Under the pieces are notes generated by a model that saw nothing but the letters and a program-made list of their open reading frames with translations, ran no database searches and was not told the DNA's origin. Below, piece after piece: positions 1 through 64,000 of a stretch of 64,000 bases of DNA (the first letter of the stretch is position 1; the number at the start of each line of letters is the position of its first letter). This DNA comes from Alphaproteobacteria bacterium. GTDB lineage: Bacteria > Pseudomonadota > Alphaproteobacteria > Bin95. The stretch spans positions 4,416,001 to 4,480,000 of the forward strand of contig CBDBGH010000003.1 of the NCBI GenBank assembly GCA_965205265.1, written 5' to 3'. Made by a program: the position numbers and the translations under genes.

Positions 1-157
1 TCTCGTGGAAGCTGCCGTCATCGACCAGCGCCGCGATCCGCTCGCGGACATTGAGCCGCCCGCCGTCGCGCTGGCGCCTGACGCGCATCTCGCCGCCGAG
101 CTTGAGCGCGAAGGCTTCGCGGCGGCGCAATTCGTCGAGTTCGGGCTGCCAGTTCAT
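1..157 (-). CDS. acyl-CoA carboxylase beta (carboxyltransferase) subunit, N-terminal part; runs off the window
   Basis: Manual translation from ATG 157: MNWQPELDELRRREAFALKLGGEMRVRRQRDGGRLNVRERIAALVDDGSFHE. The GG..RV.RQ...GRL.VRERI..L.D.GSF.E pattern is typical of the carboxyltransferase N-terminus. Confidence 0.8.
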   Translation of the reverse strand, partial: MNWQPELDELRRREAFALKLGGEMRVRRQRDGGRLNVRERIAALVDDGSFHE

Positions 158-282
158 GGCCGGATTCCTGCTGTTCTTTGTCTCGTTCCGGGCCGGATGC
201 TACCCTGTCCCGCGCTTCGTTGGCGAGGGCGTCCCCGGGGCGTCGTAGAGGCGCAGCATCCTGCCAACCGGGGGCGGCCTCC

Positions 283-1371
283 ATGCGACTTCTCCTCTAC
301 CGGCCCGACCGTGAGCGCCTTGCCGCCGATCTGCGGGCGTTTCCGGGCCTCGATATCGCCGTCATGGACGACGGAAAGGCCGTTTGCGGCGCGGACGGAC
401 GGGCGATCGACCGCCATGCCGTCGCGCCCGAAGCCGCCTATACCTCCAGCGGCCTCTACACGCACGGCCCGGTGCGCGCCTTCTTCGGCGTGCTCCGCCA
501 TGCGGGGACTCTGCGCTGGCTGCAATCCGGCGCCGCAGGCCACGACGCGCCGGTCTTCCCGCTGCTGGCGCGCGGGGGCGCCGTCATCTGCAACAGCGAC
601 GCCGCCGCGCCGGCGGTGGCGGACTATGTGCTGGCCGGCGTCATGGCGGCGTTCCACCGGATGCACGAGCGGCGGGAGCAGCAAAGCGGGCGACTGTGGC
701 GGCGGGTGGAATTCCGGGAGATGGCCGATACGCGCTGGCTGGTGGTTGGCATGGGCCATATCGGCAGGGCGGTAGCGCAGCGCGCGCGAGGCTTCGACGC
801 CCATGTGACGGGCGTGCGCCGACGGCCTGCGGGCGACGAGCCGGCCGACGCCATGATCGGGCCGTCGGCGCTCGCCTCCGCACTGCCGGACTCCGATGTC
901 GTCGTATTGACCGCGCCGCTGACGGAGGAGACGCGCGGCATGGTCGATGCGGCGTTCCTCGACCGAATGAAGGAAGGCTCCATGCTGGTGAATGTCGCGC
1001 GCGGCGGGCTGGTGGACGAGCGCGCGCTCCTGGCTGCGCTCGACCGGGGCCGCCCGGCGCATGCGGTGCTGGACGTATTCGAGGAGGAACCGCTGCCCGC
1101 ATGGAGCCGCTTCTGGTCTCATCCGCGCGTCGCTATGACCGCGCATTGCGCCGGTGCCTCTCCCGGCACTGTCCGGCGCAACGACGCGCTCTTCCTCGAC
1201 AATCTGGAGCGCTTCCTCGCCGGCAGGCCGCTCAGAATGCGGATCGACCCGGCGCTGCTGGCCGGCGGGGCCGGGCAGGAACCGGGCCGCCTTCAGTCCT
1301 CGGTCCAGACGGCGAGCTCGTTGCCGTCGGGATCGGCGAAGTGGAAGCGCCGCCCGCCGGGGAAATCGTAA
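283..1371 (+). CDS. D-2-hydroxyacid dehydrogenase family protein
   Basis: GMGHIG Rossmann motif, VNVARG, LDVF..EPL, TAHCAG. Start placed at ATG 283 (MRLLLY). Confidence 0.85.
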   Translation: MRLLLYRPDRERLAADLRAFPGLDIAVMDDGKAVCGADGRAIDRHAVAPEAAYTSSGLYTHGPVRAFFGVLRHAGTLRWLQSGAAGHDAPVFPLLARGGAVICNSDAAAPAVADYVLAGVMAAFHRMHERREQQSGRLWRRVEFREMADTRWLVVGMGHIGRAVAQRARGFDAHVTGVRRRPAGDEPADAMIGPSALASALPDSDVVVLTAPLTEETRGMVDAAFLDRMKEGSMLVNVARGGLVDERALLAALDRGRPAHAVLDVFEEEPLPAWSRFWSHPRVAMTAHCAGASPGTVRRNDALFLDNLERFLAGRPLRMRIDPALLAGGAGQEPGRLQSSVQTASSLPSGSAKWKRRPPGKS

Positions 1372-1637
1372 GCGGGCTTCACGATCCTGCCGCCGGCCTC
1401 CTCGATGCGCTGCCGGACCGCCTCGAGGTCGTCGGCGTGAAGCACCACCAGCGGACCGCCCGGCGCGGGGCCGCCTTCCAGTGCGTTGAAGCCGCCCTTC
1501 ATGCGCCCGTCGGCGAACTCTGTGTAGCCGGGGCCGAAATCGGTGAAGGTCCAGCCGAAGGCGCGGCCGTAGAACGCCTTCGCCCGGGCGGTGTCGGTCA
1601 CGGCGAGTTCGATATAGTCGATGCGGACTGCCGCCAT
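1293..1637 (-). CDS. VOC/glyoxalase family protein
   Basis: IDYIEL...AKAFYG.AFGW and FPGGRRFHFADPDGNELAVW motifs. Confidence 0.85.
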   Translation of the reverse strand: MAAVRIDYIELAVTDTARAKAFYGRAFGWTFTDFGPGYTEFADGRMKGGFNALEGGPAPGGPLVVLHADDLEAVRQRIEEAGGRIVKPAYDFPGGRRFHFADPDGNELAVWTED

Positions 1638-1641
1638 TCCC

Positions 1642-2991
1642 TCACGCCTCGCGGCGGTCGCCCTCCGGGCGCACCCAGGCCATCAGCACGAGGCCGATGG
1701 CGAGCAGGGCGAGGATCGGCACCACGCCCACGCGCTGGCTGCCGGAGAGGCCCGTCGCCAGCGCCACCAGGAAGGGCGCGATAAAGGAGGTGGCCTTGCC
1801 GGTGAGCGCATAGAGGCCGAAGGCCTCCGCCATGCGCTCCCGGTCCGCCTGGTGGACCAGCATCGTGCGGGACGCCGCCTGCAGCGAGCCCGCCGTCGCG
1901 CCGATGACGGCGCCGCAGACATAGAAGGCGATCATCGGCAGGGAGGAGGGCGCCTCGGCCGTGCCCACGGTGAGGAACAGCACTTCGTGCGGCGCAATGG
2001 TCATGATGGCGGCTGTGGCCACCGTGAGCGCAACGATATTGAACAGGATCACGGGCTTGGGCCCGCGCCGGACGTCCTGAAGCCCGCCGGCCCAGGCCCC
2101 GAAAGCGCCGAAGACGAGGATGACGAGGCCGAACACGCCGATCTCGAACAGCCCCCATCCGAGCACGCCGGAGGCGTAGATGCCGCCGAAGGTCCCGATT
2201 CCCAGTATCGCGTCGCGGTAGAACATGGAGGCGAGCAGATAGGCGAGCAGGCTCGGCCGGGAGGGCAGGCCGGCGAGCGTCTGCTTCAGGTTTTGCAGCC
2301 CTTCCCTGACGACGCGGGCGGTCGCGCCCGCACGCCGCTTCACGTCCGGCGACCAGAGGAAGAAGGGCACCATAAAGACCACATACCAGAGGGCCGAGAA
2401 CGGCCCGGTCGCGCGGGCGCCCTCGCCCTGGGCCGCGTCGAGGCCGAAGACCGGGGCGATGCCGAGCATCGTCCTGTCCGAGCCGGGAGCCGGCGTCATC
2501 AGGCCGAGCACGATGACGAGCGCCAAGAGGCCGCCCCAGTAGCCGAACGCCCAGCCGGAACCCGATATGCGCCCGAGTTCCTCATGCGGGCCGACTTCCG
2601 GCAGGAGCGAGTTGACGAAGACGGTGGCGATCTCCGCCCCGATCAGCGCCACCGCCAGCAGCACGAGGACCGACAGCGGGTCGTCCATCCCCGGTGTGGC
2701 GAGCCAGAGGCCGGTAACGCCGACCAGGTAAATCAGCGAGAACGCCAGTATCCACGGCTTCCTCGGTCCCTGCGCGTCCGCGACCGAACCCAGCACGGGA
2801 GCCGAGAGCGCCATCAGCACCGATCCCGCCGCAATCGCGTAGCCCCATATCTCCTGGCCGACGACCACGTTCTCGGCCACCCGGGAGGCGAAATAGGGGC
2901 CGAACACGAATGTCGTGATGACCGTGTGGAACGGCTGGTTCGCCCAATCGAAGGACATCCAGCCCCAAAGACCCTTGCCTCCGGCTTTCAT
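1642..2991 (-). CDS. MFS transporter (UMF1/ATG22-like)
   Basis: W.SFDWANQPF N-terminus, GRISGSGWAFGY, about 12 hydrophobic segments. Confidence 0.85.
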   Translation of the reverse strand: MKAGGKGLWGWMSFDWANQPFHTVITTFVFGPYFASRVAENVVVGQEIWGYAIAAGSVLMALSAPVLGSVADAQGPRKPWILAFSLIYLVGVTGLWLATPGMDDPLSVLVLLAVALIGAEIATVFVNSLLPEVGPHEELGRISGSGWAFGYWGGLLALVIVLGLMTPAPGSDRTMLGIAPVFGLDAAQGEGARATGPFSALWYVVFMVPFFLWSPDVKRRAGATARVVREGLQNLKQTLAGLPSRPSLLAYLLASMFYRDAILGIGTFGGIYASGVLGWGLFEIGVFGLVILVFGAFGAWAGGLQDVRRGPKPVILFNIVALTVATAAIMTIAPHEVLFLTVGTAEAPSSLPMIAFYVCGAVIGATAGSLQAASRTMLVHQADRERMAEAFGLYALTGKATSFIAPFLVALATGLSGSQRVGVVPILALLAIGLVLMAWVRPEGDRREA

Positions 2992-3076
2992 CGGCGCCTC
3001 CCCGGTTGCGGCCGGGCTTCCGGCCGTCCGGCATTGTAAAACACTGCCGCCAGCGGGTCACATGCGTTCGGGCCCG

Positions 3077-3712
3077 CTATCGGCTTTGCTGCGGCTCGAA
3101 GTCCTTGAGGGCCAGAAGCGCAGCGGCGGCGACCATCAATGTCCCGCACACGCGGTTGAGCAGACGGAATCCATGCGCCCGGATCCGGGTCGCGACCCTT
3201 GCGGACAGCCATCCCCAAGCCAGCAGGATCACGCCATCCGCGATCAGATAGGTACCGCCGAGAACCGAAAGCTGGGGAAGCACGGGAGCGGCGGGATCGA
3301 TGAACTGCGGGAAAAGAGCTGCGAAGAACATCACCGCAAACGGGTTGGCGCTCGACGTTACGAAACCCTGCCTGAACAGCCGCGACGCCGAACCGGCCAC
3401 GTTTGCCGCGGTATTTCCGCTCCGCGATTTCGAGATGAGAAGGCGCAGGCCGATCCAGGCCAGGTAGGCGACGCCCAGCCATTTGACGAGGCGGAACATC
3501 TCGGACGATGCGGCGATCGCAGCCGCGATGCCGAACGCGGCGGCGGTCATCTGGAGCATGTTCGCCGAGAGATCGCCTGCGATGGTCCAGCCCGTTCTCC
3601 GCAATCCGTAGCGGGCGCTGTTGGCGATGACGAGCAGCTGGCTCGTGTCCGGCGGAGTCGCAAAGAACACTGCAAGCGCCGCCAGGTAGAGCAGGTAGGT
3701 CTCCACGGTCAC
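3077..3712 (-). CDS. LysE/RhtB family exporter
   Basis: KWLGVAYLAWIG and FRQGFVTSSANP..FF.ALFPQF motifs. Confidence 0.85.
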   Translation of the reverse strand: MTVETYLLYLAALAVFFATPPDTSQLLVIANSARYGLRRTGWTIAGDLSANMLQMTAAAFGIAAAIAASSEMFRLVKWLGVAYLAWIGLRLLISKSRSGNTAANVAGSASRLFRQGFVTSSANPFAVMFFAALFPQFIDPAAPVLPQLSVLGGTYLIADGVILLAWGWLSARVATRIRAHGFRLLNRVCGTLMVAAAALLALKDFEPQQSR

Positions 3713-3739
3713 GGGCTGCCGCTCATAGCCTGCGAACCG

Positions 3740-4633
3740 TCAATCCTTGCGCGGCCTGGCGCTGTAGTCGCCGAAGGGGGCGTCGCGGGCGGCGGCGGTG
3801 CGGCGCATGCCCTGCTCGGCAAGGCTTTCGGCCCAGCGATAGGCTTCCTCTGTATGCCGCGTCATGCCGTCGAACAGCGTGCCGAGCAGTTGCGTCGTGC
3901 GCAGCCCCATATTCTCGAAGGCCTGGTTGATGAGCAGCTTGTTGAGGGCCAGCTGGTTGGCCGGAATGTGCTCGAAGCGCCTCGCGTGGGCCAAGGCGCG
4001 CTCGTCCAGCTCTTCCGGCGGGCAGACATGCGAGACGAGGCCGATGCGGTGCGCCGTTTCCGCGTCGATGGCGTCGCCGCTCAGCAGGAACTGCTTGGCG
4101 TGTTCGAGCCCGAGGCGATAGACCCAGAGCATCGTCGTGGGCGTGCCGTAGATCCGGGACGGCGCGTAGCCGATATAAGCGTCCTCGGCCATGAACAGCA
4201 GGTCGCAGCAGAGCACGAGGTCCGTGGCGCCCCCGACCGCCCAGCCATGTATCGCGCCCAGCACCGGCTTCGGGCAGTCCCATATCTTCATGAACCGCTC
4301 GACATTGCGCCCCATGCTGCGGTAGTCGCGCACCGGGTCCCAGGCGCCGGGGCGCGGCTCCGGGCGCGGCGCGTTGTAAGGCTGGGACCAGCCGGCCTCC
4401 AGCGAGGCGCCGGTCGCCTCCAGGTCGTAGCCGGCGGTGAACGCCCGCCCCTCGCCGCGCAGCACGACCGCGCGCACGGCGGCCGAGGCGGAGGCGCGGT
4501 CGATGGCGCCGGCCACGCCCTCGACCATCTCCTCGGTCAGCGTGTTCAGCCGTTCGGGGCGGTTGAGCGAGACGACGGCGACGGGGCCCCGCTCCTCATA
4601 GAGGACGACCGGGTCCGCCACGGGCGCTGTCAC
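3740..4633 (-). CDS. enoyl-CoA hydratase/crotonase family protein
   Basis: LNRPERLN, GRAFTAGYDL, KPVLGAIHGWAVGG. The GTG start at 4633 overlaps the upstream TGA (GTGA coupling). Confidence 0.85.
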   Translation of the reverse strand: MTAPVADPVVLYEERGPVAVVSLNRPERLNTLTEEMVEGVAGAIDRASASAAVRAVVLRGEGRAFTAGYDLEATGASLEAGWSQPYNAPRPEPRPGAWDPVRDYRSMGRNVERFMKIWDCPKPVLGAIHGWAVGGATDLVLCCDLLFMAEDAYIGYAPSRIYGTPTTMLWVYRLGLEHAKQFLLSGDAIDAETAHRIGLVSHVCPPEELDERALAHARRFEHIPANQLALNKLLINQAFENMGLRTTQLLGTLFDGMTRHTEEAYRWAESLAEQGMRRTAAARDAPFGDYSARPRKD

Positions 4634-4878
4634 TCCAGGCCCAGCAGCCGGTCGAGGGCCTCGCGGGTGAGCGCGTCGCCGGCGAGGAACGTCCCGTCCA
4701 CCTCTATGGCGGGCGTGCCCCTTATGCGGGCGGCGTCGAGGCGGTCCTGCGCGTCCTCGTCCATCATCAGGTCCCGCCGGGCAAACGCGACGCCGCGCGA
4801 CTCCAGATAGCGCTTCACCTGCTCGCAGGGCGCGCAGAGCGGCGTGGTGTAGAGCGTGACCTCCGGCGCCGCCGTCAT
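4630..4878 (-). CDS. glutaredoxin (NrdH/GrxC-like)
   Basis: LYTTPLCAPC (CxxC) and TPAIEVDG cis-Pro motif; ATG at 4878. Confidence 0.85.
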   Translation of the reverse strand: MTAAPEVTLYTTPLCAPCEQVKRYLESRGVAFARRDLMMDEDAQDRLDAARIRGTPAIEVDGTFLAGDALTREALDRLLGLE

Positions 4879-4883
4879 GGCGC

Positions 4884-5768
4884 TCACACCCTGCCCGCCG
4901 CGCGAAGCTGCCGGTATTCCTCCTTGCGCGCCATCCACTGGGCGTGCGTGGCCTCGTCCTGCCAGGGCTGCTCAGCGGTGAAGACGAGACGCTTCCAATC
5001 CTCGCCGGCGCTCCAGCGGAAGCCGGCCTCGCGCGTGGTGCGCGGCCCCTCGGCGGTTTCCAGCAGGTCGAGCGCCATCTGGAAGATTTGGCGCTGCTGG
5101 GCGGTGTCCCAGGGCTCGCCGCAGGGGCTGCCGAGCGGGAAGTCGGTGAAGACATAGCGGGCGACGCCGCAATGCTCGACAATGTCGCGCGCCGCCCCGA
5201 TCACCACGGTCGGGATGCCCGCCGCCTCGATATGCCTGCTGATCAGACTCACGGTCTGATGGCAGACGGGTCAGACAGGCACCATGAGGAGCGCGTCGAT
5301 GCCGTCCTCGCGGCACCAGGCCAGCGCCTTGGGCGCCTCCTCGGTCATCACCTTGCGCTTGCTGTAGTTGTTGTAGCAGCCGTAGAGCCGGTCCGGCATG
5401 CCCGCGACCCGCCCGTCCGCCACCGCCTCGCGCAGCCGGTCCACCGGGTAGTAGGCGTTCACGTCGTCCAGATGGGTGGCGAAGCGGTCGAAGGACGCGG
5501 TGCGGCTGTAGAGCTTCTCCGTCGGCGTGTCGGCGGAGAAGGAATAGACGCCGCGGAAGTCCTCCTCGACGACGGGGTTCTCCTCCGTCTCCGGGTCGTA
5601 GCGCACCGCGATCTCGCTGGTGCCGATCAGCCCGACGCGGCACTCGACAAGCGGCTTCGCGAGGCGCGCGAACGGCGCCTCCTCGAAATGCGCCCACTCA
5701 TAGGGCTTCTCATAGCCCTGCCGGATATAGTCCTCGCGCGTGCGGTCGATATAGCGCACCGGTTCCAT
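4884..5768 (-). CDS. glycine/sarcosine/betaine reductase selenoprotein B (GrdB/PrdB)-like protein with in-frame UGA (predicted Sec, VPV-U-PVC-HQTVSL)
   Basis: ORFs 5271..5828 and 4884..5252 are in the same frame and joined by TGA at 5273-5271. Read-through gives DALLMVPVUPVCHQTVSLISRHIEAAGIPTV...GVARYVFTDFPLGSPCG, the GrdB-like C-terminal signature. RBS GAAGGAGG precedes ATG 5768. Confidence 0.85.
5236..5265 (-). promoter_or_regulatory. candidate bacterial SECIS hairpin
   Basis: mRNA sense after the UGA: CTGC-C-ATCAGAC-CGTGA-GTCTGAT-CA-GCAG. Perfect 7-bp upper stem; loop G is 19 nt from the UGA. Confidence 0.7.
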
Positions 5769-5869
5769 GCATCCCTCCTTCCGGCCTCGTCCCGCCCGAT
5801 TAGACGCCCCGCGCCGCCCGACGGTCAAGACGGAACGGTCCGGATTGCGTTGACCGGCCGCGACATCCC

Positions 5870-6420
5870 CGGCGCGTCATGTTTCGTCATGCGGCGCCAT
5901 GAGCCTTCCTGGCGATGTGTCATGAAATGTCATGATCCGCATACCGAGGGTTTATATGCCGTAGCCGAATTGGGCATGAAGCCGTCCATTCGGGCAGGGG
6001 TTCCGGGTATTCCATCCGTGTTCCCGGACCTGGTGTTTTCGGCATGTGCCCTTCCTTTCGTTCCGTCTTCGCTCGTTCTGCCCGCCGCCGCGCCGAACGC
6101 GGCGAACACTGCGGATGGCGGCGTTGGCGCCGCCTTGGGCTCGCCGCGTAGCGGGACCCTGTTTCGCGCGTAATCCCGCGCGCGCCTGCGCCCGTGGGCG
6201 CGTGTTACGCGGCGGCGCGGTTCGTGCGCCTGATTGCGCGCGCGAGGCGGCGGACGCACCTTTCCCGTCGACTTCTCGGGTATTTTTTCGCGCCGGTGCG
6301 AAACGGCTCCCAGGACGCCGTTTCATTTCCTGCAAGGTACTGTAGCACAAGATCTGCGAAAATCAATTCATATCCAAGAATTATTACAAATAATTCATGA
6401 ACAATATGCTGGTGACAAAT
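5870..6420 (-). repeat. short copy of the element at ~58480-59740 (promoter, conserved leader, RBS, small ORF, phased CATGAC repeats)
   Basis: The reverse complement of 6200-6250 matches 58649-58701 at 48/51 plus a 2-nt indel. The promoter, GAACG-rich RBS region and CATGACATTTCATGACA end are also shared. Confidence 0.75.
6087..6134 (+). repeat. 48-bp dispersed repeat, copy 1
   Basis: 43/48 identical to the reverse complement of 24682-24729. Confidence 0.85.
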
Positions 6421-6425
6421 CTACG

Positions 6426-8009
6426 CTACGGCGCGGGGAGCAGCACGCCGGGGTTCATGATGCCGGCGGGGTCGAGCGCGGCCTTGGCGCCCTTGAGCGC
6501 GGCGGCGAAGATGTCGGAGCGCTGGCGGGTGTACCAGGGCATGTGGTCCCGCCCGACGGCGTGGTGGTGGGTGATGGTGCCGCCGGCGTCGATGATCGCG
6601 TCCGAAACCGCGTTCTTGACCGTGTCGTATTGGGCCGAAAGCCGGCCCTGCTCGCCGAGGCCGATAAAGGTGAAATAGGGCGCCGGCCCGTCGGGATAGA
6701 CATGGGTGAAACGGCAGGCGACGATTCCCGGACGCCCCGTCGCCTCCTGGAGCGCGCGCGCCGCCGCGCCCCCCACCTCGCGGTGGAAGTCCTCGAACCG
6801 GTCCCAGGTGATCGCAGTCTCGAAGGTCTCGCGGATGATGGCGCGCGCGGTCAGCATCTCGCGCATGTGCCCGCCCTTGATGAAGGCGTCGCGCCAGCGC
6901 GCGGCCGCGTTCCCGCCGCCGCCTCTCTCTTCCGGCAACCGGCCGCCATGGTCCCGGCAGCATTCGAGCGCGCGCGCCATCCAGGCGTCGAGCGCATGGT
7001 CGGCGCTCTCGAAACCCAGCACCAGCACCGCGGCCGAGCCGTCTCCGGCGCCCGACCAGCGCACCTCGTTATGATCCAGCAGGCGCAGATTGGCGGGATA
7101 GAGCCCGGCCTGGGAGATGGCGCGCACGGCCTCCGCCCCGTCCATGAAACGCGCGAACTCGACCGAGTGGCCGGCGCGGAAGCCCGGGCGGTCCTGCAGG
7201 CGCATCCAGGCCTCGGTGACGATGCCGAGTGCGCCCTCGGAGCCGAGGAAGAGCCGGTCGGGGCTCGGGCCCGCGCCGGAGCCGGGCAGGCGGAAGCTGT
7301 CGTGAACGCCCGCCGGCGTCACGGCGCGCACGCTCTCCGTCATGTCGTCGATATGGGTGAGCCCGGTGGCGTAGTGGCCGGCGCCGCGGGTCGCGATCCA
7401 GCCGCCCAGCGTCGAATATTCGAAGCTCTGCGGGTAGTAGCGGAGCGTCAGGCCGTGAGGCCGGAGCTGTTCTTCGAGGTGGGGACCGTACACGCCCGCC
7501 TGTATGCGCGCGGCGCGCGAGGTGCGGTCGATTTCCAGCACCTTGTCCATGGCGCCCATGTCGATGGAGACCGCGCCCTTGAAGCCGCCGCCGACTTGCG
7601 GATGCACCCCGCCCACCACGGAGGAGCCGCCGCCGAAGGGAATGGCCGCCGCGCCCGCCTCCGCGCACCAGTCGAGCAGCGCCGCAACCTCGCCCTCGTC
7701 GCGCGGGCGGGCCACCAGGTCCGGCGCGCCGGCGAAGTCGCGGTCCATGATGCGGACCTGCTCGTGGAACGAACGCCCGAAGGTGTGCACCAGGCGCTCC
7801 CACTTGTCGTCCGTGGTGACGGGCGCAAGCGAGGAAGGCGGCGCCAGGCGCGGCGGGGCGATCTCGATCTCGTCCACGGTCGGGAACGGCCGGGCCTCGA
7901 AGCCGTCAACCCCGAACACCGCGGCATAGTCCGCCTCGAAGGGCTTCATCTCCTCGTCGGTAAAGCCCTCGCCGACCTTGCCCCAACCCCAGAATTTCCG
8001 CCGCGCCAT
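6426..8009 (-). CDS. FAD-binding oxidoreductase (alkyl-DHAP synthase/GlcD-like)
   Basis: PFGGGSSVVGG, YPQSFEYSTLGGWIATR, GSEGALG, GGTITHHHAVG, LDPAGIMNPG; ATG 8009. Confidence 0.85.
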   Translation of the reverse strand: MARRKFWGWGKVGEGFTDEEMKPFEADYAAVFGVDGFEARPFPTVDEIEIAPPRLAPPSSLAPVTTDDKWERLVHTFGRSFHEQVRIMDRDFAGAPDLVARPRDEGEVAALLDWCAEAGAAAIPFGGGSSVVGGVHPQVGGGFKGAVSIDMGAMDKVLEIDRTSRAARIQAGVYGPHLEEQLRPHGLTLRYYPQSFEYSTLGGWIATRGAGHYATGLTHIDDMTESVRAVTPAGVHDSFRLPGSGAGPSPDRLFLGSEGALGIVTEAWMRLQDRPGFRAGHSVEFARFMDGAEAVRAISQAGLYPANLRLLDHNEVRWSGAGDGSAAVLVLGFESADHALDAWMARALECCRDHGGRLPEERGGGGNAAARWRDAFIKGGHMREMLTARAIIRETFETAITWDRFEDFHREVGGAAARALQEATGRPGIVACRFTHVYPDGPAPYFTFIGLGEQGRLSAQYDTVKNAVSDAIIDAGGTITHHHAVGRDHMPWYTRQRSDIFAAALKGAKAALDPAGIMNPGVLLPAP

Positions 8010-8094
8010 CGCCCCGTCTCCCTGTCGCAGGCGGGAATTCTGGCATGCCGGCCGCCGGGGCGGAAGGGGCAACGGCGTATTGCAGTTGTATTCG

Positions 8095-8108
8095 ATATTG
8101 GTCAATAT
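8095..8108. promoter_or_regulatory. palindromic operator candidate upstream of the TA operon
   Basis: ATATTG-GT-CAATAT, about 30 bp upstream of the antitoxin start. Confidence 0.5.
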
Positions 8109-8138
8109 GAGGACAATCATAAGCAGGAGGGCCAGTCC

Positions 8139-8405
8139 ATGGGGCGCGCAATGACGATGACAGTTCGCCTGAGCGGCCCGCTCAGTGATTTCGTTGCGGC
8201 CAATGTCGGCGAGACCGGCGACTATGAGAGCGTCAGCGAGTATGTCCGCGACCTGATACGGCGGGACAAGGCCCGCTCGGAGCAGGAGGCCTTCGACCGC
8301 CTCAAGGCGGAGCTGGAACGCGCCTTCGCGGCACCGGACGATACCTATCGTGAATTGTCCGCCGGCGACATAATTTCGCGAAGCGGGGCGCGGCCCGGCG
8401 CATGA
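8139..8405 (+). CDS. ParD-like ribbon-helix-helix antitoxin (CC2985 type)
   Basis: MTVRLSG...G.YESVSEYVRDLIRRD; RBS AGGAGG; ATGA overlap with the toxin. Confidence 0.85.
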   Translation: MGRAMTMTVRLSGPLSDFVAANVGETGDYESVSEYVRDLIRRDKARSEQEAFDRLKAELERAFAAPDDTYRELSAGDIISRSGARPGA

Positions 8406-8716
8406 CAAGGGTACGCGTCCAGAGGGCCGCCGCACTCCGTATCGAGGAAATCTACCGCTACAGCCGCGAGCGCTGGGGCGAAGCCCAGGCGGAATCCTAT
8501 GTCACGGGCCTGTTCGAAGCCTTCGATGACATCGCAACCGGCGCGGTCGCGTCGCGCCCGGTTCCGGCGGAGTTCGGAGTGGAGGGCTATGTCTTCCGCT
8601 ACCGGAGGCATTTCATCTACTGGAAGACCCTGAGCGACGGAGCGATCGGCATCGTCACCGTACTTCACGAACGCATGCACCGGGTCGAACGCTTCCAGGA
8701 AGACCGCGAGCCGTAA
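8402..8716 (+). CDS. RelE/ParE family toxin
   Basis: IEEIYRYS.ERWG..QA..Y, HFIYW and VLHERM motifs. Confidence 0.85.
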   Translation: MTRVRVQRAAALRIEEIYRYSRERWGEAQAESYVTGLFEAFDDIATGAVASRPVPAEFGVEGYVFRYRRHFIYWKTLSDGAIGIVTVLHERMHRVERFQEDREP

Positions 8717-8731
8717 GCCGGCCGCCACCCG

Positions 8732-10225
8732 TCAGCGCCTTATGCGCATCAGCAGCACCAGCGGCAGCGCGGCGAGGGCGACGGCTGTGTAGGCGGTGAA
8801 GGCGTTGAGATAGCCGATCATCGCGGCCTGCTGGCCGATCTCGCCGCTGAGTGCGGCAAGGCCCGAGGCCGTGCCCGTGTCGATGACCGCGAGCGCCTCG
8901 TTGTAGGGGGTGATGAATTCCGTGAGCCGCCCGTAGTTCACGCCGCCCGTGCGCAGCAGCACCGTCACGCTCACCGAGATGAAGAAGCTGGAGCCCAGAT
9001 TGCGCATCAGGTGATAGACGGAGGAGGTCTCCGGCAGGTAGCGCGGATCGAGGGTCGAGAAGGTCGCGACCGTGAGCGGCACCCAGGTGACGCCGACGGC
9101 GACGCCCTGCATCCAGGAGACCAGCGCCACGTCCCACCAGGTGGCGTTGGCGTCGAACTGCATCATGATCCAGCCGGATGCCGCCATGATGGCGAAGCCC
9201 GCGCTCATGCCGATGCGCGGGTCGAGCCTGCCCACATACATGGCGAGGAAGAAGCCCAGGATCGCGCCCACGCCCCGCGCGGCCACCAGCTGGCCGACCA
9301 CCGCGTTCGGGAAGCCCGCCAGGTCCTGCAGCATGGGCGGCAGCATCACCATCGGGGTGAAGTTCAGCATGCCGTATATGCCGACAATGCAGAGCCCGAG
9401 CGCATAGTTGCGGTCGAGCAGCAGCTTGAGGTTCAGGAAAGGCCGCCGGGTGGTCAGGCTGTGGGCCAGGAAGATGTAGAGGCCGATGCCGGCAAGACAG
9501 GCTTCCAGCAGGATCTCGGTCGAGTCGAACCAGTCGCGGCGCTCGCCCCGGTCCATCATCAGCTGGAAGCAGACGACCGCGACGGAGAGCGCAAGGAACC
9601 CGGTCCAGTCGAGCCGCGCGCGACGGAGCCTGCCGCCGTCGGTGAGCACCAGCCACATCGCAAGCCAGCTTGCGCCCGCCACCGGCACGACCATGAAGAA
9701 CGCCCAGCGCCAATTGTAGACTTCCGTCAGGTAGCCGCCCACGACCGGGCCGATGACGGGTCCGACGACGACGCCCATGCCGAACGCCGCCATGGCGGTG
9801 CCGTGCTGCGCGCGGGGATAGGTGTCCTGGGTGATGGCCTGGGCGAGCGGGATGATCGGCGCCCCCGCTGCGCCCTGGACGACGCGGAAGAGCACGAGCG
9901 ACTCCAGCGATGTCGCGAAGCCGCAACCGAGCGTGGCCGCGCCGAAGACCGCCATGCCCCAGAGCATCACCGCGCGGCGTCCGAAACGGCCCGTCAGCCA
10001 TCCGGTCATCGGCGTCACGATGGCGGTCGCGACGATGTTGAAGGTCATCGCCCAGGCGATCTGGTCCTGCGTCGCGGAGAGCGAGCCCTGCATTTGCGGC
10101 AGCACCGTCGAGACGACGAGCACGGTGGTGCCGTAGAGCGTCGTGGAGAGCGTCACGGCGGCCAGGATCGACGCCCGCCTGAGCGCCGAGAGGTTCCTGC
10201 CGCCGAACGCCTCCTCCCCGTTCAC
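8732..10225 (-). CDS. DHA2 (EmrB/QacA) MFS efflux transporter
   Basis: GWLTGRFGRR, GPVIGPVVGGYLTE.YNWRWAFF, about 14 TM segments; GTG start overlaps the upstream TGA. Confidence 0.88.
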   Translation of the reverse strand: MNGEEAFGGRNLSALRRASILAAVTLSTTLYGTTVLVVSTVLPQMQGSLSATQDQIAWAMTFNIVATAIVTPMTGWLTGRFGRRAVMLWGMAVFGAATLGCGFATSLESLVLFRVVQGAAGAPIIPLAQAITQDTYPRAQHGTAMAAFGMGVVVGPVIGPVVGGYLTEVYNWRWAFFMVVPVAGASWLAMWLVLTDGGRLRRARLDWTGFLALSVAVVCFQLMMDRGERRDWFDSTEILLEACLAGIGLYIFLAHSLTTRRPFLNLKLLLDRNYALGLCIVGIYGMLNFTPMVMLPPMLQDLAGFPNAVVGQLVAARGVGAILGFFLAMYVGRLDPRIGMSAGFAIMAASGWIMMQFDANATWWDVALVSWMQGVAVGVTWVPLTVATFSTLDPRYLPETSSVYHLMRNLGSSFFISVSVTVLLRTGGVNYGRLTEFITPYNEALAVIDTGTASGLAALSGEIGQQAAMIGYLNAFTAYTAVALAALPLVLLMRIRR

Positions 10226-10683
10226 GGGGCGAGGACGCGCATGAGGAAACGCCGGGCCTCCGCACCTATGCCGGGCGCCTGGCTTTCGCGCGGGCCGGCG
10301 ATGTTGAGCCGGCGGACGCCGTGGCGCCGGAGCCAGGCCGCGGCGGCGGGCGCCTGCACGCGGCGCGAGAGGTCGGCGATGCGCAGCGGGCGGCCCGACC
10401 GCCGGGCGATGGCGGCCGTGAGGCGCGTGCCGCCGGTGAGCGGGCCCCGGCAAAGGATCAGGGTCGCGTCGCTGTCGCGGACATTCAGGCGTGTGCGCAC
10501 GCGGTAGGCGGCGCTCGCCGTCTCGGTGAGGGGATAGCGTTCGGGGACCGGGCCGTCCTCGGCGCGCCGCCCGCGCGGGCACCAGCCGCCGACGGCAAGG
10601 CCGAGCGCCAGCGCGGCGTCGAGTCCGGCCCGGTCCACGCCCGTCTGCCCGCCCGAAACGATCTCCTCCACCGGATGCGTCAT
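10222..10683 (-). CDS. putative molybdenum carrier / SLOG-family protein
   Basis: IVSGGQTGVDRAGLDAA, GGWCP.GRRAEDG, RTRLNVRDSDATL, LNIAGPRES. Confidence 0.85.
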   Translation of the reverse strand: MTHPVEEIVSGGQTGVDRAGLDAALALGLAVGGWCPRGRRAEDGPVPERYPLTETASAAYRVRTRLNVRDSDATLILCRGPLTGGTRLTAAIARRSGRPLRIADLSRRVQAPAAAAWLRRHGVRRLNIAGPRESQAPGIGAEARRFLMRVLAP

Positions 10684-12026
10684 GGCCGCCGCGATAGCAC
10701 GACGAAGCGCGCGCACAGAAGCCCCAGCGAGATAGCCGTCGAAAGGATCACCGCCTCGAACAGCCCGGCCACGCCCCGCTCCAGCCCGAACGCCAGCAGC
10801 AGCGAGAGCGGCACCATGCAGCCGATGAAGGCGAAGGCCTGTAGCGCCGTCGGCACCCAGGCGTCGGCGCAGCCGCGCAGCGCGTTCAACATCAGAGTCT
10901 GCCCGCCGTCGAAGAGGGGCATGAGCCCGGCCAGCACCAGCACCGGGACCGCGGCCGCAAGCACGGCGGCTTCCGACGAGTAGATGGCGGCGAGGGGCCG
11001 GGCGAGCACCGCCATGAGCGCGCCCGAGGCGGCCATGAGGACGATCGTGACCGCAAGCCCCATCCAGCCGGCGGCGATCCAGCGCCGCCGGTCGCCGCGC
11101 CCGTACGCATTGCCGATGCGAACGCTGGTGGCGATGCCGACGCCGTTCGCCACCATGAAGATGACCGAGATGACATTCAGCACGATGGTGAAGACCGCAA
11201 GCGGGACCGTGCCGAGCCAGCCGGCGAACAGGTGGATGGCAGTGAAGGCGCCCATCTCGACGGCGATGGCGACGGCCGCGGCGTAGCCCACCATCCGCTG
11301 CACCCGCCAGCGCCGCCAGCGCCAGTCGGCGCGGGCGCGGACGCCCAGCCGCGTCCGGTCCGGCATCCACCAGGCCCAGGCGAGCAGGAACGACGCGAGC
11401 CCCCAGCGTATGCCGGTGGTGGCCCAGGCGGAGCCCTCCGCGCCCAGCTCCGGCAGGCCGAACAGGCCGTGGACCAGCAGCAGGTCGGCCGGGATGTTGA
11501 CCAGATTGGCGGCGACGATGGCCCAGGCGGCCGGGCGCGGGCGCCGCACGCCTTCGAGGAAGAAGGCGGTGGCGAAATAGAGGAAGGCGGCCGGATAGCC
11601 GAGCGCCAGGATGAAGAAGACCCGTCCGGCGCCCGCCGCCACATCCCCGCTCTGCCCGGTGAGCAGCAGCACCTCGCGCCCGAACATCCCGAGCAACAGG
11701 CCGACAATGCCGAAGGCGAGCGCGACCGGCACGGCGCGCCGCCAGGCCGCGCCGCTCTCGGCCTCCTCGCCGCGCCCCATGGCCTGCGCCGCCGCGACTG
11801 TGGTGCCGGTGAGCAGCCCCATCGCGGTCAGCAGCAGCGGCAGATAGACCGCGACGCCGAGCGAGAGATATCCCAGTTCCGCCGAGGAGTAGCGGCCGAC
11901 GATGATCGTGTCGGCCACTGTCATCGCCAGCACGCCGGCGCGGCTCACCACCACCGGCAGGGCGAGCCGGTAGAGGTCGGCCAGATGGCCGAGGACGAGG
12001 CGGCGGCGAAGGCGCATGGGCGGCAA
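10680..12026 (-). CDS. MATE family efflux transporter
   Basis: LALPVVV...DTIIVGR, GLPELGAEGSAWAT, SVRIGNAYG. Confidence 0.88.
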   Translation of the reverse strand: MPPMRLRRRLVLGHLADLYRLALPVVVSRAGVLAMTVADTIIVGRYSSAELGYLSLGVAVYLPLLLTAMGLLTGTTVAAAQAMGRGEEAESGAAWRRAVPVALAFGIVGLLLGMFGREVLLLTGQSGDVAAGAGRVFFILALGYPAAFLYFATAFFLEGVRRPRPAAWAIVAANLVNIPADLLLVHGLFGLPELGAEGSAWATTGIRWGLASFLLAWAWWMPDRTRLGVRARADWRWRRWRVQRMVGYAAAVAIAVEMGAFTAIHLFAGWLGTVPLAVFTIVLNVISVIFMVANGVGIATSVRIGNAYGRGDRRRWIAAGWMGLAVTIVLMAASGALMAVLARPLAAIYSSEAAVLAAAVPVLVLAGLMPLFDGGQTLMLNALRGCADAWVPTALQAFAFIGCMVPLSLLLAFGLERGVAGLFEAVILSTAISLGLLCARFVVLSRRP

Positions 12027-12072
12027 TCGGCCTTTCTGTTAGCGTCGCGGGCAGCGGCGGGAGGCGGGGCCC

Positions 12073-13545
12073 ATGCGGATTGCGGTCGGTGGATTTCACC
12101 ACGAGACGAATACTTTTGCGCCGACAAAGGCAAGCTTCGAGATGTTCCGCCGCGCCGACGGCTGGCCGGGGCTCTGCCGGGGCGAGGCCGTTCTTGCCGA
12201 TACCGCCGGCATAAACCTGCCGATAGCGGGCTTTCTGGAGGCGGCGCGCGCCTCCGGCCGCGACTTCGCGCCGCTGGCCTGGGCGAATGCCAGCCCCTCG
12301 GCCGAGGTCGAGGAAGAAGCCTTTGAGCGCATCGCCGGCATGATCGTGGACGGCCTGCGGGGCGCGGGGCCGGTGGACGCGGTCTATCTGGACCTGCACG
12401 GCGCGATGGTGGCCGAGCATCTGGAGGACGGCGAGGGCGAGCTGCTGCGCCGCGTGCGCGATGTCATCGGCCCGGATGTGCCCGTCGTGGCGAGCCTCGA
12501 CCTGCATGCCAATGTCTCGCCGCTCATGGCGGAGAAGGCGGACGCGCTGGTCGTCTTCCGCACCTATCCGCATGTGGACATGGCGGATACGGGCGCACGC
12601 ACGGCCCGCCTGCTGGAGCGCATCCTCGCCGAGGGGCGGCCGGCCAAGGCGTTCCGGCAGGTCCCCTTCCTCATCCCGCTGACGGCGCAATGCACGCTGG
12701 TGGAGCCGGCGGCGGGCCTCTATGCGGGTCTGGATGGACGGGAGCGGGGCGCCGTCTGCTCCGTCTCGCTCGCAGGCGGCTTCCCGCTCGCCGACACGCC
12801 GGATTGCGGTCCGGCCGCGCTCGCCTATGCCGGCGACGGGCGGAGTGCTGCGGAAGCGGCCGACGCGCTGGCGGACGCGGTGCTGGCGGTGCGCGGGCGC
12901 TTCGCCGCCGATTTCCTTTCGCCCGAGGAGGTGGTGGCGCGCGCCGACCGGGTAGGGCGCGCTGGCCGGCCGGCCGTCATTGCGGACAGTTGCGACAATC
13001 CGGGCGGCGGCGGCGACGGCGACACGACGGGCCTCCTGCGGGCGCTGGCAGCCGCGCGGCCGGAGGGCGCGGTGCTGGGCCTCCTGATCGACGCCGAAGC
13101 CGCCGCCGCCGCGCATGAGGCGGGCGAAGGCGGGCGCCTCTCGCTCGCGCTCGGCGGGCGCTCCGGCATTCCGGGCGACGCGCCCTTCGAGACCGACGCT
13201 GTCGTGCGCCGGCTCGGCGACGGGTCGTTCACCTGCACAGGGCCGTTCTACGGCGGCAACCGGATGCAGCTCGGGCCGATGGCGCTGCTGGAGATTGCCG
13301 GCGGCGTGCGGGCGGCGGTGGCGAGCCGCAAGGTGCAGGCGGCGGACAAGGAAATGTTCCGCCATCTGGGCGTGGAGCCGGCGGACTGCCGCATTCTGGC
13401 ACTCAAGAGCTCGGTGCATTTCCGCGCCGATTTCGGGCCGATCGCAGGCGAGGTGCTGATCGCGGCCGCGCCCGGCCCGGTGGCGGCGGACCCGGGCACG
13501 CTCGCCTTCACCCGACTTCGTCCGGGCGTGGCCAGGAGGCCCTGA
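12073..13545 (+). CDS. M81 family metallopeptidase (MlrC-like)
   Basis: GFHHETNTF, LDLHGAMV, SLDLHAN, RTYPHVD, DNPGGG, KSSVHFRADF. Confidence 0.9.
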   Translation: MRIAVGGFHHETNTFAPTKASFEMFRRADGWPGLCRGEAVLADTAGINLPIAGFLEAARASGRDFAPLAWANASPSAEVEEEAFERIAGMIVDGLRGAGPVDAVYLDLHGAMVAEHLEDGEGELLRRVRDVIGPDVPVVASLDLHANVSPLMAEKADALVVFRTYPHVDMADTGARTARLLERILAEGRPAKAFRQVPFLIPLTAQCTLVEPAAGLYAGLDGRERGAVCSVSLAGGFPLADTPDCGPAALAYAGDGRSAAEAADALADAVLAVRGRFAADFLSPEEVVARADRVGRAGRPAVIADSCDNPGGGGDGDTTGLLRALAAARPEGAVLGLLIDAEAAAAAHEAGEGGRLSLALGGRSGIPGDAPFETDAVVRRLGDGSFTCTGPFYGGNRMQLGPMALLEIAGGVRAAVASRKVQAADKEMFRHLGVEPADCRILALKSSVHFRADFGPIAGEVLIAAAPGPVAADPGTLAFTRLRPGVARRP

Positions 13546-14197
13546 AGAGGGGCAGCAGCGCAATCCCGGCCGCGAAGCCGCCGATATGCGCCCAGTAGGC
13601 GATCTGCGCTCCCTCCCCGAAGGTCGAGAGGCCGAAGAAGAACTGGACGGCGAACCAGCCCGCCACCAGCAGCCAGGCCGGCAGGCGCAGCGGCACGACG
13701 AAGAACAGCACCAGGATGCGCGCGCGGGGGCTCAGCACCAGATAGGCCCCCAATATGCCGGAGATGGCCCCGCTCGCCCCGATCAGCGGCACGGCCGAGG
13801 AGGGCTCCGTCAGCCCGTGGGCGAGTGCGGCCAGCACCCCGCAAAGCAGGAAGAAGAGGGCGAAGCGCAGATGGCCCATCGCGTCCTCGACATTGTCGCC
13901 GAAGATGTAGAGGAAGGCCATGTTGCCGAGCAGGTGGGCGAAGTCGCCATGCAGGAACTGCGTCGTCACCAGCGAGAAGGGCGCGGGCAGGATGGCGAGG
14001 TCCGGGCGCAGCTGCAGATCGCCGAGCACCCGCCCCGGCACGAAGCCGAGCGCCAGCAGCCGGCGGTATTCCACCGCCTCCGGCAGTCCCGTCTGCCAGA
14101 TGAACACGACCGCGCAAAGCAGGATCGCGCCCCAGGTGACGAAGGGCGTATCGATGCGCGTGCGCTCATTGTCGTCATGGATCGGCATGAACGGCAT
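13508..14197 (-). CDS. rhomboid intramembrane serine protease
   Basis: FLHG..HLLGNM, GDNVED, GASGAISG, AHIGGF. Confidence 0.9.
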   Translation of the reverse strand: MPFMPIHDDNERTRIDTPFVTWGAILLCAVVFIWQTGLPEAVEYRRLLALGFVPGRVLGDLQLRPDLAILPAPFSLVTTQFLHGDFAHLLGNMAFLYIFGDNVEDAMGHLRFALFFLLCGVLAALAHGLTEPSSAVPLIGASGAISGILGAYLVLSPRARILVLFFVVPLRLPAWLLVAGWFAVQFFFGLSTFGEGAQIAYWAHIGGFAAGIALLPLFRASWPRPDEVG

Positions 14198-14278
14198 GCG
14201 CGCGAGACTAGCAGCTTGCGGCGTTCCGCGTGCTACTCTCCGCCCCCGACGATGGCGGGCGGAAGGGCGCGGGATCGC

Positions 14279-16303
14279 ATGGAGAATCTCTGGTCCGACC
14301 GGGAGGCGGAGGCGGCGGTCGCTCGCTGGGGGGCGGACGGCGCGGACCCGGACCTCGCGCTCCGGGTCTATACGACGCGCCTCCTCGGCGGCGAGCCGCG
14401 CCTTGTGCTGCACGGAGGCGGCAATACCTCGCTCAAGACGCGCATGACGGACCTCGCCGGCGACGAGGTGGAGGTGCTTTGCGTCAAGGGCTCGGGCTGG
14501 GACATGGCGCGGATCGAGCCGCCCGGCCTGCCCGCGGTCCGGCTCGCACCGCTCCGGCGCCTCAGGCAGAGGGAGGCGCTCTCCGACGAGGACATGGTCG
14601 CCGCCCACCGGTCCGCCCTGCTCGACCCGGCCGCGCCCTCGCCCTCGGTCGAGACCCTGCTGCACGCCTTCCTGCCGCACCGCTATATCGACCACACCCA
14701 TGCCAATGCCGTGCTGGCGCTGACCGACCAGCCGGACGGGGCGGCGCTCTGCCGCGAGGTCTTCGGCGACAAAGTCGCGCTCGTGCCCTACATCATGCCG
14801 GGCTTCGCGCTTGCGCGGAAAGCCGCCGAGGTCTTCGAGGCGCAGCCGGACTGCGAGGGCCTGATCCTGCTGAACCACGGCGTCTTCACCTTCGGGGAGA
14901 CCGCGCGGGAAGCCTATGACCGCATGATTCGAGTCGCGAGCCTGGCGGAAGCGCGCCTGGCGGCGGCCCCGGCGAAGGTGTTCGCGAGCGCCCGGCTGCC
15001 GGACCGGCCCGCCGCGCCGGAGGAGATCGCGCCCGTGCTGCGCGGCCTGCTGGCGCGGCCCGCATCGGAGCCGGACGGCGAGCCGGGCCGCCTCCTGCTC
15101 GCCTTCCGGGGCGGGGAACGCATAAGGCGTTTCGTCGATGGGGCGGAGGTTGCGCGCTACGGGCTCGCCGGCACGGTCACGCCCGACCACTCGCTCCGGG
15201 TCAAGTCCTGGCCGGTGCTGTTGCCGCCGGCGCGGGCGGGCGCAGGGGATGAGTTCGCAAAGGACGCGGCGGCGGCCATCCGGCGCTTCGAGGCGGACTA
15301 CATGGCCTATTTCGAGCGCGGCAATGCGCGCGCCGGCGGCAGCCGCACGGCGCTCGACCCCGCCCCGCGCGTGTTGCTGGCGCCGGGCGTCGGCCTCTTC
15401 GCCGCGGGCCGGGACGCGAAATCCGCCGCCATCGCCGCCGATCTCGCCGAGGCCGCGGTCGAGGTCATCGCCGACGCCGAGCGCATCGGGCGGTTCCAAA
15501 GCATCGGCGAGGCGGACCTGTTCGACATCGAATACTGGCCGCTGGAGCAGGCGAAGCTCGGCCGCGCCGCACCCCCGCCGCTGGCAGGGCAGGTGGCGGT
15601 GGTGACGGGCGCGGCGGGCGCCATCGGGCAGGCGGTCATGGCGGCCTTCCGCGCGGAGGGGGCGGAGCCGGTCGGCCTCGACCTCGAAGCCGGCCCGGAC
15701 ATCATCGCCTGCGACGTGACCCGCCCGGAGGCGGTCGAGGCGGCTTTCGCCGAGGTCTGCCGCATGCATGGCGGCGTCGATATCCTGGTCTCGAATGCGG
15801 GCGCGGCCTGGCAGGGGCGCATCGGCGAGGTGGGCGAGGCGGAGCTGCGCCGGAGCTTCGAGCTCAACTTCTTCGCCCACCAGTCGGTCGCGCAGGCCGC
15901 GGTGCGCATCATGCGGGCGCAGGGCACAGGCGGCAGCCTGCTCTTCAATGTCTCCAAGCAGGCGGTAAACCCCGGCCCGGATTTCGGCCCCTACGGCGTA
16001 GCCAAGGCCGCGACGCTGGCCCTTATGCGCCAGTATGCCATCGACTACGGGCGCGACGGCATCGCCGCCAACGCCGTCAATGCGGACCGCATCCGCAGCG
16101 GCCTGCTGGACGACGAGTTGGTGGCGGCGCGGGCGAAGGCGCGGGGCGTGAGCGAAGCCGAGTACATGCGCGGCAACCTGCTCGGCCGCGAGGTGCTGGC
16201 GGCGGACGTGGCGCGCGCCTTCGCCGACCTCGCCCGCGCGCGCAAGACCACCGGCGCAGTACTCACCGTCGATGGCGGCAACATCGCCGCCGCCATGCGC
16301 TAG
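14279..16303 (+). CDS. bifunctional class II aldolase / short-chain dehydrogenase (RhaD-SDR type)
   Basis: LVLHGGGNTSLK, PSVETLLH, DHTHA, EYWPLEQAKL, TGAAGAIG, YGVAK. Confidence 0.9.
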   Translation: MENLWSDREAEAAVARWGADGADPDLALRVYTTRLLGGEPRLVLHGGGNTSLKTRMTDLAGDEVEVLCVKGSGWDMARIEPPGLPAVRLAPLRRLRQREALSDEDMVAAHRSALLDPAAPSPSVETLLHAFLPHRYIDHTHANAVLALTDQPDGAALCREVFGDKVALVPYIMPGFALARKAAEVFEAQPDCEGLILLNHGVFTFGETAREAYDRMIRVASLAEARLAAAPAKVFASARLPDRPAAPEEIAPVLRGLLARPASEPDGEPGRLLLAFRGGERIRRFVDGAEVARYGLAGTVTPDHSLRVKSWPVLLPPARAGAGDEFAKDAAAAIRRFEADYMAYFERGNARAGGSRTALDPAPRVLLAPGVGLFAAGRDAKSAAIAADLAEAAVEVIADAERIGRFQSIGEADLFDIEYWPLEQAKLGRAAPPPLAGQVAVVTGAAGAIGQAVMAAFRAEGAEPVGLDLEAGPDIIACDVTRPEAVEAAFAEVCRMHGGVDILVSNAGAAWQGRIGEVGEAELRRSFELNFFAHQSVAQAAVRIMRAQGTGGSLLFNVSKQAVNPGPDFGPYGVAKAATLALMRQYAIDYGRDGIAANAVNADRIRSGLLDDELVAARAKARGVSEAEYMRGNLLGREVLAADVARAFADLARARKTTGAVLTVDGGNIAAAMR

Positions 16304-16321
16304 GCCGCTCTTCCATCTTCA

Positions 16322-16406
16322 CCCCCTCCCCCTCCCGGCGGGGAGCCTGCCCCGGACCGCGCCTGTTCCCGCCTCCGCGCGGGGAATCCGGGGGTCGGGA
16401 GGGGGG
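16322..16406. terminator. long imperfect GC hairpin between convergent genes
   Basis: Nested inverted repeats CCCCTCCCG/CGGGAGGGG, CCCCGGA/TCCGGGG and CCGCGC/GCGCGG. Confidence 0.4.
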
Positions 16407-16424
16407 CCTTCCGGCGCAGCGGCC

Positions 16425-18632
16425 CTACCCGCCTTTGCCGTACGGATTCGCCGCAGGCCCGCCGCCCGCCTCGTCTTCGCCGCCAGCAGGCGGAACCGGC
16501 GCATAGTGGGCCGGAACCGCGCCGCCCGCCGCGAGGCGCCGGCGGGCCTCCGCCGGCGTCTCGACCAGCGCCGCGGCCGCCAGCGCCGCCTTGCGGTCCA
16601 CCGGGTCGGGCGCGTGGCGGTCCGGCGGCGGCATCGCATCGGCGTGGTAATAGGCGATCTTCTGGCGCGCCGCATCGACCCGCTTGGCCGGATCGATCTC
16701 GCGCTCATTGGCGCCCTTCGCGGCGACCGTGACGCCGTCCACGATCTCGTGGTCGAACCACCATTTCTTCACGAGATTGCGCCGGCCGTTGCCGAGCCGG
16801 TCGTCGAGCCAGGTGGCGACCGGCACGAGCGCCGGCTTCAGGAACATCGCATTGACGCCGAGCCAGCTCGCCATGCGCGGCAGGAGGCCGCCGTCCATGT
16901 CCACCACCTTGTTGAGCGGACAGGTCTTCATGCAGCGCCCGCAGGCCGAGCCGCGCATGTTGGTGAGCCGGTAGCGGGTGCAGCGCTCCACGTCCGGCTT
17001 CCACATCTCGTAGCCGTTGAACATCACCTTGTCCCCGTGCGGAATGGCGTCGCAGGGGCATTCCCGGTCGCATTTGTGGCAATGGTCGCAGAAATACTGG
17101 AGGCCGAAATCTATCGGCTGGTCCACCTCCATCGGCATGTCGGTGGTGAGCACCACGGACTTGAAGCGCGGGCCGACAAAGGGATTGAGCACCAGCTCGC
17201 CGATGCGGCTGAGCTCGCCCAGCCCCGCCCAGAGCAGCAGCGGGATGTGCAACACGTCGCTGTCCGCATTGGTCTGGGCGCGGGAGGGGAAGCCCAGGCC
17301 GCGCAGCGTCTCGCCCATGATGCCGGCGATCTCCGCGCCGCGCAGATAGCCGCGCATGGACTGCGCGCCGGAAATCCAGTCGTCGCCGCTCGCCCCCTCC
17401 ATGGTGTCGTAGCCCTGGTCGATCAGCATGACGACGGCATAGCGGTGGTACATCTCTATCGGGCTGCCGTCCTCCCGGTGCGAGAACCAGGCGTAGCGTG
17501 GAATCTCGCAAATGCCCGTGAGGTCGGAGCCCAGGAAATAGGAGAGCGCCTTGACCGCGCGGGCATTCGCCGCCGGGTCGCCATAGCGATCCCTGTCCCC
17601 CTCCGGAGCTGCTTCGCCGTCCTGGTGGGGCACCATGGCGCGGATAAGCTGGAGCTGGGAGAAGGAGAGCGGATGCTTGAAGGCGAAGCGGGCGCGCTCG
17701 CGCCGGGACTTCTCGCCGAGGTCGCCCTTGGCCGCGCGGGTGAAGAAGGCGGCGCGCTGCGGCACGCGCGGCACCTCCTCGTCGATGATGAGGGTGGTCG
17801 GCCGGTCCACGCGGCGGACCTGCTCCATCGGGTAGCGGCTCCAGTGCGACTTGCGCCTTGCGCGCCGCGCGCGCTCGCGGCCGGAGACCGCGCCGGCGAT
17901 GCCCTTGCGGTAAGCCCGGCCCTGCGCTCGCGCGGCGCCCGGGGCCAGCGGGCTGTCGCACTCCAGTTCGTAGTTGGTCGAGATTACGGCGAGCGCGAAC
18001 CCGCCCTCGATATAGGGGTTGCGCAGCCCGCCGCCTTGCCTGCGCAGGCAGAGCCCGGCCAGCACGGCGAGCCGTTCCAGATCGAGGCTCTCGCCGCCGG
18101 CATGGTGGATGCGGGCCTCGAAGCCCATCTGGCGGATATGGCCGGCGGTGCAGCCGGCGATCTCGAGCACGCGCATCTCGGCCGTGGCGGCAACGGCCTC
18201 CTCCACCCAGGCGCGGGCGAGATTGCCCCGATCCGGCAGGGCGGGACAGGCGACCAGGATGACGACCGCGTGGCTGTGGCCTTCCAGCGCCGGGCAGCCT
18301 TCCAGCCAGGCGTTCTCCGGGATCCGGCAGATGCCGACCTGGTCGGCGTCCATGAAATAGGAGCAGCCCTTGATGTCCTCGGCGCGCCGGTCGAGCCGGG
18401 CCGGCACGGGCGCCGTCTCCGCCGCCGGCCCGCCTTCCGCGAAGCCGGCGAACAGCTCGCGGTAATGCAGCACGGCCGGCCCGAGCGCCCCGCCGGCCTC
18501 CGCAGCTTCCGTGGGCCCGGCCGGGGGCTGCGCCGCCTCCGCCGCGGTCACGGTCCCGTCGCGCGGCAACACCTCCATCGGATAGGTGCCGAGATGGAAC
18601 GGCCGGTTCTTCGATGCGTGGTGGAACAGCAT
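16425..18632 (-). CDS. rdhA: cobalamin-dependent reductive dehalogenase, catabolic NpRdhA/BhbA type
   Basis: GLGELSRIG, NPFVGPRFKS..LTTDMP, two Fe-S motifs (FCDHCHKCDRECPCDAI, CGRCMKTCP), duplicated N-terminal domain, no Tat signal. Confidence 0.85.
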   Translation of the reverse strand: MLFHHASKNRPFHLGTYPMEVLPRDGTVTAAEAAQPPAGPTEAAEAGGALGPAVLHYRELFAGFAEGGPAAETAPVPARLDRRAEDIKGCSYFMDADQVGICRIPENAWLEGCPALEGHSHAVVILVACPALPDRGNLARAWVEEAVAATAEMRVLEIAGCTAGHIRQMGFEARIHHAGGESLDLERLAVLAGLCLRRQGGGLRNPYIEGGFALAVISTNYELECDSPLAPGAARAQGRAYRKGIAGAVSGRERARRARRKSHWSRYPMEQVRRVDRPTTLIIDEEVPRVPQRAAFFTRAAKGDLGEKSRRERARFAFKHPLSFSQLQLIRAMVPHQDGEAAPEGDRDRYGDPAANARAVKALSYFLGSDLTGICEIPRYAWFSHREDGSPIEMYHRYAVVMLIDQGYDTMEGASGDDWISGAQSMRGYLRGAEIAGIMGETLRGLGFPSRAQTNADSDVLHIPLLLWAGLGELSRIGELVLNPFVGPRFKSVVLTTDMPMEVDQPIDFGLQYFCDHCHKCDRECPCDAIPHGDKVMFNGYEMWKPDVERCTRYRLTNMRGSACGRCMKTCPLNKVVDMDGGLLPRMASWLGVNAMFLKPALVPVATWLDDRLGNGRRNLVKKWWFDHEIVDGVTVAAKGANEREIDPAKRVDAARQKIAYYHADAMPPPDRHAPDPVDRKAALAAAALVETPAEARRRLAAGGAVPAHYAPVPPAGGEDEAGGGPAANPYGKGG

Positions 18633-18689
18633 GGCCCCGCCGCCTTGTCCGCGCTCAGCAGGGACTCCAGCCCGCCGCCCGCCCCGCTG

Positions 18690-19856
18690 TCAACCGGCCC
18701 CGAGCGTCTCGACGGCGTGGCGGCCGATGATGTTGCGCTGAATCTGGTTGGTGCCTTCGACGATCTGGAGCACCTTGGCGTCGCGGAAGAAGCGCTCGAC
18801 GGGATTGTCGGCCGAAATGCCGGCTGAGCCCCAGAGCTGCACCGCGTCGGTCGCGACCGACATGGCGGCGTCGGTCGCCAGGCATTTCGCCATCGCCGCC
18901 CAGGGCGCAAGCGCGCGGCCCGAAACGCCCGTATCCGCAAGCGCGGCGGCCTTGTAAACCATCTGCCGGGCGGCCTCGGTGCGCATGGTCATGTCGGCCA
19001 GCATCCAGCGCACGCCCTGGAAGTCCGCGACCGGCTGCCCGAACGCCTCGCGCCCGCGCACGAACGCCGCCGCCAGGTCGAGCGCGCCCTGCGCCAGCCC
19101 CACGCCGCGCGCGCCGATCATCGGGCGCGAACGGTTGAACGCCTCCATCACCGTCAGCCACCCCTCGCCCTCCGGCCCGATGCGGTTCTCCTCCGGCACG
19201 AAGGCGCCGTCGAAGAAGAGCGGGCAGGAGGGGATGCCGCGCGAGCCGAGCTTGCGCTCCAGAGCGCCGATGGTGAGGCCGGGCGTTCCCTTCTCGACCG
19301 CGAACACGGAAATGCCGCGGTGGCGCGCGCCCGGATCGGTCTTTGCCGCGACGACGATGAAATCGGCTTCCGGGCTGTTGGTGCACCAGGCCTTGGCCCC
19401 GTCGAGGCGGTAGCCGCCCGGCTCGCGGACCGCGCGCGTGCGGATGCCGGCGGCGTCGGAGCCGGATTGCGGCTCGGTGACGGAGATCGCGGCCTTCAGA
19501 TCGCCACTAGCGAGGCCCGGCAGCCAGCGCTCATGCTGCTCGGGTGAGCCGCCCGCCAGCACGGCGGCAAAGGGCGTCCACTGGACGAGCAGCAGATAGG
19601 CGGTGTTGTAGCACACGCGCCCCAGCTCCTCGATGACGAGACAGCCGGAGAGCACGCTGTCCGCGCCGCCATAGCGCTCCGGGAAGGGCAGGGCGAAAAG
19701 GCCGAGGTCCCGCAGCGCCGCGAACATGTCATGCGGATAGGCCGCCTCCCGGTCGATCTCCGCCGCGCGCGGCACCACCTTCTCGCGGGCAAACGCGCGC
19801 ACCGTGTCGCGTAGCAGAAGCTGTTCCCCGCTGAGCCCGAAATCCTCCGCGAGCAC
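18690..19856 (-). CDS. acyl-CoA dehydrogenase
   Basis: TEPQSGSD, R.AFGQP...FQG, ERFFRDAK..QI.EGT.QIQR. Confidence 0.9.
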   Translation of the reverse strand: MLAEDFGLSGEQLLLRDTVRAFAREKVVPRAAEIDREAAYPHDMFAALRDLGLFALPFPERYGGADSVLSGCLVIEELGRVCYNTAYLLLVQWTPFAAVLAGGSPEQHERWLPGLASGDLKAAISVTEPQSGSDAAGIRTRAVREPGGYRLDGAKAWCTNSPEADFIVVAAKTDPGARHRGISVFAVEKGTPGLTIGALERKLGSRGIPSCPLFFDGAFVPEENRIGPEGEGWLTVMEAFNRSRPMIGARGVGLAQGALDLAAAFVRGREAFGQPVADFQGVRWMLADMTMRTEAARQMVYKAAALADTGVSGRALAPWAAMAKCLATDAAMSVATDAVQLWGSAGISADNPVERFFRDAKVLQIVEGTNQIQRNIIGRHAVETLGAG

Positions 19857-19868
19857 TATGCGGCTGCC

Positions 19869-20984
19869 CTACTCCGCAGCGGCGGCGAGCGGCGGGGCGG
19901 CGCCGATCTCGACGCCGGTGTCGTGTGCCTTGAGGCGGGGCAGCACCTTCTCTGCGAAGAGGCGCTGGTTCTCGCGCGCGATGTCGTAAGGCATGCCGCC
20001 ATAGGAAAGCGCGGCCAGGAAGCCGCCGCAGCCCGCGCGCTCGACATTGGCGATCACGCCGTCCACCACCTCGTCCGGCGTGCCCCAGACCTGGAGGTCG
20101 GCGAGGAAGCGCACGAAGGTGTCGATGCCGTGCTTGCGGATGTTGCGGGCGAGCGCGCCGTAATATTCGTAGCCCGGAATGTCGGCCAGGCCCTCATTGT
20201 GGAACTCGTAGTGCTTGAGGGCCGAGCGGCAGTAGCCGACGATGTAGTTCTCATACATCTCGCGCGCCTTCTCGCGGTCCTCATGCACGGCGACGAAGCT
20301 CGCGATGATCGGCTTCGGCGCTTCCTCGCCGCCATTGTGCCGGCGGTAGAGCTCGCGGTAGTTCTCCAGCTCCTCCAGCGTCTTCTCCCAGGGCTTCTGG
20401 GCGGTGATGAGGATGCCGATGCCGAGCCGGGCCATGATCTCCGCCGACTGCGGCGAGACGGAGGCGGCGTAGGTGCGCCCCCGGAAGGACTTGAAGGGCC
20501 GGGGGCGGATATCCGTCGGCGGCTGGCGGAGATGCTTGCCGTCGCTCTCGATGGTGCCGGTCTCCAGCGCGCCCATCACCGCCTCGGCATATTCGACGAA
20601 GCGCTCGCGGCTCTCGCCCATTTCGAGGCGGAAGCCGTTGAACTCCACCCGCCCGAGGCCGCGCCCCATGCCGAAGATCGCCCGCCCGTCGGACAGGTGG
20701 TCGAGCAGCGCGATCTCCTCCGCGATCCGGACCGGCTCGTGCCAGGGCAGCACGACCACCATGGAGCCGAGGCCGACGCGCGTGGTCCGCCCGGCCATGT
20801 AGGTCAGGAACTGGGTCACGCTCGGGCACATGGTGTAGTCGGTGAAATGGTGCTCGGCCGACCAGATGCTGTCGAAGCCCATCGGCTCCGCCGCCTCGGC
20901 CAGCGCCACCTCCTGCCGCCAGACCTCGCGGTCGGTGAGTTTCCTGTCGGGATTCTGGAAAAAGCAGCTCAGGCCGACATGCAT
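19869..20984 (-). CDS. LLM class flavin-dependent oxidoreductase
   Basis: GFDSIWSAEHHF and PVRIAEEIALLDHLSDGR motifs. Confidence 0.9.
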   Translation of the reverse strand: MHVGLSCFFQNPDRKLTDREVWRQEVALAEAAEPMGFDSIWSAEHHFTDYTMCPSVTQFLTYMAGRTTRVGLGSMVVVLPWHEPVRIAEEIALLDHLSDGRAIFGMGRGLGRVEFNGFRLEMGESRERFVEYAEAVMGALETGTIESDGKHLRQPPTDIRPRPFKSFRGRTYAASVSPQSAEIMARLGIGILITAQKPWEKTLEELENYRELYRRHNGGEEAPKPIIASFVAVHEDREKAREMYENYIVGYCRSALKHYEFHNEGLADIPGYEYYGALARNIRKHGIDTFVRFLADLQVWGTPDEVVDGVIANVERAGCGGFLAALSYGGMPYDIARENQRLFAEKVLPRLKAHDTGVEIGAAPPLAAAAE

Positions 20985-21094
20985 GGCAAAGACGCGCTCC
21001 CCGGGTCGCTATGGGCGGTGTTCGCGAAGTCCCGAACCTGCCCCGTTCCGCGCCTTCGGGTCAAGTCGCGGGCGGGAGCCGCCAGGCTGGACCG

Positions 21095-21475
21095 CTATCG
21101 GAATGTTCGAATGAAGCCGTCTCCAATCTCTACGAACAGTCGCCGCGGCGAGGGGGTCTCCGCCAACGCCCATTCATGTTCGATCAACGACATCGCCGCC
21201 TCCACTCGCCGGGCGGCGATCGTCTCGCGGCAGGACAGCTTTATCAGGCTGAGCCGTCTGTAACGCCTTTGGCCGACGCCGCGCCGCTGGGCCAGTTTGC
21301 GCATATCGCCGTCCAAGGCGACCAGAATAGCTTCGTTTTCCATCGAAATCGTCGCAACGAGAGGGTCCGGCGAGCCGGGTTCCGCAGCATCGGGAAAATA
21401 GATGACCTCATGTCCTCTGTCCTCGAAACAGAGCCCAACGGATTTCGGTACCCCTTCGTCCAGAAATAATTTCAA
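21095..21475 (-). CDS. DUF5615/VapC45-like PIN domain toxin
   Basis: MKLFLDEGVP...GHEV...PD.....ILVALDGD. Confidence 0.7.
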   Translation of the reverse strand: MKLFLDEGVPKSVGLCFEDRGHEVIYFPDAAEPGSPDPLVATISMENEAILVALDGDMRKLAQRRGVGQRRYRRLSLIKLSCRETIAARRVEAAMSLIEHEWALAETPSPRRLFVEIGDGFIRTFR

Positions 21476-21492
21476 GCCTTAATCTCGCGCAT

Positions 21493-22164
21493 TCAGGCGG
21501 CAATGCCGTCGCCTTCATGCCGGAGTGCGGATTCGATATCGGCTTCGGTAAGGGCTGGATACTCCTCTTGTATCTGCTGTACTGTATATCCCTCTTTGGC
21601 AAATTCCTTTATGGAGTCTACTCGAATCCTCGTGCCGGCTATGACCCAAGCGTTGTGGCAGACGCTTCGAGACCTTATCACAACCCCTGAAGCATCGTTG
21701 CTGCGTTCCCTCATGGTCTCGATGTCCCGCTTTGTATCGGAAACGATGACTCGAAGAGGGATTCCGATCACATACTGCTTGCTGACGATTTCGCGATATT
21801 GCGTCGTATCCGGTTCGACAAATACGACACGACGATTCAGCACAAAGAGTTCCGTCGCCCCCCATTTTTCTTCCGACATCTGAGGAAGCTCTTTGGCGGC
21901 TTTGCGAAGATGCTGCAAGGAAACCCCATATTGATTGCGGAGGACATTGAGCACGCGCAGGGAAACGACATCCGTAAAGGAATAGATTCTGCTGAATGCA
22001 ATCCTCCTGTTCTCTTCCGCAAGCGAAGGGGCGAAGAAACCCGTCCGGTCCCAGTATCGAAGCTGTCGCTTCGAAATCCCGGTAAGCCGTTGCACCTGGT
22101 CTTCGCTAAAGGCCGAAACGATCACTGGAACCGCCGCACATGGATACCTCCGCTGCGGAATCAT
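21493..22164 (-). CDS. MerR-type HTH + DUF433 antitoxin-like protein
   Basis: N-terminal RLTGISKRQLRYWDRTG...RIYSF.D (MerR HTH); C-terminal IAGTRIRV...GYT..QI.EEYP.LT..DI (DUF433). Confidence 0.75.
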   Translation of the reverse strand: MIPQRRYPCAAVPVIVSAFSEDQVQRLTGISKRQLRYWDRTGFFAPSLAEENRRIAFSRIYSFTDVVSLRVLNVLRNQYGVSLQHLRKAAKELPQMSEEKWGATELFVLNRRVVFVEPDTTQYREIVSKQYVIGIPLRVIVSDTKRDIETMRERSNDASGVVIRSRSVCHNAWVIAGTRIRVDSIKEFAKEGYTVQQIQEEYPALTEADIESALRHEGDGIAA

Positions 22165-22215
22165 ATGTCAGCGAAATCCCGAAAGTCAAAACGAGCCGAA
22201 GGCCTCTGCCCCGAC

Positions 22216-25841
<3,626 letters not shown>

Positions 25842-25844
25842 GGA

Positions 25845-26966
25845 TCACACGCGCATCGGCATCAGCACATAGAGCGCGCTCGAATCCACCATGTCGCGCA
25901 CCACTGTAGGCGCTGCCGGGTCGGCGAGCTCGAGCGCCGCCGTGCCGCCTTCGATGCGGCGCAGAATTTCGAGCAGGTAGCGGGCGTTGAAGCCGATCTC
26001 CATCGGCGCCCCGTCGAACCGCACGTCGATTTCCTCCGTCGCCGTGCCGTAGGTCGGGTCGGCGGCGGAAAGCTGGACGCTGCCCGTGTCGATGGCGAGC
26101 TTGACCGCCCGGGTGCGCTCGGAGGAGATCGCCGACACGCGGTCCACCGCCTCGGCCAGCGTACCGCTTTCGACTTCGAGCCGCTTGTCGTTGCCGGCCG
26201 GGATCACGCGCTCATAGTCGGGGTAAGTGCCGTCGATGAGCTTGGAGGTGAGCTCGACGCTGCCGATGACGAACCGGATTCCGGTTTCGGACAGCGCAAT
26301 CGAGACATCCCCGTCTTCGCCCTCCAGCAGCTTGCGGAGCTCCTGCACCGCCTTGCGCGGCACGATCACGCCGCCCGGCATGTCCTCCGCGCCCGCCGGC
26401 CTCGGCACCTCGACCCGCGCCAGCCGGTGACCGTCGGTCGCGACCGCGCGCAGTACCGGCACGCCCTCATGCTCCGTGGTGTGCAGGTAGATGCCGTTCA
26501 GGTAGTAGCGCGTTTCCTCGGTGGAGGCGGCGAAGCCGGTCCGGTCGATCAGGCCGCGCAGGTCCTCGGCGGCAAGCTGGAAACGGCAGGCGAACTCGGC
26601 CTTGGACAGCTCCGGGAACTCTTCCGGCGGCAGAGCGGAAAGCGTGAAGGTGGACCGCCCGCAGCGCAGCCTTATGCGGTCCGAGCCGTCCTCGGTCTCC
26701 AGCTCCACCTGCGCGCCGTCGGGCAGCTTGCGGGCGATGTCGTAGAGCACCTGCGCCGGCAGCGTGGTGCCGCCGCCCGAGACCGCGTCGGCGTCCACAG
26801 TCTCCACGGCGCCCAGCTCCAGGTCGGTCGCCGAGAGGCGCAGCCGCCCGTCCGCCGCTTCGAGCATGACATTGCCCAGAATCGGGATGGTGTTGGCCCG
26901 TTCGACCACGCTCTGCGCATGGCTGAGCGATTTCAGGAACTGGCTGCGTTCGATGGTGAGCTTCAT
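25845..26966 (-). CDS. dnaN: DNA polymerase III beta clamp
   Basis: MKLTIER, ATDLE, ETRYYLNG, ATDGHRLA, VLMPMRV. Confidence 0.98.
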   Translation of the reverse strand: MKLTIERSQFLKSLSHAQSVVERANTIPILGNVMLEAADGRLRLSATDLELGAVETVDADAVSGGGTTLPAQVLYDIARKLPDGAQVELETEDGSDRIRLRCGRSTFTLSALPPEEFPELSKAEFACRFQLAAEDLRGLIDRTGFAASTEETRYYLNGIYLHTTEHEGVPVLRAVATDGHRLARVEVPRPAGAEDMPGGVIVPRKAVQELRKLLEGEDGDVSIALSETGIRFVIGSVELTSKLIDGTYPDYERVIPAGNDKRLEVESGTLAEAVDRVSAISSERTRAVKLAIDTGSVQLSAADPTYGTATEEIDVRFDGAPMEIGFNARYLLEILRRIEGGTAALELADPAAPTVVRDMVDSSALYVLMPMRV

Positions 26967-27051
26967 CGTCGCTCCCGGAGCGGCTATGGTGTCCAGTGGC
27001 GGGCTTTTGTTAGCCTTCCACTATAACAGCCCCGATTCGGGAGGGGAATCC

Positions 27052-27813
27052 ATGTTGAGCACCACCGAGTTGGAAAAATACCACACGGACGGCTATGTGA
27101 CGCCCGGTTTCCGGCTGCCCGAACGGGACCTTGAGGATATCCGCGCCCATCACGGCCGGCTGGTCGAACGCCACCCCGAATACCGCGACTACTGCCCGAA
27201 CCTGCTGGCCCACGACCTGGCCTTCCTGAACTGGGCGCGGGTGCCGGAAATCCTCGACATGGTGGAGCAGGTGCTGGGCCCGGACATCGCGCTCTGGAAC
27301 TCCAGCTTCTTCGCCAAGCCGGCGCTGAACGGGCGCAAGACGCCCTGGCACCAGGACGGCGAATACTGGCCGGTGCGCCCGCTCGCCACCTGCACGGTGT
27401 GGATCGCCGTCGATGCCTCGACGCAGGAGAATGGCTGCCTGAACGTGCTGCGCGGCTCGCACCGGGACAGGCGGCTGCGGGCGCATGACATCAATGACGA
27501 CCCGGCCTACACGCTGAACCAGGAGCTGCGCGAGGAGGAGTTCGACGAAGACCTCGCCGTGCCCATCGAGCTGGAGGCGGGGCAGGTTTCGTTGCACGAC
27601 GTCTATCTGGTCCACGGCTCCGAGGCCAACAACTCCCCGAAGCCGCGCCGCGGCATGACGCTCCGCTACATGCCGACCACCTCCGTGTTCGACCGCGGGA
27701 TCGCCGCCGCCCTCGCCCGCGACAAGGGCCTCGTCAACCACGCGGACCGCACGCTCTTCCTCATGCGCGGCGAAGACCGCTCCGGCCAAAACGACTTCCG
27801 CATCCGCCTTTGA
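27052..27813 (+). CDS. phytanoyl-CoA dioxygenase (PhyH) family protein
   Basis: PWHQDG (HxD), ENGCL..RGSH, VHGS..N.S..PRR. Confidence 0.9.
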   Translation: MLSTTELEKYHTDGYVTPGFRLPERDLEDIRAHHGRLVERHPEYRDYCPNLLAHDLAFLNWARVPEILDMVEQVLGPDIALWNSSFFAKPALNGRKTPWHQDGEYWPVRPLATCTVWIAVDASTQENGCLNVLRGSHRDRRLRAHDINDDPAYTLNQELREEEFDEDLAVPIELEAGQVSLHDVYLVHGSEANNSPKPRRGMTLRYMPTTSVFDRGIAAALARDKGLVNHADRTLFLMRGEDRSGQNDFRIRL

Positions 27814-27844
27814 GGCGGCCGGGCGCTCGGAGGACCAGGCGGCT

Positions 27845-29044
27845 GTGACGAGCGAAGGACCGGACCTCGAAGGGCTGCGCTTCTTCAGCGAGCCTTCGGA
27901 CCGCGAGCGCGCGGCGTTCTTCGTGGGCCGCGCCGGCGAAATCGAGGACATCGAACGCGCCCTGGCGCGGGCGCTGCGCCACGCAAAGGCCGGGCAGCGC
28001 TCCGCAGGCGCCACCCGCCTGATCCAGGGCGCGCCGGGAGCCGGAAAATCCGCCCTGCTTGCCTATCTGGAGGAGACATGGACGCAGGCCGGCAGGCAGG
28101 CGCCGCACGTCCTCCTCGTTCATCTGGGGGAGCTTGCAGACCCGGACCGCATGGCACAGGCCGTTGCGGCGCGTCTCGACCCGCGCCGGGCGGAACGGTT
28201 CCGGCGCACGGAGACCCGCAGCGGCAACATAGGCATCAGCGGCATCGGCGGGGCCTGGGCCGCCGAAACCGCGCCGCCGGCCGGGTTCGGCGCGCTGCGC
28301 GATATGTTTCCGCCGGAGCGCTGGGAACGCCCGCTCTGCCTGCTGGTCGATGAGGTGCAGAATCTGGAGCCCGATCAGGCGGGGATCGTCCGGCGCCTGC
28401 ATGAGGCGGTGGACGGCCTGCCGGTCGTGCCGGTGCTGGCGGGGCTCGCCAACGCGCAGCATGTACTGGCGAAGCGCGGTATTTCCCGGCTGTCCGTCGG
28501 GGCCGTCCACATGCTGGGGCGGCTGGAGCCGGGCCAGCCGGCGGCCTCCGTGAGAATGATGCTGGAGCGCTTCCGGGTCGAGGCGGCCGAAGCGGAGGCG
28601 GCGCGTTGGGCGGCCCTTCTGGAAGAGCAGTCGGACCGCTGGCCGCAGCATCTCGGCAACGGGATGCGCGCGCTGGCGGAAGGCCTGCTGGCGTCCGGAG
28701 GCGCGCTCGCTCCCGTTGACGAAACGGCGGTTCTGGACGGGGCGGAGGAACGGCGGCTGGACTCCTACCGGGCGCGGCGCAGCCCGGAGATGCTCGGCTC
28801 CGGCCTTCTTTTGGCAGCCGTGATGGAAGCGATTCCCGAGGACGGGCTCGGCTATGTTGAGACACTTCGCATCATTGAGGAGAACGCCGGCGCCGTGAGC
28901 GGCCGGCGGCTGCCGCCCGGCATGGAGCCGGAGGAATATCTGGACCATCTGGTCCACCGGGGCGCGCTTCAGGACGACGGAACCGGACGCCTCGCCTGCC
29001 CGATTCCGAGTTTCCGCCGATTCCTGGCCGAGGCCGGGAGCTGA
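27845..29044 (+). CDS. AAA/P-loop ATPase (AAA_16-like) with C-terminal helical/wHTH region
   Basis: FFVGR..EI, Walker A GAPGAGKS, Walker B LLVDEVQ, WPQHL, CPIPSF. Confidence 0.75.
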   Translation: MTSEGPDLEGLRFFSEPSDRERAAFFVGRAGEIEDIERALARALRHAKAGQRSAGATRLIQGAPGAGKSALLAYLEETWTQAGRQAPHVLLVHLGELADPDRMAQAVAARLDPRRAERFRRTETRSGNIGISGIGGAWAAETAPPAGFGALRDMFPPERWERPLCLLVDEVQNLEPDQAGIVRRLHEAVDGLPVVPVLAGLANAQHVLAKRGISRLSVGAVHMLGRLEPGQPAASVRMMLERFRVEAAEAEAARWAALLEEQSDRWPQHLGNGMRALAEGLLASGGALAPVDETAVLDGAEERRLDSYRARRSPEMLGSGLLLAAVMEAIPEDGLGYVETLRIIEENAGAVSGRRLPPGMEPEEYLDHLVHRGALQDDGTGRLACPIPSFRRFLAEAGS

Positions 29045-29059
29045 GCCGGCCGGACCCGT

Positions 29060-29509
29060 TCAGGTTGCAGAACCGGCAGGTCTTCCGGTCGGGCAGCAAG
29101 CGGCTTCCGCCTCCGCCGCCCTCGGCCCGAGCGCGTCGAAGAGGGCGTCGGTGTCGTCGGTGATCCGGTACCATTCCCAGCGCAGGCCCTGCGGCTCCTT
29201 CGCCCAGACCTTGTTCTGCGTGGCGTGGCAGCAGCGCGTTTCCTGCTCGATCAGGTGATCGATGCCGGCGGCCTGTATCCGGTCCGTGGCAGCAGCGACA
29301 TCCTCCTCCCGGAAGACCTCGACGCCCAGATGGTTGATGCGCTCGCCCGCGCCCGGGCGCTCGAACAGCACGAGCTTGAGCGGCGGGTTGTCGATGGCGA
29401 AATTGGCGTAGCCCGGCTTGCGCTTGTGGACCGGGGCCGCGAACATCTTCGAATAGAAGTCGATGGCCTCTTCGAGATCGTCCACATTGAGGGCGAGTTG
29501 CAGGCGCAT
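29060..29509 (-). CDS. ArsI/CadI family VOC metalloenzyme
   Basis: RLQLALNV, KPGYANF, INHLGVEV, CCHATQNKVW..P.G..WE.Y. Confidence 0.85.
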   Translation of the reverse strand: MRLQLALNVDDLEEAIDFYSKMFAAPVHKRKPGYANFAIDNPPLKLVLFERPGAGERINHLGVEVFREEDVAAATDRIQAAGIDHLIEQETRCCHATQNKVWAKEPQGLRWEWYRITDDTDALFDALGPRAAEAEAACCPTGRPAGSAT

Positions 29510-29520
29510 GGCAGCCTCCT

Positions 29521-29829
29521 TCAGGGCCGGGCGGGAGCCCGGCAGGCCCCCTGGCAGCAATTGTCGGTAAGGAACCGCAGCAACGCCTCCATGTGCGGAA
29601 AGTCGGCGGCATAGACGAGTTCGCGCCCCTGGCGCGCGCGCCGCACCATGCCGGCTTCCTTCAGCGCCTTCAGATGGAAGGAGAGGGTTGCCGCCGGAAT
29701 GTCGAGAGCGCCCGCAATCGCGCCGGCGGGCAAGCCCTCGGGACCCCGCTCGACCAGCAGCCGGAACACGTCGAGGCGCGTCTCCTGCGCCAGCGCGCCC
29801 AGGGCGGTAATTGCGGCGTTCTTTTCCAT
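29521..29829 (-). CDS. arsR: ArsR/SmtB family regulator
   Basis: ALAQETRL.VFRLLV, TLSFHLK, C-terminal NCC.G arsenic-binding motif. Confidence 0.88.
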   Translation of the reverse strand: MEKNAAITALGALAQETRLDVFRLLVERGPEGLPAGAIAGALDIPAATLSFHLKALKEAGMVRRARQGRELVYAADFPHMEALLRFLTDNCCQGACRAPARP

Positions 29830-29859
29830 ATTTCCAATATAGTGGAATTGACGTGCCTG

Positions 29860-30762
29860 TCAAGCGGCGTGGGACGAAGAGTCTCCGGGGACGGAAGCGG
29901 GGCGCCCCGTCTCATGCAAAGCGGGATCGGCGAAGGCAAGGCGGCGGGCCATGACGCGGACGGCTTCCGGGTTGCTGTCCACCAGCACGGCGCACCGGCC
30001 GTTGCGGACCGCCGCTTCGCCGGTCGTGCCGCTGCCGGCGAAGAAGTCGAGCACCCGATCGCCCGGATTGGAATGCACGCGGACGATGCGGTTGAGGATC
30101 GCGACGGGCTTCTGCGTCGGGTAGCCGGTCTTCTCCTTGCCGTTCGGACTCACGATGGTCTGCCACCAGACATCCGTCGGCGTCTTGCCGCGCGCCGCCT
30201 TTACAGGCCCGACAAGGCCCGGCGCCATATAGGGAATGCGGTCGATGTCGTCATAGCGGTAGGTGTAGTTGTCCGGGTCCTTCGCATACCAGAGGATGTT
30301 GTCGTGCTTGGCGGACCAGCGCCGCTTCGACCGCGCGCCGTAATCGTAGGCCCAGACGATCTCGTTGATGAAGGATTCGCGTTCGAATATGCCGTCCAGC
30401 AGCACCTTGCAGTAATGCGACTCGCGATAGTCGATATGGAGGAAGAAGGAGCCGTGGGGCGCAAGCAGCCTGTAAGCCTCCCGGAGCCGGGGCTCGATGA
30501 AGGCCATGTAGTCGTCGAAGACGTCGTCCCAGGAGGAGGCGCCAAGCCGGACCGTGCGGTAGCGCCGGCCCTGGAAACCCGTCCGGTCGCCCTCGTCGTC
30601 GCGGATGGTGCGGAGCCGCGTGCGCGCTTGCGCCTTGCCGGTGTTGAAGGGCGGGTCGATGTAGATGAGGTCGAAGCTGCCGTCCCCGAAGCGGGAGAGC
30701 ACCTCCAGATTGTCGCCCAGATGGATTTCGAGCTTCGCCGATGCGCTCTCCGGGGCCGTCAT
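29860..30762 (-). CDS. site-specific DNA methyltransferase (N6/N4, beta class), orphan
   Basis: IYIDPPF, then YPTQKP and VLDFFAGSGTT; ATG 30762 overlaps the upstream stop. Confidence 0.9.
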   Translation of the reverse strand: MTAPESASAKLEIHLGDNLEVLSRFGDGSFDLIYIDPPFNTGKAQARTRLRTIRDDEGDRTGFQGRRYRTVRLGASSWDDVFDDYMAFIEPRLREAYRLLAPHGSFFLHIDYRESHYCKVLLDGIFERESFINEIVWAYDYGARSKRRWSAKHDNILWYAKDPDNYTYRYDDIDRIPYMAPGLVGPVKAARGKTPTDVWWQTIVSPNGKEKTGYPTQKPVAILNRIVRVHSNPGDRVLDFFAGSGTTGEAAVRNGRCAVLVDSNPEAVRVMARRLAFADPALHETGRPASVPGDSSSHAA

Positions 30763-32459
30763 GCCGCGCGGGCCAGCCGGCCGGGCAGCGCGCCGGTGGC
30801 CTCGCCCTCCTCGAATGTGACCTCGCCCGCGCAGACCGTCGCCCGGTAGCCCTCCGCCCGCTGCACAAGGCGGCGGCCGCCGGCGGGCAGGTCGTGGACC
30901 ATCTCCGGCGGGCGGAGCCTGAGGCGTTCGAAATCGATGATGTTGATGTCGGCGCGCAGCCCCGGCTCCAGCCGGCCGCGGTCGGAGAAGCCGTAAAGGG
31001 CGGCCGTCTCCGCCGTCTGCGCCTTCACCAGCCGGGGCAGCGGGAAGCCCGGCCCCCGGCTGCGGTCGCGGCCCCAATGGGTCAGCACATAGGTCGGGAT
31101 GCTGGCGTCGGAGATCAGCCCGCAATGCGCGCCGCCGTCGCCGAGGCCGAGCACGGTGTGCGGATGGTCCATCATCCGGCGGATATCGCCGTGGTCGAGC
31201 CGGCTGTAGTTCACGAAGGGGAAGAAGATGAGCTCCCGCCCCTCGCGCTCCAGCATCCGGTCCAGCACCAGCTCGCGCGGGTCGCAGCCCTTGCGCTCCG
31301 CCTCGGCGAGCACCGAGCTTTCCGGCGCGGGCTCGTAGTCGGGCGGGTCGCCCAGGGTGAACATCTTGTGGAAGCCGCCGGTCACGTCCTGCATCAGCCG
31401 GCTGCGGTGGTTGCGGCGCTCGCCGAGCAGACGCGCGCGGAACTCCGGCCGGCGGAGGATCGCCACCCGCTCTGCGAGCGGCAGGTGGGCAATTTCCCGG
31501 TAGGCGGGCATGGTCGAGAACGGATGCAGCGAGGCGGAGAGGCCGAGCATCAGCCCGACCGGCCGCGCCGCCACCTGGGCATGCAGCGCCACGCCGTCGG
31601 CCGCGGCCTCCTCCAGCCAGCCGAGCACGCTCTCCCACTGGTCGGGCCGCTCGTCGCGCTGGACGACGGTCAGCCAGCTGCGCCCGTTCGCGCGCTCCGC
31701 CATGCGGCGCAGGAGGTCGAGTTCGTACGCCTCCTCGTCGAGGTCCGAAATCCAGCCGATGGTGCGCCCGCCGACCTTACCCACAGCGTCGGCCAGCCCC
31801 AGCAATTCGCGTTCCTCGGCGAAGGCGCCGGGCACGCGCTCGCCGTCGGCCGTCAGGTGCGCGGTGGTGCGCGTGGTCGTGAAGCCGCGCGCGCCCGCCT
31901 CCAGCGCCTCCCGGACGATGTCGGCCATGACGCCGACATCCTCCTCGGTCGCCGGCTCGTTGGCGATGCCACGCGCGCCCATCGCATAGGCCCGGACGGC
32001 GCAATGCGGCACCTGCGCGGCAATGTCGATGGCGCGCGGGCGCGCCTCCAGCGCGTCGAGATATTCCGGGAAGCTCTCCCAGTCCCAGGTGAGGCCCTCG
32101 GCCAGAGCGGCGCCCGGAATGTCCTCCACGCCCTCCATCATCCGGATCAGCGCATGATGCGCGTCAGGGCGGGCGGGCGCGAAGCCGACGCCGCAATTGC
32201 CCATCACGACCGTGGTAACGCCGTGCCAGCTGGACGGCGCGAGCTCGCTGTCCCAGGTCGCCTGGCCGTCATAGTGGGTGTGGACATCGACGAAGCCGGG
32301 CGTCACCAGCGCGCCGGCCGCATCGATCTCGCGCCGCCCGGGCCCGGCCCTGCCGCCGGCCTCGGCGATGCGCCCGTCCTCGACCGCAATATCGCCGACA
32401 AAGGGCTCGCCCCCGGTTCCGTCGAAGATCGTGCCGCCGCGAATGACCAGATCGTGCAT
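30759..32459 (-). CDS. N-acyl-D-amino-acid deacylase family amidohydrolase
   Basis: [27 protein letters not shown]. Confidence 0.9.
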
Positions 32460-32470
32460 GGGGGCTTTCC

Positions 32471-33475
32471 TCAGTTGTAGAAGGCCTCGAACGCCGCGCC
32501 GACGCGCTCGACATCCTCCGGCTCGATATCCCTGTGGACCACCAGCCGCGTCACCGGGCCGGGCGTGGCTATGACGATGTTGCGCGCTTCCAGATGCCGC
32601 TTGAGCGCGGCCCCGCCCGGCAGGCCGGCATAGACCATGTTGGTGGAGACGCGCTGCACCTCGACCACGGGCGCAAGACGCTCGCCCAGCGCGGCGGCGA
32701 GTTCATGGTCCTCTGCGAGCCGTTCGACATGGGCGTCGAGCGCATGCAGGCCCGCGGCGGCGAGCACGCCGGACTGGCGCATGCCGCCGCCCAGCATCTT
32801 GCGGACACGCCTGCCGCGCTGAATCAATTCCTCGTCCCCGGCGAGCACCGTGCCTGCCGGCGCGCCCAGGCCCTTGGACAGGCAAAGCGACACGGAATCG
32901 GCTCCGGCAGCGGCCGCAGCCGGCGTCTTGCCGGTGGCGGTGGCCGCATTCAGCAGCCGCGCGCCGTCGAGATGCACCCTGAGCCCGTGCGCGCGGGCGA
33001 GCGCCGCGACTTCCTCCATGTAGCCGTCCGGCAGCACGCGCCCGAGCGTGGTGTTCTCCACCGCGATCAGCCGCGGCACCGGCCGGTGAAAGTCCTCGGG
33101 GCGGATCGCGGCCCGGAGCCGGTCGAGGGCCACCGTGCCGTCCTCCTCGACGGGAAGCGTTATCGGCACGATGGAGCCCACCACGGCGGCTCCGCCCGCT
33201 TCCGAGGCGACCGTGTGGTAGGTCTCGCCGGTGATATAGGCCTCGCCGCGCCCGCAATGGCTCATCAGCGCCGTCAGGTTCGATTGCGTGCCGGAGGGGA
33301 GGAACAGCCCTGCTTCCAGCCCCAGCATGTCGGCGACGCGCTGCTCCAGCCGGGCGACGGTCGGGTCCTCGCCATGCACGTCGTCGCCGACCTCGGCGTC
33401 GGCCATGATCCGGCGCATGGCCGGCGTCGGCAGGGTCACGGTGTCGCTTCGGAGGTCGATCCGGCGGTTGGCCAT
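32471..33475 (-). CDS. ltaE: low-specificity L-threonine aldolase
   Basis: IDLRSDTVT, GDDV.GED, HLDGAR, CLSKGLGAP, GGGMRQ. Confidence 0.92.
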   Translation of the reverse strand: MANRRIDLRSDTVTLPTPAMRRIMADAEVGDDVHGEDPTVARLEQRVADMLGLEAGLFLPSGTQSNLTALMSHCGRGEAYITGETYHTVASEAGGAAVVGSIVPITLPVEEDGTVALDRLRAAIRPEDFHRPVPRLIAVENTTLGRVLPDGYMEEVAALARAHGLRVHLDGARLLNAATATGKTPAAAAAGADSVSLCLSKGLGAPAGTVLAGDEELIQRGRRVRKMLGGGMRQSGVLAAAGLHALDAHVERLAEDHELAAALGERLAPVVEVQRVSTNMVYAGLPGGAALKRHLEARNIVIATPGPVTRLVVHRDIEPEDVERVGAAFEAFYN

Positions 33476-33491
33476 GCCGTTTCCGTCCATG

Positions 33492-34832
33492 TCAGGCTGC
33501 CTCCCGGCGGCCGAGCCAGCAGTCGAGATCGGCAAGCGCACGGGCCGCATGCGCGCGTTTGCGTTCGCGGCCCCGGAACCGCCCGTCAAGCGGCGGGAAG
33601 AGGCCGAAATTGACATTCATCGGCTGGTAGGCGCCGGCCGAGGCGGGCCGCGGCCCGGTGACATGGGCCAGCACCGCGCCGAGCGCCGTGGTGGCGGGCG
33701 GGGCATCCGTTTCGCCCGCGGCGAAGCGCCCGGCCAGCAGGCCGATGGCCGCGCTCTCGACATAGCCCTCGACGCCGGCAATCTGGCCGGCGAAGCGCAG
33801 ATACGGGGCCGCCTTCAGGCGCAGTTGTTCGTCCAGCAGGGCCGGCGCGTCGATGAAGCTGTTGCGGTGGATGCCGCCGAGCCTCGCGAACCGCGCCCCT
33901 TCCAGGCCCGGAACCATGCGGAAGACGCGCGCCTGTTCGGCGTGGCGCAGCTTGGTCTGGAAGCCGACGATGTTGTAGAGCGTGCCGAGCGCATTGTCCC
34001 GGCGAAGCTGCACGACGGCGTGGGGACGCGTACCGCTGCGCGGGTCGGTCAGGCCCACCGGCTTCATCGGGCCGAAGCGCAGCGTTTCCGGCCCGCGCGC
34101 CGCCATCACCTCCACCGGCAGGCAGCCCTCGAACCAGGGCGTCAGCGCCTCCCACTCCTTGAACTCGATCCGGTCGGCCTCCAGCAGTGCTTCCACGAAA
34201 GCGTCGTAGCCGGCCTCGTCGAGCGGGCAGTTGATGTAGTCGGCCCCGCTGCCGGCCGGCCCCGGCTTGTCGTAGCGGGACTGGAACCATGCGGTGTCGA
34301 GGTCGATGGAGTCCGCATAGACGATGGGCGCGATGGCATCGAAAAACGCAAGCGCCTCCCGCCCGGTCAGCGCCTGTATGGCTTCCGCGAGCGCGCCGTC
34401 GGTGAGCGGCCCGGTGGCGACGATGGCGGAGCCGGACTCCGGCAGGCTGTCGATGCGCCGGCGTTCTATCGCAACGAGCGGCTCGGCCTCCAATGCGGCG
34501 GTGACGGCACCCGCAAAGTCCTCGCGGTCCACGGCGAGAGCGCCGCCGGCGGGCAGCCGGGTCCTGTCGGCGCAGGCCATGACGAGCGAGTCCGCCCGGC
34601 GCATCTCCTCATGCAGCAGGCCGACGGCATTGTGTTCGGCATCGTCGGAGCGGAAGGAGTTGGAGCAGACGAGCTCGGCGAGCTTCCGCGTCCGGTGCGC
34701 GGGCGTCGGCGTTTCGGGGCGCATCTCGAAGAGCACCGAGCGCACCCCCCGCCGCGCGAGCTGCCAGCAGGCCTCCGCGCCGGCAAGCCCGCCGCCGATG
34801 ACCTGGACCGGGGTATCCGTAAAGGCAGCCAT
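33492..34832 (-). CDS. trmFO: tRNA m5U54 methyltransferase TrmFO
   Basis: [44 protein letters not shown]. Confidence 0.97.
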
Positions 34833-34895
34833 GCCTCCTTATACCCCGGCCCGAACTGGCCGCGAAACTCGCGATGGTTTCGCCTCGCGTTATCT

Positions 34896-36587
34896 TTACG
34901 GCAGCCGGTCGCCGTCCTCGTAGCGTTGCCAGGCGCTGATCTGGAGCGGCGAGGCGCGCACATGCAGCACGACCGGGCGCGAGCGCACCGCGAAGGCCCG
35001 GGCCACCGCGTCCGCTACCTGCGATTCCGCCTCGATGGCGATGCCCTCCGCGCCGAAGGAGCGCGCCCAGGCGGCGAAATCGGGGTTGGTGAGGCGCGTG
35101 CCGGCCATGAAGGGGCGGCCCGGATAGCGCATGTGGCTGTGCATGCCGATGGTGCCGTACATGCCGTTGTCCGCGATCACGGCGATCGGAGCAGCGCCGT
35201 ACTGGCAGGCCGTGGCGAGCTCGTTGCCCATCATCAGCGCGCCGCCGTCGCCCATGAAGGCCACCACCTGCGTGCCCGGCCGGCGCATCGCGGCGGCGAC
35301 CGCCATCGGCATGCCGGAGCCCATCGCGCCCACCACGGACGCCAGGAACACCTGCCCCTGCCGGAAGCCGATATGGCGATGAAGGAAGGTCGCGAAATTG
35401 CCGGCATCGGAGGTGACCGTGGCGTCGGGCGCGAGATGCTTGCCGATCTCCGCCACGACGGCCGAGAAGTTCACCCCGTCCTCGCGCGGCTCCCAGGGCC
35501 GTTCCAGCAGGCGGCGGTGGGTGTTGTGCAGCCCGTCGACCCAGCCGCGGCGGCGCGCGCCGTCGGCGGGCGCGGGCCGGGCGAGCAGCGCCTTCACGAC
35601 CTCATGCGGGCTCGCCGCGATGCCGAGCGTCGGGCGCCAGACGCGGCCGATCTCGTTCGGGTCCGGCCAGATGTGGACCAGCGGCAATTGCGGCTCCGGC
35701 GCGGTCGGGAAGGTGTAGGACTGGCTCACGCTGTCGGTCAGCCGCTCGCCGAGCGCGATCATCAGGTCGGAGCGCTTCATCTCGTCCAGCAGCTCCTTCG
35801 GCACCCTGATGCCCATATAGCCGCCATGGTTCGGGTGGTCGTAGTCGAAGAGCTGCGGCCGGCGGTGGGTCGGCACGACCGGCAGCACCCAGCTTTCCGA
35901 GAGGCGCACCAGGTCGCCGAACAGCGCCGGGTCGCGCACCGCATCCGCCATCGCGCCGCCGCCGGCCAGCAGCAGCGGGCGCTCGGCCGCCCCGATCATG
36001 GCGATGAGCGCGTCCACGTCATCGGGCCGGGGGGCGGGAATCGGGCGCGGGCGCGGCGGCGCGAGCGCCGCGTCGGTCTCCTCGTCGAAAATGTCCTCCG
36101 GCAGGATCACCGCCACCGGGCCCGGCGTGCCGGACTCGGCGAGATGGAAGGCGCGCGCCATCGCTTCCGAGGCCTGCTCCGGCTCGTTCACCTCGATCAC
36201 GTCCTTGGAGATGTCGGAGAGCAGGCGGGAATAGTTCTGCTCCTGGAGGGCGAGGCGGCCCATGTCGCGCCGCTCGACCTGCCCGATCAGCATCACCAGC
36301 GGCGTCGCATCGTGGAAGGCGGTGTGCATGGCGACCAGCCCGTTGGCGAGGCCGGGGCCGCGCGAGACCATGGCGACGCCTGCGCGGTCGCGCATCCGCC
36401 CGTCGGCGGCCGCCATGAAGCCCGCGCCCGCTTCGTGCCGGCAGACCGCGACCTGGATCGAGTTGCGCTCGACCATGGTGCTGGTGAGGCCGATATAGCT
36501 CTCGCCGGGCACGCAATAGACGCGGTCCACATCGTGCGCCTCCAGGCTTTCCACCAGCAGGCGGGCGACGGTTCTGTTCTCCGGCAT
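34896..36587 (-). CDS. thiamine pyrophosphate-dependent enzyme (acetolactate synthase-like)
   Basis: CVPGESY, CRHEAGA, GDGG...N..YG TPP motif. Confidence 0.9.
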   Translation of the reverse strand: MPENRTVARLLVESLEAHDVDRVYCVPGESYIGLTSTMVERNSIQVAVCRHEAGAGFMAAADGRMRDRAGVAMVSRGPGLANGLVAMHTAFHDATPLVMLIGQVERRDMGRLALQEQNYSRLLSDISKDVIEVNEPEQASEAMARAFHLAESGTPGPVAVILPEDIFDEETDAALAPPRPRPIPAPRPDDVDALIAMIGAAERPLLLAGGGAMADAVRDPALFGDLVRLSESWVLPVVPTHRRPQLFDYDHPNHGGYMGIRVPKELLDEMKRSDLMIALGERLTDSVSQSYTFPTAPEPQLPLVHIWPDPNEIGRVWRPTLGIAASPHEVVKALLARPAPADGARRRGWVDGLHNTHRRLLERPWEPREDGVNFSAVVAEIGKHLAPDATVTSDAGNFATFLHRHIGFRQGQVFLASVVGAMGSGMPMAVAAAMRRPGTQVVAFMGDGGALMMGNELATACQYGAAPIAVIADNGMYGTIGMHSHMRYPGRPFMAGTRLTNPDFAAWARSFGAEGIAIEAESQVADAVARAFAVRSRPVVLHVRASPLQISAWQRYEDGDRLP

Positions 36588-36737
36588 GGCCTCTCGGGTC
36601 CCCTTCTCCGAATTCCGCGCGCGACCCTAGCTGCCTTCGCCCGGCCTGCAAATGCGGCGGATTGCGGGGTCGGCAGGGCGTTTCCACCCGGTGCGGAAAC
36701 GCTTAGGCTCCGCACCGTCGGAGAGGGGCGGAGCGCC

Positions 36738-37919
36738 ATGGGCGAATTCACGATCAGGGGCAAGGTGGCGGTCGCCGGCGTCGGCGAGACGACCTACTGG
36801 AAGCATGGGCGAAGTCCCCATGCCGAGTTCAAGCTGGCCTTGATGGCGATTCTGGCGGCGGCGGAGGACGCCAGCATCGATCCGACCGAGATCGACGGCT
36901 TCGCCTCCTATTCCAACGACCGCAACGATCCCTCGCGCATCGCCGCCGCGCTCGGCTGCCGGGAGCTTGCCTTCTCCAACATGCAATGGGGCGGCGGCGG
37001 GGGCGGCGGGTCGGCGGCCATCGCGAACGCTGCCGCGGCCATCGTCTGCGGCTATGCGCGCTGCGTGGTCGTGTTCCGCGCGCTCGCCCAGGGACAATTC
37101 CAGCGCTTCGGGCAGGCGGCGGCGGGCGGGTCGGCGGCGGGCCACGACGCCTTCACCGTGCCTTACGGCGTCATGTCGCCCGCGCAGAAATACGCCATGC
37201 GCTACCAGCGCTTCGCCCATGAGCATGGCATCGAGCGCTCGGCGCTCCGGGCGATCTCCATGGCCTCCTACCACCATGCGCAGCAGAACCCGCGCGCCGT
37301 GATGTACGGCCGCCCGCTCTCCGAGGAGGATTACGACGCCTCGCGCTGGATCACCGAGCCCTTCCGGCTGTTCGACTGCTGCCAGGAAAATGACGGCGCG
37401 GCGGCTATCCTGCTGGTGGCGGCCGAGCGCGCGCGCGACCTGCCGCACAAGCCCTGCTACCTGCTAGGCGCGGCGGCGGGCTCCGAATACCGCAACGGCG
37501 CGCCGGTCCACAATGCGCCGCTCTACGGCACGTCGAGCTTCACCACCGTTGCCCCGCGCGCCTTCGCCATGGCGGGGATTTCAGCGGCCGATGTCGATGT
37601 CGCGCAGTCCTACGAGAACTTCACCGGCGGGGTGCTGATGAGCCTGGTCGAGCACGGCTTCTTCGCGCCGGAGGAGGCGAACGACTTCCTCACCCTCGAC
37701 AATCTGCGCGCCGACGGCGGCCGCCTGCCGCTCAACACGAGCGGCGGCAACCTGGCGGAATGCTACATGCACGGGCTGGAGCTGAATATCGAGGCGGTGC
37801 GGCAGGTTCGCGGCCAGTCTCCGAACCAGGTGGAGGGGGCCGAGATTTCCGTCGTCGGCTCCGGGCCGATGGTGACGCCCGTCAGCAGCACCGTGTTCGG
37901 GGCGGAGGCGGCGCTGTGA
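36738..37919 (+). CDS. SCP-x-type thiolase-like protein (Ltp family)
   Basis: VAGVGET, LFDCCQENDGAAA, PLNTSGG.L.E.Y.HG. Confidence 0.85.
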   Translation: MGEFTIRGKVAVAGVGETTYWKHGRSPHAEFKLALMAILAAAEDASIDPTEIDGFASYSNDRNDPSRIAAALGCRELAFSNMQWGGGGGGGSAAIANAAAAIVCGYARCVVVFRALAQGQFQRFGQAAAGGSAAGHDAFTVPYGVMSPAQKYAMRYQRFAHEHGIERSALRAISMASYHHAQQNPRAVMYGRPLSEEDYDASRWITEPFRLFDCCQENDGAAAILLVAAERARDLPHKPCYLLGAAAGSEYRNGAPVHNAPLYGTSSFTTVAPRAFAMAGISAADVDVAQSYENFTGGVLMSLVEHGFFAPEEANDFLTLDNLRADGGRLPLNTSGGNLAECYMHGLELNIEAVRQVRGQSPNQVEGAEISVVGSGPMVTPVSSTVFGAEAAL

Positions 37920-38344
37920 GCCACTTGCCTGAGGGAATGCCGCGCCCGCTCGCGGACGAGCTGACGGAACCCTTCTGGGCCGCTGCGCGCGAGGAGCGGC
38001 TTCTGGTGCAGCGCTGCGCCGACTGCGGGACCTGGCAATGGGGCCCCGAATGGTGCTGCCACGCCTGCCGGTCCTTCGAGATGGGCTGGGCGGAGGCCCC
38101 GACCGGGGGGCGCATCTATTCCTGGGAGCGGAACTACCACCCGGTGCACCCCGCGCTCAGGGGCCGGGACCCCTATGTCGTCGTGCTGGTGGAACTGCCG
38201 GAAGCGGGCGGCGTGCGCATGGTCGGCAACCTCCTCGGCGACCCCATGCAGGACGTCCGCATCGGCGCGGAGGTCGAGGCCGTCTTCGAGCACCATGACG
38301 AGGCGGACCCGCCCTACACGCTGGTGCAATGGCGGTATGTCTGA
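37916..38344 (+). CDS. Zn-ribbon/OB-fold DUF35 protein
   Basis: PFW, QRCADCG...CC.AC.S, PYVVVLVEL; GTGA coupled to the thiolase. Confidence 0.88.
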   Translation: MSHLPEGMPRPLADELTEPFWAAAREERLLVQRCADCGTWQWGPEWCCHACRSFEMGWAEAPTGGRIYSWERNYHPVHPALRGRDPYVVVLVELPEAGGVRMVGNLLGDPMQDVRIGAEVEAVFEHHDEADPPYTLVQWRYV

Positions 38345-38370
38345 GGGAGGGACCCTCCGGCCCTGGCCCG

Positions 38371-39039
38371 TCAATCCGGATCGGCTGTTTCCGCCGCCTC
38401 GTCGCCCGTCTCTTCCGCCTCCACCGCCGCCGGCGCCTTGGCGACGCCGACCATCGCCGGCCTCAGCAGGCGGTCGTGGAGGAGGTAGCCGTCCTGGACG
38501 ACCTGGACGACCGTGCCGGGTTCCGCGTCCGCCGACTCCACCTCGAACATCGCCTGGTGGCGGTTGTGGTCGAAGCGTTCGCCCTCCGCCTCGATGCGCG
38601 CGATATGGTGGCGGGCAAAGGCGGCGCTGAGCTCGCGCTCCACCATTTCGACGCCTTCCATCAGCCCCTCGCCGGCACCGCTCTCGAGCGCCCGGCGCAG
38701 ATTGTCGGCAACGCCCAGCAGGTCGCGTGCAAGCCCCGTGGCGCCGTAGCGCGACGCCTCGCCGCGCTCGCGCTCGCTCCGCCGGCGCATGTTCTCGACC
38801 TCGGCGAGCGCGCGCAGCCGCTCGTCCCTGAGCGCCTGCGCTTCCGCCTCCAGCTCGGCGATGCGCGCCGCCTGCTCGGCGAGCGGGTCGAACTCTTCCG
38901 CGCCCGCGTCTTCCGGTTCCGCCTCCGCCGAATCCGGTGCGGACGCTTCCTCCGCGGCCGGCGCTTCGTCGTTCGCTGCAGCCTCCGCTTCCGGCGGGGC
39001 CTCCTCATCCGTTTCCGGTCCGCGCTTCGCGTCCATCAT
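38371..39039 (-). CDS. grpE: nucleotide exchange factor GrpE
   Basis: RALAEVENMRRR, DLL.VADNL.RAL, FDHNRHQAM, GY.LHDRLLRPAMV. Confidence 0.95.
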   Translation of the reverse strand: MMDAKRGPETDEEAPPEAEAAANDEAPAAEEASAPDSAEAEPEDAGAEEFDPLAEQAARIAELEAEAQALRDERLRALAEVENMRRRSERERGEASRYGATGLARDLLGVADNLRRALESGAGEGLMEGVEMVERELSAAFARHHIARIEAEGERFDHNRHQAMFEVESADAEPGTVVQVVQDGYLLHDRLLRPAMVGVAKAPAAVEAEETGDEAAETADPD

Positions 39040-39044
39040 TCGTC

Positions 39045-40112
39045 TCACCCTCTCTCGGGAGCCAGCATGCGTTCGATCACCCGCGCCGTATAGTCCACCA
39101 TCGGCACGATGCGGGCATAATTCAGGCGCGTCGGCCCGAGCACGCCGATGGCGCCCACAACACGCTCCTGCCCGTCGCGATAGGGGCTGACCACCATGGA
39201 CATGCCCGTCTGGCTGAAGACCGTGTTCTCCGCCCCGATGAAGATCTGCACCCCTTCGCCCGTCTGGGCCGCCTCCACCAGGCGCAGGATGTTCTCGCGC
39301 GTCTCGAGCGCGTCGAACAGGCCGCGCAGCCGCTCCAGGTCCTCGACGGCGTGCACGTCGTCCAGGAGCCGCGCGCGGCCGGTCACGATCAGCCGCCCGC
39401 CGTCCTGGCTGCGCTCTCCGGCCCATACGGCAAGCCCGGCTTCGACAACGCTCTGCGCCAGCGCGTCGATCTCCGCGCGGTGCGTTTCCAGGTCCGCGCG
39501 GATTTCCAGCAGCGCCTCCTCCAGCGTGCGCCCGGAGAGCCGGGACTGGAGATAGTTGGCGGCGCGCTGCAGGGCGTCCGCCGGCAGGCCCGGCGGCAGG
39601 GTCAGCATCCGGTTCTCGACCTGGCCCGTCTCGTCCACCAGCACGGCAAGCGCACGCCCCTCGCCCAGATTGACGAACTCGATATGGTTCAGCCGCTGCG
39701 CCCGCTTCGGCGCCACCACCAGGCCGGCATGGCGCGTGAGGCCCGCCAGCAGGCGGCTGGCCCGCTCCAGACTCTGTTCCAGCGTAACGCCCGCGCCCGC
39801 GCAGAGGGCCTCGATGTCCTCGCACTCGCTGTCGGTCAGCCCGCCGGTCTGCATGATGCCGTCCACGAAGAGGCGCAGGCCGCCGTCGGTCGGCAGCCGT
39901 CCGGCGGAGGCATGGGGCGAGAACAGGAGGCCCAGCTCCTGGAGGTCCGCCATCACGTTGCGGATCGTGGCCGGCGAGAGCGGCCGGCCGAGCTTGCGCG
40001 CGAGCGTGCGCGAGCCGACCGGTTCGCCCGTTTCCATCCAGGCATCCACGATCAGCCCGAAGACCTCGCGCGAGCGCGCGTCGAGATCGGCAAGTCCCGG
40101 CGAGCCGGCCAT
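39045..40112 (-). CDS. hrcA: heat-inducible repressor HrcA
   Basis: [40 protein letters not shown]. Confidence 0.97.
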
Positions 40113-40209
40113 GCAACAAAGACTCTTCCAAGCGGTGCCCGGAGGATTTAGGAACCCGCCGGGCAGGCGTCAACCGGGCGCCCGGCCCCAGGAGGCGAGC
40201 AACGATCAC

Positions 40210-40938
40210 ATGACCGAACCCGTCCGTCCCTCGGGACGCCGCCCCGACGAACTCCGCAATGTGGTGCTGGAACCCGGCTGGGCGCCCTATGCGGAAGGCT
40301 CCTGCCTCGCGAGCTTCGGGGCGACGCGCGTGCTCGCCGCGGCCTCGGTGGAAACGCGCGTGCCGCCCTGGCTGCGCGGGCGCGGGCGCGGCTGGATCAC
40401 AGCCGAATACGGCATGCTGCCGCGCTCGACCCATGAGCGCACGGACCGCGAGGCGGCGCGCGGGCGCCAGAGCGGCCGCACGCAGGAAATCCAGCGCCTG
40501 ATCGGCCGCTCGCTGCGCGCTGTCGCCGACCTGCAGGCCCTCGGCGAAATCCAGATCCGCATCGACTGCGATGTGCTGCAGGCTGACGGCGGCACCCGCA
40601 CCGCGGCCGTTACCGGTGGCTATGTGGCCCTTGCGCTGGCCTGCCGGCACCTGCAGCGGATCGGCGCGGTGAAGAAGCCGGTGCTGACCGACTCGGTCGC
40701 CGCCGTCTCCTGCGGGCTCTGGCAGGGCGCGCCGGTGCTCGACCTCGACTATGCCGAAGACAGCGCGGCGGAGGCGGACGCGAATTTCGTGCTGACCGGC
40801 GCGGGCGCGCTGGTCGAGGTGCAGGCGACGGCCGAGAAGACGGCTTTCCCCCGCCACCGGCTCGACGCCCTGCTGGACCTGGCGGAGGCCGGCTGCGCGC
40901 GGCTCGCGGAGGCGCAGCGCCGCGCGCTTGAGCCGTGA
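40210..40938 (+). CDS. rph: ribonuclease PH
   Basis: [41 protein letters not shown]. Confidence 0.97.
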
Positions 40939-41525
40939 CCCGGCGGCTCGACGGCAAGCGGCTCGTCATCGCCAGCCACAATGCCGGCAAGGTCGGCGAG
41001 ATCGCCGAACTGCTGGCGCCTTTCGGCATCGAGGGCGTGGCGGCTTCCGCGCTCGGCCTGCCGGAGCCGGAAGAGACGGGCGCAACCTACCTCGCCAATG
41101 CCGAGCTCAAGGCGCGCGCGGCGGCGACGGCCGGACTGCCTGCCCTGGCCGACGATTCGGGCCTTGCCGTCGCGGCGCTCGGCGGCGCGCCCGGCATCTA
41201 TTCCGCCCGCTGGGCCGGCCCCGGCCGCGACTTCGGGCGCGCCATGGCGGCGGTGCATGACCGCCTTGGGGACCGGCCGCGCGAGGCCGCATTCGTCGCC
41301 GCGCTCGCGCTCGCCTGGCCGGACGGGCATCTCGAGTCCTTCGAGGGGCGGGTGGAGGGCCGGGTGGTATGGCCGCCGCGCGGGAACCGGGGTTTCGGTT
41401 ACGACCCGATCTTCGTGGCGCACGGCCATGACGAGACCTTCGGCGAGATGGACCCGGAAGCGAAGGCGCGCATCACCCATCGCGCGCGGGCCTTCGAGAA
41501 GCTGGCGGCAGCCTGTTTCCCATGA
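40935..41525 (+). CDS. rdgB: non-canonical purine NTP pyrophosphatase
   Basis: [33 protein letters not shown]. Confidence 0.95.
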
Positions 41526-42652
41526 CGGACCGGGGCTTCGCCGTCTATGTGCACTGGCCGTTCTGCGAGTCCAAGTGCCCCTATTGCGACTTCAACAGCC
41601 ATGTGCGCGAACGGGTGGACCAGGCTGTCTGGCGCGAGGCCCTTCTGCACTCGCTCGAAAGCTGGGCCGGGGAGACGCCCGGGCGGACGGTCGGCAGCGT
41701 CTTTTTCGGCGGCGGCACCCCCTCGCTGATGGCGCCGGAGACAGCGGCCTCGGTGCTGGAGCGGGTGCGTGCGCTCTGGCCGGTCGCGGACGGCCTGGAA
41801 GTCACGCTGGAGGCCAATCCCGGCTCGGTCGAGGCCGGCCGCTTCCATGCCTTCGCCGAGGCGGGCGTCAACCGGCTCTCGCTCGGTGTGCAGTCCTTCC
41901 GGGACGGTGAGCTGGGCTTTCTCGGCCGCCGCCATGACGCCCGCGCTGCCCGCGCCGCGCTCGAACTGGCGCACCGCACTTTCCCGCGCGTCTCCTTCGA
42001 CCTGATCTATGCGCTGCCCGGCCACACCGCCGCGGAATGGGCCGCCCGCCTCGACGAGGCGCTCGCGCTCGCGGGCGAACATCTCTCACTCTACCAGCTT
42101 ACCATTGAGCCCGGCACGGCCTTCGCGCCGCGCGCGGCGCGCGGCGACATCGTGCTGCCGGAGGAGGACGAGGCGGCCCGGCTCTACGAGACCACGCAGG
42201 ACCGCCTGGCGGCCGCCGGCCTGCCGGGCTACGAGATATCGAACCACGCCCGGCCGGGCGCGGCCTGCCGGCACAACCTGACTTACTGGCGGGGCGGGGA
42301 GTGGGTCGGCGTCGGGCCCGGCGCGCACGGCCGCATCGACACCGAAGAAGGCCGCATCGCCACCGCAGAGCGCCGCGCCCCGGAGGCATGGCTGGCCGAA
42401 GCCGGCCGCCGGGGCCGGGCCGTCGGCGAACGCCGCCTGCTCGAACCGCTTGAAGCCATGCAGGAGCGCATCCAGACCGGTCTCCGGCTGGCGGAAGGCA
42501 TTCCAGCGGACGGGCTGGCGCCGGCCATCGACGCGGACCGGCTTGCGCATCTGCGGGCCGAGGGGCTGCTCTCGGCGCGGACAGACCGCCTCCAGGCGAC
42601 TCCGGCCGGGCGGCAGCGGCTCGACGCGGCGGTCCGCTACCTGCTCATCTGA
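41522..42652 (+). CDS. hemW: radical SAM heme chaperone HemW
   Basis: [32 protein letters not shown]. Confidence 0.95.
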
Positions 42653-43091
42653 GATGGGCGTCGAGCATCCAGGCCGTCTTGTCGTGCTCCGTCATGCGCC
42701 CGATCATCATGTCCACCGTCACCTCGTCGCCTGCCTCCTCGGCGGTTTTCAGCAAGGCGCCCGCCTCTCCGGAAAGCCTCCGGTGGTCTTCGGCAAGCGC
42801 GGCGATCATCGCCTCGGCGGCAGGCGGCGCTGCCGGCGCATCGCCGACGGGGCTAAGCGCCGCAAACGCCCCGAGTCCGCCCGGCGCATGGTCGCCAAGC
42901 GCGCGGATGCGCTCCGCCAGCGTGTCCGACGCTTCCTGCAGCGCGCCGTACTGCTCCTCGAACAGGCCGTGCAGGGCAGCGAAATGCGGCCCTTCGACAT
43001 TCCAGTGAAAGTTCTGCGTCTTGACCGCAAGTGCGGCCGTGCCGGCGAGCACACGGGCCAGTCCGGCGGTCACAGGAGTGTTGCGGGCCAT
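42645..43091 (-). CDS. dps: Dps family ferritin-like protein
   Basis: NFHWNVEG..F..LH..FEEQY, D.LAERIR, HDKTAWML; RBS GGAGG before ATG 43091. Confidence 0.92.
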   Translation of the reverse strand: MARNTPVTAGLARVLAGTAALAVKTQNFHWNVEGPHFAALHGLFEEQYGALQEASDTLAERIRALGDHAPGGLGAFAALSPVGDAPAAPPAAEAMIAALAEDHRRLSGEAGALLKTAEEAGDEVTVDMMIGRMTEHDKTAWMLDAHLR

Positions 43092-43157
43092 CGCCGCCTC
43101 CATTGTTTGGAATGATTCCAATTTAGGATGCGGCTGCCCGGATTCAAGTCCTCCCGG

Positions 43158-44585
43158 TCAGGCGAAGCGCATCAGGAAACGGACCAGGCGGCGGGTCCGG
43201 GGGCCGAACAGCGTATCGGTGTAGTAGCTGCCGGCGGCGCGTTTCGACACCTCGCCGAGTGTCGGATAGGGCGCGATCATGCCTGCCAGCGCCCCGATGC
43301 GGAGCTTCTGGGAGACCGCCAGCACCCATGGCTGGATGAGCTCGCCCGCATGGGGGCCGACAATGGTGGCGCCGAGCACCCGGCCGCCCGGCCCGACCAT
43401 CGCCTTCACGAAGCCCTCCGTATCGCGCTCCGCCCGGGCGCGGTCGTTTTCGGCGAAATCGTGGCGCAGCACGCGCGCCTTCTTCCCGAAGGCCTGTTTG
43501 GCCATCGCCTCGGTCATGCCGACATGGGCGAGCTCGGGGTCGGTATAGGTGACCCACGGCGCCGCGGTCGTGTCCGCCCTGGCCGGCAGGCGGAAGAGCG
43601 CATTGCGGATCGCGATGCCGGCATGGTAGCCGGCCACATGCGTGAAGCGCAGCCCGCCCGCCACATCGCCGACCGCCAGAACGCGCTTGTCCGAAGCGCG
43701 CAGCCGGCCGTCCACCGTCACGCCCTCGGGCGTCCAGGCGATGCCCCCGGCGTCGAGGTCGAGGCCCTCCAGGTCCGGCTGGCGGCCGGCCGCAACCAGC
43801 AGGTGGCTGCCCTCGACCGTCTCCGGCCGGCCGTTCGCCTCGAAACGCAGGGTTACGGCCCCGGACCCCCCCGACGCTTCGCTCACTTCCGCATGTTCGT
43901 GAAGCCGCACGCCTTCCGCGACGAGGCGCGCGCGGATGAGCGCGGCGGCGTCCCCGTCGTCGCGCGGCAGGATCGGCCCGCGCTGCACCACCGTCACCTC
44001 CGCGCCGAGCCGGCGGTGCGCCTGGGCGAGCTCGATGCCGACCGGGCCGCCGCCGAGCACCAGCAGATGCGCCGGCGTCTCCTCGAGGTCGAAGATCGTC
44101 TCATTGGTGAGGAAGGGCACCCGGTCGAGACCGGGAACGGGCGGCACCACCGGCCTGGAGCCCGTCGCCAGCACGATCCAGCGCGCCCGGGCGCGAACGC
44201 CGCCGCCTTCGAGCAGCCGCCTGTCGACGAAGCGGGCCGGCGCCTCGACCACGCGCACGCCGAGCCCTTCGAAGCGCTCGACGCTGTCATGCGGCGCGAT
44301 GGCGGCGATGACCCCCTGGACATGGCGGCGGAGCGCGGCCGGGTCCACCCTCGGCGTCTCGGGCGCGATGCCGAAGCGGCCCGCATTGCGAAACGCCGAG
44401 GCAGCATGGGCGGCGGCGATGGTGGCCTTGGACGGCACGCAGCCATAGTTCAGGCAGTCGCCTCCCATGCGGCCCTTCTCGAACAGCAGCACCGAGGCGC
44501 CCATCTGCGCCGCGCCGGCAGCCACGGAGAGCCCGCCGGAGCCGCCGCCGACCACCGCGATATCGACCCGGACCGTTTCCGTCAT
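43158..44585 (-). CDS. pyridine nucleotide-disulfide oxidoreductase (dihydrolipoamide dehydrogenase/MerA-like)
   Basis: GGGSGG, GGDCLNYGCVPSK, TYTDPELA, PYPT; no C-terminal CC. Confidence 0.88.
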   Translation of the reverse strand: MTETVRVDIAVVGGGSGGLSVAAGAAQMGASVLLFEKGRMGGDCLNYGCVPSKATIAAAHAASAFRNAGRFGIAPETPRVDPAALRRHVQGVIAAIAPHDSVERFEGLGVRVVEAPARFVDRRLLEGGGVRARARWIVLATGSRPVVPPVPGLDRVPFLTNETIFDLEETPAHLLVLGGGPVGIELAQAHRRLGAEVTVVQRGPILPRDDGDAAALIRARLVAEGVRLHEHAEVSEASGGSGAVTLRFEANGRPETVEGSHLLVAAGRQPDLEGLDLDAGGIAWTPEGVTVDGRLRASDKRVLAVGDVAGGLRFTHVAGYHAGIAIRNALFRLPARADTTAAPWVTYTDPELAHVGMTEAMAKQAFGKKARVLRHDFAENDRARAERDTEGFVKAMVGPGGRVLGATIVGPHAGELIQPWVLAVSQKLRIGALAGMIAPYPTLGEVSKRAAGSYYTDTLFGPRTRRLVRFLMRFA

Positions 44586-44713
44586 CCGCCTGTCTCCCTG
44601 CCGCTCGGTATGCCGGACCGTTTCATGCTTGTCTTCCTTTCGGCAAGCCCGGATACTTTATGTGGGTACTCTAAGTCCTTTCTTCGCCCCGGAGCCACGC
44701 CGGAGGGCGTTCC

Positions 44714-45616
44714 ATGAACGCCTCGTCCCTCGAAGAAACGGTCCGGCGGGCTGCCGAATTGCTTGGCGCCGGCGACCATGAACAGGCAGCGCCGCTCTAT
44801 GAGCGGATGCTGGAGGCCGAAGACGGCCGCGCCGAGGGCCATCTGGGGCTGGCGCGAACGCATTTCGGGCAGGGCCGCCCGGACGAGGCCGCCCGGCATT
44901 TGCGTTCGGCGGCGGACTTGCGGCCGGGCGATGCGGAAATCCAGGGAGAGCTCGCGCTGGTGCTGCGCCGGCTGGGCCTCACCGGCGAGGCGTCGGTCGC
45001 GGCGGCCCGCGCCGCCCAGCTCGCGCCGCAGGAGACCGACTTCCACTGGCTGAACGGCGCCTTGCTGCTCATCAACGGGCGCTACGCCGAAGGCTGGGCC
45101 GCATGGGGGCAGGCCCGGGTGCTGGAGGACGCTGCCGCCGATACCAGCCGCTATCGGCCGCCGCGCTGGGACGGCCGGCGGCTCGACGGCGAAACCCTGC
45201 TGCTGGATGCGGGCGGCAATGACATCGATGCCGTGCAGTTTTGCCGCTACCTGCCCGCCGTGCGGACCCGCGGCGCCCTTCCGGCCATTGCCTGCAGCGA
45301 ATCGGCGGCGGAGCTGCTTTCCGGTCTGCCGGGCCTGCTCTGGCTCGCCGCGCCCGGCGAAAACCGTCCTCCCTACGACCTTACGGCCAGTTTCGACGAC
45401 CTGCCGCGCCTGTTCGAGACGACCCCGGCGACCGTGCCGCCGCCCGCCGGCATCGAGGTCAATCCGCGGCAGCGGCGATACTGGCAGGAGACGCTGGCCG
45501 GAGCGCCTTCGCCGCGCGTGGCGGTTGCCTGGACCGGGGCGGAACCCTGGCCGGAAGGGCTTCTCGAAATCGCCGGCGCCCGCTTCTACACCTTCCTCGA
45601 GCCGTGCCCGGCATGA
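44714..45616 (+). CDS. TPR + glycosyltransferase (GT9-like) protein, N-terminal part
   Basis: TPR-like helices, then GRYAEGW, PRWDG, QFCRYLP and DLPRLF.TT; the domain breaks off at the stop. Confidence 0.65.
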   Translation: MNASSLEETVRRAAELLGAGDHEQAAPLYERMLEAEDGRAEGHLGLARTHFGQGRPDEAARHLRSAADLRPGDAEIQGELALVLRRLGLTGEASVAAARAAQLAPQETDFHWLNGALLLINGRYAEGWAAWGQARVLEDAAADTSRYRPPRWDGRRLDGETLLLDAGGNDIDAVQFCRYLPAVRTRGALPAIACSESAAELLSGLPGLLWLAAPGENRPPYDLTASFDDLPRLFETTPATVPPPAGIEVNPRQRRYWQETLAGAPSPRVAVAWTGAEPWPEGLLEIAGARFYTFLEPCPA

Positions 45617-47178
45617 CGCCGCTTTCCGAGAAGCCGTTCGCGCTGGATGCCGCCGCCGCAATGCTCGAAGAGTTCGAGATGGTGGTAAGCGACGACAACC
45701 CCATCGGCCACCTCGCAGGCACGCTCGGCCGGCCCTGCTGGATGATGCTCGACATCGCGCCCGACTGGCGCTGGCTTCAGGCCCGGCGCGACACGCCGTG
45801 GTATCCGTCCATGCGGCTGGTGCGTCAGGAGCGCGTGGGCGACTGGAGCGCGCCGCTTGCCATCGTGCGGCGCGAGATCGAGCGCGGCCTCGCCAGGCAT
45901 GCCGACCGGCTCGCCGCCGCCGAAGCCGCGCTGGCCGACGGACAGGTGCGGCGCGCGGCAGCGCTGCTCGCCGCGGGCGGCCAGTCCTGGCGCGGAGATG
46001 CGCGGATGCACCGCCTGCTCGGCGACCTCGCCCTGGCGCAGGGCCGCCTGGACGACTCCGCGCGCGCGCTTCACCGCGCCGTGGCCGCCGCGCCGGGCGA
46101 CGCCGGGGTCCACAGCGCCTTCGCCGGCGTGCTGGCGCAGCTCGGCGCCCACCGCGACCGCGAGCGGATGGCGGCCCGCGCCGTGGCGCTGGATCCCTCC
46201 GCCCCGGAACCGCGCCTCCTCCACGCCGACGCGCTGGAGGCGCTCGGCCGGTCCGACGAGGCGCTTGCCGTCTATACCGACGCCCACGACCTTGCGCCGA
46301 AAGACCGCGCCACCGCCGCCGCGCTGTCCTCGGCGCTGTTGAGGCGCGGCAATTTCGACGCGGGACTGCCGCTGCTGCCGGCGGGCCCGCTGCCGCCGGC
46401 GGGGCTCCAGGCCATCGAGGGCGCGGATGTCATCATCGATGCGGTCAATGACGACATCGAGGCGGTCTGGCTGCTGCGCTATGCGCCGCTGCTGGACTCG
46501 GCCGCGCGCGTTCTGGCGGCGGTGCGGCCGGGGCTCCAGCGCCTGGTAACCGGCCAGTCCGGCGTGGACGGCGTGCTCGTCGCCGGGCAGGCCCGGCCGC
46601 CGGGCGCGCTGACGCTCCCGGCCGCGGCGCTGCCGCGGCTGTTCGGCACGACCCTGGAGACGATCCCGGCCGATATTCCCTATTTCCGGGCGAACGAGAT
46701 GCTGGCCCGGCACTGGCGGTCGCGCTTCGCGCGCCCGGCCCGGCTGCGGGTAGGCATCGCCTGGGGCGAACGCCCGCTTCTGGAGGCGATGGCGCCGCTC
46801 TTCGACATCGAGGGCGCGGCTTTTTTCAGCCTGGAGACCGAGTCCGGCTCCCGGACGCTGGCCGCGCTCCGCAGCCGGGCCGGCATCACGGACATCTCGA
46901 CCCGGATCACCGATGCGGCCGAGCTGGCCGCCGCGATCTCCGCCCTCGACATGGTTGTCGGCCCGGACGGCCCGGCGGTGCATGTCGCCGGCGCGCTCGG
47001 CGTGCCGGCGGCCGTGCTGCTCACCCGCCCGGCGCACTGGCGCTGGCTTTCCGACCGGAACGACAGCCCCTGGTATCCCCTGTCCCGCCTGTTCCGCCAG
47101 CGCCGCTTGGACGACTGGACCGACCCCGTCGCGGAGCTCGCCATCGTGCTCAAGCAGGCCGTGTTCGATGCCGACTGA
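45613..47178 (+). CDS. TPR + glycosyltransferase-like protein, C-terminal part (possibly a frameshifted continuation)
   Basis: Begins with GHLAG.LG.P.W...DWRW...TPWYPSMRL.RQ, then TPRs, then a second complete GT-like domain ending HWRW...SPWYP.SRLFRQ. Confidence 0.65.
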   Translation: MTPLSEKPFALDAAAAMLEEFEMVVSDDNPIGHLAGTLGRPCWMMLDIAPDWRWLQARRDTPWYPSMRLVRQERVGDWSAPLAIVRREIERGLARHADRLAAAEAALADGQVRRAAALLAAGGQSWRGDARMHRLLGDLALAQGRLDDSARALHRAVAAAPGDAGVHSAFAGVLAQLGAHRDRERMAARAVALDPSAPEPRLLHADALEALGRSDEALAVYTDAHDLAPKDRATAAALSSALLRRGNFDAGLPLLPAGPLPPAGLQAIEGADVIIDAVNDDIEAVWLLRYAPLLDSAARVLAAVRPGLQRLVTGQSGVDGVLVAGQARPPGALTLPAAALPRLFGTTLETIPADIPYFRANEMLARHWRSRFARPARLRVGIAWGERPLLEAMAPLFDIEGAAFFSLETESGSRTLAALRSRAGITDISTRITDAAELAAAISALDMVVGPDGPAVHVAGALGVPAAVLLTRPAHWRWLSDRNDSPWYPLSRLFRQRRLDDWTDPVAELAIVLKQAVFDAD

Positions 47179-47224
47179 GACGCGGCCCCTCGATTGCGGC
47201 GCCCGGTCCGGGCTATGTTGCGGC

Positions 47225-47300
47225 GGGCCCGTAGTTCAGCGGTCAGAACCCGCCGCTCATAACGGCGTTGTCGCAGGTTCGAATCCTGCCGGGCCCACCA
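47225..47300 (+). tRNA. tRNA with CAT anticodon, probably tRNA-Ile2 (lysidine)
   Basis: GGGCCCG/CGGGCCC acceptor stem, CGCCG-CTCATAA-CGGCG anticodon arm, GGTTCGAATCC T loop, encoded CCA; the G1-C72 pair argues against fMet. Confidence 0.93.
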
Positions 47301-47325
47301 GCCGTCCCCTTATCGACCCGGCCGC

Positions 47326-47808
47326 GTGAGCGCCGTCCGCCTCTACCGGGCGCGCGCCGACGACCGCTCGCTCGCCTGGACCGTCGATGCCTGGCGGCGG
47401 CTCGGCCTCGGCCCCGGCACGGCGCTGTTCACCACCGCAGAGGGTGTGCGGGTCGCTCCGTTCGAGGCCGGCCCGCCGATGGTGGAGGCCGCTTTCGATG
47501 CGCGCATGATGTCCGAACGGGCGGAGCTGCGCTGGCTCGCCGCCGGACGCCGGGAGGGCCTGCGCATCGGGCCGGCGGTGCTGGTCGGCGAGGTCGCGAC
47601 GCCGCTCGTCGAGGGCTTTGCGCGCCTGGACCCGCACGACGCCCATCCGCGCGAGGTCGGCTACACCGTTCCGGCGCTCCTCGAGGGTGAGGGCCGCCCG
47701 GTCTCCGTTGCGCTCCGCCTTGTCGAATATGTCGATTCCGCCGACCCCGACCATCCCGGCCGCGTGGACGAACGCCTCGCCGCCGCCGTAATCCTGCCGG
47801 ACCCGTAG
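47326..47808 (+). CDS. Csx19-like protein (type III-D CRISPR accessory family), orphan
   Basis: AFDARMMSERAELRWL and LRLVEYV....VDERL resemble the Csx19 FeaR.F....ElRW and L...EY...v.deRL motifs; 160 aa. Recognised by eye only. Confidence 0.5.
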   Translation: MSAVRLYRARADDRSLAWTVDAWRRLGLGPGTALFTTAEGVRVAPFEAGPPMVEAAFDARMMSERAELRWLAAGRREGLRIGPAVLVGEVATPLVEGFARLDPHDAHPREVGYTVPALLEGEGRPVSVALRLVEYVDSADPDHPGRVDERLAAAVILPDP

Positions 47809-47992
47809 CTCCGGCGGCCGCCGATCGGAACCGATAGCGACAGCGTTCCCTGCCGTCGCACGGCTATCCCGCGAGCGGGAAGGGTGAGGTTTGGGCCTCC
47901 CGGTCTCCCTGCATGCCGCTCGGAATTGACTTCTCCCGGCGCCCGCTCGACACTCGCCCGGACCCTGCCCCGAGAAACCCAGGGAGACGCCG

Positions 47993-49069
47993 ATGCGCAC
48001 GGCTTCCGGAGTCCGGCCGACGCGCCGCCGCTTCCTCGCAGGAACGGGCGCTGCGGCGGCGGGCCTCGCCTTCCTGCCGCAAGCGGCGCGCGCCGGCGAG
48101 GAGCCCAGGCTCAATTTCTACAACTGGGACACCTATATCGGCGGGACCACCCTTGCGGATTTCAAGGCAGAGACCGGCATATCGGTCCGGATGGACCACT
48201 ATGCCGACAATGACGAGCTGTTCGGGAGGCTGAGGGCCGGCAATCCCGGCTACGACGTGATCGTGCCGACCGGCGATTTCGTCGAGCGCATGATCGCCGC
48301 CGGCATGCTGATGCCGCTCGACCATGCGGCGATTCCCAACATGGCGAATATCGAGCCGGCCTTCCGGGACGCCGCCTTCGACCCCGGCCGGCGCCATTCC
48401 ATCCCCTATATGTGGGGCACGATGGGCATCGGCTACCGCAAGTCCCGCTGCGACGGCGCGCCCGACAGCTGGCGCTGGCTCTACGACTCGGACCGTTACA
48501 GCGGGCGCTGCGCGCTGCTGAGCGAGGCAGGCGCGGTGCTGGGCGCGGCCTTCAAATATCTGGGCCATCCGCTCAATACGACCGACCCGAAGCTGATCGA
48601 GGCGGCCGAGGCGCTGATTGTCGCGCAGAAGCCGCACCTCAAGCTGTTCGCGCCGGACAACGGGCAGGACCTGCTGCTTGCCGGCGAGGTGGATATCGCG
48701 ATGGAGTGGAACGGCGACATCCTGCAGGCGATGGCGGCGGACGACGACATCTCCTATGTCGTGCCGCGCGAGGGGTCGATCGTGTCCGAGGACGCGCTTG
48801 CGATCCCGCGGGGCGCGCCGCATCCCGAAAATGCGCATGCCTTCATAAACTTTGTCCTCGACGCCGAGGCGGGCGCGGCCATTGCGGAGACGGTCCGCTA
48901 TGCGACGCCGAACGCCGCCGCCAGGGCGCTGCTGCCGGAAAGCTACACCCGGAACCCGGGCATCTTCCCGAGCGAAGAGACGCTCGCGGCCTGCGAGCCG
49001 GCGCTCTACCGGGGGCAGGAGGCCGCGCGGCTCTACGAGGCGGCCTGGACCCGGATCCGGGCGGCCTGA
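47993..49069 (+). CDS. PotD/PotF family polyamine-binding protein with Tat signal
   Basis: TRRRFL, NFYNWDTYI, GYDVIVP, IPYMWGT.GI. Confidence 0.9.
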   Translation: MRTASGVRPTRRRFLAGTGAAAAGLAFLPQAARAGEEPRLNFYNWDTYIGGTTLADFKAETGISVRMDHYADNDELFGRLRAGNPGYDVIVPTGDFVERMIAAGMLMPLDHAAIPNMANIEPAFRDAAFDPGRRHSIPYMWGTMGIGYRKSRCDGAPDSWRWLYDSDRYSGRCALLSEAGAVLGAAFKYLGHPLNTTDPKLIEAAEALIVAQKPHLKLFAPDNGQDLLLAGEVDIAMEWNGDILQAMAADDDISYVVPREGSIVSEDALAIPRGAPHPENAHAFINFVLDAEAGAAIAETVRYATPNAAARALLPESYTRNPGIFPSEETLAACEPALYRGQEAARLYEAAWTRIRAA

Positions 49070-49131
49070 CCGCAGGGGCCGGGGTTGCCGGGAGCAGGAC
49101 GGAACGGTTCCACCTGAAGCGAGGTCCTCGC

Positions 49132-49767
49132 ATGACCGATACCGGAACGCCGAAACGCAGGCTGATCGAAGGCCGGCCGGCCCTGATCGTCATCGACATC
49201 CAGCAATCCGCCTTCGTGGAAAAGGAGGTCCGCTCGATCCCGCACATGCCGGACTATGCCGAGCGGGTCGCCCGCGCCCGCTTCGCCATCGACCGGGCGC
49301 GCGAGGCGGGAATCCCGATTGTCTTCATCCAGGAGATCCACCGGGCCGACCTGGTGGATTTCGGCCGCGAGCTCGACGGCAGCGAGGACGTCCACTGCCT
49401 CGACAACAATCCGGAAACGGCGCTGGCGAAGGAGGTGACCGGCTTCCGCGACGGGGACTACCTCGTCCAGAAGCGCCGCTATTCGGCCTTTTACGGCACC
49501 GATCTGGAAATCCTTCTGCGGGGGCTCGGGGCCGACACCCTGCTGCTGACGGGCGGACTGACCGATGTCTGCGTCCACTACACCTTCGTCGATGGCCATC
49601 AGGGCGACTATTTCTGCCGCGTGATCGAGGATTGCACCGCCGGCTCCAGCCCGGAGGCGCATGAAGCGGCGCTGCGGGCGATGGAATATCTGCAGACCGG
49701 CGCCCGGCGGTCCCTGGACGAGGTGCTGGCCGCGATGGACAGCTACGGCAGGAGCGAGGCCGCCTGA
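49132..49767 (+). CDS. isochorismatase family cysteine hydrolase
   Basis: ALIVIDIQ, KRRYSAFYGTDL, TDVCV. Confidence 0.9.
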   Translation: MTDTGTPKRRLIEGRPALIVIDIQQSAFVEKEVRSIPHMPDYAERVARARFAIDRAREAGIPIVFIQEIHRADLVDFGRELDGSEDVHCLDNNPETALAKEVTGFRDGDYLVQKRRYSAFYGTDLEILLRGLGADTLLLTGGLTDVCVHYTFVDGHQGDYFCRVIEDCTAGSSPEAHEAALRAMEYLQTGARRSLDEVLAAMDSYGRSEAA

Positions 49768-49806
49768 ACGGCCCGGCCGGCTCCGGGAAACGGAGGGAGG
49801 GCGATC

Positions 49807-50280
49807 ATGGTCGCTGCGATGCTCCTGGCGGCGGTGACGCTGCTCTATGCGGGCTACAACCTTCTCATCAAGCTGTCGGGGACCCATGTCCCGGCGTCGG
49901 CCACCACGACGGTGCTGGCGACGGTCTGCCTGCAGGTCGCGGCGCTTTCCACCTCGGTGCTGTTCCTGGGCTTCCTGGCGGCGCAGGGCGGCCATGTCTT
50001 CGCGCTCGCGCCGAGGGCCTATTTCTGGGCCGTGCTGGCCGGCCTGTGCATCGGCGCCGCCGAGATCGGGTATTTCTACCTCTTCGGCGGGATCGGCCTC
50101 GACAGGCCCATGCGGGCGGGCGTCGCCATCCCTGTCATCGTCGCGGGGACGGTCGCGCTCGCAACGGTCGCATCGGTAGTCGTCTTCGGCGAAGCCTTCG
50201 GTTGGCGGCAATTGGCAGGGACAGTGCTGGTCGCGGGCGGGATCGTCCTGATTTTCCTCGAACCGGGCGCCCTCCGGTGA
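49807..50280 (+). CDS. small DMT/EamA-like membrane protein
   Basis: Five hydrophobic helices; FGE...RQLAG..L...GI. Confidence 0.65.
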   Translation: MVAAMLLAAVTLLYAGYNLLIKLSGTHVPASATTTVLATVCLQVAALSTSVLFLGFLAAQGGHVFALAPRAYFWAVLAGLCIGAAEIGYFYLFGGIGLDRPMRAGVAIPVIVAGTVALATVASVVVFGEAFGWRQLAGTVLVAGGIVLIFLEPGALR

Positions 50281-50296
50281 GATAGAGTCCGCCGCC

Positions 50297-50866
50297 ATGC
50301 TGGTAGAAATATCCCCGGAGCGCCACGGCGTCGCCTTCGATATCGCCTATGCGCGTGCGGACAATGTCACCGGAAAGCCGATCTATACCCGCCCGGCCGC
50401 GTGGCTCGTGCCGGAGGCGGAGGAGGCCCTTTTGCGTGCGGCCGAACTTGCGCGGGCGCAGGGGCTCGGCCTCCTGCTGTTCGACGCCTTCCGGCCGCTG
50501 GAGGCGCAATGGGCGCTCTGGCGCGCCATCCCGGACCCGGCCTATATCGCCGACCCGCGCCGGGGCGGCATCCACACGCGCGGCGTCGCCGTCGATCTGA
50601 CGCTCACGGGACCCGGCGGCAAGCCGCTCGACATGGGCACGGGCTTCGACGACCTTACGCCCGCCTCGCATCACGGCTCTGCGGCGGTGCCGCCGGAGGC
50701 GCAGCGCAACCGCGCGCTCCTGCTCGGCCTGATGAGCGCCGCAGGCTGGGACTTCTACATGCGCGAATGGTGGCACTACCAGCTCTTCCGCCCGCGCCGC
50801 TATCCGGCGCTCACCGACCGCGAGGCGGGCACGGGCATGATGGCCGCCAGCAACGAATTCCCTTGA
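50297..50866 (+). CDS. ddpX: D-alanyl-D-alanine dipeptidase (VanX/M15D)
   Basis: DAFRP, H.RG.AVDLTL, DMGTGFDD, EWWHY. Confidence 0.9.
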   Translation: MLVEISPERHGVAFDIAYARADNVTGKPIYTRPAAWLVPEAEEALLRAAELARAQGLGLLLFDAFRPLEAQWALWRAIPDPAYIADPRRGGIHTRGVAVDLTLTGPGGKPLDMGTGFDDLTPASHHGSAAVPPEAQRNRALLLGLMSAAGWDFYMREWWHYQLFRPRRYPALTDREAGTGMMAASNEFP

Positions 50867-50936
50867 TCGCCGGCGGCCGGCCCGGCAATGTACGGGTCGA
50901 GGTTCGCGGAACCCACAGCCGGTAAGGGGACGATTC

Positions 50937-51215
50937 ATGACACCGGAACTCGCCGCAATTCTTGGCGTCGGGATCGCGCTGGCCGGTTTGCTCTGGCAGG
51001 GGCTGCGCAACGTCAACGCCCGCATCGACCGTGTTGAGACCAATCTCAACGCTCGCATCGACCGCGTGGAGACCGCTCTCGGCGCTCGTATCGACCGCAT
51101 TGAGGAAGAATTACGGGAAATTCGCGACCGCCTGTCCCGGCTGGAAGGCAAGATGGACTTTCTTGAGGGCTATATCGTGCGCCGCAACGAGCACCCCGGC
51201 GCGCCCGCCGAGTGA
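50937..51215 (+). CDS. small membrane-anchored coiled-coil protein with 11-aa repeats
   Basis: N-terminal TM segment AILGVGIALAGLLW, then (N/G)ARIDR(V/I)E x3. Confidence 0.7.
   Translation: MTPELAAILGVGIALAGLLWQGLRNVNARIDRVETNLNARIDRVETALGARIDRIEEELREIRDRLSRLEGKMDFLEGYIVRRNEHPGAPAE
51015..51113 (+). repeat. 3 x 33-bp intragenic tandem repeat
   Basis: aacgcccgcatcgaccgtgttgagaccaatctc / aacgctcgcatcgaccgcgtggagaccgctctc / ggcgctcgtatcgaccgcattgaggaagaatta. Confidence 0.8.
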
Positions 51216-51244
51216 CGCCCGCCCGCAGATAAGGAACACGTTCG

Positions 51245-51535
51245 ATGACCGCCTATATCGTCGTCCGCGTGAAGGTGACCGACCCCGAGCAATACAAGCG
51301 CTATACGGCCCGCACGCCGGACTGCGTCGCCTCCTTCGGCGGGCGCTTCATCGTGCGCGGCGGCGAGACGGTGACGCTGGAGGGGCCGGAATTCGGCGAC
51401 CGCATGGTCGTCATCGAGTTTCCCTCGCTGGAACGGGCGCAGGAATTCTACAACTCGCCTGAATACACGGAGATCAAGGCGCTGCGCGCCCATGCGGCGG
51501 TGGGCGAGTTCGTCGCGGTCGAAGGGGCGGACTGA
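51245..51535 (+). CDS. DUF1330 domain protein
   Basis: AYIVV..VTDPE.Y, GGRFIVRGG, VVIEFPS...A..FYNSPEY. Confidence 0.88.
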   Translation: MTAYIVVRVKVTDPEQYKRYTARTPDCVASFGGRFIVRGGETVTLEGPEFGDRMVVIEFPSLERAQEFYNSPEYTEIKALRAHAAVGEFVAVEGAD

Positions 51536-51614
51536 CGCCGGACGCGGCGATTCCCGCCCCGCCGCCGAGTCGCTATAAGATAGGCCTCCCCGCCGGACGA
51601 AGGGAGAGGCAGCC

Positions 51615-53765
<2,151 letters not shown>

Positions 53766-53782
53766 AGGCCGCCGCGCGGCGC

Positions 53783-54763
53783 ATGGAGGAAAACGACCCT
53801 TCCGGCCTGGCGGCGGCGGTGCTGGCGGGCGAACGCCGGGCGCTTGCGCGCGCGATCACACTGATCGAATCCTCGCGCCCCGACCACCGGGAACGGGCGG
53901 ATGCGCTTCTGGAGGCGCTGCTGCCGGCAGCCGGCCGGTCGGTCAGACTCGGCGTCAGCGGCGCGCCGGGGGTCGGCAAGTCCACCTTCATCGAGGCGTT
54001 CGGCCGCCATGTCATCGAAGCCGGCCACCGGGTCGCCGTGCTGGCGGTCGATCCGAGCTCCAAACGCTCCGGCGGCTCGATCCTCGGCGACAAGACGCGC
54101 ATGGAGGCGCTGGCGCGGGACGGCGCCGCCTTCATCCGCCCGTCGCCGGCCGGGACGACGCTCGGCGGCGTCGCGCGGCGCACGCGCGAGGCGATGCTCG
54201 CCTGCGAGGCCGCCGGCTTCGACGTGGTGCTGGTCGAGACGGTCGGGGTCGGCCAGTCGGAAACCGCCGTCGCCGACATGGTGGACATGTTCCTGCTGCT
54301 GCTGCTGCCGGGCGGCGGCGACGAACTCCAGGGCATCAAGCGCGGCATCGTCGAGCTCGCGGACCTCGTGCTGGTCAACAAGGCGGACGGCGAACTCGAA
54401 GGCCAGGCAGGCCGCACGGCAGCGGATTACGAGGCGGCGATGCACCTGCTGCGCCCGTCCGCGCCCGGCTGGACGGTCCGGGTGCAGACCTGCTCGGCGC
54501 TCACCGGCGCCGGCATCCCGGAAGCGTGGGAGGCGGTCGGCGCATTCCGTGAGGCGCTCGGCGCCGGGCTGGAGGAACGCCGCGTCCGGCAGGCGACCGC
54601 CTGGATGTGGAACGAGGTTGCCGAGGGCGCGCTGGATGCGCTCCGGCGCGACGGCGCGCTCCGCGCACTTGCCGGCAGGCTGGAGCGCGAGGTGGCGGCG
54701 GGCCGCGCGGCGCCGGCCGCGGCCGCGCGCAGGCTCCTCGCCCGTTTCCTTGCCGGATCGTAA
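53783..54763 (+). CDS. meaB: methylmalonyl-CoA mutase-associated GTPase MeaB
   Basis: [38 protein letters not shown]. Confidence 0.95.
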
Positions 54764-54849
54764 GGCGGCGGCAAGGTTCCGGTAAGGCCGGCTGCCTATC
54801 TTCTGCCGAGCGCGGCGCGAGCCGCACCGTCAGCAGAAGGAAACGCTTC

Positions 54850-56274
54850 ATGCAAACCAGATTGTTCGTGAGCCGGCCCGCCCGGCGCACGGTCGCCGCG
54901 ATCCTGCTCGGGAGCGCGCTAGCGGCCGGCGGGGCCTGGCAGGTGGGCGCGCTCCAGACCTCCGGCCCGCCCGGCGCCGCAACCGCGGCGCTGCCGAGCC
55001 TTGCCGGGACCATCGAGCGGGTAACGCCCGCCGTAGTGAACATCCGGGTCGAGAAGAGCGTCAGGGCGGAGATGCCGGCGGGCCCGCAGGAATTCATGCG
55101 GCGCTTCTTCGGCGACCGCGCGCCCTGGCCGGAAAAATGGCGCGACTGGCAGCCGGTGACGGGCGTGGGCTCCGGCTTCGTCATCTCGGCCGACGGCCAT
55201 ATCGTCACCAACCACCATGTCGTGGCGGGCGCCAGGGAGATCGCCGTCACCTTCCACGACAAGCGCAAGCTCGCCGCGCGCCTCGTGGGCGCGGACCCGA
55301 AGACGGACCTCGCCCTCCTTAAGGTGGAGGCCGAGGAGCCGCTTGCGCATGTGGCGTTCGCCGAGTCCGGCGAGGTCAGGGTCGGCGACTGGGTGGTGGC
55401 GGTCGGCAACCCCTTCGGCCTCGGCCATTCCGCCACGGCCGGCATCGTCTCGGCGCGCGGGCGCCAGATCGGCGCGGGGCCCTATGACGACTTCCTGCAG
55501 ATTTCCGCTCCCATCAACCGGGGCAATTCCGGCGGCCCGACCTTCAATCTCCGGGGCGAGGTCATCGGCGTGAACACGGCGATCTTCTCGCCCAACGGCG
55601 GCAATGTCGGCATCGGTTTCGCCGTGCCCGCGGCGCTCGCGAACGACATCGTGGCGGAGTTGAAAGCGAGCGGCGCGGTCGAGCGCGGGCGGCTCGGCGT
55701 CCGCATCCAGCATATGGACGACGACCTTGCGGAAAGTCTCGGCCTCGAAAAGGCCGAAGGCGCGCTCGTGGCCTCGGTCGATCCTTCCGGGCCGGCAGCC
55801 GCGGCGGGCCTGGAGACGGGCGACGTGATCCTGGAGGTGGACGGCGCGCGCGTGGTCGAAATGCGCCGCCTGCCCCGCATGATCGCCGAGCGGGACCCCG
55901 GCCGGACGGTGAAGCTGAAGCTCTGGCGCGACGGCGCGGAGGCGAGCGTGGAAGCCGTGCTCGCGACCTCGTTGCCGGCCGGCAACGAGGTCGCGAAGGC
56001 CGGCGCGCGCGAAGGCGGCCTTGCGGGGCTCGATCTCGGCGCGGCGGACGGCAAGGTCGTGGTCGCGGATGTCGCGCCCGGCAGCCCGGCAGCCCGCAAG
56101 GGCGTGCGCAAGGGCGACGTGCTCCTTTCCGTGGACCGCCGCGCCGTCGGGACGCCCGGCGAGGTGGAAGGCATCGTCGCCGAGCTCAGGACGGCCGGCC
56201 GCAAGGCCGTGCTCATGCTCCTCAGGCGGGAAAACAGGGACCGGTTCGTGGCATTGCCGCTGGACACGGCCTGA
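54850..56274 (+). CDS. DegP/DegQ (Do family) serine protease with 2 PDZ domains
   Basis: GSGFVIS, TNHHV, DLALL, INRGNSGG. Confidence 0.93.
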   Translation: MQTRLFVSRPARRTVAAILLGSALAAGGAWQVGALQTSGPPGAATAALPSLAGTIERVTPAVVNIRVEKSVRAEMPAGPQEFMRRFFGDRAPWPEKWRDWQPVTGVGSGFVISADGHIVTNHHVVAGAREIAVTFHDKRKLAARLVGADPKTDLALLKVEAEEPLAHVAFAESGEVRVGDWVVAVGNPFGLGHSATAGIVSARGRQIGAGPYDDFLQISAPINRGNSGGPTFNLRGEVIGVNTAIFSPNGGNVGIGFAVPAALANDIVAELKASGAVERGRLGVRIQHMDDDLAESLGLEKAEGALVASVDPSGPAAAAGLETGDVILEVDGARVVEMRRLPRMIAERDPGRTVKLKLWRDGAEASVEAVLATSLPAGNEVAKAGAREGGLAGLDLGAADGKVVVADVAPGSPAARKGVRKGDVLLSVDRRAVGTPGEVEGIVAELRTAGRKAVLMLLRRENRDRFVALPLDTA

Positions 56275-56284
56275 TCCCCTGCCT

Positions 56285-56332
56285 CCGGACGCCCGCCGGT
56301 TCCTCCTCCCGCCGGCGGGCGTCCGGCCTTTT
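56285..56332 (+). terminator. intrinsic terminator after the Do protease gene
   Basis: Perfect 15-bp stem CCGGACGCCCGCCGG/CCGGCGGGCGTCCGG followed by CCTTTT. Confidence 0.7.
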
Positions 56333-56374
56333 CCCGGCCCGGTCCGACGCCGCGCCGTGCTAGGATGGCCCGCC

Positions 56375-57055
56375 ATGCTCAAGATCCTCATCATCGAAGA
56401 CGACAGCGAGACGGCGGCCTATACGGCCAGGGGCCTTCGCGAGGACGGGCACCGCGTCGAGACCGCCGCCGACGGCCCGGAAGGGCTGGAGACGGCGCGC
56501 GGCGGCGGCTTCGATGTGCTGGTGGTTGACCGCATGCTGCCGGGGCTGGACGGGCTCAGCCTGGTGCGGACCCTGCGCGCCGGGGGCGACCGCACGCCGG
56601 TCCTTTTCCTGACGGCGCTCGGCAGCGTCGGCAACCGCGTCAAGGGGCTGGAGGCCGGGGCCGACGACTATCTCGTCAAGCCCTTCGCCTTTGCGGAACT
56701 GCGCGCGCGCATCGAGGCGCTGGCCCGGCGGCGCGCGCCGCCGGCTGCGGCGGAAACCGACTTCACCATCGGCGACCTCGAAATCCGCCGCCTGGAGCGC
56801 CGCGTTTACCGGGCGGGCAAGCCCTTGGCGCTCAAGCCCAGGGAGTTCCGGTTGCTGGAAGTGCTGGCCGAACATGCCGGGCGGGTCGTCACGAGGACCA
56901 TGCTGCTGGAGCAGGTCTGGGACTTCAGTTTCGATCCGGGCACCAATGTGATCGACGCGCAGATTTCGCGGCTGCGCGCCAAGATCGACAGGGGTTTCGA
57001 CACGCCGCTGCTGCATACCGTCAGGGGCGTCGGATACCGCCTTGCGGCCGACTGA
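56375..57055 (+). CDS. OmpR family response regulator
   Basis: ILIIEDD, DRMLPG, GADDYLVKPF, HTVRGVGY. Confidence 0.95.
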   Translation: MLKILIIEDDSETAAYTARGLREDGHRVETAADGPEGLETARGGGFDVLVVDRMLPGLDGLSLVRTLRAGGDRTPVLFLTALGSVGNRVKGLEAGADDYLVKPFAFAELRARIEALARRRAPPAAAETDFTIGDLEIRRLERRVYRAGKPLALKPREFRLLEVLAEHAGRVVTRTMLLEQVWDFSFDPGTNVIDAQISRLRAKIDRGFDTPLLHTVRGVGYRLAAD

Positions 57056-58415
57056 CCTGCTGCGCACCTCGGCCTTCCGGCTGACCCTGGTTTATCTGGC
57101 CGTGCTGGGGGTCTTCGGCTTTGTAGGCTTCCGCTTTCTCTACAGCGCCTCCCTGGAGGCGCTGCGGCAGGAGAGCCGGCACATCGTGCAGGCGGAGCTG
57201 GAGGGGCTGGCGGAGCATTACCGGGCGTTCGGGCCTCTCCGGCTCAGCGCCGTCATAGAGGGCCGAAGCCGGCGCGAGGGCCGGTCGCTTTACCTGCTGG
57301 CGGACCGGCGGGGCCGTAAGGCCGCCGGCAATCTCGGCTCATGGCCCGAGACGGCGCGGGAGCCCGGCCGGTGGCACGATTTCCACTATCTGCGCGCCCA
57401 TGACGGCGAGCCTCCCCACCGGCACACGGCCCGCGCCTATGTCGCCAACCTTCCCGACGGCTTCCGGCTTCTGGTCGCCCACGATATCGACGAGGAAGTC
57501 GCGCTCAGCCGCCGGATCGTCGTCTTCGGCGCCGCGGCCGGGGGACTGATCCTGCTGGCGGGGCTGGCGGCCGGCGTGCTCGTTTCCCGCGACCTGCGCC
57601 GGCGGGCGGAGGCGGTGGACGAGACCGGCCGGCGGATCATGGAGGACGGCGACCTGTCCCGGCGGGTGCCGGTGACGGGGCGCGGCGACGAGTTCGACGA
57701 CCTGGCGAACAGCGTCAACCGCATGTTGGCGCGCATCGAGGTGCTGATGAGCGAGTTGCGCGAGGTCACGGACGACATCGCGCACGACCTCCGCCGGCCG
57801 CTGGCCCGCCTCCATGCGCGGCTGGAGGACGTGTTGCGCGGACCCGCCGATGCGGGAGCCTACCGGGCCGCGCTGGCGGATACCGCGGCCGAAGTCCGGG
57901 AGCTGATAGACACCTTCAACATGCTGCTCGCGATCGTCAGGGCCGAGTCCGGGTCGGAGGCTGCGGTCGCCGTCGATCTCGCGGGGCTTGCAGAGGACGT
58001 GGTCGAGCTCCACCAGCCGCTGGCGGAGGAATGCGGCCTCACGCTTGAGTTCGCGAAGGAAGGCCCCGTCCCCGGGATCGAGGGGCAGCCGGAGCTGCTG
58101 GCCCAGGCGCTCTCCAACCTCATCGACAATGCGGTCAAATACACGCCCCCGGGCGGGCGCGTCTCGGTCGCCGCCGGCCCCGCCGGCATTGCCGTGGCCG
58201 ACAGCGGCCCCGGCATCGCGCCGGAGGACCGGGAGCGCGCGATGGACCGCTTCGTGCGCCTCGACCCGAGCCGCCATCTGCCCGGCAACGGCCTCGGCCT
58301 GGCGCTCGCCGCCGCCGCCGCCCGGCGCCACAACGCCCGCCTGGTGCTGGCCGACGCCGCGCCCGGCAAGAACCCGCCGGGCCTCAGGGCCAGCCTGGAA
58401 TTCGCCGCGCCCTGA
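57042..58415 (+). CDS. HAMP-domain sensor histidine kinase
   Basis: Two TM segments, IAHDLRRPL, NLIDNAVKY, DSGPGI, GLGL. Confidence 0.93.
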   Translation: MRPTDLLRTSAFRLTLVYLAVLGVFGFVGFRFLYSASLEALRQESRHIVQAELEGLAEHYRAFGPLRLSAVIEGRSRREGRSLYLLADRRGRKAAGNLGSWPETAREPGRWHDFHYLRAHDGEPPHRHTARAYVANLPDGFRLLVAHDIDEEVALSRRIVVFGAAAGGLILLAGLAAGVLVSRDLRRRAEAVDETGRRIMEDGDLSRRVPVTGRGDEFDDLANSVNRMLARIEVLMSELREVTDDIAHDLRRPLARLHARLEDVLRGPADAGAYRAALADTAAEVRELIDTFNMLLAIVRAESGSEAAVAVDLAGLAEDVVELHQPLAEECGLTLEFAKEGPVPGIEGQPELLAQALSNLIDNAVKYTPPGGRVSVAAGPAGIAVADSGPGIAPEDRERAMDRFVRLDPSRHLPGNGLGLALAAAAARRHNARLVLADAAPGKNPPGLRASLEFAAP

Positions 58416-58523
58416 CCCGGCTGGCGCGCCGGCTATGGACCGGACGAGACATGCGAATCCGGCGGCCGGCCGGTATGAAACATGGATTGTTCGAAATAAT
58501 CGAGTAATATTTCTCTATAAGGA

Positions 58524-58550
58524 TTGCATTCTCAGAAAGTGTGCTATTAT
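58524..58550 (+). promoter_or_regulatory. candidate sigma70 promoter of the TerS-like element
   Basis: TTGCAT then extended -10 TGcTATTAT in an AT-rich patch (spacer only 15 nt); counterpart TTGATT-N16-TACAGT with TG extension on the minus strand at ~6339-6366. Confidence 0.5.
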
Positions 58551-58804
58551 GGGCCCGAGGGAAGCGGCGTCCATGGACCGCGTCCCGCCCGCGCCGGCCC
58601 GGTGCGGAGCGACCCCGATTCAGCCGACAGGCGAAGTGCGTCCTGTGCCCGCCTCGCGCGCGGGCAATCAGGCGCGCGAACCGCGCCGCCGCGAAACGCG
58701 CCCGCCCGCGCACAGGCGCCCGCGCAGGATACGCGCGGTAAAGGGTCGCTCCCTGCCGGGCGGTGCGCCGAACGAACGCGAACCGGAACGAAGGAGCCGC
58801 ACCC

Positions 58805-59731
58805 ATGCCCGTGCTCGACCCGACCCTCTCCCTCTCCTCCCGACAGGAAGCCTTCTGCCGCCACTACACAGCCTCCGGCAATGCCGCAGACGCCGCAAGG
58901 CGCGCCGGCTATGCCGAACGCTCCGCAAGGCAGACCGGCTCCGCCCTGCTGGAACGCCCCTGGATCGTGGAGCGGGTGCGGCGCATCCGCATGTCGTGGC
59001 GGCGCACCGAGCGGGACGAGGCGCAGATCGTGCTCGCCCGTCTGGAGCAGGCCTGGGATGCGGCGGTCGCCAGCGGGTCCGCCTACATGATGGTCCGGAT
59101 CGTCCGCTTCCAGGCGGAGATTGCGGGGCTGACGCAGCCCGCCAACCGGGCGGCGCTCTGGTCGATGCCGGAGGAGGACGAGTTCGGCGAGATCGAGGCC
59201 GGCGAGGCGCAGGAGGCCGGCACCGTGCCGGGACCCCTGGCCGAGGCCGTGCGCCACGGCCGTGCCCGCGCCGAACGCGCCCTTGCCCGCCATTGCGGGA
59301 ACAGGGAGGCGATGGAGGCAGGGGAAGGCTTCGACGGGGCCGCCCATGCGCAGGTTGCCGCAAGGCTCACGGCGGCCGTCGAGGAGCGCGAGAGCCTGCC
59401 CGTCCGCTTCGACCCGCCGCCGCCCGCACCGGCCAACGACCTTCCCCTCGCTGACGACCCGCCCGAAGACACCTACGACCCGGAGCGGTTCCCCGGCGAG
59501 TGGGCCGACGGCGACCGCCCGGGCGAGGAGGAACGCGCCGAGGGCGCGGAAACCGACTGGCTCTACCAGCGCCGCAACGACTATGCCGAGATCCACGACC
59601 CCTGGTCGCCGGAAAACATCGAACGCCGCCAGGCCGACAGCCTCAACCGGCTCGAGAATGGGCCGCCCCCTTCGACCCGCCCCGCAACCCCGGTCTCGCA
59701 CCCGACCATGACATTTCATGACATCCCATGA
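58805..59731 (+). CDS. terminase small subunit-like HTH protein with acidic/Pro-rich tail
   Basis: LSSRQEAFCRHY..SGNAADAARRAGYAERSARQTGSALL matches the TerS N-terminal HTH pattern; RBS AAGGAG. Confidence 0.7.
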   Translation: MPVLDPTLSLSSRQEAFCRHYTASGNAADAARRAGYAERSARQTGSALLERPWIVERVRRIRMSWRRTERDEAQIVLARLEQAWDAAVASGSAYMMVRIVRFQAEIAGLTQPANRAALWSMPEEDEFGEIEAGEAQEAGTVPGPLAEAVRHGRARAERALARHCGNREAMEAGEGFDGAAHAQVAARLTAAVEERESLPVRFDPPPPAPANDLPLADDPPEDTYDPERFPGEWADGDRPGEEERAEGAETDWLYQRRNDYAEIHDPWSPENIERRQADSLNRLENGPPPSTRPATPVSHPTMTFHDIP

Positions 59732-59733
59732 CA
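59707..59733 (+). repeat. 3 x CATGACA direct repeats with 10-bp period
   Basis: catgacattt catgacatcc catgaca at 59707, 59717 and 59727. Confidence 0.8.
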
Positions 59734-59808
59734 CGCTGCAAACTCCCGGCGTCCGGGGTGGCGAAAAGGAGGGCGCATGATTCCACAGGCATCGGGAGGG
59801 GATGCGGC

Positions 59809-61176
59809 ATGAACGGCATGCGGGAGCTGTTGGACGAGACGGTCCGGCGCGCGGCGCGGTTTCTGGAATCGCTGCCGGAACGCCCCGTGGCTGCGGCGCG
59901 CGGCGCGGGCGAATTGGCGGCGGCGTTGGGCGGCGCGCTGCCGGAAAAGGGGCTGCCGGCTTCCGAAATTCTCTCCCGGCTCGACGAGACCGGCGGGCAG
60001 GGAACGGTTGCAAGCGCGGGCCCGCGCTATTTCGGCTTCGTAACCGGCGGCGTCCTGCCGGCCCCGCTGGCCGCCAACTGGCTCGCAGCCGCATGGGACC
60101 AGAACGCCTTCAGCGAAGCGAGCTCACCGCTCGGCGCCGCGGTCGAGCGTGTCGCGGCGCGGTGGCTGCTCGAAGCGCTCGACCTGCCGGCGGATGCGGG
60201 GACCGCGTTCGTCACCGGGGCGACGATGGCGAACTTCGCCGCGCTCGCCGCCGACCGCCGCGCCGTGCTGCTCGCGCACGGCCATGACGTGGACCGGCAC
60301 GGGCTCCACGGCGCTCCGGAGGTCGCCGTCGCGGTGGGCGAGCAGGCGCACGCCACGCTGTTCAAGGCGCTGGGCATGCTCGGGCTCGGGCGCGACCGGG
60401 TGGTCCGGGTGCCCGTGGACGGCGAGGGCCGCATGCGCGTGGAGGCGCTGCCCGACCTGGACGGCCCGGCGATCGTCTGCGCGCAGGCGGGCAATGTGAA
60501 CACAGGCGCGTTCGACCCGGTGGGCGCGATTTGCGAGGCGGTGCGCGCCGAGGATGTCCGGGTGCATGTGGACGGCGCCTTCGGCCTCTGGGCAAGAGCG
60601 TCGCCCGAGTTCGCGGCGCTGACGCAGGGCATCGAGCGCGCCGACTCCTGGGCGGCCGATGCCCACAAATGGCTCAACGTGCCCTATGACAGCGGCCTCG
60701 CCATCGTGCGCGACGCCGGCGCGCTCAGCGGCGCGATGTCGGTGCAGGCGGACTATCTGCCCGACCCGGAGAACCGGGAGCCGTTCGAATTCACGCCCGA
60801 GACCAGCCGGCGCATGCGCGGGGTCGAGGTCTGGGCGGCGCTGGCGTCGCTCGGCCGCGACGGGCTGGCGGCGCTGGTCGAGCGCAACTGCCGCCAGGCG
60901 CGGCGCTTTGCGGCCGGGCTGCGGGACGCCGGCTTCGAAATCCTCAACGACGTGGCGCTGAACCAGGTGCTCGTTGCATTCGGCGACGACCGGACGACCG
61001 AACGGGTGATTCGCGGCGTGCAGCGCGACGGGACCTGCTGGTGCGGGGGGACCCGGTGGAACGGCCGCGCCGCCATGCGCATCAGCGTCTCGTCATGGGC
61101 GACCGCCGACGATGACGTGGAGCGGAGCCTCGACGCCATCGTCCGGGTGGCAAACGAGGTCCGGGGAAAGGCGTGA
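59809..61176 (+). CDS. PLP-dependent decarboxylase (group II)
   Basis: GPRYFGFV, GNVNTGAFD, HVDGAFG, DAHKWLNVPYD. Confidence 0.9.
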   Translation: MNGMRELLDETVRRAARFLESLPERPVAAARGAGELAAALGGALPEKGLPASEILSRLDETGGQGTVASAGPRYFGFVTGGVLPAPLAANWLAAAWDQNAFSEASSPLGAAVERVAARWLLEALDLPADAGTAFVTGATMANFAALAADRRAVLLAHGHDVDRHGLHGAPEVAVAVGEQAHATLFKALGMLGLGRDRVVRVPVDGEGRMRVEALPDLDGPAIVCAQAGNVNTGAFDPVGAICEAVRAEDVRVHVDGAFGLWARASPEFAALTQGIERADSWAADAHKWLNVPYDSGLAIVRDAGALSGAMSVQADYLPDPENREPFEFTPETSRRMRGVEVWAALASLGRDGLAALVERNCRQARRFAAGLRDAGFEILNDVALNQVLVAFGDDRTTERVIRGVQRDGTCWCGGTRWNGRAAMRISVSSWATADDDVERSLDAIVRVANEVRGKA

Positions 61177-61212
61177 AGCAGTCGGCGGGTTTGGGGGTTC
61201 CGTCGCCGTGCT

Positions 61213-61788
61213 TCAGGGCCAGAGCGCGTCCAGCGGGAAAGCGATCGCCTCGAAGGGCGGGAAGGATACCGGGTCGTCGTTCCTGGCCGAGCCCGCCGGC
61301 GACCAATTTCCTTCCAGAAGCGCGAACGCCTCCAGCACCCGCGCCGCTGGATCGACGAGCCAAAGATGGCCTACCCCTTCCCGCGCATAGACAGGGCGTT
61401 TCTGTTTGAGATCGAATTTCTGCGTCGAGGGGGAAAGGATCTCGCATACCCAGTCCGGCGCGAGGGTGCAATAGGGCGTCTGCGGGTATTCCGGCATCCG
61501 CTCCCGGCGCCAGCCAGCGAGGTCCGGCACCAGAATGTCCTCGCCGAAGTGGAGCTCCGGCTCGTCGATGATCCACCAGCCGCCCGGCCCACCCCGGCCC
61601 TTCTGGAACGGGCTGACAAGTTCATCGCCGAGAGATGACCCCGCGAGCGCATGCGGCATGGCCGGCCGCGGCTGTGTGTGCAGCGCGCCTTCGACGATTT
61701 CGGCCACCATATGCGGCGGCGCATTCAGCACGTCCCGATACGTCGCCCGGCCCGTCTTCCGTTTGCGAAGCGCCGCGCCCGCGCTCAT
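61213..61788 (-). CDS. Uma2 family endonuclease
   Basis: AEIVEG.L...PRP, EPELH, VPDLAGW, APDWVCEILSPST, LWLVDP. Confidence 0.9.
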   Translation of the reverse strand: MSAGAALRKRKTGRATYRDVLNAPPHMVAEIVEGALHTQPRPAMPHALAGSSLGDELVSPFQKGRGGPGGWWIIDEPELHFGEDILVPDLAGWRRERMPEYPQTPYCTLAPDWVCEILSPSTQKFDLKQKRPVYAREGVGHLWLVDPAARVLEAFALLEGNWSPAGSARNDDPVSFPPFEAIAFPLDALWP

Positions 61789-61860
61789 CCCGTCACCCCC
61801 GTTCCATGCTCCCCGTCATGCTACGCCCGCGCTCCAATCCTGTCACCGGCACGCTCTGCC

Positions 61861-62259
61861 TCACGTCTCGACGACGACATAGTCCTCCTCGACGCGGACG
61901 GGCACGGTTTCGGCCCGAAGCTCCTCGGCCGGCTCGGCGGAGACGCGGAAGGCGCGGGTGCGGTGGCGGCGGGGGTCGAAGCGGCTTTCGCCGGTGGCGA
62001 GGTCGAACTCCCAGCCATGCCAGGGGCAGCGCAGGATTTCCCCCGGACGCGAGAAGCTGTAATCGCCCGGCGCGCCCGCCTCGACGAGCCCGGTCAGCAC
62101 CCCTTCGGAGAGCGGTCCGCCCTGGTGCGGGCAGCGGTCCAGCAGGCCGAAATAGCGCCCGCCGACATTGAACAGCGCGATACGCCGGCCCTCCAGCACC
62201 ACGCAGCGCCGCGTGCCCGGCGGAAACTCGGAGACGGGGCCGACGACATGCCGGGTCAC
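61861..62259 (-). CDS. Rieske (2Fe-2S) ferredoxin
   Basis: CPHQG...CPWHGWEFD. Confidence 0.9.
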   Translation of the reverse strand: MTRHVVGPVSEFPPGTRRCVVLEGRRIALFNVGGRYFGLLDRCPHQGGPLSEGVLTGLVEAGAPGDYSFSRPGEILRCPWHGWEFDLATGESRFDPRRHRTRAFRVSAEPAEELRAETVPVRVEEDYVVVET

Positions 62260-63374
62260 GGCATTTGCCGGCCGTACACCCCGAGCGCGTTGTCGGTGAA
62301 GAAGGCCCGGCGCTTGTCCGTGTCCACCCAGGAGGGCAGCACCCGGTCCGGCTGGTCAAAGTCCCAATGCGGGTAGTCGGTCGCGAAAAGCAGCCTGTCC
62401 CAGCCGATCCAGTCTATGCACTCGACCAGCTGGCGCGGGCGTCTCGGCTCCTCCATCGGCTGGGTGGTGAGGAACACCTGCTCGCGGACGATCTCGCTCG
62501 GCCGGCGCTTGCAGCGATGCAGCTCGTCCCGCATCCGCATCCACACCCGGTCGAGCCGCCAGCAAAGCGCCGGCAGCCAGGCGAAGCCGCTCTCGATCAG
62601 CACCATCCTGAGGCCGGGCAGCCGGTCGAACACGCCCTCGAAGATCATGCTGGTCAGCACGGCCTGGCTGGACTGCGCGTGGCCGGTCATGTCCTCGATA
62701 TAGTAGGAGGGCCAACCGCTGCCGGTGATCGGCGCGCCGCCGAAGCCGAAAGCGTGGACAGCAAGCGGCAGGCCGGCTGCAGCCGCGGCGTCGTAGATCG
62801 GCCAGTAGCGCCGCTGGCCCATCGGCTCGGCCGTGCGGTTCAGCATGAAGACCTGGACGTAGTCCTCCTCGCCGGCGCAGCGCTCGATCTCGCGGACCGA
62901 CGCCGCCGCGTCCTCATAGGGAATGACAATGGAAGCCTTGAGACGCGGCTCCTCGCGGGTCCAGAACGCGATCTGCCAGTCGTTGATGGCGCGGCAATAG
63001 GCATCCGCGAAATCGAGGTTCTGAAGGCCCTGGCCCGACTTGAGCGGGTTCAGCACGCCGAAGCCGACATTGTTGGGGTCGAGATGCTGGGCGCGCATGA
63101 AGGCGAGGTCGCTGCCGGGCCGTCCGCCCTCGGGCGGATAGGCGTCGCGCCGCGCGGCGTCGGGCTGGCCCTTCGGATAAGCCGGGCCGTTCAGGAAAGG
63201 CTGGCGGGGCCGCGCGCCGTAGCGCTCCATATGGCGCTGCCAGCGCCTCTCCAGAAAAGGATAGATTTCGCGCTCAAGCGATTTCGGGCTCGGATGGATG
63301 TCGCAGTCGGCGATCCGGAGCCGGGCTTCGGCCGTCGCCTCCCCCGACGGGCGGTCCAGAACCTCTACCGTCAT
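62256..63374 (-). CDS. amidohydrolase_2 family protein
   Basis: DCDIHP, GVFDR.P.LR.V..ESG, LLFATDYPHWD. Confidence 0.9.
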   Translation of the reverse strand: MTVEVLDRPSGEATAEARLRIADCDIHPSPKSLEREIYPFLERRWQRHMERYGARPRQPFLNGPAYPKGQPDAARRDAYPPEGGRPGSDLAFMRAQHLDPNNVGFGVLNPLKSGQGLQNLDFADAYCRAINDWQIAFWTREEPRLKASIVIPYEDAAASVREIERCAGEEDYVQVFMLNRTAEPMGQRRYWPIYDAAAAAGLPLAVHAFGFGGAPITGSGWPSYYIEDMTGHAQSSQAVLTSMIFEGVFDRLPGLRMVLIESGFAWLPALCWRLDRVWMRMRDELHRCKRRPSEIVREQVFLTTQPMEEPRRPRQLVECIDWIGWDRLLFATDYPHWDFDQPDRVLPSWVDTDKRRAFFTDNALGVYGRQMP

Positions 63375-64000
63375 GGCTCTTCCTCCCTCAAGCGCGGATA
63401 GGTGCTGAGCGGGTTGTCAACTGCGATACGCCGAACCAGGGCCGCTGGCAAGCCTTCGGGCAGCGCGGCCATGCCGTCGAACTGCCAGTGCGGGTAGTCG
63501 GTGGCGAAGAGCAGCATGTCGTCGGAGCCGAGATGGTCGAGCAGGCGGGCGACCGCGTCCGGCTCCTCGGGCGCATCGAAAGGCTGGATCGTGAAGCGGA
63601 CGCGCTCGCGCACGATCTCCTCCGGGCTCCGGTCCACCCAGGGGATTTCCATGCGCAGCCCCCGCCAGTATTTGGCGAGCCGCCAGAGATGCGCGGGCAG
63701 CCATGCGACGCCCGATTCCGCAAAGACGACTGTCAGGTCCGGGAACTTCTGGAATACGCCCTCGGCGATCAGGCTGGTGAGCGCGGCCTGGAAGGCGGTT
63801 GCCTGCGCGGCGTAGTCCTCGGCGAGATATGAAGGCCAGCCGACCGGCGTCGGCGGGTGCCGGTAGGCGGAGCCCGCATGGAAGGCGACCGGCAGGCCCG
63901 CGCGCTCGGCGGCGGCGTAGATCGGCCAGTTGACCCGCCGGCCGGGCGGCGTCTCGCCCATGACCGGCAGCAGCACCTGCACGAAGCGCCGGTCCTCCGC
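63371..64000 (-). CDS. amidohydrolase_2 family protein, 3' part; starts beyond the window
   Basis: GVFQKFP.L.VVFAESG, LLFATDYPHW. Confidence 0.85.
   Translation of the reverse strand, partial: AEDRRFVQVLLPVMGETPPGRRVNWPIYAAAERAGLPVAFHAGSAYRHPPTPVGWPSYLAEDYAAQATAFQAALTSLIAEGVFQKFPDLTVVFAESGVAWLPAHLWRLAKYWRGLRMEIPWVDRSPEEIVRERVRFTIQPFDAPEEPDAVARLLDHLGSDDMLLFATDYPHWQFDGMAALPEGLPAALVRRIAVDNPLSTYPRLREEEP

Follow-up and report, generated by a model that had tools for sequence, protein, structure and literature searches.

The window, i.e. the whole stretch of 64,000 nucleotides analysed here, contains two related cassettes sharing sequence blocks in identical order, a short one referred to as copy A (5870-6420, minus strand) and a gene-bearing one referred to as copy B (58473-59742, plus strand). 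Read on the minus strand, copy A lies between an FAD-linked-oxidase ORF (6426-8435), the stop codon of which borders it, and a GrdB/PrdB-like ORF with an in-frame TGA codon and a start near position 5768. A preliminary description of this DNA, made from the sequence alone, had placed the element upstream of and co-directional with a selenoprotein operon, and copy A is indeed co-directional with the GrdB/PrdB-like selenoprotein gene.

Copy A, the sole short form in the window, begins with a head carrying a promoter-like site (6339-6420, minus strand; similarity to other copies starts at about 6420), composed of the -35 element TTGATT (6361-6366), a spacing of N16 and the TGn-extended -10 element TACAGT (6339-6344). 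The hairpin H1 follows (6297-6330, minus strand) as the first structure of the presumed transcript, with GAAACGGC pairing with GCCGTTTC in a compensated form; GTTCATGAA belongs to the 5' region of the cassette. The GC-rich leader body (6046-6296, minus strand) contains a core at 6155-6273 (GCAATCAGGCGCACGAACCGCGCC...) and, directly before the ATG, the ribosome-binding site GGAACGAAAGGAAGG. The remnant ORF (5920-6045, minus strand) comprises 41 codons (MPKTPGPG...ADHDIS*), its TGA stop lying within the repeat; the end ..ADHDIS* resembles the C-termini of the family, no similarity of the ORF to the TerS N-terminus was found, and the nhmmer match ends at 6053. The 3' arrays (5876-5934, minus strand) are built from CATGAC(A) units with a 10-nt period, two units forming the first array (5918-5934) and CATGGC/CATGAC/CATGAC (CATGRC x3) the second (5876-5901).

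A foreign insert of 54 nt within the copy A leader (6081-6134, minus strand) lies outside the cassette proper. It matches positions 24682-24735 of the window at 87-90% and also non-cassette sites in L038, L031 and L006 (three tandem units), and is better explained as a separate small interspersed repeat. We first took the match to the recF-gyrB junction for a possible antisense target but dropped this idea, as the repeat also occurs outside cassettes in three other loci.

Copy B contains all parts of the cassette in full. Its 5' head (58473-58556, plus strand) includes a promoter-like site with the -35 element TTGCAT (58524-58529), a 15-nt spacer and the TGn-extended -10 element TATTAT (58545-58550). 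The leader (58557-58804, plus strand) carries hairpin H1 (58558-58588), the core (58622-58747) and the ribosome-binding site GGAACGAAGGAG, followed by the TerS-like ORF (58805-59731, plus strand; 927 nt, 308 aa; Pfam Terminase_2). The array (59707-59733, plus strand) consists of three CATGACA units with a 10-nt period, the stop codon TGA (59729-59731) being part of the third unit. Three CATGACA units spaced by 10 nt place TGA and ATG in all three reading frames.

We found every block listed in the preliminary description in both copies and in the order claimed there. The AT-rich head ATTGTTC..GTAATA.TTCT..ATTG..TGTGCTA (6339-6420, minus strand; 58486-58550, plus strand) is followed in A and B by CGGCGTCC and GTGCGTCC, by the conserved core (6155-6273, minus strand, versus 58622-58747, plus strand; 78.7% identity over 127 columns, blastn E 8e-23 within the window) and by AGGGTC and then GGAACGAA(A)GGA...ATG. 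At the 3' end both copies share the exact 17-mer CATGACATTTCATGACA (5918-5934, minus strand; 59707-59723, plus strand), for which 0.01 matches are expected; allowing up to three mismatches, three matches were observed, a number reached by 0/100 shuffles. Local alignment of A with the B leader yields a score of 118, i.e. z = 25.5 compared to 300 dinucleotide shuffles (mean 24.6, sd 3.7, maximum 43), so that the loss of significance on composition-preserving shuffling, which the preliminary description had considered, does not apply. Blastn, the exact 17-mer and the shuffle z-score rule out chance similarity of A and B. A DNA profile built from 20 full copies, with copy A excluded, matches 6053-6420 (minus strand) with E 1.3e-29. 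The claimed replacement of a ~900-bp ORF by ~125 bp agrees with the 927-nt ORF in B and the 126 nt in A; the claimed count of 48/51 identical core positions could not be reproduced in this form, identity peaking over about 45 nt around GCAATCAGGCGCNCGAACCGCGCCGCCGCG.

Size, range and anatomy of the cassette family

The cassette spans ~1.35 kb and comprises, from 5' to 3', a promoter of the extended -10 type, a hairpin, a leader, a ribosome-binding site, the ORF and the CATGACA array. Within a clade of uncultured alphaproteobacteria, its copies are dispersed over intergenic DNA, with both orientations occurring. We identified at least 346 protein homologues; among the 120 matches listed, identity ranges from 63 to 97%, all but one contain PF03592, and several are encoded on one contig. 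A genome scan resulted in 78 loci from MAGs of uncultured Alphaproteobacteria/Rhodospirillaceae, save two distant matches; two long-read MAGs contribute at least 13 and at least 12 of these loci. None of the 78 fetched loci has flanks in common with the two copies of the window, the source genome of which is not among them. By tblastn at E 1e-5, neither 72,556 plasmids nor 50,697 phage records yielded a match. A full-text literature search returned no description of the family; a passage of PMC4222105 deals with an ordinary phage.

The preliminary description had left room for A and B being without further copies; with the DNA profile, nhmmer detected 82 copies in the loci and the window. These comprise 29 full copies, 28 truncated where a contig or locus ends, 10 that lack the internal part between two preserved ends, four assigned by nhmmer to a 5' part only, four to a 3' part only and seven to an internal part only, the last from distant lineages. 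By eye, an array is also present in two of the four copies of the 5' class, i.e. copy A and the minus-strand copy of L011 (L011b). Both ends are accordingly kept with most of the gene missing in 12/54 copies uncut by contig ends (the 10 plus A and L011b), and only one copy of the close family lacks the 5' part. Many short-read contigs break within the gene.

Just upstream of the hairpin, 50/57 copies contain a promoter-like TTGNNN-N14-18-TANNNT, with a TGn extension in 43. The leader is GC-rich and 250-300 nt long, with 115 columns conserved to at least 90% among 53 long forms, of which copy B keeps 112. The protein has a length of 300-330 aa across the family and the array comprises 2-4 CATGACA units, all within-array spacings being 10 nt (41/41 in 23 full copies). 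In 20 of the 25 loci examined, the frame opened by the anchor ATG is closed by a TGA of the array, the other five being interrupted or differently started. Similarity stops sharply at promoter and array, and the flanks beyond these limits are unrelated. Outside the nhmmer-defined copies, which were masked from 60 nt before to 120 nt after each copy, CATGAC pairs with 10-nt spacing occur at only 12 positions in 1.05 Mb. With their arrays, the gene-less copies A, L011b and L053b account for five of these 12; the remaining seven lie in L014, L025, L046 and L050, a TerS-like gene being located no more than about 1 kb upstream of those in L025, L046 and L050. The array is retained even where protein identity is 48-50% (L040, L045).

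Within the leader, hairpin H1 is the element supported by covariation. In its 8-bp stem, 93.6% of cells over 41 distinct copies are paired, a value dropping to 49-65% upon sliding the partner; compensatory changes are found in four of the eight pairs, and the covariation score was attained by 0/500 shuffles. For the leader body, the sequence is conserved but covariation is not significant: the consensus fold pairs 88.8% of cells, with its covariation score reached by 16/500 shuffles and its number of pairs changed on both sides by 156/500, and of the 22 pairs that RNAalifold derived from the raw 57-row alignment, only one is compensatory. The minimum-free-energy fold scores z = -4.1 for copy B and z = -0.3 for copy A. 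A global leader fold was rejected, covariation not exceeding the controls and H1 alone surviving. We also discarded the leader as a member of a known RNA family, as Rfam 15 has nothing at gathering scores in the whole window and nothing at E <= 1 in A or B.

The TerS-like protein

The protein encoded by copy B matches Pfam PF03592 (Terminase_2) over residues 11-85 (E 4e-13; 50.6 bits versus a cut-off of 26.1). It has an N-terminal helix-turn-helix (HTH) domain of the G1P type (~115 residues), long helices and an acidic, disordered, family-specific C-terminal two-thirds. An AlphaFold2 model, being poor overall (22-row alignment, mean pLDDT 63, pTM 0.30), shows the HTH (~10-60) with pLDDT above 90 and long helices plus disorder for the remainder. 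Foldseek against the PDB retrieved the SF6/SPP1-like G1P domain 4zc3 with 50 aligned residues (40% identical), a target-normalised TM of 0.82 and an rmsd of 0.8 A, the Foldseek E-values being weak (0.03 or worse). Matches comprise 4zc3, 2cmp and 3zqp in the PDB and phrog_51 in PHROGs; matches with the PDB profile and PHROGs are to TerS only. With phmmer, 37 clusters out of 1.84 billion representatives were found at E <= 1e-30, and the next matches are ordinary ~150-aa terminases aligning to residues ~10-115 only, showing the C-terminal ~190 residues to be specific for the family. The dN/dS ratio is 0.04-0.49 in 9/10 copy pairs, the tenth having a dS of about 0 (N-terminal part); the cassette protein is under purifying selection.

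An enzyme hidden in the C-terminal two-thirds was considered and rejected, as the model shows helices and disorder, Foldseek yields nothing beyond TerS, NCBIfam has no match for this part and PADLOC-DB 2.0 gives 0 defence families at E <= 0.01 for the protein. An Atlas search with the protein returned nothing, and no catalytic fold able to move DNA is seen in it by Pfam, the model or Foldseek. Copy A has no Terminase_2 ORF. Both in the window and in 27 loci, the cassettes are surrounded by IS elements and unrelated metabolic genes; neither the window nor the 108 neighbour proteins of these 27 loci showed a large terminase or any further gene of phage type, so that a pac-like role would have to be exerted with no visible partner. 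As to annotation, a 'terminase small subunit' in these genomes does not mark prophages.

Short forms and probable exchange between copies

Gene-depleted copies are of two kinds. Internal deletions keeping N-terminal codons and the C-terminal tail are present in L058, L064, L066, L068, L071, L076, L077 and L078. Copy A, L011b, L026b and L053b are short forms, in which ribosome-binding site and array are separated by a tiny ORF not related to the gene, the small ORFs of the three others being unrelated in sequence. The leaders of the short forms are at most 70-74% identical to any other, that of copy A at most 70%, and L011b has the invariant core deleted. Copy A matches 92 of the 115 conserved leader columns, i.e. 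20% are lost, compared to 107-112 (93-97%) in four long forms checked; the four short forms keep 64-84%, and the long form L010 keeps 97% although being equally divergent at variable columns. This loss relative to intact copies amounts to relaxed constraint in copy A, as expected for a relic, and gene-less copies like 5870-6420 are best read as relics, not as regulatory inventions.

Fuller orthologues exist at the same sites for at least three of the internally deleted copies (L076-L039, L068-L043, L064-L046, and relatives), and the deletions in L076, L068 and L064 thus arose in place, other MAGs keeping the fuller gene there. L076 and L078, located on different chromosomes of one MAG with unrelated flanks, share one common deletion junction, are 88% identical and are sisters in the leader tree. 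A recurrent deletion by microhomology was rejected for this junction, as its 8-nt microhomology is present in only 1/8 full copies of that MAG, once there. A shared junction lacking recurrent microhomology argues for transfer of the deleted allele to a second locus, for which mobilisation of the deleted copy and conversion fit equally well.

Cassettes are found at the same site across MAGs with flanks 88-95% identical (L007/L015, L011/L053, L035/L044, L040/L045 and a six-MAG set). In the positional orthologues L007/L015 the element is 75.7% identical, the flanks being 88-91% identical, while paralogues within a genome share 77-90.5% and 80.5-88.9% identity and leaders cluster by genome, not by position. 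L007/L008, nearly identical in their coding sequences (dS about 0-0.02) at 90.5% identity overall, are mosaic copies. Within a genome, the cassettes show concerted evolution. By comparison, 98.9-100% identity is found among the IS110 and IS3 elements of these loci, and this contrast, together with the diverged copies and stable sites of the cassette, argues against an actively transposing IS; the cassette is an old dispersed family, probably kept alike by exchange between its copies. In one MAG, four arrays carry an IS110 at an identical position.

Interpretation of the cassette and of copy A

The cassette fits no described mobile element. It resembles phage small terminases of the SPP1/SF6 G1P type in the homologous N-terminal HTH, in the long helices following it, as in TerS oligomerisation cores, and in the phased direct repeats at the gene end, pac sites often being located in or beside terS. 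Unlike them, the cassette protein is about twice as long due to the family-specific C-terminal ~190 residues, and the cassette is chromosomal and multi-copy, has no match in the phage or plasmid collections and no adjacent large terminase, virion or other phage genes, each copy having its own promoter and a long conserved leader. Known pairs of a site and its binding protein are ParR-parC and ParB-parS, and dispersed gene families can be kept alike by gene conversion. The cassette shares with the former the DNA-binding protein gene beside an array of phased direct repeats and with the latter the concerted evolution of dispersed copies; it differs from the partition systems in having no partition ATPase and in every site having its own gene copy, promoter and leader, and from all of these in its similarity ending sharply at promoter and array.

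Phage satellites of the PICI/SaPI type and the minimalist PICMI (abstract of PMC10803314) have a TerS and a pac of their own; the cassette shares with them a TerS-like gene located outside a phage, beside a candidate packaging site and with minimal gene content. It differs from them in having no integrase, replication, regulatory or capsid-remodelling genes and no known helper, and in being a 1.35-kb unit with a single ORF, present in at least 12 copies per genome in two MAGs and at stable orthologous sites across species. The only tRNA of the window (47225-47297), inspected with regard to an att site, is not adjacent to a cassette. The cassette is not a satellite by any defining feature tested.

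We hold a reading with modest confidence, slightly on the likely side of even, in which copy A would be an old gene-less relic, the protein-array pair the functional unit, recombination or gene conversion the process spreading the copies and promoter read-through incidental. According to this model, the TerS-like protein would bind as an oligomer to the phased CATGACA array beside its own gene, like a small terminase at pac, and this protein-plus-site pair would be the functional unit of the cassette. Binding to the array is the simplest reading, since a gene for a terminase-type HTH protein and an array phased by one helical turn co-occur even at 48-50% protein identity; this link between protein and array is one we infer. 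Recombination or gene conversion between cassettes, rather than a transposase, would mainly be responsible for their spread and homogenisation. Copies lacking the gene, like A, would persist by keeping the cis sites, pairing with intact copies and decaying slowly, and the promoter of copy A may still fire into the co-directional selenoprotein operon, which would be incidental. Gene conversion does not explain the first arrival of copies at new loci. Initiation of packaging for a helper phage or GTA, a decoy role and chromosome organisation are possible purposes of the cassette. Copy A itself may have some function, judging from its intact promoter-like site, H1, ribosome-binding site and ATG.

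The main alternative, which we regard as unlikely, is copy A being a MITE-like non-autonomous element moved in trans by the TerS-like protein with or without a host or phage enzyme, as put forward in the preliminary description. What stands of that description is the gene depletion with both end regions kept, a pattern recurring in the 12/54 uncut copies mentioned above; what does not are terminal inverted repeats, target-site duplications, a transposase and, as far as the window and the 78 fetched loci show, near-identical copies. As in MITEs, the short derivatives keep both ends of a gene-bearing partner and are many, intergenic and in either orientation, and a full partner with the same ends does exist (copy B; 29 full copies). 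The sole ORF of this partner encodes the HTH and helical protein, in which no transposase or recombinase domain was detected by Pfam, NCBIfam, the model or Foldseek. No terminal inverted repeats occur at the copy B ends, and the sole end-spanning pair of copy A (5854-5874/6446-6466) is 71% complementary and lies partly in neighbouring coding sequence. Target-site duplications, which the preliminary description had proposed to look for, were not seen abutting both ends in the flanks of 12 copies, inspected by eye with a 5' boundary fuzzy by plus or minus 10 nt. The only candidate for an empty site, L026 versus L029, has only 77 nt of flank left in L026, and no empty site is shown by it.

Further points speak for or against movement of the short forms. 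The excess of copies with both ends (12 versus one close-family copy lacking an end) fits cis-acting ends, and it also fits exchange with intact copies combined with selection against deletions reaching neighbouring genes. Movement would account for the L076/L078 pair with its common junction and sister leaders between unrelated flanks, and is favoured by short forms having come up on three occasions as by-catch of the flanking DNA (about 1.05 Mb) and by the many short-read contigs breaking inside the element. Against it stand the several deletions that arose in place at orthologous sites, the relaxed constraint in short-form leaders and the age and divergence of the copies, none of those analysed being near-identical as are the IS elements in the same loci (98.9-100%). 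Copy A is not a MITE by terminal inverted repeats, target-site duplications or the protein of its partner.

Quite unlikely, in our view, is a new type of selfish element without a recombinase, a minimal 'TerS plus pac' unit, in which the terminase-derived protein would label at least a dozen arrays on the chromosomes as packaging starts for a helper phage or a GTA motor and gene-less copies would be served in trans via their CATGACA arrays. Cassettes together with adjoining host DNA would be transferred into other cells, where homologous recombination would insert them again, and gene-less copies would represent the packaging-level counterpart of a MITE.

That copy A is retained as promoter and 5' leader of the GrdB/PrdB-like selenoprotein-glutaredoxin operon appears decidedly improbable. 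Promoter donation to this operon is possible, copy A being co-directional with its array ending about 100 nt upstream of the operon start at about 5768; the promoter-like TTGATT-N16-TGcTACAGT in copy A, with no terminator or terminator-like site predicted in 5600-6700, makes read-through into the selenoprotein gene possible, and, where the downstream gene is co-directional, the distance from the array to its start is usually no more than about 90 nt. However, the downstream gene is co-directional in only 15/31 loci: downstream orientation is random and promoter donation is not the function of the family. A second promoter-like TTGACC-N18-TCTAAT (by eye, unscored by the scan) lies between the array and the operon, and the loss of 20% of conserved leader positions is unexpected if the leader were needed.

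We consider it very improbable indeed that the short form represents a functional non-coding RNA gene (promoter, structured leader, repeat) with the TerS-like ORF as optional cargo: the promoter-like site, hairpin H1 with its compensatory changes, and the ribosome-binding site, ATG and ORF ending in the array are each present in 4/4 short forms, three of which keep conserved columns at 80-84% versus 50-57% for variable ones, but conserved positions are lost about five times faster than in equally divergent long forms such as L010, the invariant core is missing from L011b, the small ORFs show no conservation, no Rfam family matches and the leader body has no significant covariation.

We thus return to copy A as a gene-less relic of a family in which the protein-array pair would be the functional unit; the cassette family is the more interesting result than copy A itself. 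If the inferred function is true, a packaging-recognition module of phages would have left the phages and multiplied in bacterial chromosomes as a self-contained promoter-leader-gene-site unit, a case of which the literature search gave no example. This would bear on the selection of host DNA in uncultured symbionts for transduction or GTA-like transfer, on how IS110-type elements choose repeated targets and on how repeated cassettes stay alike with no transposase acting on them.

Genes of the window and a small interspersed repeat

We find a GrdB/PrdB-like ORF followed by a glutaredoxin ORF on the minus strand (together window 4630-5828; glutaredoxin 4630-4938), the former containing an in-frame TGA at 5271-5273 (..VPVUPVC..) and matching its families with scores that fall short of the curated thresholds (E 0.005 for Pfam GRDB, E 1e-9 for NCBIfam PrdB). 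The genes gyrB, recF and dnaN are consecutive (window 22216-26966, minus strand), and from this arrangement the window probably adjoins the replication origin of the chromosome. The recF ORF continues for about 36-45 residues after the RecF model has ended, and it overlaps the start of gyrB (ATGA).

The leader of copy A, the gene-less and probably relic copy of the cassette, carries an inserted unit of a GC-rich interspersed repeat of ~50 nt (window 6081-6134, minus strand). A second unit lies antisense within the non-conserved recF ORF tail (window 24682-24735, plus strand), 10-63 nt before the point where gyrB begins. Among the cassette loci fetched from uncultured alphaproteobacterial MAGs (L-numbers, each with its own local coordinates), the repeat is present in L038 (2775-2823) and L031 (5426-5477), and L006 (12229-12388) has it as three tandem units. 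Twelve other cassette copies have a different insert of ~60 nt at the matching leader position.

CATGAC arrays and a similar motif in the 5' head

Additional or solitary CATGAC arrays with the 10-nt period of those ending the cassettes occur 3' of divergent-lineage genes and at two sites without a recognisable cassette (L046, 11600-11640 and 11848-11870; L050, 11340 and 11898; L014, 1617; L025, 988). After the array, several cassette copies share the motif TGGAGTGGGCC. The 5' head of the cassette bears GTTCATGAA(A)T, similar to the 3' unit TTCATGACA and in identical orientation, both in copy A (window 6387-6408, minus strand), where it falls within a 15-nt palindrome, and at the 5' ends of L076, L019 and L058. 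It may act as a weak site of the protein proposed to bind the 3' units.

Repeats and insertion sequences beside the cassettes

Several cassettes of one MAG are adjoined by GC-rich palindromic REP-like repeats (..CTCCCCTCCCGC..GCGGGAGGGG..), either 5' (L018, L031, L032, L044, L049) or 3' (L014, L020, L053), possibly representing a preferred neighbourhood or insertion target.

One MAG contains an IS110-family element (~1.38 kb, 341-aa transposase, copies 99.7-100% identical) at four different cassettes, each time at the identical position in or beside the CATGAC array (L016, ~10997-12440; L049, ~11070-12450; L032, ~11336-12718; L053, ~17958-19339, minus strand). In another MAG, three cassettes have IS3-family copies, 98.9-100% identical, no more than about 100 nt from their 3' ends; these copies occur in both orientations (L007, 11088-12217; L035, 11050-12202; L058, 10365-11574). 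CATGAC units flank the IS110-family element on either side, which together with its recurrent position in four cassettes suggests that the array is the specific target of this element.

Follow-up and report, generated by a model that had tools for sequence, protein, structure and literature searches.

Small terminase subunits (TerS) of the SPP1/SF6 G1P type, which belong to the Terminase_2 family, are among the described systems closest to the locus considered here. According to the published account of the SF6 protein, the HTH motifs of neighbouring ring subunits lie approximately one B-DNA turn apart and the pac DNA is proposed to wrap the ring, while the isolated DNA-binding domain shows weak DNA binding with no sequence preference (PMC4737164). 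The same source places three direct-repeat sets in the SPP1 pac site, where the TerS gene begins. The present locus shares with these systems an N-terminal HTH domain, long helices resembling the oligomerisation core, and direct repeats located within the gene or next to it. It differs in that the encoded protein is 308 aa in length, as opposed to 134-196 aa in its viral relatives (usually ~130-200 aa), matches the first part of the family profile only, has a unique acidic C-terminal half, is not accompanied by an adjacent or resident large terminase (TerL), and is encoded by seven gene copies within a dispersed repeat.

Three further types of system invite comparison. Satellites of the SaPI/PICI type, which are ~10-15 kb in size, likewise have a TerS homolog outside a phage genome, which could redirect packaging to their own site. 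The element described here is, however, 0.5-1.4 kb in size with ~70 copies per genome, contains a single ORF in ~1.3 kb, lacks an integrase, replication or regulatory module, and has no identified helper. Insertion sequences with their MITEs or mobile insertion cassettes are similarly multicopy, intergenic and insertion-polymorphic, with short derivatives that retain both ends, an ORF that runs into the terminal repeat and high homogeneity within a genome; unlike these, the present element has no transposase domain, no observed inverted termini and no clear target duplication, direct repeats form a one-sided array at its right end, and its promoter-like region and leader are conserved. The pneumococcal BOX and enterobacterial BIME repeats are also modular, with reusable segments, transcribed, intergenic and present in many copies, but they are shorter and are not known to contain protein genes, whereas here the presence of a conserved protein family co-varies with that of the repeats. 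At the level of titles and the openings of abstracts, no described multicopy or domesticated TerS element was found in the literature, and the element family, whether selfish or domesticated, is apparently undescribed.

The TerS-like gene and its element

The window (the whole stretch of 64,000 nucleotides that was analysed) contains two copies of the element, with the following features:

58435..59754, + strand: element copy A (E71), TerS-type, ~1.3 kb, inserted after the histidine kinase stop and before the decarboxylase start
58486..58550, + strand: AT-rich left module of copy A, with a TTGTTC motif, a -35-like TTGCAT (58524-58529), a 15-nt spacer and an extended -10-like TG-n-TATTAT (58542-58550)
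58559..58586, + strand: 5′ leader hairpin H1 of copy A, the sole helix with compensatory changes
58603..58750, + strand: leader core of copy A, the best-conserved part of the element family, with long invariant runs
58805..59731, + strand: TerS-like gene (308 aa), with an N-terminal HTH domain and an acidic, partly helical C-terminal half
59707..59733, + strand: right-end array of copy A, CATGACA x3 at 10-bp spacing (59707-59713, 59717-59723 and 59727-59733)
5844..6429, - strand: element copy B (E70), a miniature of 586 nt
6339..6366, - strand: promoter-like pair of copy B, TTGATT, a 16-nt spacer and TG-n-TACAGT, read directly and not in the strict scan list
6153..6291, - strand: leader core of copy B
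5920..6045, - strand: mini-ORF of copy B, 41 codons, ending in the array
5876..5934, - strand: right-end arrays of copy B, CATGACA x2 (5934-5918) and CATGAC x2 (5891-5876)

Copy A is flanked upstream by a histidine kinase gene (HATPase_c, HAMP) and downstream by a gene for a PLP-dependent decarboxylase (Pyridoxal_deC), in agreement with the location given in a preliminary description of this locus. Its edges, as determined by paralogue similarity with a precision of ~±20 nt, fall at ~58455-58486 on the left and ~59736-59754 on the right. The preliminary description had also ascribed to the gene an AT-rich promoter of its own. A promoter-like pair can be read by eye in copy A, and a similar pair is found by looser criteria in 51 of the 74 copies in the genome (spacer of 15 nt in 39 and 16 nt in 12; TG in 44), but in copy A the 15-nt spacer kept the pair out of the results of a strict scan, which allowed 16-18 nt. 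The same strict promoter and terminator scan identified no intrinsic terminator in either copy. The ORF has an ATG start with AAGGAG upstream (58791-58796), an alternative GTG being located at 58763, and its TGA stop (59729-59731) falls inside the third CATGACA unit, so that the reported overlap of three 10-bp-phased repeats with the stop is borne out. The leaders of the two copies (58622-58747 and 6273-6155 on the minus strand) share 78.7% identity over 127 nt (e-value: 1.9e-22), and their arrays (59704-59723 and 5937-5918) are identical at 19/20 positions. The mini-ORF tails across the copies represent one ~60-nt DNA that is read in three different frames, and the copy B mini-ORF thus probably encodes no conserved peptide.

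Residues 11-85 of the 308 aa protein match positions 2-73 of the 141 in the Pfam Terminase_2 profile (e-value: 4.1e-13), and the protein furthermore matches PHROG 51 (terminase small subunit; e-value: 5.5e-14). The DNA-binding domain of the predicted model superimposes on the SF6 small terminase structure 4zc3 (Foldseek; target-normalised TM: 0.82; rmsd: 0.8 Å; 40% identity), while the full-length structure 3zqq aligns weakly (e-value: 0.013). The N-terminus is therefore of the TerS type, as had been proposed. The model comprises the HTH domain and long helices within residues 12-106, the latter at 52-106, with a C-terminal half predicted to consist of helices and disorder, and a predicted complex of four copies of residues 1-112 scored 0.15, against a mark of 0.42, a value that carries no weight for or against assembly. 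No catalytic domain was recognized in the protein, with Pfam yielding the N-terminal part of Terminase_2 alone and NCBIfam and PADLOC nothing meaningful; similarly, profile, fold and model checks revealed no transposase or recombinase domain in this protein or in a second, 198 aa protein encoded by other copies of the element.

Seven intact TerS-like genes are present in this genome, among which dN/dS ranges from 0.16 to 0.42, and those of E71 and E72 are separated by 16 synonymous changes and no non-synonymous one. Hundreds of full-length homologs could be identified, and 31 genus-level sequences are conserved from end to end, with the C-terminal His-Asp encoded by the array retained in 30 of them. 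Judged by these substitution patterns, the gene is under purifying selection and is not a decaying remnant, which the preliminary description had named as a possibility that would count against its proposal.

The element family in the genome and among relatives

The leader core has 74 nhmmer hits in the 5.7 Mb genome, including copy A, all of them on the chromosome contig. While seven of these copies contain the intact TerS-like gene, nine encode the unrelated acidic protein of 198 aa, and the remainder are mostly miniatures of ~0.5 kb. The modules follow a common order, namely an AT-rich promoter-like region, a GC-rich, hairpin-led leader of ~250 nt, a ribosome binding site with its start codon, a body that varies (the TerS-like gene, the 198 aa protein gene or almost nothing) and a right end of CATGAC(A) units one helical turn apart. 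The preliminary description had noted that the non-coding parts recur without the gene 52 kb away and had regarded copy A as a minimal TerS-plus-site unit. Copy B does match, but the copies number 74 rather than two, and in place of a minimal unit there is one member of a dispersed, insertion-polymorphic family in which most copies lack a gene. The 198 aa protein has 165 homologs, none of which has been named, and belongs to no family in Pfam, NCBIfam or PADLOC.

The genome contains 136 CATGAC-N4-CATGAC pairs where ~2 are expected, a ~70-fold excess, and the spacing of CATGAC units peaks at 10 nt (136/340), followed by 21 and 33 nt. A 10-bp CATGAC pair occurs at most 2.5 kb downstream of the leader in 64 of the 74 copies, and 73/84 array loci have a leader on their strand no more than 3 kb upstream. 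In total, the family amounts to ~50 kb, or ~1% of the genome. Internally deleted forms of both the TerS type (E44, E48 and E64) and the 198 aa type (E13, E31 and E60) retain both ends. Paralogues share 93-96% identity within the genome and 80% or less with copies in other species. Using crude gene calls, all copies examined are intergenic and show no orientation bias relative to neighbouring genes, those within 400 nt downstream being opposite in 32 cases and in the same orientation in 25.

CATGA-type units in direct orientation are present at both element ends, the left boundaries vary between subfamilies, and no terminal inverted repeats were seen on reading the ends. At empty sites no target-site duplication is clear, the species compared being too diverged for base-exact junctions. 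A master copy with a transposase was sought in the long intervals of E50, E62, E16/17 and E43 and at C3:4158864, the site of an orphan right end, and these contain apparent insertions of the IS21, IS1634 and IS110 types. The IS110 assignment was checked by profile, the other two names being based on the N-termini. The larger inserts in E50, E62 and E16/17 seem to be ordinary IS elements that entered secondarily.

The kinase and decarboxylase genes are separated by 1391 nt in this genome, compared to 46-140 nt in the five related genomes in which E71 could be evaluated. Empty sites were also found for E70 (5 nt in G007) and E35 (three genomes), while all three sites are filled in the nearest relative. 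As related species have 5-140 nt at these sites, the elements represent insertions. Across 17 genomes of the genus, which are non-independent samples, 13 harbor 136-379 array pairs each, and 12 of these have 2-12 TerS-like genes; the paralogue count suggested in the preliminary description thus comes to seven intact copies here and to this range in the genus. In the thirteenth (G014), a fragmented genome, TerS-type DNA is located at a contig end. Three of the four genomes without a TerS-like gene have 0-2 array pairs, and the fourth (G008) has 38. Sponge-derived bins are found among some of the related records.

The association of gene and array extends beyond the genus. Phased repeats are present at 36/43 complete homologous ORFs, as opposed to ~1% of control windows, and homologs with at most 62% identity have at least two phased units at the stop in 11/17 complete ORFs. 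The expectation that the flanks co-occur with homologs elsewhere thus holds for the phased array, while the long leader is restricted to the genus and is absent from the distant homologs where these were read. In a sister clade, the five genomes searched contain 15-40 triple arrays each, against 0 in controls, and miniature units there likewise join an array to a promoter-like region and a short segment. Furthermore, 11 of the 20 sister-clade loci examined have GAAC-N7-GAAC with an AT-rich spacer between the promoter and start codon, which fits the LexA motif described for alphaproteobacteria in PMC3323433. From the sequences compared, the pairing of gene and array is older than the genus-restricted leader.

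Explanations for the element family

We suggest, with a probability of roughly 0.45, that this is a selfish, amplifying element family with a TerS-derived protein that binds the phased arrays. Small modular elements would have spread through the intergenic DNA of the genus, with the TerS-derived protein serving as their own site-recognition factor. This protein would form a ring with HTH domains approximately one DNA turn apart, as in the SF6/SPP1 small terminase, and the ring would read the phased array at the element end, while the conserved acidic C-terminal half may recruit an enzyme not encoded by the element for the putative cutting-and-joining step. Gene-less miniatures, which retain the cis parts, would rely on the coding copies. 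Since the isolated SF6 domain binds DNA without preference, it cannot be assumed that CATGACA is read in a sequence-specific manner. Among candidates for the mobilising enzyme, a Y1 transposase (1/17 genus genomes), a Y2 transposase (3/17) and IS110 (14/17, including the array-free G003) do not fit by co-occurrence.

Packaging hijack was among the ideas put forward in the preliminary description. Under this explanation the arrays are pac-like sites and the TerS-like ring would place a foreign large terminase on ~70 sites of the chromosome during phage or gene-transfer-particle activity, resulting either in transduction of host DNA together with the elements or in a phage motor that is diverted or blocked, as by an anti-phage decoy. 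The DNA-binding domain is truly of the TerS type by profile and fold, the repeats are positioned within or next to the gene like those of known pac sites, and the conserved acidic C-terminal half might serve for docking. The nearest viral relatives are furthermore full Terminase_2 proteins (profile positions 1-103 to 1-138) directly followed by TerL in 4/4 viral contigs checked, and the LexA-like motif of the sister clade would couple expression to DNA damage and thereby to prophage induction. There is, however, no resident partner. The genome, which is 98.98% complete, has 0 hits for Terminase_6N, TerL_ATPase, Terminase_3 and GpA_ATPase and 0 for the HK97-type capsid (Phage_capsid), a single portal fragment (32.6 bits) on the 43-kb contig C2 is below cut-off, and Terminase_6N is above cut-off in just 2/17 genus genomes as opposed to TerS-like genes in 12/17. 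The orphan status first ascribed to the gene is upheld by these TerL, capsid and portal results. All seven Terminase_2 matches in the genome lie inside these elements, and none of the 58 tyrosine recombinase hits genome-wide is inside the window. In addition, only half of the TerS profile is matched by a protein of twice the usual length, 50,697 phage records gave no tblastn match to it, PADLOC gave none, and the arrival of the elements at new intergenic sites would be left unexplained. We thus consider packaging hijack unlikely. By the same capsid, TerL and portal results, the genome also lacks the gene set of a gene transfer agent.

A domesticated DNA-binding system, in which the TerS-like protein would control transcription or act on the nucleoid through the arrays, as operators dispersed in the genome and retained by the host, accords with the purifying selection along the entire protein, with the helical phasing expected for cooperative binding and with the intergenic position of the copies. 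Such a regulator would nevertheless exist in 2-12 near-identical copies and be missing from 4-5 members of the genus, its sites would be insertion-polymorphic between species and without orientation bias to the neighbouring genes, and many element copies are decayed, which makes domestication improbable.

The promoter-like region is conserved and looks strong, and the leader is better conserved than the ends; both features are unusual for a transposon, count against the selfish-element explanation and suggest a function for the transcript. In an RNA-centred element, the selected unit would be the promoter-driven, structured leader transcript, with or without a short RNA ending in the CAUGAC repeats, and the TerS-like and 198 aa genes would be passengers. 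The leader core is the best-conserved segment in all 74 copies, two unrelated proteins occupy the same frame of flanking modules, and the sister-clade miniatures have a similar make-up. The 5′ hairpin H1 also covaries, with four pairs changed on both sides in an alignment of 37 sequences. Against this, the consensus fold from that alignment is weak (covariation term: -0.69 kcal/mol), with double changes in 4/23 pairs, all in one hairpin. RNAalifold on 63 leaders also gave a poor consensus, and single-sequence folds gave recurring local hairpins alone. In Rfam 15 the copy A leader has no match at e-values up to 5, and copy B has chance-level matches far below the gathering scores. The sister clade, moreover, maintains the gene-array link without the leader. 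Among sequencing runs, one metatranscriptome (X20, contigs only) covers this DNA, and X24 gave no coverage. The leader/flank depth ratio in X20 is about 50-70 and resembles the value of about 75-110 in the best-covering run, X1; it is thus in line with copy number and no demonstration of leader expression. This explanation appears slightly less probable again than domestication. A decaying prophage remnant with chance repeats, to which the truncated or internally deleted copies might point, is highly improbable, being contradicted by the array excess, the low dN/dS of seven intact paralogues, the full-length homologs and the lack of other phage genes.

Significance for the uncultured alphaproteobacteria

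A broader proposal, which we hold to be somewhat more doubtful than packaging hijack, is that of a mobile-element class without a transposase of its own, in which the TerS ring reads the phased end array and then either recruits a host or phage nuclease for copying to new sites or initiates headful packaging at about 70-190 chromosomal sites per genome during phage activity. In the latter case the whole chromosome would be transducible. DNA damage would activate the sister-clade system via the LexA box.

If the selfish element family bound by its TerS-derived protein is the correct explanation, a phage packaging protein has become the recognition factor of a repeat family in uncultured alphaproteobacteria, which would extend the few kinds of protein by which mobile elements are defined and explain many automatic 'terminase small subunit' annotations in phage-free genomes. 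The predicted HTH ring and the array phased at one turn make up a candidate protein-DNA pair, and ~70 promoter-bearing inserts per genome may affect neighbouring genes.

The TerS-like protein and viral terminases

The small-terminase-like (TerS-like) gene is flanked by genes for a histidine kinase and a PLP-dependent decarboxylase.

58805-59731, + strand: TerS-like ORF, ATG start preceded by AAGGAG; 308 aa

The TerS-type N-terminus proposed in the preliminary description is borne out by a Pfam Terminase_2 match at residues 11-85 (E-value: 4.1e-13), which spans only positions 2-73 of the 141 in the profile, and by PHROG 51, terminase small subunit (5.5e-14). An AlphaFold2 model of the protein, based on a 36-row alignment (mean pLDDT: 69.9), contains confident helices at residues 12-106 and further helices at residues 144-196 and 241-285, the remainder being of low confidence. 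The top PDB matches of this model in Foldseek are SF6/SPP1-like small terminases, namely the isolated DNA-binding domain 4zc3 (TM-score normalised to target: 0.82; rmsd: 0.8 Å; identity: 40%) and full-length 3zqq (E-value: 0.013), with no PDB match at an E-value of 0.001. Relatives on viral contigs share residues ~8-89 only, one of the 47 loci reaching residue 165 at 26% identity, and tblastn against phage records gave no match to the protein. The four viral relatives examined are full Terminase_2 proteins of 134-196 aa, in contrast to the 308 aa element protein, and each of their genes is directly followed by a large terminase (TerL) gene of the Terminase_3, 6N/6C or GpA type. The lack of TerL and capsid genes, previously remarked only for the neighbourhood, extends to the whole source genome (G000; completeness: 98.98%), where profile searches gave no Terminase_3, 6N/6C, GpA or TerL_ATPase match and no HK97-type capsid gene, and a portal only as a sub-threshold fragment on the 43-kb contig. 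Terminase_6N exceeds the cut-off in 2/17 genus genomes.

Three CATGACA units, at 59707, 59717 and 59727, form an array at the gene end and, as first described, overlap the stop codon, which lies in the third. The promoter credited to the gene can be read by eye as TTGCAT, 15 nt and TG-n-TATTAT, but a strict scan requiring a 16-18 nt spacer did not report this pair. An ATG at 59728, within the third unit, overlaps the TerS-like stop as ATGA and shares the reading frame of the decarboxylase ORF (59728-61176), the likely own start of which is at 59809; this overlap may reflect chance or translational coupling.

Copies of the element and their insertion

The gene-less second copy (copy B; 6429-5844, minus strand), 52 kb from the gene-bearing copy A, is real, but a two-copy element it is not. 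Searches by blastn, followed by two nhmmer rounds with the leader core, identified 74 matches in the 5.70-Mb assembly, all on the 5.46-Mb contig (C3), with two pairs in duplicated segments. The copies share a common plan, which begins with an AT-rich stretch, often with TGTTC, and a -35-like and extended -10-like pair (51/74 copies by our own criteria), followed by a GC-rich leader that opens with a hairpin, a ribosome-binding site with a start codon, a body that varies between copies and a right end of CATGAC units, a 10-bp pair of which occurs within 2.5 kb downstream in 64/74 copies. Across the genome, CATGAC-N4-CATGAC pairs number 136, against ~2 expected, and fall at 84 loci, 73 of which have a same-strand leader within 3 kb upstream. 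Spacing of consecutive units peaks at 10 nt (136/340), 21 and 33 nt. The elements are located between gene calls (our own crude calls), with no orientation bias toward downstream genes within 400 nt (32 opposite, 25 same).

Six copies (E32, E37, E41, E46, E71 and E72) were classed by script as TerS-type (~300 aa), and the paralogue count previously proposed, carried out here as a Pfam genome search, gave seven Terminase_2 matches, these six and C3:2069807, and no others. Nine copies encode an acidic protein of 195-206 aa that matches no family in Pfam, NCBIfam or PADLOC and has 165 homologues, all unnamed. Internally deleted forms of both types exist, and many copies are miniatures of ~0.5 kb with ORFs of 28-45 codons that terminate in the array. 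The tails of these ORFs are a single ~60-nt DNA segment read in three frames, and conservation therefore lies in the nucleic acid, not the peptide; three units at 10-nt spacing, by their sequence alone, place a TGA in all three frames.

Comparison with related genomes indicates that the elements are insertions. The interval from kinase stop to decarboxylase start is 46-140 nt in five related genomes versus 1391 nt in the source genome (nine loci fetched; four with a single flank by script left out). At the copy B site, 586 nt correspond to 5 nt in G007 and to 144 nt of unrelated sequence in G005, and the site of a further copy, E35, is empty in G015, G003 and G013. Both window sites are filled in the nearest relative, G014. 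Because the empty sites belong to diverged species, the junctions are not base-exact. Left boundaries vary among subfamilies, no inverted termini were seen at the ends of the copies read, and the comparisons with diverged species gave no clear target duplication.

Ordinary IS elements interrupt or adjoin five or more copies or orphan right ends in the source genome (C3:2709300-2713700, 3850900-3856400, 689000-695600, 2141100-2146200 and 4157800-4158920). The identity of IS110 among these is profile-confirmed, and the others we take to be IS21-like and IS1634-like. Four IS110 copies also lie within ~2 kb of TerS-type elements in G012, which suggests either targeting or tolerated insertion.

Other features were observed in the window. 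A ~52-nt hairpin-type segment inserted in the copy B leader (6134-6083, minus strand), also found at 24682-24735, belongs to another repeat family, which forms tandem arrays at other places in the genome (e.g. C3:3131877-3132018 and C3:2531442-2531617). Immediately downstream of copy B, a gene (5768-4884, minus strand) has an in-frame TGA at 5273-5271, flanked as Val-Pro-Val-(TGA)-Pro-Val-Cys, beyond which the frame remains open for 128 further codons; neither half has a Pfam match at 1e-5, and the gene may encode a selenoprotein. Short direct repeats (72-84% identity, ~1.1-1.3 kb apart) probably reflect tandem paralogues:

45743-45806 and 47015-47078: short direct repeat
62355-62399 and 63476-63520: short direct repeat
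62752-62826 and 63876-63950: short direct repeat

Selection and distribution

A total of 346 proteins match the TerS-like protein at an E-value of 0.001 or better; among the 120 matches listed, query coverage is 86-100% and one cluster bears the source name "terminase small subunit". The array-encoded His-Asp C-terminus occurs in 30/31 genus-level alignment rows. Contrary to the decaying remnant under no purifying selection that the preliminary description had weighed, dN/dS, computed with our own Nei-Gojobori script, is 0.16-0.42 for the paralogues together with four homologues of other genomes, except for the near-identical E32/E37 (8 differences); between E71 and E72 there are 16 synonymous changes and no non-synonymous one. 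Terminase_2 genes are present in 12/17 genus genomes, with 2-12 copies each. These twelve and the fragmented G014 contain 136-379 array pairs, versus 0-2 in G001, G003 and G013 and 38 in G008, all four without a TerS-like gene. Since these genomes are kin, the co-occurrence is a suggestive pattern rather than a statistical test.

Homologues with 49-62% identity occur outside the genus in metagenome-assembled alphaproteobacteria, for several of which the record title names a sponge-derived bin. The expectation that the flanks accompany homologues elsewhere holds for the arrays, with two or more phased [A/C]TGAC units at the end of 36/43 complete homologous ORFs (control windows: ~1%) and at the stop of 11/17 complete ORFs of ≤62% identity, but not for the long leader, which is absent from the more distant loci read, where a promoter-like region lies near the start codon. 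Five genomes of this sister clade contain 15-40 triple arrays each, versus 0 in controls, and some of these arrays belong to short promoter-to-array units without a gene. At the sister-clade loci L111, L113, L114 and L115, successive arrays lie 190-600 nt from each other on a single strand and are often directly followed by a different small element whose inverted ends carry the ATGAC unit as its complement.

In 11/20 sister-clade loci examined, the segment from promoter to start codon includes GAAC-N7-GAAC with an AT-rich spacer, and one more locus has a GC-rich spacer; in the source genome the motif occurs in only 3/74 copies, all GC-rich. The sister-clade motif matches the LexA site described for alphaproteobacteria in PMC3323433.

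L060, L061, L062, L065, L067, L069, L070, L071, L074, L080 and L082: GAAC-N7-GAAC, ~15-60 nt upstream of the start codon

Putative DNA binding and nature of the element

According to one study, the SPP1 pac site, at the TerS gene start, contains direct repeats in three sets, and the SF6 ring, around which DNA wrapping was proposed, has HTH motifs about one DNA turn apart, while its isolated DNA-binding domain bound DNA weakly and without sequence preference (PMC4737164). A TerS-like ring could read the one-turn-phased array at the gene end, and from this fit to an SF6-like ring we infer that the protein binds the arrays. It contains no catalytic domain. Among mobilising enzymes considered, Y1 and Y2 transposases are all but missing from the genus, and IS110 shows no clean co-occurrence across its genomes. 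The 58 tyrosine-recombinase (Phage_integrase) matches of the source genome, many as adjacent pairs or trios (e.g. C3:3493536-3495915 and C3:5156922-5161824), are candidates for cutting and joining element DNA. The leader core is nearly invariant across copies, covariation is confined to the 5′ hairpin, and no Rfam family matches the leader.

The observation in the preliminary description is confirmed and its interpretation partly supported. A title- and abstract-level literature search gave no description of such a family. The object belongs to a multicopy element family, apparently undescribed so far, that is built on a TerS-derived protein and phased arrays.
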